A stretch of 59,621 bases of DNA, counting the filler, from Sluysia triapertura (Eukaryota), in the NCBI GenBank assembly GCA_046118255.1. It is 5 parts of 5 records of this genome, joined end to end, with 100 filler letters (N's around TTAATTAATTAA, not from the genome) between each part and the next. Parts side by side here need not be neighbours in the genome. Positions count along the whole stretch, not along the records: positions 35,043 to 47,516 come from JBJNIA010105541.1; 4 more parts are not named here. One strand, given 5' to 3'. Positions within the stretch are counted from its first letter, which is position 1. Every line of letters starts with the position of its first letter. The notes under the pieces were generated by a model. That model had not been told where the DNA came from. It saw only the letters and a program-made list of their open reading frames with translations, and did no database searches. Positions 1-59,621 of the stretch are shown piece after piece. The position numbers and the translations under genes were made by a program.

Positions 1-12639: not shown

Positions 12640-13630
12640 CTGTTAAAATCGTTTATTCTAACATATAAATGAAATAAAAAGGAATAAAACGAATGTCATA
12701 CTGTGAAAGAACAACAGTTACTAAGTATATAATATATGATTTGTAGTTGTTGCATCAAGGTACGATAATGAAATCTTTAAAGTTGTCTTAAATTTGTTTT
12801 AAAAGATGCAATAGTTTAGTTTGTAAGTGAAATGAAGAATGTTAGAATAATTTGTTGAAACTTATTGAAGATTTATGCATTGAATATAATGAGTGGTAAA
12901 AGTTATTTTAGTTTTAAAGGACAATTACAAAATAAATCTTAATATATTATAATGTTGTTACGAGTAATTGTTAATGATGAATATGTGTATATGAAGTGGA
13001 TTTAGGTTGGTGTAGTTGATTAAGGGTTTTGATGTAAATGATTTATATTTCTAAGGTACTTGTTAGTGTTGTTGAATAATGCTATTATGTTTATGATTTG
13101 TGAACTTTATATTATAATTTGTTTGTTAAAATATCTTATGAGTGAATGCTGTGAACTATTCGAGATTAAATGTTGAAGTTTGTTGTGCTATGGATGATCA
13201 AAAATGTTAGTTGAACTGTTGATAAGTGTGAGTTGATGAGGTGTTATAAATATCGAATGTTATTTTTATGTTGGTGTTGGTGTAATTCGATAGTAAAAAG
13301 TGTTATTGTTTTAAAAAATTGAGTTTTGGTAAAATTTGATTTGAGGATGTTTTGATATTTTGATTGAATTTAAATTATGAGTGTTGGCCACTACAATTTA
13401 CTTAATAAGAAAATATATTTCAAGGTATATTATTATTTTTTGTATCCATTATTATCCTTTCAAGATGATCGTTGTCACTTTTTATTTTGTTTATGTGTTT
13501 ATCAACCGTAATATTGTAATATTACAATTAAAATTTATGCATTTTATAAAAAATGTTTTGTTAAATAAATTTTATATAATAATTATTGATTCATCATTGA
13601 ACATGTTTCGGTCAATACACTATTGGTTAT
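12640..13630 (-). mobile_element. Heavily decayed 3' part of a non-LTR retrotransposon (RT C-terminal region)
   Basis: Reverse-strand remnants in the expected order: YLEIYF...W (KYLGI-like), H.Y...TR, LP.II, NKFK..L; strong strand skew; many stops. Confidence 0.45.
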
Positions 13631-13639
13631 GATGAGAAA

Positions 13640-14897
13640 ATTAATCACATACTTAAGGGCTTCCTCGGTCTGAAAAACTTTCCATTTAACAATTCCTTTT
13701 CTTTGTCAATAAAAATTATGGTGGCTTCAGTTTAAATTTTTAACTGTCAAACAACCGTAATTTGCACCCTAGTTTTACAGGAAATACTTCGAGTCGCTTC
13801 TGACAGACTGAATAAGGTTGATAATATGTCTGATGCCCTTTTGTGGCTAAATGGTATTAAAGCCGACAAACGCGCAAGACTTCATACGTGGCGGACAAAA
13901 TATAAAATATATATAAAATCAGTGTCAGCTTCACTTATTCTGAGGAACACATTAAATTGGATGTTAAATGTGACATCCTTGGAGATTTCGAAATCACTTT
14001 TAATCAATTTCATAAAGATAAATTGGGGAAATACCTGCATGATCTGATTAATCTTTCCAACACCAATTCTTGGAAATCCCGAAAAGTTCAAGGTCTTTTT
14101 GTCGAATTTTTCATGAAACGCCCTATATCTGGTCGTCTTTTTCCCCTACAATTAAGGAACCAGTGTTGAATTTTCATGACTATGTCCCAAAAACATTCGA
14201 CTTAATCGAACGAGAAACTCTTGCCCATATATTATGTCTTTGCCCACATACCATCACTGGTCGTACAGTAAGACATCATAAAATTCTAGAATATTTACTT
14301 ACTAAACTAAAACAAATGGGCTTCTCGGTGAAAAAAGATTCCCAAACCCCCTTAGTTGGAAATTATAGGAGACCTGATATTCAAGCGCAAGGTACTAATT
14401 CTTCATAACTGTTTCTCATAGACATCAAATCCCAATTGATGATTATGAAAACTTTCAAGCGGCCCGAACATTTAACATTACCAAGTATTCTGACCTGAGG
14501 GAAAAAATCCAAGACCAGTTCAAATGACTCGTCTCCCTAGACGCATTTGTAGTTGGAGCTCTTAGTTCTTGAGATTCAAAAAATGTAGGTTTCCGTAAAG
14601 CTGATATTACTGGTTTGGCATGCCAGTGTATCAAACTATCCCTAGAATCTTCCTTTAATATACATAAAGACCATTCTCTTCAATATCCCATTTAACTATT
14701 AATTCTCGTACCTTTCGGTTTCCTTTTCTTTTTTGTGGTGAATAATATTGTTTCTTTCTTTTCCTCCATTTTATATATTAATAAAATCCTTTGAATTTTT
14801 CAATACGAAAACCATAATTATCTCTTCTTTATGAATGTTTGCAAATCTTCCCATCTTTCCTTTTATATAATGTATTGTTATAAATAAATAAATAAAT
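13640..14897 (+). mobile_element. 5'-truncated, frameshifted RLE-endonuclease non-LTR retrotransposon (NeSL/R2/R4-like)
   Basis: ETLAHILCLC (zinc-knuckle remnant), RH..I, RRPDI, IDIK and KYSDL motifs of restriction-like endonucleases; pyrimidine-rich 3' UTR ending in (TAAA)n. Confidence 0.85.
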
Positions 14898-15036
14898 AGT
14901 CAATCAACAGCAACAGCAGAAGCACCATAGACAACAAATTCTTATTTATATTTACGTTTATATACTTATATAATTATTATTAAATTCATACTATACGTGT
15001 AAATACTTCTCATTATTTTAAAATACATGTTTTGAA

Positions 15037-15078
15037 TTCATCGAACTGCGCAGCGAAGAATTTTATGAAGTCTAACAT
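15037..15078 (+). mobile_element. Internally deleted fragment of the SINE at 27.8 kb
   Basis: ttcatcgaactgcgcagcga (20 nt) and attttatgaagtctaa are both identical to the reverse complement of the 27.8-kb element. Confidence 0.6.
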
Positions 15079-15694
15079 TTGGTGAGCCCACATATCGAAT
15101 ACCCTTCTGATGATTGATAAGATGTTTGAACAATACACAGGCGCGACAACTCAGAACTCGATATAATTATATTTCGTCAATAAAATATTCAACAATAAAT
15201 AAATAAATATTAAAGAAGGTCATTAAATAAAGTACATTTTAGATTGATTAAGATGTTATATTGGAACTTATTCGAATATCTATCAGATTGATGATTTATG
15301 GATATTTGTTTAAATTAATCGAATTTTTATTAGTTTATTACTACACTATTTCGAAAGACACCACGCGCAGCAAACATCACTTGTTAATACAAAAAAGAGA
15401 CTACTTTCAAAGATAAACTGAAGTAGAATAAAATTAATTATGTAGCGCATTTATAAAATGATGAGTATGGAGAATTTTATTTGCATGTCTCGAATAGTGA
15501 GAACGATCGGGCAAAATAGGAGGTCATTGTTTCAAATGATATGTACACAATTGTAATTGGTTACAGATATGTTAAGTTTAAATATTTTGAAGAGACAAAT
15601 CACAGCCTTACTTATTTTCTGGATTATCCAATCAAAATTAAGAGTACGAAAATAGTCCTAATTGGTGGAAATAAAATGGATCACATGGAAAACA

Positions 15695-18600
15695 TCACGT
15701 CATTGAATGCAAACAAGTGTGTGATAGAAAATATGATGTGATATCCACGCAATCGGAACATCGATGAATGAGTGATTGCATCACAATGAATATTAGAGTT
15801 ACTAAAGCAACTGTGGTCCAATGACAGATGCGCATGGCTGCGTTGTAGTAAGGAGAATAGGGGCACTGGTACGAGCCGAATACGTTGCAGATGTTGTTGG
15901 AATACAGCGACTCCACACGATACACGGTTCTGTTAAATCGTCCTGAAATAATTCAAATATTATTGATTCGTGACACATATTTAAACAACGAATAATTAAT
16001 TCAACGAACCAGGTTCGTAGTAATCGTACACGCTGCACAGTTGATCTCTACTGACATTGGCTGCTGGAAAATATCGATGTGCTTCGAATACTACACACGA
16101 ATTAGACGAAGTCAACTGAATGTAAATAAAAACCAATCAAATCAATTAGCCAATCAAATTCAATGTCAAGTCCACTAACACTGTCCAAATATAAGCTGAT
16201 CCGACCAGGCCAGTATTTGGCATACCGTAAGTTTGGAGGATTGCCACTTGAAACCACTTGTCTCAGATGATCATTGAGCACCACGAATCCAGTGGGCAGT
16301 GACAATTCGAATACCGTTAAGCCAGTACTTTCTTGCTCAAGAAAGCTTGCAGTATTTCCAGCCCAGTTACCGCACACAGTCATCTTCAGATGAGACGAGT
16401 TGCGGCCTGTAAAATCCGACTCGCAGTAAATATTGAAGCTGTTCAAAGGCTCACTCAGTCTATTCGGATTACGAGGATACTTGATTTCCTGGTCATAGAA
16501 GCTCCGTGACATGGTATCCAACTGCAACAGAATGCGCCCCGTACCCTCGGCAGTAAACATCACCTCACCCCAAACTTTGTCGTTATCCATCTGAAGTACA
16601 ACATTCATTAAACAGTAAATCAGAGATCAGTGTGCATTCATTTGCATTCGTCCACATTCCCAAATAAATATTATTATCAATCAAAGGCCTAACCATTGTG
16701 GTGTTTCCGAATGAATAATTGAATTTCTCAATGTAAAATTCCTTTTTGTATTTCGTATCAGAACTTATCTGTTGTTCCACATACAGCTTGTACCAATCAC
16801 GATTACGATCGGACGCCACAAAAGCAACTAGTGCTCGTACTGCCCACAGAGTGTCCTGTGGAAAATACATATTAAAAATAAGTTCTAATAGTACGATAAA
16901 TATTATTGTATATCGACATAATATCTAAATTACACGCACACAGACATGCTCCACCATTGTTTATTGTATTTGAACTTATTCTAGTGGAACTCCAATTTTA
17001 TCGCAACAGCAGTAAATAAACAAGGACAAAGACACGGTTTGATTTAATCTAAATGTACTAAGAATCATCACCACCCAATCAAGCACGCATTACTCATACC
17101 ACACACTTCCTCCCCTCACAAACAGTGAAGCTTGATCCAATCAAAAAACAGAACTAACGAATGTACTAGCAAATCCCATGGCATGGTTGCGCATCTCGGC
17201 CATAAATGTAATTAAATTGATGACCTGCGTTCCCTCATAACTCCACTCACCACGCTCCTGCATTAGCATCATTCCAATAGCTGAACTGGCCACAGTGTAA
17301 GAGTCATGGGGCAATTCCAGTCTCGGATTTAGTACAGTAGCACCCGAATTAAGATCTTCTTTGACTGGCAGAATCACATCTCTTTTGGAGAAATATAAAG
17401 TGTCACCGATTTTAAATGCACCCTTTTTGATTTTCGTCAACATTCTGCATTATCATTATTATAATATTAATATAATTTTTGATTCATTTTCATAATCTTA
17501 CTTATGACCATAAGTTAAACTAACGTCCTAACTTCACTTTCTGCCGAAGAACCTCCTTTATTCATCGCGTAAGTCCCGATAATTTGACTGAAAGGATCTG
17601 CAGTTTTATCGATGTATTGCTTCAGAAACGCCATTGCATTTGTGATTGTGCGTGACGACGAGGACTTTTCCGCCAGAGCTAAAACAACCATGGCAGTGAC
17701 CGGGATGCGCCTAACGGCCTCTTTATCTTTGTCAGTGAGTCCCTCTGTGAAATTACTAGGCAAGAACATGTGGTTATTAATGCCTTCGGTTGAGAAACTG
17801 CCCCCGAATTCTTGCGTACTCGGTACTTGTTGTTTTTCTAAATATTTGATTGCTTTTGCAATAAGGTCTTCAGGAATATACATTTCGCGATTGAAGTCGC
17901 CCAGATCACTCAATGTACTGTGAAGGTTCCACAAAGCGAATGCTGTCGCCAATGTATTCGAACTGAAAATAAATCAATCGAGTTTTGAAATTCTCAAATT
18001 AAAATAGAAACGACACTTGGTACGGATCAACATCGCCATCAAATGGTTAGTGAGTACTGCTATCACATAAATATTAAAAGCTAACGTTTGCCTGAAGTCT
18101 CTGAAGTTCCCAAAGCCGCCATCAGTTGGATTGTAGTAACTAAGACAATCCTGTAGCACTACATTGACATGTTCCATCGCTTTGTCCATTATCGCTCTGC
18201 TGTCTTCCACAGTCCACTTCCACAAGTACTTCAACAGTTGGATGTTAATACCATATTCGAAAAACACGTTCTCCAGAGCTCCGTGAGTCAACCGCAAACC
18301 CTTGAACATGTCAAAATAAGGGTTCGTCGGACTGAGGGTAGGACCGAAGACGTCTCCTGAATATATTTCATGGATCAACAAATTTTCAGTACTAAGGCTC
18401 AGTGATGATAAGGTTCTGTCAACGTAACACTAACCTGCCACAGTCGCCACGGACAACTTCGAATCAGGTACGTACCGCAATCTTCGCTCTTCGGGTTCAT
18501 AAAAGTTCTGTCTCAGAGGGATCTTGAAGTTCCAATTCAATCGCATACTTTTGGAGGTCAAGTCTATTAACGTAGCATGATGGTAGTAGTTGGCGACTCC

Positions 18601-18974
18601 ATTCATCTAAAAGAAAATCAAGTTATACTTGAGTTATACTCAAAGTCAAACAGAAATCAAATTGAGTTCCGCTAACCGATACACTAAACTCGTGGCCCAC
18701 GCAGTTGGTACCTATGAATGCGTGCGCACAGACACTGAATGTGAAATTTCCAGGACCTTTCAGATTCGAAATGACAGGAATGTATATGTACTTCGCTTCT
18801 CCAGCATTCAAATAAACAAGAGTATGAACTTCCTGGTTCACTGTGGTCACTGGATTGTAGCTCGAGACCTTGCCGTACTGGTCCACTTGGACTATTCGAT
18901 ATTTATCACTGGGGTTCACAATTAGCAAGGCCTGTAAATCGGAATTTGTGGTGTTAGAATATTTTTCAATGCAC

Positions 18975-19010
<36 letters not shown>

Positions 19011-20339
19011 TGTGACAGATATTTTAATTGTATTTAACTCTTATATCATGTGTTATACGACACGGATGGCCAATAAAAACAATTAAATGGGAGACATTCT
19101 ACTACTACTATTACTACTATTATTATTACTACTACTACAACTACTATTGTCATCATCATCATTTTCGACATTATCAAATTGATATTATGGTGTTGACTTT
19201 TCATTTCTCTGTTTTTCTATTTCAGAATAACCTCTAATTCTTTCAATTCAACATATTTTGAATTATTGAACTTAGTTAAATTATTAGTAAATAAAATAAT
19301 AAAATAATAAAATAATTCACTCAAATTTTTAAGAAAACAACGTGATCTTTCTAACAATGTTCAAAAAACCAATAGAAACATAATAACTGACTTCGGTCCA
19401 ATAGTCCCAATAATTGAATAATGTAAGTCGAATGCCAATTTGTTCTCCGTATAGAATATGTTCGGGAGCTTCTAGTACCACATAGAACCGTCGAGTGCCG
19501 CTGAAGATCTTGGGACGGTCATTGATAGAGAAACCCATCAATCGATCAATGGCATAGGCTCCAATGACCCAAGAAGCGTCAATCTTTGGTAAATCGACTC
19601 TGAAGTTGATTCGTCCGTTCGGTCTGAAGTAATAATAAATAAATATCGTTTTTTTGACTTACTTGATCCAGTAGGTCTTCCAGAGCCAGGACCCACTCAG
19701 CCAGTGTCGATAGAGAAACTGGGATCTATTCAGCAACTTTTGTCGCAAGAAATCAAATTGATTGGTTTTCTTGACAGGACATCCTGATTCGTCGGCTTTC
19801 GTGGCACACTCGGGATTGCCATTGCAACGTTCGCTGCGGCTGTAGCACTGTTTCCCAGTCATCGAATAACACGGGAAAGCCTTGCTCGGATCCTGGGTTT
19901 CATTGCAGTCGTCTGGAACAAAATAAACGATGATTAACACATGGATCGATTTTGAAGATGATTTTCAGCACAATCAAATAATAGCGATCTAACGATTGAA
20001 ATTAACTCTTGTGAATTCCGCGTCGGTGAACAAGTGGAGACCTGCTGTGTAGAATGTACTGTTTGTATCCGCACCTCCAGATGGAGCCGACACATATGCA
20101 CGGTCGATGTATTCCAGATTCTCAAACCAGTCCTGTTGATATGGCAACTGACTGCCTTTCACTTCGTAGTTCATTAATTCGTTTATAACGTTATAATCTC
20201 GAAGAATGTTGTCCAAACCGAGCCGGTACAAATCGTAATGCAGAACGCTAAGAGCCAAGTAGGAACCAGGTTCTCCGTAGCCATTAATTTCCAGAGTATC
20301 CATGTTCAAATTCTTGCCAAAATTCACTTCAACTTTTAC
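15695..20339 (-). CDS. Mcr: Macroglobulin complement-related protein (Mcr-type TEP/alpha-2-macroglobulin family), 3' multi-exon part; 5' part lost at the gap
   Basis: LDLa-like Cys module (C..SERCNGNPECATKADESGC) at the bait-region position; A2M motifs LPKIDASWV, GEQIGIRLTLFNY, QDTLWAVRAL, LPTGF, VYDYYEP; C-terminal IC.V.GSYQCPY.PYYN plus a hydrophobic tail as in insect Mcr; GT-AG introns. Confidence 0.9.
19100..19165. repeat. Compound (TAC/TAT/CAT)n microsatellite in an Mcr intron
   Basis: Direct reading; it explains the poly-Y/poly-H ORF 19028-19237. Confidence 0.9.
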
Positions 20340-20350
20340 CTGAAAAAGAT

Positions 20351-20537
20351 NNNNNNNNNNNNNNNNNNNNNNNNNNNNNNNNNNNNNNNNNNNNNNNNNN
20401 NNNNNNNNNNNNNNNNNNNNNNNNNNNNNNNNNNNNNNNNNNNNNNNNNNNNNNNNNNNNNNNNNNNNNNNNNNNNNNNNNNNNNNNNNNNNNNNNNNNN
20501 NNNNNNNNNNNNNNNNNNNNNNNNNNNNNNNNNNNNN
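20351..20537. other. Assembly gap (187 N, no linker)
   Basis: N run. Confidence 0.97.
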
Positions 20538-22309
20538 AATGAATAATAACTATTAATCTTTTATTTTTTGAAAAATACTGTATTTGAAATATGTAAATTG
20601 TTTAACTTTATATAAATTATTTCACTACTTTTTATATTTGTATAGTTTTCTAAGTTTTTGCTTCTTCCTTTTTATTATGTCTAAAAATTTCATTTGTTAA
20701 AAATAAAGTTATAAGTTAAATTAAAATAAAAAAATTCGATAAAATACTCAAAATATAAAGTATCGAATAATAAATCAACGAAAGATTTAAATCTTATCGA
20801 TTTACTTTTATTATTTTGAATTATTCTTATTAAAAGTTTATAATTTTATGTATATATATTTTAGAATTATTATTAGAATTTTTTATTTATGCTACAATAA
20901 ACTATTTATTTACACTGACTAATATTTTTTCATCAAACATCTGTTAATTATGAAAATGGTAATTTAAAAATGTAAGTATTTTAATTAATTTTTATAAAAA
21001 CATGTATTATTTTAATTAAATGAGTAATATTGTTCATTAATTTACTGTTTCATCATACTGAATTATTTAGTCAGAATGTGTTATAAATTGCATTCATTTA
21101 TATCTTACATTTTTATAGTTGATATGAATGTGTGTTTCTGTATTCAGGTAGAATAAATAATGCGTTTTTATTTTTACAAACTTAAAATTGTAATAATATA
21201 TTATACAATCTAATAATAATGGTTTTAGTATCTTCAAAAATGTTACTTTTTGTACTCTCATGTTTACATACTTCCAGGAAATCTTGAAATAATATCAAAC
21301 AAACATGACAAAAGAATGAAAGAAGAAGACTGAACAAACACAGTAACAAAATCAATTTTGCTATAACTAACACTCTTTATTAATTATTTCTTTAATAATA
21401 CCGATAAAAATAATAAAATCTGGTTTTATTTGTTTGTGAGTAGGTGTTTGAGAGGAAATTATTATGAATACTGGACTTTCAATAACTTACTTTGCAGTTA
21501 TTGTCTTATATAAATAATAGAAAATACAACTATTATTGGATGTAAATTTTTAGATCTTGCTTTTATTTAAGTTATGTTAATAGTACCATATTGAAACTAT
21601 CGATACAAAAATATGTACATAATATGTTTTAATTTTTATTTCTTAACATAATTTCAAACATAGACAAATTTTTATTTTTATAATATTTTATAATCAAAAC
21701 AATTTTATAACATATTATTAAATATTTTCATTAGATGTTTATTGTTTTTTAATGAGAGAATTTAAAATAAAAATAAAATGAAACAAATGAAATATAATAA
21801 ATATGAAAGAAAAAGATTTCTTTGTTTAAATTCTTTGCTATCATTTTCTGGAGTATTTTATTCTTTTAATTTTTCTTCATTTTTATTTATATTGTTTGAA
21901 TAATTTTATTTTACAATTCATTTATTTTTCTTTAGTTTTATATTCAACATATTTTGTGTTTTCTATATATAACAGTTTTGTTTACATTAAATATACTAAT
22001 TATATATAATAATTTAGATAATTTTATCATAAAGAAAAATAGAGATACGGTTTTATTGGTTGGATTTTTAAAATGTTTTCTATATAAATTAAACAGATCT
22101 GTGTGTTACAATGTGATCAGAACAATTTCTTTTATTAATTATAAGAGTCGATTTGTTGGATATGTATATTTCAAAGATAACTTTAGTTATGCTTGAAGAT
22201 TGACTGAAGTTCGAAATGTATGATTTAATTAAATTTTGATTTTACGAAAAAAAAATTAATAAATAATTTTGTTTTAAAATATTAATTTTATATAAAAAAA
22301 ATTTGATAA

Positions 22310-22800
22310 TACTAACATTTTCGAGGGAATATTTTGATTGTGAAGTTTTGGAATTTAGATTAGTTGGTTCAATAACAACATAGTATTGGTCAATCGTACC
22401 TAATTCTTCTGTGACTCGTTTTATGAAAATTGTAACTGTTTTTGTAGTTTCATTTAATGAATAAATTTCAGGAATAGGCACATATGCAGGTCTTTCCATT
22501 TTCGTTCTGCAACCCGTGTTTTGTACATACTGAACACTAGTACCATTCGTTTTGTATGATGTTTCAACGGAGACATCGTATACAGTATTTGGTATCAGAT
22601 CTTTTAAATTCACAATAAAGTATCCATAGGTTTCATTTTTTGTACTTCACGCATGAAGTGTTCTTTCTATTTTTGGTTTCTTGTTTTCCGTTTTCGTCAG
22701 TACATGTTTTTTATCCTTCAATCTTAATCAAAAATTTGTCCAACATTTTCATTACTAATGGTTGACTCCAGTTCAGTTGAATAGATTTCTGTTCAACTAC
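22310..22800 (-). pseudogene. Disrupted FN3 plus membrane-proximal exon(s) of a receptor-PTP-like protein
   Basis: KSIQLNWSQP...LKDLIPNTVYDVSVET (FN3), then TVTIFIKRVTEELGTIDQYYVVIE. In-frame TAA (about 22711), TGA (about 22647) and a frameshift lie inside the FN3 domain. Confidence 0.6.
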
Positions 22801-23962
22801 AAATAAGATTTTTACTAAACAACTAACGTCACCATCACATAATGGCCGCCATAGTTATCATCAGAAAAGAAATCTTTATCGAAATTAGACCTTCAAAAAA
22901 TTTTAACTATAAAAATAAATTATAAGTAATTAAATACTCTATATATAGTATTTAATGCAATATCAATTTCCTTAAAAGGAAATTGTATTTTTTGCCGAAA
23001 TTATTTTCTTTGTTTTTTCTGTTTTTTAATGATAATATAAGAGCCACAATAACTAATTTTTCTTTGCAAACAATATAAAATTTAATTGTACTAATATAAA
23101 ACGTGGCAGTGTATATAATTTAAAATTTGTTCAATGATGATTGCATAGATTGGACTTAATTTAAACCAATTTTCATTATTTTCATTAATATTTTGAATAT
23201 TATTAATATTTGATTTTTCTTAAATAAACTGATCAATATATTGTTCATAAATATTCAAGCATACAATCACAATAAAAATTTAGTAAAATTAATTTCATTA
23301 AATTTAAATGTTCATTTTTTATATGCATCGTATCAAATTATAGCAGAAATTCTGGTAACCATGACAACATTTTGATTTTTATTTTAATCATCATTTTATA
23401 ATTGCAATTTAAAATCAAAATGATATTAATTAATAGAAATATTAATTACTCTTTTTGGTACATAAATTTTATAAATAACAATTTTCATTTAATATATAAA
23501 ATTAATTTAGTCATTTTGATTTTATAAGTAATATCAACATTTATTAAATAGAATAATATTAATTAATAATTAAAATACATAATTTTCTACATAATTAAGA
23601 TAAAATCGAATTTAGTAGAAGAATAAGTAATAAGAGTAGTATCAGTAGACGTAGTAGCAGTAGTTATTGTTACTCTTTTATCACATAATATACCTGTCCA
23701 ATTTTTGCATACATATACACTTAGCTTGCACCATTNNNNNNNNNNNNNNNNNNNNNNNNNNNNNNNNNNNNNNNNNNNNTTAATTAATTAANNNNNNNNN
23801 NNNNNNNNNNNNNNNNNNNNNNNNNNNNNNNNNNNTGAACTCAAAATGTTTGTAAAATGGTTCGTTTGAGAATAAGAAGCTTAAAACATTTTTCATTAGA
23901 AAATTGGGTGTGCTAGTGTTTTTCTTAAACTTAAATCTATACACTGCAAATTATCTGAGAAG

Positions 23963-24730
23963 TCGGTTCGCCTAATACATACGCTTTACACCACAATTGG
24001 AGACGTACTATTAGGTTTTCTTAAATCTGTTAACTAACTGTTTACTTCGAATTAACTTTTAATTACTCGGCACTACAACCCTTTACTAGGTGTTGTTCAA
24101 ATAAAGCTTTATATTTTACAAAGTATTCAACTCGTATTAAGGTGTTGCTTTTAAAAACTCTTCGATGAATTTATATATTACGCAACCCGTATTAAGGTGT
24201 TGCTTGAGAAAAATGAATTTTAGATTAATAAAGAAAAATTACTCAGACGACGTAAAATATATTACAATGGCTTATATAATACAAACACTTAAAAAGTATG
24301 ACTTACAACTAAAAAATAACTTATAAAACTATAATAGAAATACCGATTTTAAGGCTTACTCAACCTCGGTTGGTACGTAGTGAAATTTAAGGTAAGTTAC
24401 ATAACCCGTGTAAGGTGTTGTATAATGAAGAAATATTTTAAGTACAATTTTATACTTCCTATATAAAGTGAAGTTTAATACCTATATTAAAATTAATGGA
24501 CTGATTAATAGCTGGAACTTGAAAACTTCAGATATAAAACTTCTTGTACTTTTGCTGTGGCTTACTCTTGTGTTTTTCCTTGTGTCTCTCTTGTGTTGTG
24601 TTTTCTCATATTTATATAAAAATTACTTTTCAATATGACTTCTGATGAAAATAATTTATTTATTTATGTTTCCTTGTCTAAATTTCTAAAATTAGATTTT
24701 TAAAAATAAAATTACCTTTATTTAAATTAA
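23963..24730 (-). repeat. Copy A of the hairpin/micro-exon family (putative spliced non-coding RNA or non-autonomous element)
   Basis: CAACACC-N7/8-(G)GTTG units at 24076-24095, 24127-24147, 24182-24202 and 24402-24420; terminal conserved hairpin at 23963-24015; GT-AG spacers. Confidence 0.65.
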
Positions 24731-25769
24731 GATAAATTTTAAACAAATAAAATTAAATTTAGACAAATAAAATTAAATTTTAAAACAAAATAAAAATTTG
24801 ATTTTTATTTAATTTTCTATTTTTTGTTATTTTAATTTTTTTACAATTTTTATAATTTCTATAATTTTATAAGTTTTAATTTCTTATTTTTTTTATTTTT
24901 GGTTTTATTTGTAATATATAATAATTTTTCTAAAACAATTTTTAAAACACAAGTACAAATAAATTACATTTTTTACATACCTTACACATAGAACATTTTA
25001 TTGATGAAATAACATTTGTGTCTTGATTATTAGGTTTTGTTTTTTCGACATATACCTTTTCAGATACACACATACATAAATATATACATAAATATATAAG
25101 TTCGGACGGACAAAAGAATAGAAAAAAGAATAGATAAAAGAAATAATAATGTTAACAATAATATAATTATTATATATTTTAAAATAATTATATTGTTGAT
25201 GTGGTGTTATTATAAAAGTTATTATATGACAATCATGGTAATCATATTATGACAATAATCAATAATTATTATATATTTTAATACGATTAGATTTATAATA
25301 ATAACTATAGTTCATGACAATTATTTACAATGATTATGTCTGTTTTTTGAATGAGTGAAATAGTTTGTTTAATGTTCTATGTATGTATGAGATGGTTTTA
25401 TGTAATGAAGCGGTGAAATTTTGATATGATTTCTCTACAGTGAGTTCGAAAGTGATACAGAGATACAAAAACGAATACTTAAAAATTTTCAAAAAATTTG
25501 ATTGTATCGCACAATACCGAAGGGAAGATCCATGATTATAGTAAATTTTATTATTATTATTTTTGAATAATTTTTTAAATAATTTTTTAAATAATTTCTT
25601 GAATAATTTTCTGAATAATTTTTTGAATAAGTTAAGTTAACGTTAAATTGATTTCATTTGATTTTATTTGACTTTATTTGATTTTAATTGATTTTAATTT
25701 GAGCAAATTATTAAGCGCTTACTTATTATTTTTTTATTTAGCTCTCATTAAATTGACTTTAATTGAATT

Positions 25770-26200
25770 TAGGGAGACTCCTTGCCCAAATTTTTTTCTA
25801 GTTTTGCGGCTATCAAGTTAAATAATACTAATATTATTACTGATTTCAATTTCTTCAGATTTTGGTATTTTTTATTTTGTTGCTTGTTGCGTAGCCTCTG
25901 GTTTCTTTGGATTAATTGTTGTGGTCGTAATATTGTCATAAGTTTTATGGTTAACTTCGAAATTTAGTTGTTTTTCATTTAGTTTACTTATATTATTGTT
26001 CTAGAAGAGAATTATAATAACAGGTTGTATTTGAATTTTTCATTATTTATTATTGACTTCTTGTTATTATTTTAAATTAAGAACGTAATTTTTAATAAAC
26101 ATCATTATCAAAATAAGAAAATTTGTGATATTATTTAAGTAACGTAAATTAATACTGTATTATTGTTGTTATTGATTTAAGTCTCAACAAATTAATTAAA
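25770..26200 (-). repeat. Dispersed repeat homologous (inverted) to about 36330-36720 and 40843-41233
   Basis: Shared aatttc.aagttaac.ataaaa, caaagaaaccagagg and aaaataccaa.atct.aagaaattgaaatca.taataatatt. Confidence 0.75.
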
Positions 26201-27789
26201 TATTAAATTTATTTTCCATAAAAAATGCGTCATATTAACCGTACATTACGCATCGATTTCAATTACTTATCTGAATTGGTATCTTAATAAGCATTAATTT
26301 GTTATGTATTTTGATTATGCTCGAGCATTACAGGATACAAAATTTAACTTTACATTAGAGAAAATTAATTGAAATAACTAATTTTTAGTTATCAGCATCG
26401 ACTTGCTTAGCTACATCTCAATATCAATAATACTAATGAGTTCGGATATTATTTTCTCATATGCAGATATTTATCATTAAATTATTAAACCAAACAATTA
26501 TTAATTAAAATAATAAATTAATGTGGTTTTGTATTTTCAAGAGAAAAACATTATAAAGGGTTTTCTTTTCATATCTTTCTTTTTTTCAAATTTAAACATT
26601 TTACCAATAAAGTCAAGATATTTTACTTTATTCTTTTAATAATACTTGTTTTATCATTATTCTACAAATTATAGTACTAATATGTGCTCCACCTTATTTT
26701 CTCGTATATAATTGTTCTAAAGATACTATACTGACACTAAAAAATTTTACTGGTCTTTGACACTAAAATGAAATGTAAACATTTGTTAATAAACTCAAAA
26801 TTTCGACATAATTATTAATCAGTAGGAAAGTTATATCGACAGAATTATTGTTAATTCAGAAAGATAATGTTTAAATATGAGTTAATGGTAGTTTAAAGCT
26901 ACTTTTAAAACATTTATAAATTTCTAAATTTGTTAAGCATAGCTTAATAAATTAAAATTTCAGTATTGTTTTTCTTTTATTTATTATTCGTTTATTGTGA
27001 TGGATATATTTAGCTAATTTTCGAGAACATATTTTTGAAGTCTCATTGTTTCTGTCGAAAATTGTAAATTGTTAAAGATAAATTAATAAAAAATTAACAT
27101 TAGTAACTATTAAAGAATTGTTGATTAGTTAATTAAAATAATTAAAGACTTACAAATAGTTAAAGAATTGAGCTGTGGATTATAATCCAAAATTATACAA
27201 TGATTTTTAGAAGTATAAGAGTGTATACTGAACGATTATAATTCATACATTTAAAATAAATAATATCAATAAAAGCACAGGAGTTAAATATTTTCCAAAG
27301 ACTCAATAGTCAAATGTATTTGAAATCAATCACTCAGGCGTAAACTTGCCCGTGTTCTAATTAATAGCACATTAAAAAATCTATGGAGGTTCCTTCCATT
27401 AGGATTTAAGCCACCTACTATAAGCGAACCTAACGAATGAAATATGCAAATTTCATTTCACGTAGGTAGGAAAAAGAACTCGCATTAATATTATTACACT
27501 AATATTATTATCAAGTTTTAATGCTGTTATCATTATATTATTATTACTATTATTATATTATCATTATTTCGTTCGCTTTTTTAACCTGAGGCATTGACAA
27601 CCATAAGACTGTTATAAATGATGCATCTGTATATCAACAGTGGAAAGTTTTAGAGTAAATGCAATAAAAAGTCGAAGTGAAAAGGTTATTTTGTGTAAAG
27701 GTTATAGTCATATTTACTATACATTATAAGGCGGATTAAAGTTTAAATTATTTTGTTAAATACGTTTTATTTGTGAGAAACCCAGGCAT

Positions 27790-27875
27790 TATTCTTAATC
27801 TTATTATTAGACTTCATAAAATGGACTGACCGGGGATAGACCCGGGACCTCTCGCTGCGCAGTTCGATGAACTGA
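27790..27875 (-). mobile_element. tRNA-derived SINE head (or tRNA pseudogene)
   Basis: AGAGGTCCCGGGTCTATCCCCGGTCAGTCCA resembles a tRNA variable loop, T-arm and acceptor with a degenerate B box; no intact D-arm; second fragment at 15.04 kb. Confidence 0.6.
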
Positions 27876-28189
27876 AAACTTTTATTTTACAACAAAAACA
27901 AGTACGTATATAATCAAATAATATTTTACAATAAATATAAATAAATGGATCATATTTATATCAAAAAAAGTAGTTAATGTAATAAGGCTGATACTGATTG
28001 TCCATTTAAGAAATTAATATTCGTGATACTTCTGCCACTTGTGCTGCTGGTGATAATAATTGTTGTTAATAATTGTTGTTGAACCATGGGACCACAAGCA
28101 TACCATTGATAAGTCAGAAAAAACAAAGAAAGATATTAAATCACAATCACACCAATGATAAATCACAGACATACAATTAAGTGGGTGAA

Positions 28190-28630
28190 ATAAATAAATG
28201 AGAATATAAGAAAATAAATAAGGGACAATATAAATAAATAAAAATAAAAAACCATTGAATGCAAAATGAAAAGAAGAAGGAAATGAAATTGTGAAAGAGA
28301 ATATCAGTTGTCGTATGATATATTGATTAAAGATTGAAGATTAAAATCCCCCAAGATAGAGGATAAATAAACTCATTAAAGTACCAAGATTAAGTCACAT
28401 ATGACAACAATATTATCTTTGTAGGATATTGGAGGGAATGGTCCTTGTAGATATTAAAGGAGGATTCAGTGGAAAGTTTGATACACTGGCGTGCCAAACC
28501 AGTTATATCGGCTCTGCGGAGGCCTAGTTTTTTCAGAAGGATATCATTTTGAGAATCCCAAGAACCAAGTACTCCAACGAGAAACGTGTCAGGGGAAACC
28601 CACTGAGCTTCAGCCCCGTCTAACAATTTT
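28190..28630 (-). mobile_element. 3' fragment of the same RLE non-LTR family as 13.6-14.9 kb
   Basis: ADITGLARQCIKLSTESSFNIYKDHSLQYP here vs ADITGLACQCIKLSLESSFNIYKDHSLQYP at about 14600-14690. Confidence 0.85.
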
Positions 28631-28735
28631 TAGATTATTATACTCAATTACATTATGACATCTTAGACCTGTATCCCAACATTATTGCAAGTGTCTTTAT
28701 GAAGAACTTAACCTACTTACAAAATGTTTGATGAG

Positions 28736-29460
28736 TCGGTTCGCCTAATATAAACGGTTGGAGACGTGCTATTAGGGTTTTTATGAATTATACTTAACTT
28801 AAAAATTAACTTACACCTTACTCTGCATATGACAAAAATAATTAATCACTTGAGTCTTTTAAATTTTATTACAACCCTTTATAAGGTGTTGTTGATCAAA
28901 TTATAAGTTTATACTTCCGCAAACAGTATAAGGTGTTGCTTTAAAAATATTATCAGAATTTAGAGATTACTCAACCATTCTTAAGGTGTTGCTTCAAAAT
29001 AATTTTTAAAAAGCTTTAAGTTACACAACCATTTTGTTAAAAATCAAAGATCATTTAATTAGTAAAGAGTAACTAAGTAAATCTATTACGATTTATTATT
29101 TCAAACTAAACAAAATTTTACAAAAAATTTTATAAAAGAAAAATATTATAGTATAAATAGTGAATTTGACAATTCAACCTTAATTGATTGTTTTTATATT
29201 TTAATTAATAAGGTGTTAATACAAAAAAATTGAATGATTTTTAGTATATTTTTGTATTCCTATATTTTAGTATATTTTTGTGAATACTTTAAACCTATAC
29301 ATATAAAAATTACTTTGAAGTCATGGATCTTCTTTGGTGAAAAAATCTTTCTTCGAAAAATTGCTGCTTAAAAATTACTCTAAAATTTTATCAATATTTG
29401 TTGTGTTGATTTCTAAAACATTAATGCTATTTAAAATAGCTTACCTGTCGCCATATTGAA
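28736..29460 (-). repeat. Copy B of the hairpin/micro-exon family
   Basis: Units at 28872-28891, 28919-28938, 28971-28991 and a partial unit at 29026; terminal hairpin 28736-28776; 32-33-nt GT-AG spacers. Confidence 0.65.
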
Positions 29461-29770
29461 TTTTATTAAAATAGTTAAAATAAAGAAAATATTTAAAAAT
29501 AAAATATTTATTTAAATTTCTTGAAACCCTAATTTTAACTTTATTTTTAATTTTAAAACTTTTAATATTAAATTATATATTAAATTATTTTATTAATTTT
29601 CTTTTTTTGCTATTTTATTAATTTATTTTATTTCGTTAATATAACAATAAAACAATTATTTTATAAAATTATAAAATTTACAGAATTCACATGTTATATA
29701 ACTAATAGACAAAAATATATAATAAAATTTACAACTTGGCATTATTATTGTTATTATTATGTGAATAAAA

Positions 29771-29818
<48 letters not shown>

Positions 29819-31515
29819 TAATTAATAACAACAGTAGTCTTATCTAAATATAAATAATTAAAATAAAAATATTATATACAACCCGACATTTCCATTCTCA
29901 TCTAAATATTTTCGTTTTTAGAAAATGAGTACTTATTAATTATATGTGATACATCCATACGATGTACACACATAAATAGATGAAAAATAGTTAAATTGAC
30001 AAAAAAATATACGTTTTTCACATCTTTATTACGGTTACGTTACTGTTCTGGTAAAATTCTACCACGATGGTTGAGTTTCTGTTTTTGGACAAATTTAGAT
30101 CACAAACATATTTATGTTGCATTGCAACTAATTCGAACAATATTGATACTTGATTGGCGATTCCTCGATGCAATCGATAATATCAAACAGAGTATTGGTT
30201 TTCATCATTTAAATGGACTGTACAATGTTTTTATTGTTACGAGAGGATTTTTGATTTGAAATATTTTTTGCAAGTTTATTGTTATAAGTTCTGTATTTGC
30301 TAGGAGACATAAAATCTAGGTAAACTCATTAATTGTTCTTCTTTCTAGTTTTGGCTAGAGATAATTTCTCTATAAACGTAAAAAGATGATTTAGAATTAA
30401 ATATTCTAAATATAATTTTGTCAATATTTTTATATGCTTATATTATAGTTCAGTTTTGTACTATTAAATTTTAGCATTTTTAATAATAAACTTTAAAAAG
30501 TTTGTTTTCTAGTTATTTTAATAGAAAAAATTTGTGATTTGTTGTAAAGTATAAAGAATTTAAATTTGATAGTGAATAATCACAAATTGTTAAGGAATAA
30601 GAGTAAACTGAATTTGTAAGTAAAGTCAAAAAGATATTCATTTTTAAGAATTATTATTAAAAAGACCAAGAATGTTTAGGGAAGTAAAATAAAGTAACAA
30701 GAGAAATCAACACAGTTGTTAACAAACGATTTCAATTAAGAAATATTAAAATGTTCAACAATCGAAAAACTCAAGCAAGAGTCAGGTTCAAAATAAAGTT
30801 ACTCGCTTAAGTAGAGAAATTAATTTAGGTAGTAAACATTTATAATTAAGAGGTAATTTGAGTTAGTGTTAAGTACTTGAATACATAAATAAGAGTTTGA
30901 CAAGTACAAAGGTATAAGCGATATAATTTTCCAGAAGGTTTCGTAAATAGATTCACAGAATACATATAGATCCTAATACGTAAATCTTATACATGTACAT
31001 CCTACAGATACGTTACCTTAAATATAAATAGTAGATCGTAGACGTACCCGGAGTAAAATAACACATTCGCACGTCAAATCTCTTAAAGCATTTAATCGAA
31101 AAAATCAGTGCAACTACTATTATTGTTGTTATAGATTAAGTACAAAAATTTCCTTTGTAGATTTATATAATTAAATGAATTTGATGCAAAGAATCATGTT
31201 TATCTAAAATAATTTGAAATTCGTTTAAAATTTTAAATATTCGTTTATCTTTAAATACAAAATTATTAGTTTCCTAATAATGACACACTTGTTATAATTA
31301 TTTTTAATAAGTTCAATAATTTTATCCGTAAATTTTAAATATTAAGCTGTAACTAATTTTATTCTATTTAAAAATCTTTGTTTGTTTATTTCAGTGAATT
31401 ATTTTGTTTATATAATGGATGTTAAACTAATAGAAGATTTCTATTTTCTAATGAATTCATTATTTTAATTCTTTTTTAAATTATTTGTAAAACTTACACG
31501 ATCTATTAATCACAA

Positions 31516-32743
31516 ATGGCATTGGGATGTGCCCCTTTTAAACCTGAATCTGAAGAACAAAAAAATCGAAAAGAATCAAATAAAAGAATTGAGAAGCACA
31601 TTGAAAAGGAAAAAAGATCATTTAAATCCACTCATCGTTTATTGTTGTTAGGGGCTGGAGAGTCAGGCAAATCTACTATTGTAAAACAAATGAGGATATT
31701 ACATATTAATGGTTTTTCTGCCGAGTAATTTTTTTAATTTATATTTAAAACTAAAACAGAGAAAAAATTCAAAAAACTTTAGACATTCGTAAAAATCTTA
31801 GAGATGCTATCTTAGTAAGTTTTACTCGTCTTATTTACGTAAAATAGACCATAACAAGTGCTATGTCCACTTTGAATCCTCCAGTTAAATTAGATTGTCC
31901 CGATAATGAACCCAAAATGGAATATATGCAACATGTGGCTTCTAGACCTGATTTCAATTATCCTAAAGTAACTTGTTATAAATTATGTTATTATTTAAAG
32001 GAATTCTATGAATATTGTCGGGATTTGTGGAAAGATAAAAGTGTTTTAGAGGCTTATGAAAGATCTAATGAATATCAATTAATAGATTGTGCAAAATAGT
32101 AATTTATAATTGCTAATTTTATTTTTTTAAGTTTTCTTGATCAAGCTATAAAACTTGGTGAACCTGAATACGTTCCAACAGAACAAGTAAGTGGTGATTT
32201 ACATACAATTCATTAAAGAAACTTAAATTATTTGATAATTGTCAATTAATTCTATGTACAAATTAAAAACAATAGTACTTAATGTATTTAGTATGTATAA
32301 ATTTATAATCGTTTTATAGTTTAAAATTTTTTGCAACTAAGGAAAAGAATTTATAATGCTTAAATAGTTTATGAATGATATGGGTATTAACTTAATTTAA
32401 ATATTTCGATATTTTTAAATTTTGAGTATACTTGCATTTTATCGAGATATTTCAAGAAATGTTAAATGTATAATGCAATGTAATATTAGGATATTCTCCG
32501 GTGTCGTGTTTTAACTTCTGGTATATTCGAGACCAAGTTTAATGTGGACAAAGTGAATTTTCATATGTTTGATGTTGGTGGACAGCGTGATGAAAGGAGA
32601 AAATGGATTCAGTGCTTCAATGATGTAACTGCCATTATTTTTGTGACTGCTTGCTCTTCGTATAACATGGTGCTGAGAGAGGATTCTAGTCAAAATCGTC
32701 TAAAAGAATCACTTGAATTGTTACGCAGTATATGGAATAATAG
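31516..32743 (+). CDS. GNAS: G protein alpha-s subunit, exons 1-6 (31516-31724, 31760-31814, 31848-31967, 32001-32098, 32132-32186, 32490-32743); 3' exons not found in the window
   Basis: [81 protein letters not shown]. Introns of 35, 33, 33, 33 and 303 nt keep the frame. Confidence 0.96.
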
Positions 32744-34299
32744 GTATATACTTATCAAAAATTCTAAATTTATGAAAATTTGACATACCTAATTCGATTA
32801 TATTACAATTAATTTCGTTAGAATATTAAAATATAAATTAATATCTAATTATAGGTGTATATTTAACCTACTTCGGTACTAAAATTGCATGATACAAGCT
32901 TCTTTTAAAACAAAGCACCAAAAGTGCATCATCTATTAAACGTTTTTAATTATTTGTTGAATATTCTTACTAGGAGGGAATATTTTTATACATTTTGTTT
33001 TTTTTACATATTTGTATTGTGATACATCGAAATTAAAACTTGTATCAGATTTGTTGATATTAATTTAATATCTAAAATATGAGTTTGATATATTTTAAAT
33101 CAAGAAATATGTGCAATTTATATCCTAGATTATTATTATTTCATATTATTTGCTTCATAATTTATACTTCTTAATACTCAAAACTTTTAGCTCAGGATGT
33201 GTGTATATATGGTCCAGAATGAAAATGATCGGCTTTGTATTGCTATTTATTAATATTTACATTTGAAATTTAAATGACAAGTATGTCTTTATATAAATAA
33301 TTTTATAGTTTCTAATATCTAACTGAAGTTTATTAACAATTTGTTAGTTTTATAATAATCGGCTTTCTAATCGCATTAATACGTTTTGAATATTTGTATT
33401 ATTATGAAAATTAGAATTAAAAAAACGTTTAGAAACCCGTCCTCTAATAAAATGTAGACAATTTTATAGTGAATGATATAAATCATGCTTAAACATTACC
33501 ACCGTTTTCTAAATTTCAAATAACGTGAAGCATATTTAATTAGATATCACAACACTAACTTTCTATATTGTAGCAGCCGTATTACAATTTAAATTAAATA
33601 TTTTTAACAACAGTACATAACAATGATAAAGAGACTTCCATAACATTTTCGATAATGTTGAGGTCAGATTGTGTTCTGTTTAACATAAAGCAGCACAATT
33701 TTATTGGTGTAAGAGACGATTATCTTACTAAAAAATTGTATTGGTGCCAATAAATGGTGGACATTTAGGAAAATAATATTTTTATGTTAATTACCATTTA
33801 ATTTTCCGTCAAATAATTTTCTGAGTCAATGAAATTTCGCCATGTACTATCATTGCTCCTCTTGATTTCGATTCCACATGTTTTCATAGTTCTTCAAATA
33901 GTTTGACAAACAGGTGAATAGCTTTGCGTCAATCTTAGAAGATGCGACTTTATTCTAGAACGTACTACGTATTTTCCACTAACTTCTTTAAACCACGCCC
34001 TTTTAAAGAATATTTTAAAATATAAAAAAATAGATGTACATGGTTCATTTCATTTTAAAACAATTATATTAAAATGACACTTAATATTCAACGATAATAT
34101 TCAAGCGATCAATAATAAAATTAAATTTATGCGTTTTATAAAATCAAGTAATAAGAAAGGTTGGTTAATTTCAGTTTCAGTTACTTTCTAATCGATTTTA
34201 CAATTTACTAATTTATTTTGACTAAAAATTACAACAGATTTTCGATGGTAGATATATTTCATTTGTACAAATTATATATCCGTTTGCGGATTATCCGTA

Positions 34300-34942
34300 G
34301 ATAATATTTAGAACAGAAATAAAGAATATTCCTGTTGACTACTACAATCAAAAAGGAGCATGGATAGACAGAAGGATCTTTGAACATTGGTTAAAAATAA
34401 ATGGGTTCCAGAAATTGGAGTTCTTTTAAACAGTAAAGGACTGGTGCCTCACCAACGCTAACGTCATCAAAGAATTTATTGAAATATTTTTTTGTAAAAT
34501 TTTTACCCATTGAATATGTCAACTATCGTCAAAGAAATCAAGAATAGGACAAAGCACCGTAAACCTACCTTAATAAATTCGCAAACCAGTCTTTCAGTGT
34601 TCACGATGTATTAGTAAAACATGGAGTTTCCGCGAGGTTACCACAAAAGGATTGTGGTACCACAGAAAGAAGTAATGTTATTAGATAATGATCCTTGTCA
34701 TCCAAATGAATGCATACTGAAGACAGACGACGGCTTTATAGCTGCAAAATTTTTACCATCTAATGTAACGCCTTTAATTCAACCTATAGATCAAGGAATT
34801 ATCTCTTTAATGAAACGCCATTATCGCAATGATATTCTTAGAAGCTTTGTGACGAGAATGACGAATTAATGAATTTATGGAAAAAATGACAATGTTGGAT
34901 GCAATATATGGAGCTGTTAAATCTTGGAACAAAATTAAGCCA
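34300..34942 (+). mobile_element. pogo/Tigger (DDE_1) transposase remnant
   Basis: PVDYYNQKGAWIDRRIFEHW; LLDNDPCHP; FLPSNVTPLIQPIDQGII..MKRHYR. Confidence 0.85.
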
Positions 34943-35042
34943 NNNNNNNNNNNNNNNNNNNNNNNNNNNNNNNNNNNNNNNNNNNNTTAATTAATTAANN
35001 NNNNNNNNNNNNNNNNNNNNNNNNNNNNNNNNNNNNNNNNNN

Positions 35043-35116
35043 GTTCAACGCGATTTCCTATAACGCGATTTCATACAACACGTAACATATTAATCGCGTT
35101 ATACGGGAGTCTACTG
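35043..35116 (+). mobile_element. Right terminus of a pogo/Tigger-like element
   Basis: Subterminal taacgcgatt repeats and the end ...cgcgttatacgggagtctactg followed by TA. Confidence 0.6.
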
Positions 35117-35824
35117 TACTAACAATCGTTTGTTAAATTTTTTAGACTTTATTTACGTCGAATATAAAATTGTTTTGTAAAATCTTGTTGATTATATAAA
35201 AATTAGTATTTGATAATTTCTAAATTATTATTATTTATTATAAATAAGGATTTAAATAATTTGTTTAAGATCATATTGTTATCATTATACTTTGTAACAT
35301 AGTTAACGGTATTTCATATAAATAATTTATCTTTGACTTTTATTTATAATTTGTTAAACCTTATAATGTCTAAATCTTATAATAATAAATCTTTTATTTT
35401 AATTTGCTGTGTCTACTTAACATAAGTTAATGTATTGTTCACTACTAAGAGGAAAAATATTTCTAAAATTTTAATTTCTTAAGGCATTCATTAACTCCTA
35501 GGTAACCTGTCATAGTAAAAAATTTACTAGCATATTCCCTATTAAAACCATTAATTTGACAACATATTGACGTGTCATTGTTCATATGATATCTGCTCTT
35601 TGAAGAAGCTGAATAACTTATATAGATTTAACGTAAGGCAAAATCCTGGATCGTAATAAAAACAAAAATTTCATTTAATCTATATCCTTTTTAAATAACA
35701 GGATCTTATTTAAAATACTTGACTTAATTTCGCTGTAAAAGCGGAAACCCAACATTAATAAAACCAATAGCAAGAATATTTAAGACATCATTAATTGACC
35801 TCCATTTTTACAATTTTATCTTAC

Positions 35825-35880
35825 GCTAACACATACGAACTGGCTCTTAAGTGAGTAAGTCCAGGATCTTAAGGAGCTCA
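35825..35880 (+). ncRNA. Twister-like pseudoknot motif, copy X1
   Basis: UAA-CACAU-AC-GA-ACUGG-CUCUUAAG-UGAGU-AA-GU-CCAGG-AUC-UUAAG-GA-GCUCA; aligns with the 55.3-kb and 58.9-kb copies. Confidence 0.35.
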
Positions 35881-37059
35881 CACACATTCAATTGAGTTAT
35901 ATAATATAATATAATATAGGCATAATTAAATATTGTTAGAGCAAGAATAATGAACAATCATTTTGAAAGAATAATCATTTTGAAACCGGTGAACATATTA
36001 GAATTCCAAAGAACTTTGCTTGGAACTTTTAAAATGTTCAAATATTAAAATTATGTTTAATTATATTAAAGATAAATTTGATACATTAATAATTAAAATA
36101 AAAAAGTAGTAAAAGGAATCAGAGTAGTGACGGTGAAAACAACCAGAGCCTCCTGCGTATCTTATAAAGTATTGAACAACTTTATAACCATAATAAAACC
36201 TTTAAAGTTAGAATAAAATAAGTTAAAATAATTAATTAATTAATTAAATCTTAATTAGGAAAAATTACGTTTATGTCTATTGAATAATTGACAATTTATT
36301 GAATAATTGTTTAAAATCAATAGTAACAGTAAGCCAGTATTAATTTAATTTACTTAAATAAAATTAATTGATTAAATTAATAAACTTAAATGATTTCAAT
36401 ATCCACTAGATCAAGTTTAACTTATAAAAATTTTCTTATTTTAAATATGTTCTTAATTTATATTAAAAACAATGAGTCAATAATATAATAATTACAAAAT
36501 CAAATACAAGTCGTTATTATAAGTCTCTGCTTGAACAATAATACAAGTAATCTAAATGGAAAATAACTAAATTTCAAAGTTAACAATAAAATTTTTGACA
36601 CTAATAAGACAAGAAAAATATATTCAAAGAAACCAGAGGTGATTTAATAAAGAACAAAAATTAAAATACCAATATCTAAAGAAATTGAAATCAATAATAA
36701 TATTTTTATCTTGTCGAATAACTGTAAAATAATTTGCGCAGTGTTCCTCGATTTCAGAATGATTTTAAACACTTTACTGTTCATTATTCTTGATCTAGAA
36801 ATATTTGATTATATTTATATTATCACATTTCAGCTGTTTTCTATCACTTTCTTATATATTTTAAATTCACATAACTTATAATCTATATTCTATACACTAA
36901 CTGGACAATCCCAACACATCAATTATATAAAATCAAATCAAGGAAAAATCCAGTCCCGACAGCGATGAAAAGAGGTAGCCCATAGATACTATGTTTATAT
37001 TAGTCTTGCCAAATTAATTAAATAATTAATTAAGTAATTAATAATAATAATCAAATTAA

Positions 37060-37630
37060 TTACTTAATAAATAGTTTATCAAAATTGTATTCAATAAATA
37101 ATTTCGCCAACTTGTTTTAAAACTAATTTTTTATTCAATAAATAGTTTTCCCAAATTGTATTCCAAGTAATAATTTAATCAATAGTCTCTAAATTGTTTT
37201 TAAACTAATTATTCAATAAAGCTTCTCTAAATTATTTTCAAACTAATTATTCAATAAATAGTTTTTGCAAATTGTATTCAAACTAATCATTCAATAAATA
37301 TTTTAATAAATAGTTCAGTAAATAGTTTTTTAAATTGTTTTCAAACTAATTCTTTATTCAATAAATAGGTTTTAATTATTAAATAAATATTTAAATAAAT
37401 AAATATTTATATAATTATTGAATAGTTTTTTTTAATTTTCAAATCAATTATTCAAATAGTTTCTCCAAATTGTATCAAACTAATTATTGAATAATAGTTT
37501 CTCAAATATGTATTCAAACTAAATGTTGAATGATTAGTATTCAAATTGTTTTTAAATTGTTTATCTCAATTGTATTCAACTATTTATTCAATAAATATTT
37601 TTTCTATGTTGTTTTCAAATTAATTATTTG
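37060..37630. repeat. Degenerate minisatellite of about 38-40 bp (aaattgtattcaaactaattattcaataaatagtttctc)
   Basis: Tandem units here and at about 38400-38560, 39840-40350, 41570-42140, 42915-43070 and 44350-44875. Confidence 0.9.
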
Positions 37631-38601
37631 TATTCTTAGTGTAGTGCACCTTCTTTAGAATAATTTTTTTAGTGTTATATTTTGACTTAAAATTTATTTA
37701 TCCAATTGTGACTTTATTTTCTTCATGGTTAATTTATTTTCACAGTTAATATTGTTATTCAACCAGTTTCTTTATAGGATAAAATATATTTTTAAATTAT
37801 ATTCTATATATTTTCGTTTATATTAGGCCAATTTATTAAAAACAAACCATGATAGCAATAAAATTATTATTATAATTATTATTTTTGTGTCTTTTATACT
37901 TTTTATTTTAAAAATTATCACTTAAAACTCAGTAACTAAATAAATTCAAAATCTAGATATATTTTTTTACATTATTACAAGATTACAACAAATATTCTTT
38001 ACAATAATAACAAAACAAATTATTCTTTAAGAGTTATTGTTTATCTACTTCAAAATTACAATCTGTTAATATTAACAAATCCAGACCAGGGGTCACAATT
38101 TATTTTTAAATTATACACCCATATTAATACAAAATGCAATCAATAATGAACACGTTACCAACCATTGTTCCTATTTAATAAAAATGCTTTATTTTAGCCA
38201 ATTTCTGAAGAAATAGCTTCAATTCAATAGTTATCCACTGATGAATTGAAGCAGCGTCCCTACATATAGAACATTTTGTTATCTTAACTCTATTTATTGT
38301 CTCTGTCCTTTTTCTTTAATTTTCTTGCAGAAGTGTAACCGCTTATATAGCAGTTTTATGATAATAACATTCACCTATTCTGTTATTCTGAGTCTTATTA
38401 AATAAAGTATTTAATCAATTGTTTCTCTAAATTGTTTTCAAACTAATTATTCAATAAGCAGTATTCAAATTAATTATTGAATAAATAGTTACTCTAAATT
38501 GTATTCTAACTATTATTCCATAAATAGTATTCAAACTAAGTATTGAATAAATATGTTCAACTTTTTCTAAGTTAGGAACAATTATGAAATTATTAAACTT
38601 A

Positions 38602-39100
38602 TCGGTTCGCCTTTGACGTACGGTTTATATTACGTGATAGACGTACTCACAGGATTTTTGGAGAAAAATGCTACGTAAAGAAATCCTTACTACTTAGTTG
38701 CAATAACTATGCTGATGCCTCAAATATATTTTTGCAATACCTGTCTAATTTGTAGATGTTCTACTATAACTTAATTAACAGTTACTTATTCAAAAGTAGG
38801 CGAAAATCGTTTAATTATTTACTTGAACTATAATTAATCAATTAATTAATTAGTAAAATTAACTATATCAAATACAAAAACTTCAAGAATCAAAGGATAT
38901 ATTTATCAAAAATAATAGAAAAATATATAAATTATAAAGAAAATTGAAACTATGAATATAGATATAAAACTTCAGGATTTGTCCTGGATAATAATAAATT
39001 TTTGATTTTGAATAAGATTTTGACTAAGGCGAATGCTTGAGTTTCGAGATTATGGTGATTTTTAGTGTATATTAAGGCAAAGTATTATTGCTGGAACTTA
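38602..39100 (-). repeat. Divergent copy C of the hairpin family (duplicated at 43115-43613)
   Basis: Terminal hairpin TCGGTTCGCCT...AGACGTAC...AGG at 38602-38653; shares gatataaaacttc and gctggaactt with copy A; lacks CAACACC units. Confidence 0.55.
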
Positions 39101-39501
39101 ACAAAAATTAACAAACTTATCCATGGCTTGAAAAAACAGTATGATTTTCGAAACAATATCTTCTAAATAGATTAATGACAAATCTGATAATTGTTGACAA
39201 TTCCGACTTAATACCACAGAGTATTTTAAGCTCGACGATTCCAAATAACTATTGAATACCACGGAGTAGTTTAATATTAACGATTCCAAAAAATTTGCCG
39301 TTTAATGTTTCCAATAGACAGTCTCTCTTTTTTAGTGTGTATTTTGTTACACTGTTACGCCTTTTATGCCGCTTGTTTGCCAATAATAAATAATTTGTTT
39401 ATTTTAATGAATTTAAGTTTTTACGAGATAATATAAATAGTTAACCAATAAATAATAATATTTAATCCATTTTCAAAAAAATATAATGTAATCTTTTCAT
39501 T

Positions 39502-39576
39502 AAACATAAACGATAAAAATGTGAACATAAGCGATAAAAATGTAAACATAAACGATAAAAATGTGAACATAAACGA
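39502..39576. repeat. 21-bp tandem repeat (aacataaacgataaaaatgtg), about 3.5 copies; duplicated at 44015-44089
   Basis: Direct reading. Confidence 0.9.
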
Positions 39577-42500
39577 TTTTAGCCCAATAATAATATAAAT
39601 ATTTTTCAACTTTGAATCAAATAATATAAAGTTAATTTCCTTTGTCGTTTTTATTTTTTTAAATAATCAATTATAATTAAAAATTTTTTATTGAATTTGT
39701 ACAATTTATTTTCTTTTTAATATTTACAAACTTTCATTAAATCATTTTATTTTTACAGATTAATTTTAACAGATTTATACATTTACATTATTTACAAATA
39801 GTTTCGGCCAAGAATATCCAAATTAATATTACCATTTTTTCTAAATTGTATTCAAACTAATTATTCAATAAATAGTATTCAAATTAAATATTTATTATCT
39901 AAATTTTATTGAAATTAATAATTTAATCAATAGTTTCTTTACATTGTATTCAAACCAATTATTCAATAAATAGATTTTTTTAATTTTCAAATTAATTATT
40001 CAATAAATAGTTTCTCCAAATTGTATTCAAACTAATTATTCAATAAATATTCTTTTTAAGTTTCAAATTAAATATTGAATAAATAGTTTCTCAAATATGT
40101 ATTCAAACTAGATGTTGAATTGTTTATAAATTGTTTATCTCAATTGTATTCAAAACAATTATTCAATAAATATTCTTTTTAAGTTTCAAATTAAATATTG
40201 AATAAATAGTTTCTCAAAAATGTATTCAAACTAAATGTTGAATAAGTAGTATTCAAATTGTTTTTACATTGTTTATCTCAATTGTATTCAAACCAATTAT
40301 TCAATAACTAGTTTTTTTAATTTTCAAATTAAATATTCAATAAATACTTTTCAGATTTACGTAAATAAAGGATGTATCAATTACAATATGATGATGAATT
40401 ATGAAAATTAATCAGCAGTTTAATTGTAAGCAGTTTAAATTATGGCTGGTTATACTAATTGCTTTTAAAATGCACTAATTTTAATTTAAAATCTTTATTA
40501 TATGAAATGATTAAAGATGAATTATTGAATACTTCAAATCAGGACGCAAACCATCCAATATATGGTACTAAATTTCAAGATATAATAAGTAAATTTAAGG
40601 ACGAAGATTACTATGTGGTAATGCATACTGAATTAATAATTTTTAAATCCAAGTGGTATTCCTTATTATCTAGTACTAATGAATACACTACAGCTGAACG
40701 AATCATACGGAAATGCACCAATATAAGTCATCAAGAATATAAATAATGGTATCATTTTGAAGATGGTATCATTTATTCTATATGTCAAACGAGATTTGGC
40801 TCAAAAATCCATATGTTGCGTCTTTAAAATCAATAGTAACAGTAAGCCAGTATTAATTTAATTTACTTAAATAAAATTAATTGATTAAATTAATAAACTT
40901 AAATGATTTCAATATCCACTAGATCAAGTTTAACTTATAAAAATTTTCTTATTTTAAATATGTTCTTAATTTATATTAAAAACAATGAGTCAATAATATA
41001 ATAATTACAAAATCAAATACAAGTCGTTATTATAAGTCTCTGCTTGAACAATAATACAAGTAATCTAAATGGAAAATAACTAAATTTCAAAGTTAACAAT
41101 AAAATTTTTGACACTAATAAGACAAGAAAAATATATTCAAAGAAACCAGAGGTGATTTAATAAAGAACAAAAATTAAAATACCAATATCTAAAGAAATTG
41201 AAATCAATAATAATATTTTTATCTTGTCGAATAACTGTAAAATAATTTGCGCAGTGTTCCTCGATTTCAGAATGATTTTAAACACTTTACTGTTCATTAT
41301 TCTTGATCTAGAAATATTTGATTATATTTATATTATCACATTTCAGCTGTTTTCTATCACTTTCTTATATATTTTAAATTCACATAACTTATAATCTATA
41401 TTCTATACACTAACTGGACAATCCCAACACATCAATTATATAAAATCAAATCAAGGAAAAATCCAGTCCCGACAGCGATGAAAAGAGGTAGCCCATAGAT
41501 ACTATGTTTATATTAGTCTTGCCAAATTAATTAAATAATTAATTAAGTAATTAATAATAATAATCAAATTAATTACTTAATAAATAGTTTATCAAAATTG
41601 TATTCAATAAATAATTTCGCCAACTTGTTTTAAAACTAATTTTTTATTCAATAAATAGTTTTCCCAAATTGTATTCCAAGTAATAATTTAATCAATAGTC
41701 TCTAAATTGTTTTTAAACTAATTATTCAATAAAGCTTCTCTAAATTATTTTCAAACTAATTATTCAATAAATAGTTTTTGCAAATTGTATTCAAACTAAT
41801 CATTCAATAAATATTTTAATAAATAGTTCAGTAAATAGTTTTTTAAATTGTTTTCAAACTAATTCTTTATTCAATAAATAGGTTTTAATTATTAAATAAA
41901 TATTTAAATAAATAAATATTTATATAATTATTGAATAGTTTTTTTTAATTTTCAAATCAATTATTCAAATAGTTTCTCCAAATTGTATCAAACTAATTAT
42001 TGAATAATAGTTTCTCAAATATGTATTCAAACTAAATGTTGAATGATTAGTATTCAAATTGTTTTTAAATTGTTTATCTCAATTGTATTCAACTATTTAT
42101 TCAATAAATATTTTTTCTATGTTGTTTTCAAATTAATTATTTGTATTCTTAGTGTAGTGCACCTTCTTTAGAATAATTTTTTTAGTGTTATATTTTGACT
42201 TAAAATTTATTTATCCAATTGTGACTTTATTTTCTTCATGGTTAATTTATTTTCACAGTTAATATTGTTATTCAACCAGTTTCTTTATAGGATAAAATAT
42301 ATTTTTAAATTATATTCTATATATTTTCGTTTATATTAGGCCAATTTATTAAAAACAAACCATGATAGCAATAAAATTATTATTATAATTATTATTTTTG
42401 TGTCTTTTATACTTTTTATTTTAAAAATTATCACTTAAAACTCAGTAACTAAATAAATTCAAAATCTAGATATATTTTTTTACATTATTACAAGATTACA

Positions 42501-45500
42501 ACAAATATTCTTTACAATAATAACAAAACAAATTATTCTTTAAGAGTTATTGTTTATCTACTTCAAAATTACAATCTGTTAATATTAACAAATCCAGACC
42601 AGGGGTCACAATTTATTTTTAAATTATACACCCATATTAATACAAAATGCAATCAATAATGAACACGTTACCAACCATTGTTCCTATTTAATAAAAATGC
42701 TTTATTTTAGCCAATTTCTGAAGAAATAGCTTCAATTCAATAGTTATCCACTGATGAATTGAAGCAGCGTCCCTACATATAGAACATTTTGTTATCTTAA
42801 CTCTATTTATTGTCTCTGTCCTTTTTCTTTAATTTTCTTGCAGAAGTGTAACCGCTTATATAGCAGTTTTATGATAATAACATTCACCTATTCTGTTATT
42901 CTGAGTCTTATTAAATAAAGTATTTAATCAATTGTTTCTCTAAATTGTTTTCAAACTAATTATTCAATAAGCAGTATTCAAATTAATTATTGAATAAATA
43001 GTTACTCTAAATTGTATTCTAACTATTATTCCATAAATAGTATTCAAACTAAGTATTGAATAAATATGTTCAACTTTTTCTAAGTTAGGAACAATTATGA
43101 AATTATTAAACTTATCGGTTCGCCTTTGACGTACGGTTTATATTACGTGATAGACGTACTCACAGGATTTTTGGAGAAAAATGCTACGTAAAGAAATCCT
43201 TACTACTTAGTTGCAATAACTATGCTGATGCCTCAAATATATTTTTGCAATACCTGTCTAATTTGTAGATGTTCTACTATAACTTAATTAACAGTTACTT
43301 ATTCAAAAGTAGGCGAAAATCGTTTAATTATTTACTTGAACTATAATTAATCAATTAATTAATTAGTAAAATTAACTATATCAAATACAAAAACTTCAAG
43401 AATCAAAGGATATATTTATCAAAAATAATAGAAAAATATATAAATTATAAAGAAAATTGAAACTATGAATATAGATATAAAACTTCAGGATTTGTCCTGG
43501 ATAATAATAAATTTTTGATTTTGAATAAGATTTTGACTAAGGCGAATGCTTGAGTTTCGAGATTATGGTGATTTTTAGTGTATATTAAGGCAAAGTATTA
43601 TTGCTGGAACTTAACAAAAATTAACAAACTTATCCATGGCTTGAAAAAACAGTATGATTTTCGAAACAATATCTTCTAAATAGATTAATGACAAATCTGA
43701 TAATTGTTGACAATTCCGACTTAATACCACAGAGTATTTTAAGCTCGACGATTCCAAATAACTATTGAATACCACGGAGTAGTTTAATATTAACGATTCC
43801 AAAAAATTTGCCGTTTAATGTTTCCAATAGACAGTCTCTCTTTTTTAGTGTGTATTTTGTTACACTGTTACGCCTTTTATGCCGCTTGTTTGCCAATAAT
43901 AAATAATTTGTTTATTTTAATGAATTTAAGTTTTTACGAGATAATATAAATAGTTAACCAATAAATAATAATATTTAATCCATTTTCAAAAAAATATAAT
44001 GTAATCTTTTCATTAAACATAAACGATAAAAATGTGAACATAAGCGATAAAAATGTAAACATAAACGATAAAAATGTGAACATAAACGATTTTAGCCCAA
44101 TAATAATATAAATATTTTTCAACTTTGAATCAAATAATATAAAGTTAATTTCCTTTGTCGTTTTTATTTTTTTAAATAATCAATTATAATTAAAAATTTT
44201 TTATTGAATTTGTACAATTTATTTTCTTTTTAATATTTACAAACTTTCATTAAATCATTTTATTTTTACAGATTAATTTTAACAGATTTATACATTTACA
44301 TTATTTACAAATAGTTTCGGCCAAGAATATCCAAATTAATATTACCATTTTTTCTAAATTGTATTCAAACTAATTATTCAATAAATAGTATTCAAATTAA
44401 ATATTTATTATCTAAATTTTATTGAAATTAATAATTTAATCAATAGTTTCTTTACATTGTATTCAAACTAATTATTCAATAAATAGATTTTTTTAATTTT
44501 CAAATTAATTATTCAATAAATAGTTTTTACACATTGTATTTAAACTAATTATTGAATAATAGTTTCTCAAATTGTTTTTACATTGTTTATCTGAATTGTA
44601 TTCAAACTAATTATTAAATAAATATTCTTTTTAATTTTCAAATTAAATATTGAATAACTAGTTTTGTTTAATTTTCAAATCAATTATTCAATAAATAGTT
44701 TCTCCAAATTGTATTTAAACTAATTATTCAGTAAATGGTTCCGGCAAACAGTATAGAAATTAATAATACAATTTGCTAGTTTCTCAAAATTGAATTCAAA
44801 TTAATAATTTAATCAATAATTTTGCTAAATTGTATTTAAACTAATTATTCAATAAATCGTTTCCAAATTAATTATTTTATTCTTAGTGTAGAACACCTTC
44901 TTTAGAGTAATTTTGTTAGTGTTATATTTTGACTTTAAATTTATTTATCCAATTGTGACTATATTTTTTTCATGGTTAATTTATTTTCACAGTTAATATT
45001 GTTATTCAACCAATTTCTTTTTTAGATAAAATATACTTATTCAATTAAATTATATATTTTCGTTTATATTAGACCAGTGTGATAGCATGTAAAATTGAAA
45101 GTTAGTTCATTAGGTAACATGGCTTACTACTAGTTATGTTAGTTTAAAGTAAGTTAGATATTATTATTAGATAATCATTTAATTATATTACTTATATTAT
45201 TATTACTATTAGATAATGAAAATAAAATTCATTTTATAAAATATTTATGCAAAATGTTCATAATTAGTATTCAATTATTTGTAAAAAGTGATATTTAATA
45301 AATAATATGCTAATACATTATTATAATTCAATTTTTAACAGTAGTGGAAATTAGGTTTTATCAAAATGTCTCTAGATTTAAATTTCCGATGTTTTGCGTT
45401 AAAAACAAAAAAATTGATTATTTTCTGCGGAAAACATTAAATATTTCATTCTATAATCAAGCGCCAGTTAATTTGTAAGTTTACTTTATTTATATTATAA

Positions 45501-45789
45501 ATTCATTTCAAAGGATTTAACACCATATAACATATTAGTTTCATATTTCACATTCTTTATAGTTCACGTAATTTTCCTTCATGAATTTTTATTCTATTTT
45601 ATTATTATTTTAGCACATATTTCATTACTAAGTATATATTGTGGAATAAATTATATTATATATAAAGTTCTTTTATTTTGGTTATAAAATTTTGATTAAA
45701 TCATTACTTTTAGTTTATATAATAAAGGATTTTTAAAAATTAGTTACTTTTTGTTTGAATTTGAAGCATTATTTTACATCGAAGAAAAA

Positions 45790-47229
45790 ATGGTATTGTT
45801 TTGTTTTTATTTACTTGTTGTTTTATAGAACGACTTTTGTGAAGTTATATTGGAAGAAATTGAAGAAAATTTTGTCATAAATATTGAAAATAATGACCAC
45901 AAATTTATGACTAATTCACAATATCAATTAAAACCCTACGAATTTAACCAATGTGAAATATTATCGACGGATGTAAATCAAATGAATAACGTGGAATCTG
46001 AAAATTGTCTTGAGAATGTAAATAAACATAATGATACTCGGGAACATAAAATAATATATAAATGTCCTTCTTGTACGAAGTCATTTAAATATACTGCTGC
46101 ACTGAAAAAGCACTTAAATCAATTTCATTCAGTAGATAGGTACATTTGTAAAAAATGTGGTAAAGATTTCTCATCACTATCTGAGGTTCATTTGCACTCT
46201 AGAATGGACAAGGGTAAATATGGAATGCAAAGTTTTAGATTTAAATGTACTATGTGCTGCTATAGTACAGAAAACCAACATACTTTGATAAATCATGTGA
46301 ATGTTCATAAAGGTATACGACCGTTCAAGTGTAACTTTTGTGATCAAACATTTACACAAAATTCAAATATGAAATCTCATATGATTCGTCACCTCGCAAA
46401 AATTCGTATTTTCGCATGTATCACATGTAATACCTCGTATAGTTCGTACGATATTTTGTTGTCACATTATTCAACCAGAGAACATGAATTGACTTGGCAC
46501 ACATTAAGTTGCGATACAATCGTATGTCTCAATGGTGAGAAATTTAATAATTTAGATGATTTTATGAGATACCATAGAAAATGTGCACAAATGAAAGACG
46601 ATAGTTACAAATTTAAGTGCGGTCTCTGTGATGAACATTTCAAAGAAAGTAAAGACATTTTTCTACATTTACATGAAAATAAGAACAATCACATTCGAAA
46701 TTCATTCAAATGTCCCATTTGTTCTGAATCTAATTTTGTATCACTTAATAAAGTTAATACCCATTTGACTAAGATTCACTCAATGAAAGTAGAACGACGC
46801 CATGTCTGTCGTTATTGTGAAGAAATATTTATTGACAAAATTTTATTATACACACATATTCAACAAAATCACAAAGACCTTATAAATTCTCGAACATCAA
46901 AATGTGACAATGGAAGATATTTATGTATCATTGATATTTGCCAGTACAGCACTAATTCAACATTAAAATTGTACAGCCATTATTCAAAAATGCATCAATT
47001 AAAACTGGAAGATATAATAAAAAGTAGTTTAAATGAACTTAATTCGATAAACAAAGAAGAGATAATTGAAAACATGGTAAAAAAGCAATGTCAAACCGAA
47101 TCAAAACGAAAACGTGGTAGACCGAAAAAATCTGAATCAGAATTCCATAAAAACTCGAAGTTAGAAAAGAATAAACTTCGGAAACGAGGTAGACCAAGTT
47201 TGTATACTTCAAATTTATTTGCACAGTAA
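45790..47229 (+). CDS. C2H2 zinc-finger protein with two C-terminal AT-hooks
   Basis: 459-aa ORF with about 10 C-x2/4-C-x12-H-x3/5-H units, an HKGIRPFKC linker, and KRGRPKK and KRGRPS. Likely start is ATG at 45790-45792 followed by a 36-nt GT-AG intron (45793-45828), in frame. Confidence 0.9.
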
Positions 47230-47616
47230 AATACTTTTGGTTTAAATATATTTTTCTAGTAATATTTACAAATTGTTTGTCTATATAAATGAAAAACTCA
47301 TTGAAGTTACTGACTTAAAATAGTCAAATGTTCATATCATCAGGATTTTACCACAATTATGAAAATAATTGTCAGAAATGAAATGCACATAATGCAGAAA
47401 TAATGAACAACAAAAATAATAAACACTATATATTTGATTATTTTATTTTGACAATTGTTTAATTATATTATTTTATTTTGACAATTGTTTAATTATATGA
47501 ACACAAAATATTTGATNNNNNNNNNNNNNNNNNNNNNNNNNNNNNNNNNNNNNNNNNNNNTTAATTAATTAANNNNNNNNNNNNNNNNNNNNNNNNNNNN
47601 NNNNNNNNNNNNNNNN

Positions 47617-47691
47617 ACATTATGAGCGGGGCGGGTATTAGTACCCGTTTTATGTACTGTCACTTAAGAATACCCGCTCATAATGTGTTAA
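47617..47691. mobile_element. Short inverted-repeat element or piggyBac-like terminus at the contig start
   Basis: acattatgagcggg (47617-47630) is the reverse complement of 47673-47686, followed by g and TTAA. Confidence 0.5.
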
Positions 47692-48765
47692 CTAATCGTA
47701 TTTATCAGGATTCGAAAGGCGAAATTGTTATAATTGATTAATTTGCATGTAATATCTATACTCCGTATTAATATATTACACTTTGAAATCCTTATCCGAA
47801 AGCATGAATGTAATAATTTATTTATTGGTTAATTTATTTGTTTGAATAAATATGTTATCGAATTATTCTAGGTTAAATTATTTTATATATGTTCTTATAT
47901 AAACTAGTAGTGCTAACTTTACTCAAGATCTTATTTAACCAGAAATATCTATCTGTAATGTCGAGAGTATTATACTCGCTTCAGTTGTTCCAGAGGGAAG
48001 TGCTTAATAGATAATTTATACTTTATTCTCAACAAATTTTACTCGACTTCATTTATTTAACACTCACTATAACTTAAGAGGATTTTAAGTTCACTCTATC
48101 AATATTCTAAAAATTTGTTATAATTTATTACATCGCGCTCTACAAATAAAAAGAGTAGATGTTTGTTAATTTTTTGACCCTTTCAATAATTTCTGCTTTT
48201 TATCCTCTAGTGAGAATAAAAAACCAACAATACTAATAATTTATTAATTTATTAAATTATACTGTCAAAAAATAAAGTTAAATTATAATAGTAATTTGAT
48301 TTATAAATCTTTAATTTATTACTCGAACAAAAAATTCAACGAAATTACCTTGTTTATCAATTAAATAGTCTCTGGTAATTATGAATTTATTGTTGCTTGT
48401 ATTTGACTAGATTCTCGATTTATTTCGAGATTACGCAAACAAAAACAAATAATATTCAATTCGTGCGACATGGAACTATTTTATATCGTATCAGAAAAGA
48501 AGGTACTAATTTAATCTTTTAATAAATTTAAATGTTATTTCACAAAGACAATTCATTAAAGTGAATGAATGTTTCAAAAACGGTATAAACAATTTAATCA
48601 TATCCACAAAAGATGAATTTTACAAACTCCACATTCACGATTTACTACATTATTAAACATTATTAGATATATAAATTTCTTTATTAATTTTGGGATATAA
48701 AGAAATGTATATATATTTACTTAAATCGGATATCATTATAAAATATTAATTCAAATCGAATTTAG

Positions 48766-51700
48766 GGCAACTGTGAGGTACTGTTCGGCAATTCTCGGCC
48801 GAACTGCAAACAGCCTGGCGCCATCTATTTCCGCTATTTTGGTGAATGGGAAACATCTCAGTCTTGGTATTCCTCGCAAAACCCAAGAAATTATAATCAC
48901 AAAACCAATTCCTCCAGATGAAATTCGCAAATACCTACATGAAATTGTTCTACATGTTGATCCTATTCAATCTGTGTTGCAACAAGAGTTGATTTTATTG
49001 GTGGCTGTTCTTATTGTTAATGATCCTACGTTATTCAAATGTATATCCGTTATTAGAATGGGGTTCGTTATAATGATAATAAAAATTTCTTAAAAATAAC
49101 ATTATTGATATGATCAGTGAAAGTTGTTTAAGTGAAAGTATAAAGCATTGTTAATAGATCTGTACTGTATTATTAAATAACTTAATATTTGTTTTATTTA
49201 GCTAATATGGATAGGATGAGCTACTAGACAATTATGTTGCTCACAAGTAATTTGATTCATAATGGGTATTTATCCATAAGTTAAGATTCTATTTTTAGAG
49301 TAGAAATCTGAAATCTTATAAAGTACATGTATAACATCATTATTTGTTACATCAGCTACAAAATTTTAATGATAATGAAATTAAAAATACAAAGTAATAT
49401 TAATAATTCTATAAGTTCCTACACTGACCCATTTTATCCCTTTAAATTTTAAAATATATATGTGTAATTTTTTAATTCATAATTTGTATTTATTTATAAT
49501 CATTAATTATTAGCAATTTCATAGGATCTAGAAACTTGATGTTTGTGTTAATAATCCATTTTTTCATATTGTGTCTATAGTAACACTAGTTTTTAGCGCG
49601 TTAATAGCCACAATAATTTCAAGAAAATTTTCATCAAGGTCCATGGTAATTTTATTACATAATTTAGATACAGTGAACTGTAAAAATAATTTCACCAAAT
49701 TTTTCTGAAAACATATATGAATGACAGCAAGAAAAAAAGTTTATTTTCTCTACAAGATCTCTCATTCATATATGCATGACCATCCCAATTGGTTGCAATA
49801 AGCAATAAATGCGTTGTGTATGAATCAGTTGTACATGTGACGCATGTTGTAAGCACTGTAGAACAAGTAAGAAGATTATCCCAAAGGAATTTATGAACGC
49901 TAAATTAAAGAAAGGAGAAATGTTAGCGAAAGAAGATAAAAATGTTATTGTAGTTGTTAACTGGCTAAATACTCGAAATGCTAGAGCATTAACAACAAAT
50001 ATGTTCCAGAAATTGTGGATATAAACACAACTTCCCCAGCACAAATAGGCGAAGAAATAATAAACAAAATCCACTTTCAATTTGTGCTTATAATAAATGT
50101 AAATCAGGGATAAATATTTCAGATCAAATATGTTCCTAAGCAAATATTCTTAAGAAAGGAATAAAATGGTACTGCAAGTTAGTAATAGAATATATTCTTG
50201 AAATATCAGTCGTAAATGCTTATATAACATACAAAATTTCTACACAAAACAATATAGAAATTTAGACAATTTCGTGAAAATTTGGTTATTCATATGCTTA
50301 AGTTAGGTTCGAATATAAATGAGTCTTTAACTCATACGCCAAAAATGATGTTTAGTCCTGAAAAGAAGAAAATAAAGAGGATGTGCGCAGCAAGAAAAAA
50401 AGTTTTAACTTATTGCTTAGAATGCTTTGGGGAACATAATAATTCAAAGTAATTTTTTTGTTAAACTAAAATTTATTAAAATGTAAAATAGAGCACTATA
50501 TTTTATTTATTTTTTATTTATTTACTAAGCCAAGTAATTTTCACGCTTTGCTTCTGGTAGGCTTAGGTTTTGAAAGATATCGTTTGCGTTGGATATCAGT
50601 AACTGACGTGGCGATTAACATATTAATTGCTGCTTGCTTTTGATTAATTGACGTTTTAAATGAGTACATCTATTAATATAACTAATGAGTAAACTTTTGT
50701 TTTAAAAAATTATTAACCCTTTGCGCATCATTAATTTTATTAGAGTGCTGACACCTAGGTTCAGGTTAATTTTTAGAACACAATAAGTCGATTTGAATAT
50801 GTGGAAAAGAAACACAATTGTAATAAATGTATGACAATGAAATAGGACCAGTGGTATTGGATAGTGAACCCCAAAGGGTTAAACAAAAAACATTAAAATA
50901 AACATAACGATAATGAGGAATGATTGATAAATTCTTTAATTTAGATGGTTAGTAGAAGCAATGAAATTGGAACTAGAATATAACGGAAAACCATCTAATA
51001 ATCTTTGCAGTATGTCACCCTATGAGGTAAAGCATTTGTTGGAGGATGTGCTCAATTTGAATGAATGTACTCGGCCTTCTCAGAGATCTCCATTGTTTTT
51101 CAGACAAATGGATGGATGTTTAAATCGAGCTCCTGAAAATTTTTATAAAAGTGTTTATCAGATTCTTGAAAGTGCTAACTCCGGGATTATTATTTGTGGT
51201 CAAATGCTTAGTCAGGTACTTTTTAAATGCAAATTTAAATTTGTTGAGCTACAAGAATTTTTGAAATCTTAAATATACAGTGTAGTTCAAATGGATTATA
51301 TTAATATTTAAATTGAATTTCATTTTTGCTACAGAGAATGTTTGATTTTTAATGATGCAACAAAAATTTATACTCACTTAAAATACATATGGTTATGAAA
51401 ATTTAATATTTTCTAATAAGATTACTCCCATAAGTAAACTTGAATAAACTGCAAACTTAAATAAAAATTAGATATCAAAAACGATACATGTAATTTCTTC
51501 TTTTATGTCATTTTATGTTATCTTCGCTACTATTCATTTCCTTCTGAGAATAGTAGTCTTTGGAATGACTTGCAGCACTGATTTAGTTGGCCCATTCTTC
51601 TTTGAAGGCACCGTTAATGGTGAGCGTTACCTTTAAAAATAAAGTGTTTCCTATTGATAATGAGTTCCCCATTTTCAACAAGATGGAACATCTGTGCACT

Positions 51701-53164
51701 TCACCAAAGACATTCGACAATGGCTTGAAACATTTCCTGGACATTGGATTGGACACCTGCTAGATGGCCTGCCAGATTCCCGGATCTGATTTTTTCTAAA
51801 GAACGCAATTTATGCTAAAAAGCCTAGGACAATTGATCAACTAAAACAAAGTATTCAGCGCAAATGGAACCCAATTTCAGAGGAAACTTGCCTTAAAGTA
51901 TGTCGCAGTGTTGTCGAAAGATGTCGTGCTTATATTGAAGTTCAAGGTGGACATTTTGAACATTTGTAAATACTAAATATACTTATTAAATTTGTCTTTT
52001 TTGATATCTAATTTAAGTTTCCTGTTCGGTTACTTTTTGGAACTCCCTATTTTAAAATACCTACAATTTAATTCAACTGCCGTAATATGTTTCTCAACTT
52101 TTGCGTACATCTTACATAATGTATAGCAATTCAATCTATTTTATTTAATCTTGTTTTATTTTTTGGTCTGTTTTGTGAATTTTTTTAATTAATTTGTTTG
52201 AAGTTTGGAGATCCATTGTTCAAATGCAAAGATGGTGGAGAACCATTAAGGGAAAACATGCTCAAAAGACGATGAAGAATTGTCATGAAAAACTCATGAC
52301 CATAGGATCCCTGGCTGATACTCGAAGAAGCGGGCGCCCTTCTAAATCCAGAAACCCATACCCCATAGAACTTATTTCGACAATCATTGTGTACGTGTAG
52401 TGCTAAAAAATGAGCTTAAATGGCCTGCTTGGAAGCCGCACTATTGTCAAGCGCTCTCTACCGACATTCGTAAGGAATTTGGAGATATAATATTGGCTTT
52501 GTTTAGAGATTGGCTGATTGCGTGAAATTATGGCTTTCATCCCGCAGAGTTTCTTGTGAAATCAATTGATGTGATTCCTGGTTGACTTGAGAAACTGGTG
52601 GCGAATGATGGTGCCTATATTGAATTTTGAATAAAGTCCATGCAATATACTTATTAAACGTATAAATTATGGCTGGGACTTTGAAGAATTTTTCTGCACC
52701 AGGAACAGCCCTACTCAATAATTAAACTCCCACTGAATGATTTAATAATAATGTCTTATTCAGTTAAGTATAATACAATAAAAACAAGAATGAAATTACA
52801 ACGGAACGTTATGAATTTCGATGGCTTTTTAATAAAATAAAGGTAGAACCAGATGTATGAATTATACTATATATGTATATTATATAGTATATAATGAAAC
52901 ACCTACGAACAACTATTTTTCCAAAATGAGACATGTTTTGTATTATAAAACATTGATTTATTCTTGAATTTTATTTCAAGAAGTATAATGAAAATTCATG
53001 ATTTTTATGATGTCATTTTTTTATTGATCATATTCATAAGATAAAATTAGGTGTACCTAAATCAAAAATCGGTACGGAAAATTTATCCTGTGCAGTGGAA
53101 ACAGCCCTAGTATAAATTATATTTTAATTATATTTTAAAATAGGAAGTTACTTTTCAATCACCC

Positions 53165-53209
<45 letters not shown>

Positions 53210-56200
53210 ATTTAATTGCTTTACTGCGGTATAAATTACATCTACAGTTCAAAATTGTGTAAGTATTGTAATAAATTTCGATGAATATCAATTTAGTTGC
53301 TTAAAATATAAATTACATATTAAGATGACTAAAAATTTTATGAGAAAAGAGAAACTAGTTACGGAAAATTGACAAAAAAATATAAAAATCGCCGATAAAT
53401 TATTCAAAAATTGTAGAATCATATGGTAAATCTAAGAAAAAACGGAGGTTAAATGTAAAATGGAAAAAATGTGTATATAGCTATAAATTTACTGCTATTC
53501 GGTATCACAAATCAATTTTATATTAAAACTTGCTTTAGATATGTTAGTTCAAACACTTCATTATCTCATCTCAATTGTTTTCTTCAGGCATGTATTTCGA
53601 TATTCGCGTATCAAATAATAATTTTTGTCATTACAAATATAAGTTGGTGAATCTATTTTCTAATCACTTTTTAATAATTGGTATTTTTCAAAAATTGAGG
53701 CGACATAGAGTTCTTTGAACTGTTACAACTAAAATGTTTAACATTAGTTTTATTATAAAATTGATGTTGGAACTCAGTAACAGTAGATTTTATATCGATA
53801 TATATCCATTATTTCCATTTTACATTTGGACCACTTTATTTGATCAGGGTACTTTGCATTTTTCTATCAATTCTCCATAACTGGCTCCTCTTTTTTCCTG
53901 TACAATTTTCCCATCCATTTTAATTGTCTTAATATACAATATATATAATTAAGTAATTCATTATAATCTTCGCTATGACCTGCGTAAAATTTTTCTGAAC
54001 AGCTAATTTTTATCATTAAGTTTTAGTAATAAGTAAAAGTAAGAATAGTTGTAACCATTTTTTACACAAAGCACTTTAATCATATGTGTTTTATTTTTAT
54101 GAATATATGCGATGAAGAGTGGTAGAAAAATTAATAACCCATACAAATCCTTATTAGTACAAGTTTACATGAAAATTGAGATCCTGTAATTAATTATAAT
54201 TTAAAAGATTAATATATAGAGCTACTCAAAAAGCAATACAAATTAGTTAATATAATATATAAATAGCAATTGAAATGCGTTGAAAATTTTCAATCAACTT
54301 CTCAAAAAATAAGCGTAAAGTTCGAGCGTATATGGTTTTTTCTCTCAATCCAGTTTTTATCGAATCTGTGACACTCCTCGAAAATGTGCAATTACTTTAT
54401 CTTGTTAAAAGTAACAATCTTTATGCTATAATCCATTCAGGATTTGGTAAACATTTTAATGTATATATGTATGCCACTCTGGGTATAGTATGTACAGTGA
54501 TATATTTATCATTTAATTCATATTGTTTGGTCTCATTAACAACACAAAGAAATCACTTGAGAAACCTAGGTTGAAGACATTTGTTATGTATCATTTGGTA
54601 AAATATTAATTAATAATTATATTGTGATAAAATGTGATAAAAACTAGTTTTCACATCTTTAGTAATTTTTTGTGAATTATTAGATGAAAATTATTTGTTA
54701 TTTTAAAATTAGAACTATTGTTTTACATTATCTAGAATCCTGTATTACAAGACATGACAGCAAACGATTTGAATTTTTTGACCTTGGTAGAAAAATACTT
54801 AGATAATATTTTGGAACCTGTTTATCGAGCTGTTGTTATAGAAACGTTCATGGTAATTGCTGTGATTTTGGAACGAAATATTGAATTATATTTTAATGAT
54901 GTACTTGATATTGATAAAATCATTAAAGAAGCTATAGAAGCGTATAAAAAAGATCATTTTAAAAAGTATGTTTGATTATAAATATTTACTTACAATTATG
55001 CAATCTTCTACATATTATAATCAACAATTACATTAAATTATGTTCTCATAATTGCACTTTCACTTATTGTAGGCAGGCACTATTATCTTGGTTGTTACTT
55101 TGTGACTAATTACTTCTGATTTAATAATTTATTTATGACCGTTTTCTTTTTTCAGTCTCGATAAATTGTAAAATTCGCTTTATTGAGGAACAATGCATTT
55201 TAAATTTCGTTACAAAATGGAGTAATTTTTCGGATTAATATGTATATATTTATTTAGGAATTTATAGCTAGGCAATTATCATAAAGTTTATATAACCTCC
55301 ATTTGCTTCAAATATTGATTTCATAAAAACCCAACGGCTGGCCCTAACTGGTAAGTCCAGTACGTTGGTGAATTCACCTTAAGCTAAGTTTTTATTCTAT
55401 TTGCTTTACTTTTCTAGCATAATGTATGAACTAACAATTTGCTTTACCTACTATTGTAAATCACATGATATTATACTCGAAATATTTATTATACTGTATG
55501 TCAAACAAAAGCTGTTGAACCCAAATGATTAGAATATTGTAAATTAAACTTTTTGGTGAATTTTCAATATTTCGAAGTAAGGGTAATACGATTTTCACTA
55601 TAGTCTTTGCATTTCGATTTGTCAATTCTGTATAATTTTATATTTAAAAGGATTTTTTATTAAAATTAAAATAATTTTATGTATTTACACATTTTTATTT
55701 ACAAATAAATCGATGCGAACTATGATAATTTGGCCAATTTTATATCTATATACTAACCCTTTCGCTGCGCAACACGTTTTGAAATTTTAAAACATGATGC
55801 GAAAATGAGACATTATTTTTACGAATATATACGTGTAGAGTAGTGAAAGGATTAAGTAAATTTATTGTATAATATGAAATTTAACCATATAATATATCAA
55901 GAATAAAAAGCTTTAATTTTATAATTAAATAAGCTAAAATTAGTTTTAAAAAATAAATTTGCTACTTATTAAATCGGGATGAAAATTTGTAATTTATCTT
56001 TGAGAGTTGAAACAATCCTAACAAAAATAACGTATCACTTAATTAATTGAATAAGAGAAATCCAGTTAATTGATATCCACCAAAACAAATTGATCTAGTT
56101 AAAAAATCTTATTCTTGTGTTAATATTTCTTTAAAGTTTTTCTTGATATTGAAAATTTGGTCTTTATGTTGAAAAAATAACAATTTTTTCACACTGCTTT

Positions 56201-56788
56201 ATTGCGTTTTATCTCACATAAAAATAGCAGAATGAATTGTCTTTGTATTGAACCGACACAAGTATATGTACCTGACATCATCCAATGAAAATTGCTTTAT
56301 AATGTTCTAGATTTTTCGATTTTTTTAATAAGTAGTATTTTTTCGAAAATTTCTTTTATGGAAATTATTATTCATGATTTTAAATTATTTTTTCTATCAA
56401 ATTTAGTGATTTTAAAGGATTGTGATGGCAACCTAACACATTGTTAACACTTATTAATTTATTAAATAATAAAAATCCTAATATTCTCAAAAGTTTGTAC
56501 CCATATTTGTATATACTTCAATAAAATGTATTAATTCTACTTTAAAAAATATTAACTTTTATTAATATTATTAAAATCCATAATTTAAAAATAATTTTTA
56601 TTTTAAAATTTTTCATTGTTTCTAGCTCAAATGCTAACGAATCAGATGTATGGCGTGCTTTTTATATGACTCCATGTAATATTCGACAAGGCACAATGAG
56701 TTACATAGCCAAAGCAGCTGTCGATCGTCTTTTGACAAGTGATATGAATTTGAACAATATAAATCGTGATGTCTGCTCTGTCTCATAA
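48766..56788 (+). CDS. PHKB: Phosphorylase kinase regulatory subunit beta, last four exons (48766-49062, 50945-51215, 54736-54965, 56626-56788)
   Basis: In-frame splicing gives VRY...SLAPSISAILVNGK, LQQEL, IRMG|WLVEAM, SPYEVKHLL, RQMDGCLNRAP, DMT..DLNF, LERN.EL.F.D..D.D, FY.TP...GT.SY and a terminal CaaX (CSVS). There is no alpha-type insertion before RQxDG. Confidence 0.92.
49605..50614 (+). mobile_element. Internally deleted piggyBac element in a PHKB intron
   Basis: TTAA|TAGCCAC ... GTGGCGA|TTAA termini; KLKKGEM...VVNW and KWYCKLVIEYILEISVVNAYI transposase remnants. Confidence 0.8.
50717..50878. mobile_element. piggyBac-type MITE
   Basis: TTAA|CCCTTTG ... CAAAGGG|TTAA. Confidence 0.8.
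51430..52050 (+). mobile_element. Tc1/mariner-superfamily element, internally deleted, catalytic C-terminus retained
   Basis: VGPFFFEGTVNGERYL, FQQDG, FPGHWIG, WPARFPDL, GGHFEHL*; inverted aaattagatatcaaaa / ttttgatatctaattt. Confidence 0.85.
52190..52500 (+). mobile_element. N-terminal HTH remnant of a Tc1/mariner-type transposase
   Basis: SIVQMQRWWR...GSLADTRRSGRP. Confidence 0.7.
53165..53210. repeat. (TA)n(TG)n microsatellite
   Basis: Direct reading. Confidence 0.95.
55324..55376 (+). ncRNA. Twister-like pseudoknot motif, copy X3 (sense strand of a PHKB intron)
   Basis: AAA-ACCCA-AC-G-GCUGG-CCCUAAC-UGGU-AA-GU-CCAGU-ACG-UUGGU-GA-AUUCA. Confidence 0.35.
55757..55851. mobile_element. Old piggyBac-type MITE (95 bp)
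   Basis: ctaa|ccctttcgctgcgcaacacgt ... acgtgtagagtagtgaaagga|ttaa, imperfect TIRs. Confidence 0.65.
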
Positions 56789-58499
56789 TGGGTGAATTTT
56801 ATTGAATGAGATCATTATTTTTTTTACTTTTTCTTTATATACATAAAGCTCCATTTTAGATGAAATTTTTTAATGAGTTATGTTGTACCTGTAATTTTAG
56901 ATTATTGCTCCAATTTAGAAATAAATAAATTCAGTTTTATTTATTCTTGCTCTATTACAAATTGCTACAATAATACAAATTTAATTTTACACAATGTGTA
57001 ACATAATGTTCATTTATTTTTCAAATTTTCTTTAAAATTATTTATTTTCAAAATAAAATTAAAATCATTATAGTGCTTTTATATTAATTTAAAATGAGAT
57101 TACAGAGAATTTAAAATTTAGTAACAATTAATTTTAAATTGAAATTGTACAATCATTTTAAAATGAGATTCTATATACACGATATGAAATTAAAATTTAT
57201 ATCAAACTTTAATAATTAAAAATTCGATTAAAATTATCTTTAAAAGCATGATTTAGAATATTATATGTAAGTTAAAGTCATATTAAATTGAGATTACATA
57301 GAAATAATATGTAATTAAAAATTAATAACACTATTTTGGATAAAAATTAACTCAAATTAAAGATTTGATAAAATAGACAAAAGTTTTATGTAATCAAAAT
57401 TTAAGGGCATTATAATCGAGTAAAATCATTTTAAATTATGATTAAATAAAAATAATATTAAATCAAAATTTAATAACACAAAATTCAGACCTGAAACTTA
57501 AAAATTATTAATTATTAATTCATAATAATCACCTAGTTCAAAATAATTATTAATGTTATCAGATATATAACCATTAGATATTAATATTCACTCTGAAAAT
57601 AGTCATTGTACAGTTAATTATTACTGTTATTAATGTAATTTTCAATTTATGCGTAATTTGTGTAAAATGTAATACAATTTATTAGTGTAATATTTTAATA
57701 ACATAATAGTTGTCAAAGAAATTTTATTAGCATTATTATATTATTATATTATTTTTTAATATTTATTAGATTATTAAATTATTACTAAAAAACATCAATA
57801 TCTTATTAAAAGTTCTATTAAATTTGACCTATTCAATTAGCATCAAACGCATGTTAAATTAGAATTAAAAGTCAACGACCTTAAGATTCTGAAAAATTAT
57901 AAGTAGCATTTAAAAAACGCTCAAAAACATTAATTGTGTGAACTATTTTGATAAAGCAGTATTCGTTATCTTACGTAATTACAATTGTTGTGCCTTTAAA
58001 TGTGAAGTTTAAATTATTACAAATCTTGTTAAAGCAGCATTAGTTTTTTTACTTGGATGTTTTAGCTTTGTAAAATAATTTTTGAGACTAGACATTTTAC
58101 AACATTCGTTTATATCGAATATTAAGTAAATGACAATATACCTGTTAAAAATCCTAAATTTGAAGTAAATTTTATTTACATATTTAAATTACATTATTTT
58201 TTCAAAAAAATTATTATTAAATAATAGCTAAACGATTACTTATCATTATTTTATTCTGATTATAATTTGCAGTTACATAATTTTTAATTACATGTCATTT
58301 CAAAATAATAATAATAATATCTAATCGAGTAATTATTACTATTTCGTTCTGATTATAATTTACAGTTATATAATTTTAATTGTTTGTGATTTCATAATAA
58401 TAAAATTACGTTCTAAATTTTTATATTATTTATTTTACATTCCTTAATTATTGTTCTTGTGTAATTAACTGCCCATATAGTAAAAAATTGTGAAATACG

Positions 58500-59550
58500 T
58501 GTTTGATAAATTCAGTTTTATTTCAATATACATTTTTAACGAGTTGACTTCTATTTCACGATAAATTGAAGAAACAAAGAGATAAACAATAATAGCAATA
58601 ACAGCACTACTGTATTTGACTTAACTTCAGATCACATCTAAATGATTAAAAATACAAAATTCTAAAGAAATTACGAAATAAATTCATCGTTAATAATTTT
58701 TTATGGTTGTTAACTATTGCTTTTAAGAATCAAAAAAATTATACCTTCTAGATTTACTTAACTAACCAAATTAAGCGCATAATAAAAGATAATTTCTCAT
58801 AATAACTAACTTGAATTTGATTTAAAAGAGAACAACATTTCTAACATTGAGAATATTTTCTTTAACCTCCAGTACTTCCATTTTCTTAATGGCTGACATC
58901 TATGTATCGGCCCTTGAGTGAGTAAGCCCGGTGTCGTAGAGGACTCATGTATAAAAACGCATAAATAAAAATATATTTAATTTATATTTTCCACAAATTC
59001 TCACATAATATAAACTGGTGCCCAGAGTGAGGACAAGCAGCATTGATTAAAATATAATAAAAGTATTATAAGTTTAAGTAAGCAAGTGAAAATATATTAA
59101 AATTAAAGATATAACCCTATAAAATAAAAGCGATTAAGTATTTTTAAGTTTCGATTATTATAAGTTTTACAAGAGTACCTTAAAATATAAAGTGAAAGTA
59201 AATAAGTAGAATATAAACTTCTACGTTACGAATTATTACAAGTTTTGATATAAAAGCTTATATCTAGTATATAATCGAAATACAATTAATAACCATAATT
59301 TAACAAACAGAAATTATATAGATATGCTCAATTTCATAATCAACATTTGATATGATCACGATTATTAGAAAGTTTTCTTAATACAGAAGATTCGGCAGCA
59401 TTAATAGAATCATTTTCAAAAATTGAACAGCTTAAATTACCAGAAAATTCACTATCAAAAGAATCAGCGATTGAATCTTCAACAATTACAAGTATTATGG
59501 AAATTATTAATTATTTGCTAATGCCAAATTACATGATATTATGCAATATT
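58500..59550 (+). mobile_element. 5' end of an LTR retrotransposon: LTR, primer-binding site (59016-59033) and decayed gag-like start
   Basis: TGGTGCCCAGAGTGAGGA is complementary to an elongator tRNA-Met-like 3' end (recalled as TGGTGCCCCGTGTGAGGA). Upstream DNA is homologous to about 35700-35900. LTR start approximate. Confidence 0.6.
58892..58947 (+). ncRNA. Twister-like pseudoknot motif, copy X2 (about 70 nt upstream of the PBS)
   Basis: ACA-UCUAU-GU-AUCGG-CCCUUGAG-UGAGU-AA-GC-CCGGU-GUC-GUAGA-GG-ACUCA. Confidence 0.4.
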
Positions 59551-59552
59551 AA

Positions 59553-59621
59553 CCCTTTCAGCCCCGGGACCGCCATATGGCGTCAATGGCGATTTTTTCT
59601 CTTACACAACTGCTATGCAAG
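59553..59621 (+). mobile_element. Left end of a piggyBac-type element inserted into the LTR element
   Basis: TTAA|CCCTTTC followed by an abrupt rise in GC. Confidence 0.55.

What the first reader, a model, noticed from the sequence alone, without database searches (positions are those of the whole stretch)
23963..24730. Array of 20-21-nt bulged-A hairpins that look like micro-exons separated by tiny introns (copy A)
Seen: on the minus strand the unit CAACACC-N7/8-(G)GTTG recurs every 50-55 nt with unrelated AT-rich spacers, a repeat-spacer layout. Unit 24202-24182 reads AAG|CAACACCTTAATACGGGTTGC|GTAA. Its neighbouring spacers are GT...AG segments of 40 nt (24242-24203) and 34 nt (24181-24148), close to the 33-35-nt introns of G-alpha-s in this window. 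Most units fold as CAAC/GUUG, a bulged A, CC(U)/(A)GG and a variable loop. No reading frame is open across all units. Inference: a spliced non-coding RNA that assembles a tandem string of protein-binding hairpins (sponge or scaffold, with hairpin number tunable by exon skipping), or a degenerate micro-exon gene family. Alternative: clustered DNA-binding sites, since AGGTGTT resembles a T-box half-site. Only some units keep both splice signals.
Basis: partly seen in the sequence, partly recalled or inferred. Interest (0 to 1): 0.85.

Follow-up and report, generated by a model that had tools for sequence, protein, structure and literature searches.

The report
Duplicated cluster of T-box-like sites
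Two old paralogous copies of a short non-coding module in a flatworm genome each carry three to five copies of an invariant motif that matches a proven T-box transcription-factor site, so this is most likely a gene-control element, not a string of spliced micro-exon hairpins.

Summary
The repeated motif is real and far from chance. AACACCT occurs 8 times on the minus strand, only in two arrays (24076-24420 and 28872-29218), and never on the plus strand. The two arrays are ancient paralogues. Six short islands are 85% identical, and the rest of the alignment is at 41%, which I take to be near background for this AT-rich DNA. The left half of the unit is invariant in 7 of 7 units. On the plus strand it reads AGGTGTTG(CT), the sequence of a T-box site in the mouse Dll1 enhancer that Tbx6 and T bind in gel shifts. 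The right arm decays without compensation, only 3 of 7 units fold better than shuffles, and covariation is zero, so the hairpin is not the conserved object. Four spacers do look like this genome's 33-35-nt introns. However, the blocks show no length-specific GTAA-to-AG peak, whereas the neighbouring G-alpha-s gene shows a sharp one. Unit 4 keeps the motif without an AG acceptor just upstream. No reading frame or third-position variation supports coding. No RNA data exist, so splicing is untested. Best reading (about 0.5): a homotypic cluster of T-box-type DNA-binding sites in a duplicated regulatory module. Spliced micro-exon RNA: about 0.12.

The parts
24401..24420 (-). Unit A0: CAACACCTTA..GGGTTAT, followed by GTAAC
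   Evidence: weak fold of -3.2 kcal/mol
24361..24372 (-). Unit A1: short palindrome CAACCGAGGTTG followed by AGTAAG. It lacks the AACACCT core.
24182..24202 (-). It has AAG upstream and GTAAT downstream. The plus strand reads TAAGGTGTTGCTT.
24128..24147 (-). Unit A3: the left half is identical to A2; the right arm is GAGTTG, so the stem is broken. There is no donor at the unit end.
24076..24095 (-). Unit A4: it folds well but has no AG acceptor just upstream. 23 of 27 positions are identical to B4.
23956..24019 (-). Conserved block A: CCTAATAGTACGTCTCCAA, then a 12-nt insert relative to copy B, then TATTAGGCGAACCGACT. It lies about 55 nt from unit 4.
   Evidence: its fold does not differ from shuffles
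24203..24242 (-). Intron-like spacer upstream of A2 (GTAATT...CTCAAG, 40 nt)
24148..24181 (-). Intron-like spacer between A2 and A3 (GTAATA...TAAAAG, 34 nt). Its first 15 nt are a conserved island.
28971..28991 (-). Unit B2: paralogue of A2, 21 nt, flanked by AAG and GTAAT
28919..28938 (-). Unit B3: paralogue of A3; the right arm has decayed to TGTTTG
28872..28891 (-). Unit B4: paralogue of A4
29175..29218 (-). Degenerate B0 (TAACACCTTA at 29218-29209) and B1 (CAATTAAGGTTG at 29186-29175)
29026..29030 (-). Lone right half Bx: GGTTG followed by TGTAAC. It borders the 33-nt intron-like spacer upstream of B2.
28939..29024 (-). Span holding unit B2 (listed above) and the two intron-like spacers that flank it: 29024-28992 (33 nt) and 28970-28939 (32 nt)
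28729..28780 (-). Conserved block B, paralogue of block A

Best explanation
The two arrays are paralogous copies of a conserved non-coding regulatory module of about 0.5 kb. Each is a homotypic cluster of binding sites for a sequence-specific DNA-binding protein, and a T-box factor is the leading candidate. The functional object is the invariant duplex sequence TAAGGTGTTGC (plus strand). It is repeated three to five times per copy, three of them at about five helical turns (47-55 bp). Beside it lie other conserved islands: GTAAT.T.TAAATTC, and the block CCTAATAG..TATTAGGCGAACCGACT. These would bind partner factors or form a core promoter. The weak inverted repeat (GGTTG) that makes the unit look like a bulged hairpin is a less constrained flanking element, not an RNA stem. 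Shown here: the motif statistics, the island-like conservation after an old duplication, the lack of hairpin conservation, and the identity to a validated T-box site. Inferred: that a protein binds the motif, that it is a T-box protein, and which gene is controlled. G-alpha-s starts 2.3 kb from copy B on the plus strand and is one candidate target.
For: (1) AGGTGTTG occurs 7 times on the plus strand, all inside the arrays, against 0.1 expected from base composition. An eighth site, AGGTGTTA, also fits AGGTGTBR. (2) AGGTGTTG is binding site 1 of the mouse Dll1-msd enhancer, which Tbx6 and T shift in EMSA. The oligo reads AGGTGTTGCT, and that 10-mer is present unchanged in units A2, A3, B2 and B3. 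That enhancer and Mesp2-P/E carry four T-box sites within 100-300 bp, a clustered layout like the one seen here (PMC7473639). (3) The closest G-alpha-s relatives are neodermatan flatworms, and a neodermatan (Hymenolepis microstoma) expresses a tbx2-like factor (PMC6225667). (4) CAACACCT is invariant in 7 of 7 units, while the partner arm varies and breaks pairing without compensation. This fits recognition of a sequence, not of a helix. (5) Between copies A and B, six islands (138 columns) are 85% identical and the remaining 589 columns are 41% identical. The stretches between islands do not align better than shuffles. This suggests purifying selection on short motifs after an old duplication. 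(6) Unit 4 keeps the motif in both copies without splice signals. (7) No Rfam family, tRNA or Pfam domain overlaps the blocks.
Against: No binding, chromatin or expression data exist for this organism. A match of a conserved 10-mer to some known factor motif is not rare when all factor families are considered. The conserved unit, about 30 nt including AAG and GTAA flanks, is longer than a single T-box half-site. The inverted partner CAACCC is not a valid T half-site. GTAA and AG are enriched on the minus strand of both blocks, and four spacers look like good tiny introns whose GTAA and AAG ends are kept in both paralogues; this model does not predict either fact. The controlled gene is unknown. 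A truncated LINE tail on the minus strand lies at lower coordinates than block B, about 100 nt away.
Confidence: 0.5

Rival explanations
1. Spliced minus-strand RNA. A cassette of a 21-nt micro-exon plus a 32-34-nt tiny intron was duplicated in tandem. Splicing joins the units into a non-coding RNA, or a degenerate micro-exon gene, that carries repeated CAACACCUUA motifs or hairpins.
For: Units A2 and B2 are exactly 21 nt. They are flanked by a T-rich tract plus AAG upstream and GTAA[TC] downstream. The adjoining spacers are 40 and 34 nt in copy A and 33 and 32 nt in copy B. These are close to the four G-alpha-s introns of 33-35 nt, which have GTAA[GTC]T donors. The signals are kept in both paralogues, and the islands cover the putative 3' and 5' splice sites. 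The period of 53-55 nt equals the exon plus a minimal intron. GTAA is enriched on the minus strand and depleted on the plus strand of both blocks. Micro-exon genes are known in parasitic flatworms (PMC7653826).
Against: GTAA-to-AG distances in the blocks are flat from 16 to 75 nt, while the G-alpha-s gene shows a sharp peak at 31-35 nt. Units 0 and 4 have no AG acceptor just upstream, and unit 3 has no donor at its end. Any threading places the invariant motif of unit 4 inside an intron. Intron threadings are not conserved between the two copies outside unit 2. No frame is open through all units: frame 1 stops at the end of B2, frame 2 in unit 4, and frame 3 in A2, A3 and B2. All would-be third codon positions of the core are invariant, which indicates constraint on nucleotides and not on a protein. 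The hairpin is unstable in 4 of 7 units, with no covariation. No start codon is shared by the two copies.
Confidence: 0.12
2. Both blocks are copies of a repeated or mobile element that carries internal tandem repeats, for example LINE 5' monomers or the body of a non-autonomous element. The conserved motif would be the element's own promoter or protein-binding site.
For: The neighbourhood is rich in transposon remains. A LINE ORF2 C-terminal tail lies at 28438-28620 on the minus strand, about 100 nt downstream of block B on that strand. A pogo-type DDE_1 fragment lies at 34618-34866. Internal tandem repeats of about 50 bp are common in transposons (general knowledge).
Against: Homology between the copies is confined to short islands in otherwise unalignable sequence, not the contiguous similarity expected of two element copies. 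The two copies sit 4.8 kb apart in the same orientation, which fits a local duplication. No reverse transcriptase, integrase or transposase domain was found in any ORF scanned between them. No terminal repeats were seen. Metagenome scans found no related arrays.
Confidence: 0.15
3. An unspliced RNA-level element. The array would lie in a UTR or long non-coding RNA and act as tandem binding sites for an RNA-binding protein, either as a single-stranded CAACACCUUA motif or as hairpins, in the manner of the multiple iron-responsive elements in the transferrin-receptor 3' UTR.
For: All units have the same orientation. Three units form a stable bulged hairpin. An invariant linear motif would also suit a single-strand RNA-binding protein.
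Against: No flanking coding gene was identified on either strand. There is no Rfam match, no covariation and no RNA data. The shared orientation is explained by origin through tandem duplication.
Confidence: 0.08

Closest known systems
Clustered T-box binding elements of the mouse Dll1-msd and Mesp2-P/E enhancers (PMC7473639)
   Same: The octamer is identical: AGGTGTTG is Dll1 binding site 1. With its two flanking bases (AGGTGTTGCT) it matches four of the units. Both have several sites within 100-300 bp, and Mesp2 site B has a palindrome-like configuration with mismatches.
   Different: These sites are near-identical tandem copies with about 53-bp phasing and long conserved flanks, about 30 nt in all. 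They lie in a flatworm, not a vertebrate. No binding or target gene is known. The inverted partner CAACCC is not a T half-site.
Micro-exon genes (MEGs) of schistosomes and tapeworms (PMC7653826)
   Same: The host lineage is the same (parasitic flatworms). Unit 2 is a 21-nt unit divisible by three and flanked by GT..AG spacers.
   Different: There is no run of four or more micro-exons, no open frame, no conserved start or signal peptide, and no transcript. The constraint acts on nucleotides and not on codons.
Tandem protein-binding RNA hairpins (MS2/PP7 operator arrays; IRE clusters) - from general knowledge
   Same: Units A2, A4 and B4 have a short stem with a bulged A and a variable loop.
   Different: Four of seven units do not fold. 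One arm is invariant while the other drifts. There are no compensatory changes.
Su(Hw) site array of the gypsy insulator - from general knowledge
   Same: Both have several copies of one DNA motif separated by AT-rich spacers over about 350 bp.
   Different: The motif is different. These arrays are not shown to be in a transposon, and no insulator activity has been tested.

Membership tests
T-box binding element cluster (T-box-dependent enhancer) | Core half-site that fits AGGTGTBR, or a site shown to be bound | tested here: met
   There are eight AGGTGT[CGT][AG] sites on the plus strand, and seven of them are AGGTGTTG. AGGTGTTG is bound by Tbx6 and T in EMSA (PMC7473639).
T-box binding element cluster (T-box-dependent enhancer) | Several sites clustered within a few hundred bp | tested here: met
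   Three sites lie within about 115 bp and four within about 335 bp in each copy.
T-box binding element cluster (T-box-dependent enhancer) | Occupancy by a T-box protein of this organism, and enhancer activity on a linked gene | not testable with these tools
   There are no protein, chromatin or RNA data. Only relatives are known to have T-box genes (PMC6225667).
Flatworm micro-exon gene (MEG) | Exons under 70 nt and divisible by three | tested here: inconclusive
   Unit 2 is 21 nt in both copies. The best threadings of unit 3 give 28 nt (A) and 24 nt (B).
Flatworm micro-exon gene (MEG) | At least 7 exons with a run of at least 4 consecutive micro-exons (PMC7653826) | tested here: not met
   Only unit 2 has both signals. 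Unit 3 has an acceptor only, and units 0 and 4 lack an acceptor just upstream.
Flatworm micro-exon gene (MEG) | A continuous reading frame through the micro-exons | tested here: not met
   Frame 2 has stops in A4 and B4, frame 3 in A2, A3 and B2, and frame 1 at the end of B2. The core never varies at any codon position.
Tiny spliceosomal introns of this genome (33-35 nt in G-alpha-s) | GTAA[GTC]T donor, a T-rich 3' part ending in NAG, and a length of 33-35 nt | tested here: inconclusive
   Four spacers fit in form, at 32, 33, 34 and 40 nt. Donor position 6 is T in only two of them.
Tiny spliceosomal introns of this genome (33-35 nt in G-alpha-s) | A length-specific excess of GTAA..AG pairs, as seen in a real gene | tested here: not met
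   The histogram is flat in the blocks (A and B summed: 10, 10, 6, 10, 11, 4, 12 per 5-nt bin from 16-20 to 46-50). G-alpha-s gives 6 in bin 31-35 and 0-3 in every other bin.
Tiny spliceosomal introns of this genome (33-35 nt in G-alpha-s) | Junctions used in RNA | not testable with these tools
Structured protein-binding RNA hairpin | A stable fold in every unit | tested here: not met
   Three of seven units fold better than shuffles.
Structured protein-binding RNA hairpin | Compensatory or wobble changes that keep the stem | tested here: not met
   There are no changes on both sides and no one-sided changes that keep pairing. Every departure from the consensus breaks a pair.
Flatworm spliced-leader RNA gene | A leader that ends in ATG directly before the GT donor (PMC7653826) | tested here: not met
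   The units end in GGTTGC or GGTTGA before GTAA. There is no Rfam match.
Transposable element copies | Contiguous homology, terminal repeats, or an element-encoded protein | tested here: not met
   Homology is confined to islands. No transposon domain was found between the copies. The LINE tail at 28438-28620 is a separate fragment.
Transposable element copies | Many dispersed copies in the genome | not testable with these tools
   Only this 11-kb piece is available, and the genome is not in any searchable collection.

The most novel reading that the evidence does not exclude
A minus-strand non-coding transcript in which a cassette of a 21-nt exon and a 32-34-nt intron was duplicated in tandem. 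Splicing would concatenate near-identical CAACACCUUA-bearing micro-exons into a repeat RNA that acts as a protein sponge or scaffold, and exon skipping would set the number of repeats. This would be a non-coding counterpart of flatworm micro-exon genes.
Probability: 0.1. Interest if true: 0.8.

Novelty: new member of a known kind. Interest (0 to 1): 0.33.

Why it matters
Cis-regulatory DNA of parasitic flatworms is almost unmapped. A module that survived an ancient duplication as short conserved islands, built on an invariant site identical to a validated T-box element, gives a concrete candidate enhancer. It also gives a testable factor-site pair, for example by EMSA or DAP-seq with the species' own T-box domains. 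The case also shows a trap. In AT-rich genomes with 33-nt introns, GT..AG spacers of the right size arise easily. A histogram of donor-to-acceptor distances separates real intron-rich genes from look-alikes. If RNA data later showed the predicted junctions, the finding would become much more interesting.

Tried and rejected
A translated ORF overlapping them had gone to Pfam earlier.
3. Rfam at E up to 5 gave nothing relevant, and ARAGORN found no tRNA.
4. More copies and orthologues. Exact look-up of a G-alpha-s ORF was not on record. The best relatives sit on short contigs or have no DNA held. The S. mansoni G-alpha-s locus (L001) has no motif. A metagenome scan with the block pattern gave 0 hits. 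A scan with the unit pattern gave 17 loci with one match each. These fall into two groups of homologous sequences plus three singletons, with no arrays, which is consistent with chance.
5. LTR-retrotransposon reading, with the two copies as LTRs. No RT, IN or gag domain was found in 29 ORFs scanned in and between the two blocks, and homology is not contiguous.
6. Spliced-leader gene reading. Rejected because flatworm leaders end in ATG.
7. Conserved block as a structured RNA. Its folds do not differ from shuffles.
8. Pol III A-box and B-box resemblance on the plus strand (GGTTCG in the block, TGCNAGTGT upstream). This was noted by eye only and is too weak to use.
9. Resemblance of GTTGCGTAAT and GTTATGTAAC to C/EBP and PAR bZIP consensus sites. 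This is recalled from memory, was not tested, and holds in only some units.

Full report
**What is there**

The usable piece is 23836-34942 and has 24.7% G+C. On the minus strand the unit CAACACC-N7/8-GGTTG occurs at 24420 (A0), 24202 (A2), 24147 (A3) and 24095 (A4). A shorter palindrome, CAACCGAGGTTG (A1), lies at 24372-24361. A second array lies 4.8 kb away in the same orientation: 28991 (B2), 28938 (B3) and 28891 (B4). It also has degenerate copies at 29218 (B0) and 29186 (B1), and a lone right half at 29030.

- The pattern gives 5 matches against 0.15-0.19 expected from dinucleotide shuffles.
- AACACCT occurs 8 times on the minus strand, all in the arrays, and never on the plus strand.
- The array is narrower than the stated range.
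- The period of about 53 nt holds only for units 2-3-4. Spacings are 55 and 52 nt in copy A and 53 and 47 nt in copy B.

**The two arrays are old paralogues**

Units align in register. About 55-90 nt beyond unit 4, both copies carry a conserved block, CCTAATAG.ACGTCTCCAA ... TATTAGGCGAACCGACT, at 24019-23956 and 28780-28729. Conservation is island-like.

- Six islands (138 columns) are 85% identical, while the other 589 columns are 41% identical, which I take to be near background for this AT-rich DNA.
- The stretches between islands do not align better than shuffles, with z from 0.1 to 1.8.

This suggests a long-past local duplication followed by selection on short motifs. It does not look like two decaying copies of a repeat.

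**Context**

- A G-alpha-s gene runs on the plus strand from 31516. It has four tiny introns of 35, 33, 33 and 33 nt, with GTAA[GTC]T donors.
- Its best protein matches are neodermatan flatworms: Protopolystoma 91% and Schistosoma mansoni 88%. The host is therefore probably a parasitic flatworm.
- About 100 nt beyond block B, at 28438-28620 on the minus strand, lies the C-terminal tail of a LINE ORF2.
- A pogo-type DDE_1 fragment lies at 34618-34866.
- No other ORF scanned in or between the blocks hits Pfam convincingly.
- Rfam and ARAGORN find nothing relevant.

**Is the hairpin the functional object?**

The evidence says no. Only A2, A4 and B4 fold as proposed, at -7.6 to -8.2 kcal/mol with z from -2.2 to -3.0. 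A0, A3, B2 and B3 fold at -1.3 to -3.2 kcal/mol, no better than shuffles. On the unit alignment the left arm CAACACCT is invariant in 7 of 7 units. The right arm varies, every departure breaks a pair, and there is not one compensatory or wobble change. Some of these breaks, in A0 and B3, come from a 1-nt shift in the ungapped alignment. An arm that stays invariant where its partner has decayed is being read as a sequence, not as half of a helix.

**Are the spacers introns?**

Four spacers look the part: GTAA[TC]N, a T-rich 3' part and AAG. They are 40 and 34 nt in copy A and 33 and 32 nt in copy B, and both paralogues keep these signals. GTAA and AG are also enriched on the minus strand of both blocks:

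- 12 of 23 GTAA..AG(31-36) donors lie in 15% of the piece (p = 4e-5).
- Local shuffles give p = 0.005 for copy A and p = 0.054 for copy B.
- These counts are not independent, because five of the donors belong to the repeated motif.

Several results speak against introns:

- In G-alpha-s the GTAA-to-AG distances peak sharply at 31-35 nt (6, against 0-3 in every other 5-nt bin). In the blocks the histogram is flat from 16 to 75 nt. The excess therefore reflects composition, not a length-constrained intron signature.
- Units 0 and 4 have no AG acceptor just upstream, and unit 3 has no donor at its end.
- Any threading places the invariant core of unit 4 inside an intron.
- Threadings differ between the two copies outside unit 2.

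**Is it coding?**

No frame is open through all units, and all would-be third codon positions of the core are invariant. The constraint therefore acts on nucleotides, not on a protein.

The units are not spliced-leader exons either. Flatworm leaders end in ATG (PMC7653826), and these end in GGTTGC or GGTTGA.

The MEG criteria of that paper are not met. They require at least 7 exons, a run of at least 4 micro-exons divisible by three, and an open frame.

**What the invariant sequence matches**

On the plus strand every full unit reads TAAGGTGTTG, and four of them read TAAGGTGTTGCTT.

- AGGTGTTG occurs 7 times, all in the arrays, against 0.1 expected.
- AGGTGTTG is T-box binding site 1 of the mouse Dll1-msd enhancer, which Tbx6 and T shift in EMSA. 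The oligo carries AGGTGTTGCT, the same 10 bases.
- That enhancer and Mesp2-P/E carry four T-box sites within 100-300 bp (PMC7473639).
- A neodermatan, Hymenolepis microstoma, expresses a tbx2-like factor (PMC6225667).

This is a resemblance to a tested site in another phylum. It is not a demonstration of binding here.

**Verdict**

The hairpin and micro-exon interpretation fails every test that could be run, although splicing itself is untested because no RNA data exist.

| Reading | Confidence |
|---|---|
| Element-derived repeat | 0.15 |
| Spliced micro-exon RNA | 0.12 |
| Unspliced RNA motif array | 0.08 |

The remainder is unassigned. The strand-specific GTAA/AG excess and the intron-like spacers flanking unit 2 remain unexplained by the favoured model, and they keep the novel reading alive at about one in ten.

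**Limits**

- Only two copies could be compared.
- The genome is not in any searchable collection.

Noticed in passing
window 28438-28620 (-): A 5'-truncated LINE. The ORF 28393-28629 matches the extreme C-terminal 50-60 residues of RVT_1-containing proteins of about 1080 aa (P0130, P0134). The same tail is repeated in tandem inside some database proteins (P0121, P0123).
   Followed up: yes
window 34618-34866 (+): A fragment of a pogo/Tigger-type transposase (Pfam DDE_1, E = 3.7e-13).
   Followed up: partly
window 31516-32780 (+): A G-alpha-s gene with four tiny introns (35, 33, 33 and 33 nt; GTAA[GTC]T donors) and at least two long ones. The best matches are Protopolystoma xenopodis (91%) and Schistosoma mansoni (88%), so the host is probably a neodermatan flatworm.
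   Followed up: partly
window 27830-27872 (-): GGTCCCGGGTCTATCCCCGG resembles a tRNA T-arm or B box, which suggests a possible SINE or tRNA remnant. ARAGORN calls no tRNA here.
   Followed up: no
window 24640-24940 and 29440-29840: Both arrays are followed at higher coordinates by an extremely AT-rich, low-complexity tract (7-12% G+C). The second tract includes an (AAT)n run at 29764-29828. These tracts may belong to the duplicated unit.
   Followed up: no
window 24632-24607 and 29319-29293 (-): A 16-nt identical island, AAAGTAATTTTTATAT, is shared by both copies. It lies at different distances from unit 0 (about 206 nt in copy A, about 95 nt in copy B), which implies an indel of about 110 nt in one copy.
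   Followed up: partly
window 28818-28813 (-): One extra AGGTGT lies in the opposite orientation (within TAAGGTGTAAG) between unit B4 and block B. It is not conserved in copy A.
   Followed up: no
   Followed up: no

What the first reader, a model, noticed from the sequence alone, without database searches (positions are those of the whole stretch)
38602..38653. Terminal hairpin of the family shows compensatory base changes across three diverged copies
Seen (minus-strand RNA): A CCUAAUA-GUACG..CGUAU-G-UAUUAGG; B CCUAAUA-GCACG..CGUUU-A-UAUUAGG; C CCUGUGA-GUACG..CGUAC-G-UCAAAGG. All are followed by invariant CGAACCGA. In C two pairs change on both sides (A-U to U-A, U-A to G-C), a purine bulge is kept, the loop starts with UCU, and loop length varies from 8 to 20 nt. 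Inference: a conserved RNA (or ssDNA) structure such as a 3'-end, processing or replication signal. I cannot assign it to a known family.
Basis: partly seen in the sequence, partly recalled or inferred. Interest (0 to 1): 0.7.

Follow-up and report, generated by a model that had tools for sequence, protein, structure and literature searches.

The report
Conserved hairpin of a high-copy repeat
The hairpin is real and belongs to an interspersed repeat present in hundreds of copies in an AT-rich, probably arthropod genome, so it is most likely the recognition stem-loop of a mobile element rather than a cellular RNA gene.

Summary
The hairpin is at 38610-38653 on the minus strand, followed by CGAACCGA. 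An exact twin lies at 43115-43166 inside a 3.65-kb perfect duplication.

This copy is decayed. Copies A and B lie outside my piece and could not be checked.

Contigs of the only public run holding the locus show a high-copy repeat: 94 contig variants at the loop, summed depth about 13,000 against 18-28 for exact-match contigs. Their majority letter at 38613 restores a perfect 7+5 bp stem (z -3.6 to -4.2). They read CGAACCCG, so the flank is not invariant.

A second strong hairpin at 35057-35106 (+) carries the same 10-letter loop motif, CACGTAANATA, found nowhere else. Its stems have different letters but are fully complementary. A degraded relative at 38730-38831 shares AGGCGAA and GTTTAATWATTT.

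A conserved loop with covarying stems is therefore supported.

Best reading: the 3' tail stem-loop of a non-LTR retrotransposon or SINE family (0.4). Main rival: a Helentron/HINE-type DNA hairpin (0.2). It is a new member of a known kind, of modest interest.

The parts
38610..38653 (-). Outer stem 38653-38647 / 38616-38610, with a G.A mismatch at 38650/38613. Inner stem 38646-38642 / 38622-38618. Bulged G at 38617. 19-nt loop 38641-38623.
Evidence: Sequence read directly. With the majority letters of run X1 the fold has z -3.6 to -4.2.
38602..38609 (-). CGAACCGA directly 3' of the hairpin. It is part of the recurrent motif AGGCGAA (TTCGCCT on the plus strand).
   Evidence: TCGGTTCGCC occurs only here and in the twin. 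TTCGCCT occurs three times per unit against 0.16 expected. Most related contigs differ at 38602 and 38603.
38626..38636 (-). Loop motif CACGTAATATA, shared with the loop of hairpin D.
   Evidence: CACGTAANATA has 3 matches, all inside these hairpin loops, against 0.02 expected.
38551..38700 (-). Approximate extent of the repeat unit around c1: upstream part, hairpin, AGGCGAA, GTTTAATAATTT (38598-38587), and a tail ending ...TTGAACATAT next to the satellite array.
   Evidence: A related contig that is 84% alike spans 38550-38697 and diverges beyond 38550. Summed depth drops from about 8,000 to about 430 at about 38557 and fades from 12,984 (38638) to 266 (38724). Tail motif.
43115..43166 (-). 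Exact twin of the finding inside the perfect duplication 36310-39955 = 40823-44468.
35057..35106 (+). Hairpin D: CC, then 12 perfect base pairs, then a bulged C, then GG, with a 21-nt loop UCAUACAACACGUAACAUAUU. A likely distant relative with the same architecture and loop motif but different stem letters.
   Evidence: (DNA z -3.2; 0 of 200 shuffles fold as well). The single-sequence covariance model does not recognise it (1.9 bits).
38730..38831 (+). Degraded relative c2, in the opposite orientation to c1: a possible outer stem UCUACU/AGUAGG, AGGCGAA at 38798-38804, and GTTTAATTATTT at 38809-38820.
   Evidence: Motifs are colinear with c1. One X1 contig skips exactly 38730-38831. Local similarity to c1 appears only in this orientation, p about 0.06. 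Its fold is not significant.
38983..39066 (+). Possible relative c3: CCUGGAU...ACUAAGG followed by CGAA (AGGCGAA at 39027-39033). It sits in a second high-depth block.
   Evidence: depth 3,000-11,700; the majority letter at 39026 again restores G-C at pair 4. Similarity to c1 has p about 0.09. The fold is not significant.
38653..38661 (+). GAUUUUUGG on the plus strand directly after the hairpin: an Sm-site-like run, relevant only to the small-RNA rival.
   Evidence: Read directly. It is absent next to hairpin D, and no Rfam family matches.

Best explanation
The hairpin is the conserved stem-loop module of a high-copy interspersed repeat, that is, a mobile element of this AT-rich, probably arthropod genome.

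In that model the element's RNA folds into the stem-loop. The element-encoded ORF2 protein recognises the stem by shape and the loop by sequence. Reverse transcription is then primed at the short tail that follows (AGGCGAA ... GUUUAAUWAUUU ... UUGAACAUAU).

Shown here: high copy number, a decayed local copy, a perfect stem in the family majority, and a loop motif conserved between two hairpins whose stems differ but stay paired.

Inferred: I put about 0.8 on 'mobile-element module' in general and about 0.4 on this specific kind.
For: - Copy number: 1,261 contig pieces at least 80% alike were laid on 1.5 kb. There are 94 contig variants at 38638, with summed depth 12,984 against 18-28 for the exact-match contigs. 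Most pieces are 80-95% alike.
- Depth rises stepwise toward the hairpin from the minus-strand 5' side: 266, 726, about 1,070, 2,267, 12,984. It ends sharply at about 38557. Variably 5'-truncated copies sharing a 3' end would give this pattern.
- Hairpin D shares the loop motif CACGTAANATA (expected 0.02), and all of its stem pairs have different letters yet are complementary.
- c2 shares AGGCGAA and GTTTAATWATTT in the same order (expected 0.16 and 0.15).
- Short modules of about 100-120 nt occur in both orientations (c1 against c2 and c3).
- Stringent-type LINEs are reported to recognise a 3' tail stem-loop in two parts, the stem generally and the loop specifically (PMC4176376; PMC1636434).
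Against: - No reverse-transcriptase or endonuclease coding remnant lies near it.
- No poly(A) or short-unit microsatellite follows the tail, and no target-site duplication could be seen in the AT-rich flanks.
- The one contig that skips c2 shows no shared letters at the joint.
- Contig depth is a crude measure, and the dip at 38600-38617 is unexplained.
- A palindrome folds equally on both strands and as DNA, so nothing here proves RNA.
- There are no RNA data.
- c2 and c3 are only weakly similar to c1 (p 0.06-0.09).
- The single-sequence covariance model finds no further copy in the piece.
Confidence: 0.4

Rival explanations
1. The hairpin is the 3' stem-loop of a non-autonomous Helentron-type rolling-circle element (HINE / DINE-1-like), read on the plus strand. 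The layout would be: short inverted repeats at 38164-38173 and 38573-38582, a central tandem array at 38395-38557, the stem-loop after the right repeat, then the 3' end in a T-rich site. The hairpin would form in single-stranded DNA and mark the end of strand transfer by the Rep/helicase.
For: - A perfect 10-bp inverted pair ATTGTTCCTA/TAGGAACAAT occurs only there.
- A satellite-like array lies between the arms.
- The stem-loop follows the right arm, and a T run follows the stem.
- This anatomy matches HINE and HLE2 descriptions (PMC4067079, PMC11417382).
- High copy number fits.
- The c2 skip shows no shared letters at the joint, as expected for an element that makes no target duplication.
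Against: - The inverted pair is not significant (p 0.09).
- The other three arrays in the piece lack the module, and c2, c3 and D do not adjoin arrays.
- The hairpin would lie about 45 nt or more from the end and the right repeat about 120 nt from it, both outside the published ranges.
- Similarity fades gradually past the stem instead of stopping sharply.
- No Rep/helicase partner is available for comparison.
Confidence: 0.2
2. It is another DNA-level inverted repeat: a pair of protein-binding half-sites, or subterminal repeats of a cut-and-paste transposon or MITE. The two arms would change together because one protein binds both, not because a strand folds.
For: - The arms covary between c1, c2 and D.
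- ACGT-core motifs cluster here, and TTCGCCT occurs three times in both orientations within 430 nt.
- A 15-nt inverted pair at 38528-38542 / 38691-38705 brackets the unit.
Against: - The loop motif is conserved and asymmetric.
- No target-site duplication is visible.
- The bracketing inverted pair resembles the satellite unit itself.
- The stem-plus-bulge geometry is kept while the letters change.
Confidence: 0.12
3. It is a multi-copy Sm-class small RNA gene, or a pseudogene or SINE derived from one, on the plus strand: a stem-loop directly followed by the Sm-like site GAUUUUUGG and a small 3' stem. The 5' part recalls flatworm spliced leaders.
For: - The Sm-like run touches the hairpin.
- AAACTTATCGGTTC matches 12 of the first 14 letters of the Fasciola-type leader listed in PMC3795323.
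Against: - The 14-mer match is expected by chance 0.08 times in this window, and the family majority fits it less well (3 mismatches).
- No GU donor follows a WWG leader end.
- Hairpin D has neither feature.
- Copies are 80-95% alike, like decaying repeats, not homogenised gene arrays.
- Rfam gives nothing even at E 10 on 300 nt.
- The nearest protein clusters of the neighbouring gene are arthropod, a group in which spliced-leader trans-splicing is not general (my own knowledge).
Confidence: 0.06
4. It has no function: a palindrome inherited from a master copy, with chance resemblances among AT-rich sequences.
For: - This copy folds no better than shuffles.
- Conservation inside one repeat family can be shared descent alone.
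- c2 and c3 are weak.
Against: - The majority sequence is a clear outlier.
- D keeps the architecture and the loop motif with fully exchanged stem letters.
- Motif recurrences are far above shuffle expectation.
Confidence: 0.07

Closest known systems
3' tail stem-loop of stringent-type LINEs and their partner SINEs (eel UnaL2/UnaSINE1, zebrafish ZfL2-1/-2; PMC1636434, PMC4176376)
   Same: Both are a short stem-loop near the 3' end of an interspersed repeat. The loop sequence is conserved while stem letters change but stay paired. Copies are many, short and decayed, and become more abundant toward the 3' end.
   Different: There is no short-unit 3' repeat or poly(A) after the tail. No RT-encoding partner was seen. 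The loop is much longer (19-21 nt). RNA nature is not shown.
Helentron / HINE / DINE-1 3' stem-loop (HLE2; PMC4067079, PMC11417382)
   Same: Both are non-coding high-copy repeats in arthropods with a 3' palindrome, sometimes carrying tandem repeats, in T-rich sites and without target duplication.
   Different: The inverted repeats are not significant here. Distances to the presumed end exceed published ranges. The arrays are not consistently linked to the module. The stem here is 12 bp plus a bulge, against 5-10 bp.
Canonical Helitron 3' hairpin followed by CTRR
   Same: Both are a G+C-richer hairpin near a repeat end in AT-rich DNA, with the structure kept while letters vary between families.
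   Different: On neither strand is there a CTRR 10-12 nt after the stem with a T following. No 5' TC end was identified.
Origin stem-loops of Rep-encoding single-stranded DNA replicons (loop nonanucleotide NANTATTAC)
   Same: Both have a covarying stem and a conserved loop. The plus-strand loop of c1 reads TTATATTAC (8 of 9 letters of TAATATTAC). D has an 11-nt direct repeat overlapping its stem arm, resembling iterons.
   Different: Position 2 of the nonanucleotide is wrong in both hairpins, and D also has G in place of A. The loops are longer. No Rep gene is present. Hundreds of genomic copies would be unprecedented. The comparison rests on my own knowledge of the motif.

Membership tests
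Any Rfam 15 RNA family (snRNA, SL RNA, ribozymes, histone 3' stem-loop and others) | A covariance-model match at or near the gathering score | tested here: not met
   No match at E<=1 over the whole piece. Only a chance CRISPR-repeat hit at E 9.6 on 301 nt.
Stringent LINE/SINE 3' tail | A stem-loop close to a shared 3' end of an interspersed repeat | tested here: met
   The hairpin lies 55-60 nt (c1) or 31 nt (c2) from the point where related contigs stop matching.
Stringent LINE/SINE 3' tail | Copies truncated at variable 5' positions | tested here: inconclusive
   The stepwise depth gradient from 38724 to 38638 fits, but summed contig depth is a crude measure.
Stringent LINE/SINE 3' tail | Target-site duplications, and a 3' microsatellite or poly(A) | tested here: not met
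   Neither is seen at c1 or c2. The joint of the contig skipping c2 has 0 shared letters.
Stringent LINE/SINE 3' tail | The same tail on an RT-encoding partner element | not testable with these tools
   The genome is not available. There is no RT remnant in the piece.
Helentron / HINE (HLE2) | Terminal or subterminal inverted repeats of 11-16 nt | tested here: inconclusive
   One perfect 10-bp pair (21 nt at 81%), p 0.09 against shuffles.
Helentron / HINE (HLE2) | A stem-loop after the right repeat, 8-35 bp from the 3' end | tested here: inconclusive
   The order is right on the plus strand, but similarity continues about 45 nt or more past the stem.
Helentron / HINE (HLE2) | Insertion between T and T, confirmed by empty sites | not testable with these tools
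   No empty sites are available. T runs are frequent in this DNA.
Canonical Helitron (HLE1) | A 3' hairpin followed within about 10-12 nt by CTRR and a host T, plus a 5' TC end | tested here: not met
   Read on both strands: only CTAC 21 nt after the stem on plus, and CTAA then C 34 nt after on minus.
Sm-class snRNA / spliced-leader RNA | An Sm site between stem-loops, a discrete transcript, and a splice donor after the leader | tested here: inconclusive
   An Sm-like run is present in c1 only. There is no canonical donor, no RNA run and no Rfam match.
Protein-coding exon | An open frame with a codon-like substitution pattern and homologues | tested here: not met
   All three minus-strand frames stop inside the hairpin. 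The 52-aa plus-strand frame has no word-sharing protein. By my own codon reading, four of the six majority changes in the hairpin block alter the residue and two are silent.

The most novel reading that the evidence does not exclude
The hairpins are origin-like nick sites of a so far undescribed kind of non-autonomous rolling-circle element in an animal genome. A Rep-type HUH endonuclease would cut inside the loop, unlike known Helitrons.
Probability: 0.05. Interest if true: 0.8.

Novelty: new member of a known kind. Interest (0 to 1): 0.3.

Why it matters
If confirmed, the module gives a compact diagnostic (the loop motif plus a paired stem) for annotating an abundant repeat family in a poorly known AT-rich genome. 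It would also add a natural covariation series for how a mobile-element enzyme reads a stem by shape and a loop by sequence. It does not point to a new cellular RNA. For the scan, the useful lesson is that a hairpin shared by 'three diverged copies' in one window was the visible tip of a family of hundreds of copies.

Tried and rejected
- Rfam over the whole piece at E<=1, and over 301 nt at E<=10: nothing. tRNA scan: none.
- Metagenome scan with TCGGTTCGCCTNNNANNNACG: 120 loci, all G+C-richer chance matches without the hairpin.
- Viral and prokaryotic genome scans with ACGTGANAGACGTACTCACAGG: 0 matches.
- Single-sequence covariance model R1: it finds only c1, its twin and the palindrome's own opposite strand. 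Hairpin D scores 1.9 bits.
- Protein routes to other copies or to the organism. The 52-aa frame across the hairpin and the 95-aa ORF at 40459-40743 have no word-sharing proteins. The zinc-finger ORF has only generic C2H2 hits and is not on record as a called gene. Pfam on seven small ORFs gave nothing.
- Rejected ideas:
  - Hammerhead-like core: CUGUGAG is not CUGANGA.
  - tRNA B-box SINE: only GGTTCG fits.
  - Homology of the c1 block with the right flanks of the other satellite arrays: p 0.17-0.73.
  - c1 and c3 as long terminal inverted repeats: local alignment scores below the shuffle mean.
  - TTGAAC as an end marker: it is not rare.
- RNAalifold on c1 plus D failed because MAFFT does not align the arms. 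Pairs were therefore counted by hand and by script.

Full report
**Setting.**
- The piece 35043-47516 is 22% G+C with no CpG depletion.
- Its only clear gene is an intron-less ORF at 45850-47229 encoding C2H2 zinc fingers and AT hooks. It has only generic relatives, and its nearest Atlas clusters are mostly arthropod.
- I therefore treat the source as an animal, probably an arthropod, of unknown species.
- Positions 36310-39955 are repeated without a single difference at 40823-44468 (offset 4513). The repeat continues at lower identity to 40357/44869.
- The finding therefore has an exact twin at 43115-43166, which is not an independent copy.

**The observation.**
- With RNA parameters the 76-nt context prefers another fold, and the energy is ordinary (z -0.95).
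- Within the piece the site is still among the handful of most stable 50-nt windows. This largely reflects its 43% G+C in a 22% background.
- All three minus-strand frames stop inside the hairpin. The 52-aa plus-strand frame has no relatives. A coding explanation is rejected.

**Copy number.**
- One public run (X1, stored as Logan contigs, possibly the source sample) holds the locus.
- Laying its contigs on 38200-39700 at 80% likeness or more gave 1,261 pieces, most of them 80-95% alike.
- Exact-match contigs have depth 18-28. At the hairpin, summed depth reaches 12,984 with 94 distinct contigs at 38638.
- Separate very high blocks lie at 38230-38264, 38326-38365 and 38965-39066.
- The hairpin therefore belongs to an interspersed repeat with hundreds of copies. 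Depth is a rough guide; the number of distinct contigs is the firmer figure.
- Where most related contigs differ from this copy:
  - 38613 T>G (65 contigs) turns the G.A into G-C.
  - 38617 C>T makes the bulge an A.
  - 38638 T>A lies in the loop.
  - 38602 T>C and 38603 C>G make the flank CGAACCCG.
- The local copy is thus a decayed member of a family whose master sequence has an intact hairpin.

**Extent of the repeat unit.**
- A related contig that is 84% alike spans 38550-38697 and diverges beyond 38550.
- Depth falls from about 8,000 to about 430 at about 38557, where a satellite-like array begins.
- On the other side depth fades stepwise: 12,984 at 38638, 2,267 at 38662, about 1,070 at 38677-38683, 726 at 38698 and 266 at 38724.
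- The unit is about 120-150 nt, and the hairpin is central-to-3' on the minus strand, not strictly terminal.

**Relatives inside the piece.**
- A scan for G+C-containing hairpins found a second strong one, D, at 35057-35106 on the plus strand. It consists of CC, twelve perfect pairs, a bulged C and GG, around a 21-nt loop. Its DNA z is -3.2, and none of 200 shuffles fold as well.
- D's loop, UCAUACAACACGUAACAUAUU, shares CACGUAA.AUA and the UC start with the c1 loop, in the matching orientation.
- The pattern CACGTAANATA occurs only in these loops, against 0.02 expected.
- The stems differ at nearly every position yet remain complementary: UGUGA/UCACA against UAUAA/UUAUA, and GUACG/CGUAC against CGCGAUU/AAUCGCG.
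- TTCGCCT (AGGCGAA on the other strand) occurs three times per unit against 0.16 expected: at c1, at 38798-38804 (c2) and at 39027-39033 (c3). The last two are in the opposite orientation to c1.
- c2 also carries GTTTAATTATTT in the same position as GTTTAATAATTT in c1, and the motif is found nowhere else (expected 0.15).
- By my own pairing, c2 can form UCUACU/AGUAGG directly before CGAA. This differs from the c1 majority by double changes at pairs 4, 5 and 6. I give it only as suggestive, because RNAfold pairs only CUAC/GUAG of it and its fold is not significant.
- One X1 contig skips exactly 38730-38831, so c2 behaves as a discrete 102-nt segment.
- At c3 the majority letter at 39026 again restores G-C at pair 4.
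- Local similarity of c1 to c2, c3 and D appears only in the predicted orientation, but each is weak (p 0.057, 0.087, 0.093).
- The single-sequence covariance model finds none of them.
- I regard D and c2 as probable relatives and c3 as a possible one.

**What the comparison shows.**
- A stem kept by compensatory change, a conserved and asymmetric loop, and a bulge on the 3' arm all hold up.
- The element behaves like a mobile-element module, not a cellular RNA gene.
That statement remains unverified.

**Mechanism.**
- *Preferred reading: retroelement 3' tail.*
  - Stringent-type LINEs and their SINE partners carry a 3' tail stem-loop. ORF2 recognises the stem generally and the loop specifically (PMC4176376, PMC1636434).
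  - That fits the conserved loop with covarying stems, the conserved tail after the stem, the short modules in both orientations, and the depth gradient that looks like 5' truncation.
  - Against it: no RT remnant nearby, no poly(A) or short 3' repeat, and no visible target duplication.
- *Main rival: a Helentron/HINE-type rolling-circle element on the plus strand* (PMC4067079, PMC11417382).
  - It would have short inverted repeats (38164-38173 and 38573-38582), a central tandem array, a 3' stem-loop and a T-rich site.
  - However, the inverted pair has p 0.09. The other three arrays lack the module, and the other modules lack arrays. The distances to the presumed end are too long.
- *Rejected: canonical Helitron.* Its end (CTRR 10-12 nt after the stem) is absent on both strands.
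- *Less likely: an Sm-class small RNA.*
  - On the plus strand the hairpin is followed by GAUUUUUGG, and the preceding AAACTTATCGGTTC matches 12 of 14 letters of a flatworm spliced leader listed in PMC3795323.
  - That match is expected 0.08 times by chance, and the family majority fits it worse. D has neither feature, the copies look decayed rather than homogenised, and Rfam is silent.
- *Most novel reading not excluded: an origin-like nick site for a Rep-type endonuclease.*
  - The loop reads TAT(A/G)TTACGTG on the opposite strand, and there are iteron-like repeats next to the stem.
  - I give it about 5%.

**Limits.**
- Only summary variant tables of the related contigs could be seen, and 86 further variant rows were not shown. 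No formal covariation statistic over many copies could therefore be computed.

**Verdict.**
- The structure is real at the family level and decayed in this copy. It belongs to a high-copy repeat.
- It is a new member of a known kind of signal (a mobile-element terminal stem-loop), with the class still to be settled.
- Interest is modest.

Noticed in passing
window 36310-39955 and 40823-44468: A 3,646-bp repeat without a single difference (offset 4513), continuing at lower identity to 40357/44869. The two copies are separated by a unique stretch of about 470-870 bp. It is either a very recent segmental duplication or an assembly artefact.
   Followed up: partly
window 37010-37630, 38395-38557, 39836-40350, 44349-44876: Four satellite-like tandem arrays, all in the same orientation, built from units such as TTCAAACTAATTATTCAATAAATAG that are about 70-80% alike. 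Only one of the four adjoins the hairpin module.
   Followed up: partly
window 38216-38252 (twin 42729-42765): The most stable hairpin of the piece, an 11-bp stem GCTTCAATTCA/TGAATTGAAGC (DNA z -5.1). It sits in a segment where related contigs sum to depth about 87,000 (52 contigs at 38246). The neighbouring 38326-38365 reaches about 150,000. These are further, far more abundant repeat families.
   Followed up: no
window 35043-35070: Next to hairpin D, the 11-mer AACGCGATTTC occurs twice in direct order, the second copy forming part of the 5' arm. The piece ends here, so the left context is cut off.
   Followed up: partly
window 35990-36040: Another significant hairpin (GTGAACAT...ATGTTCA with an inner stem; DNA z -3.3) that has no evident similarity to the family.
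   Followed up: no
window 39503-39598 (twin 44016-44111): About 4.5 tandem copies of a 21-nt unit, AACATAAACGATAAAAATGTG.
   Followed up: no
window 45850-47229: An intron-less 459-codon ORF with multiple C2H2 zinc fingers and two C-terminal AT hooks. There is no close homologue in the protein collections, and the nearest Atlas clusters are arthropod.
   Followed up: partly
window 40459-40743: A 95-codon open frame in the unique spacer between the two repeat copies. I estimate about 0.2 such frames by chance at this base composition. It has no Pfam match and no word-sharing protein.
   Followed up: partly
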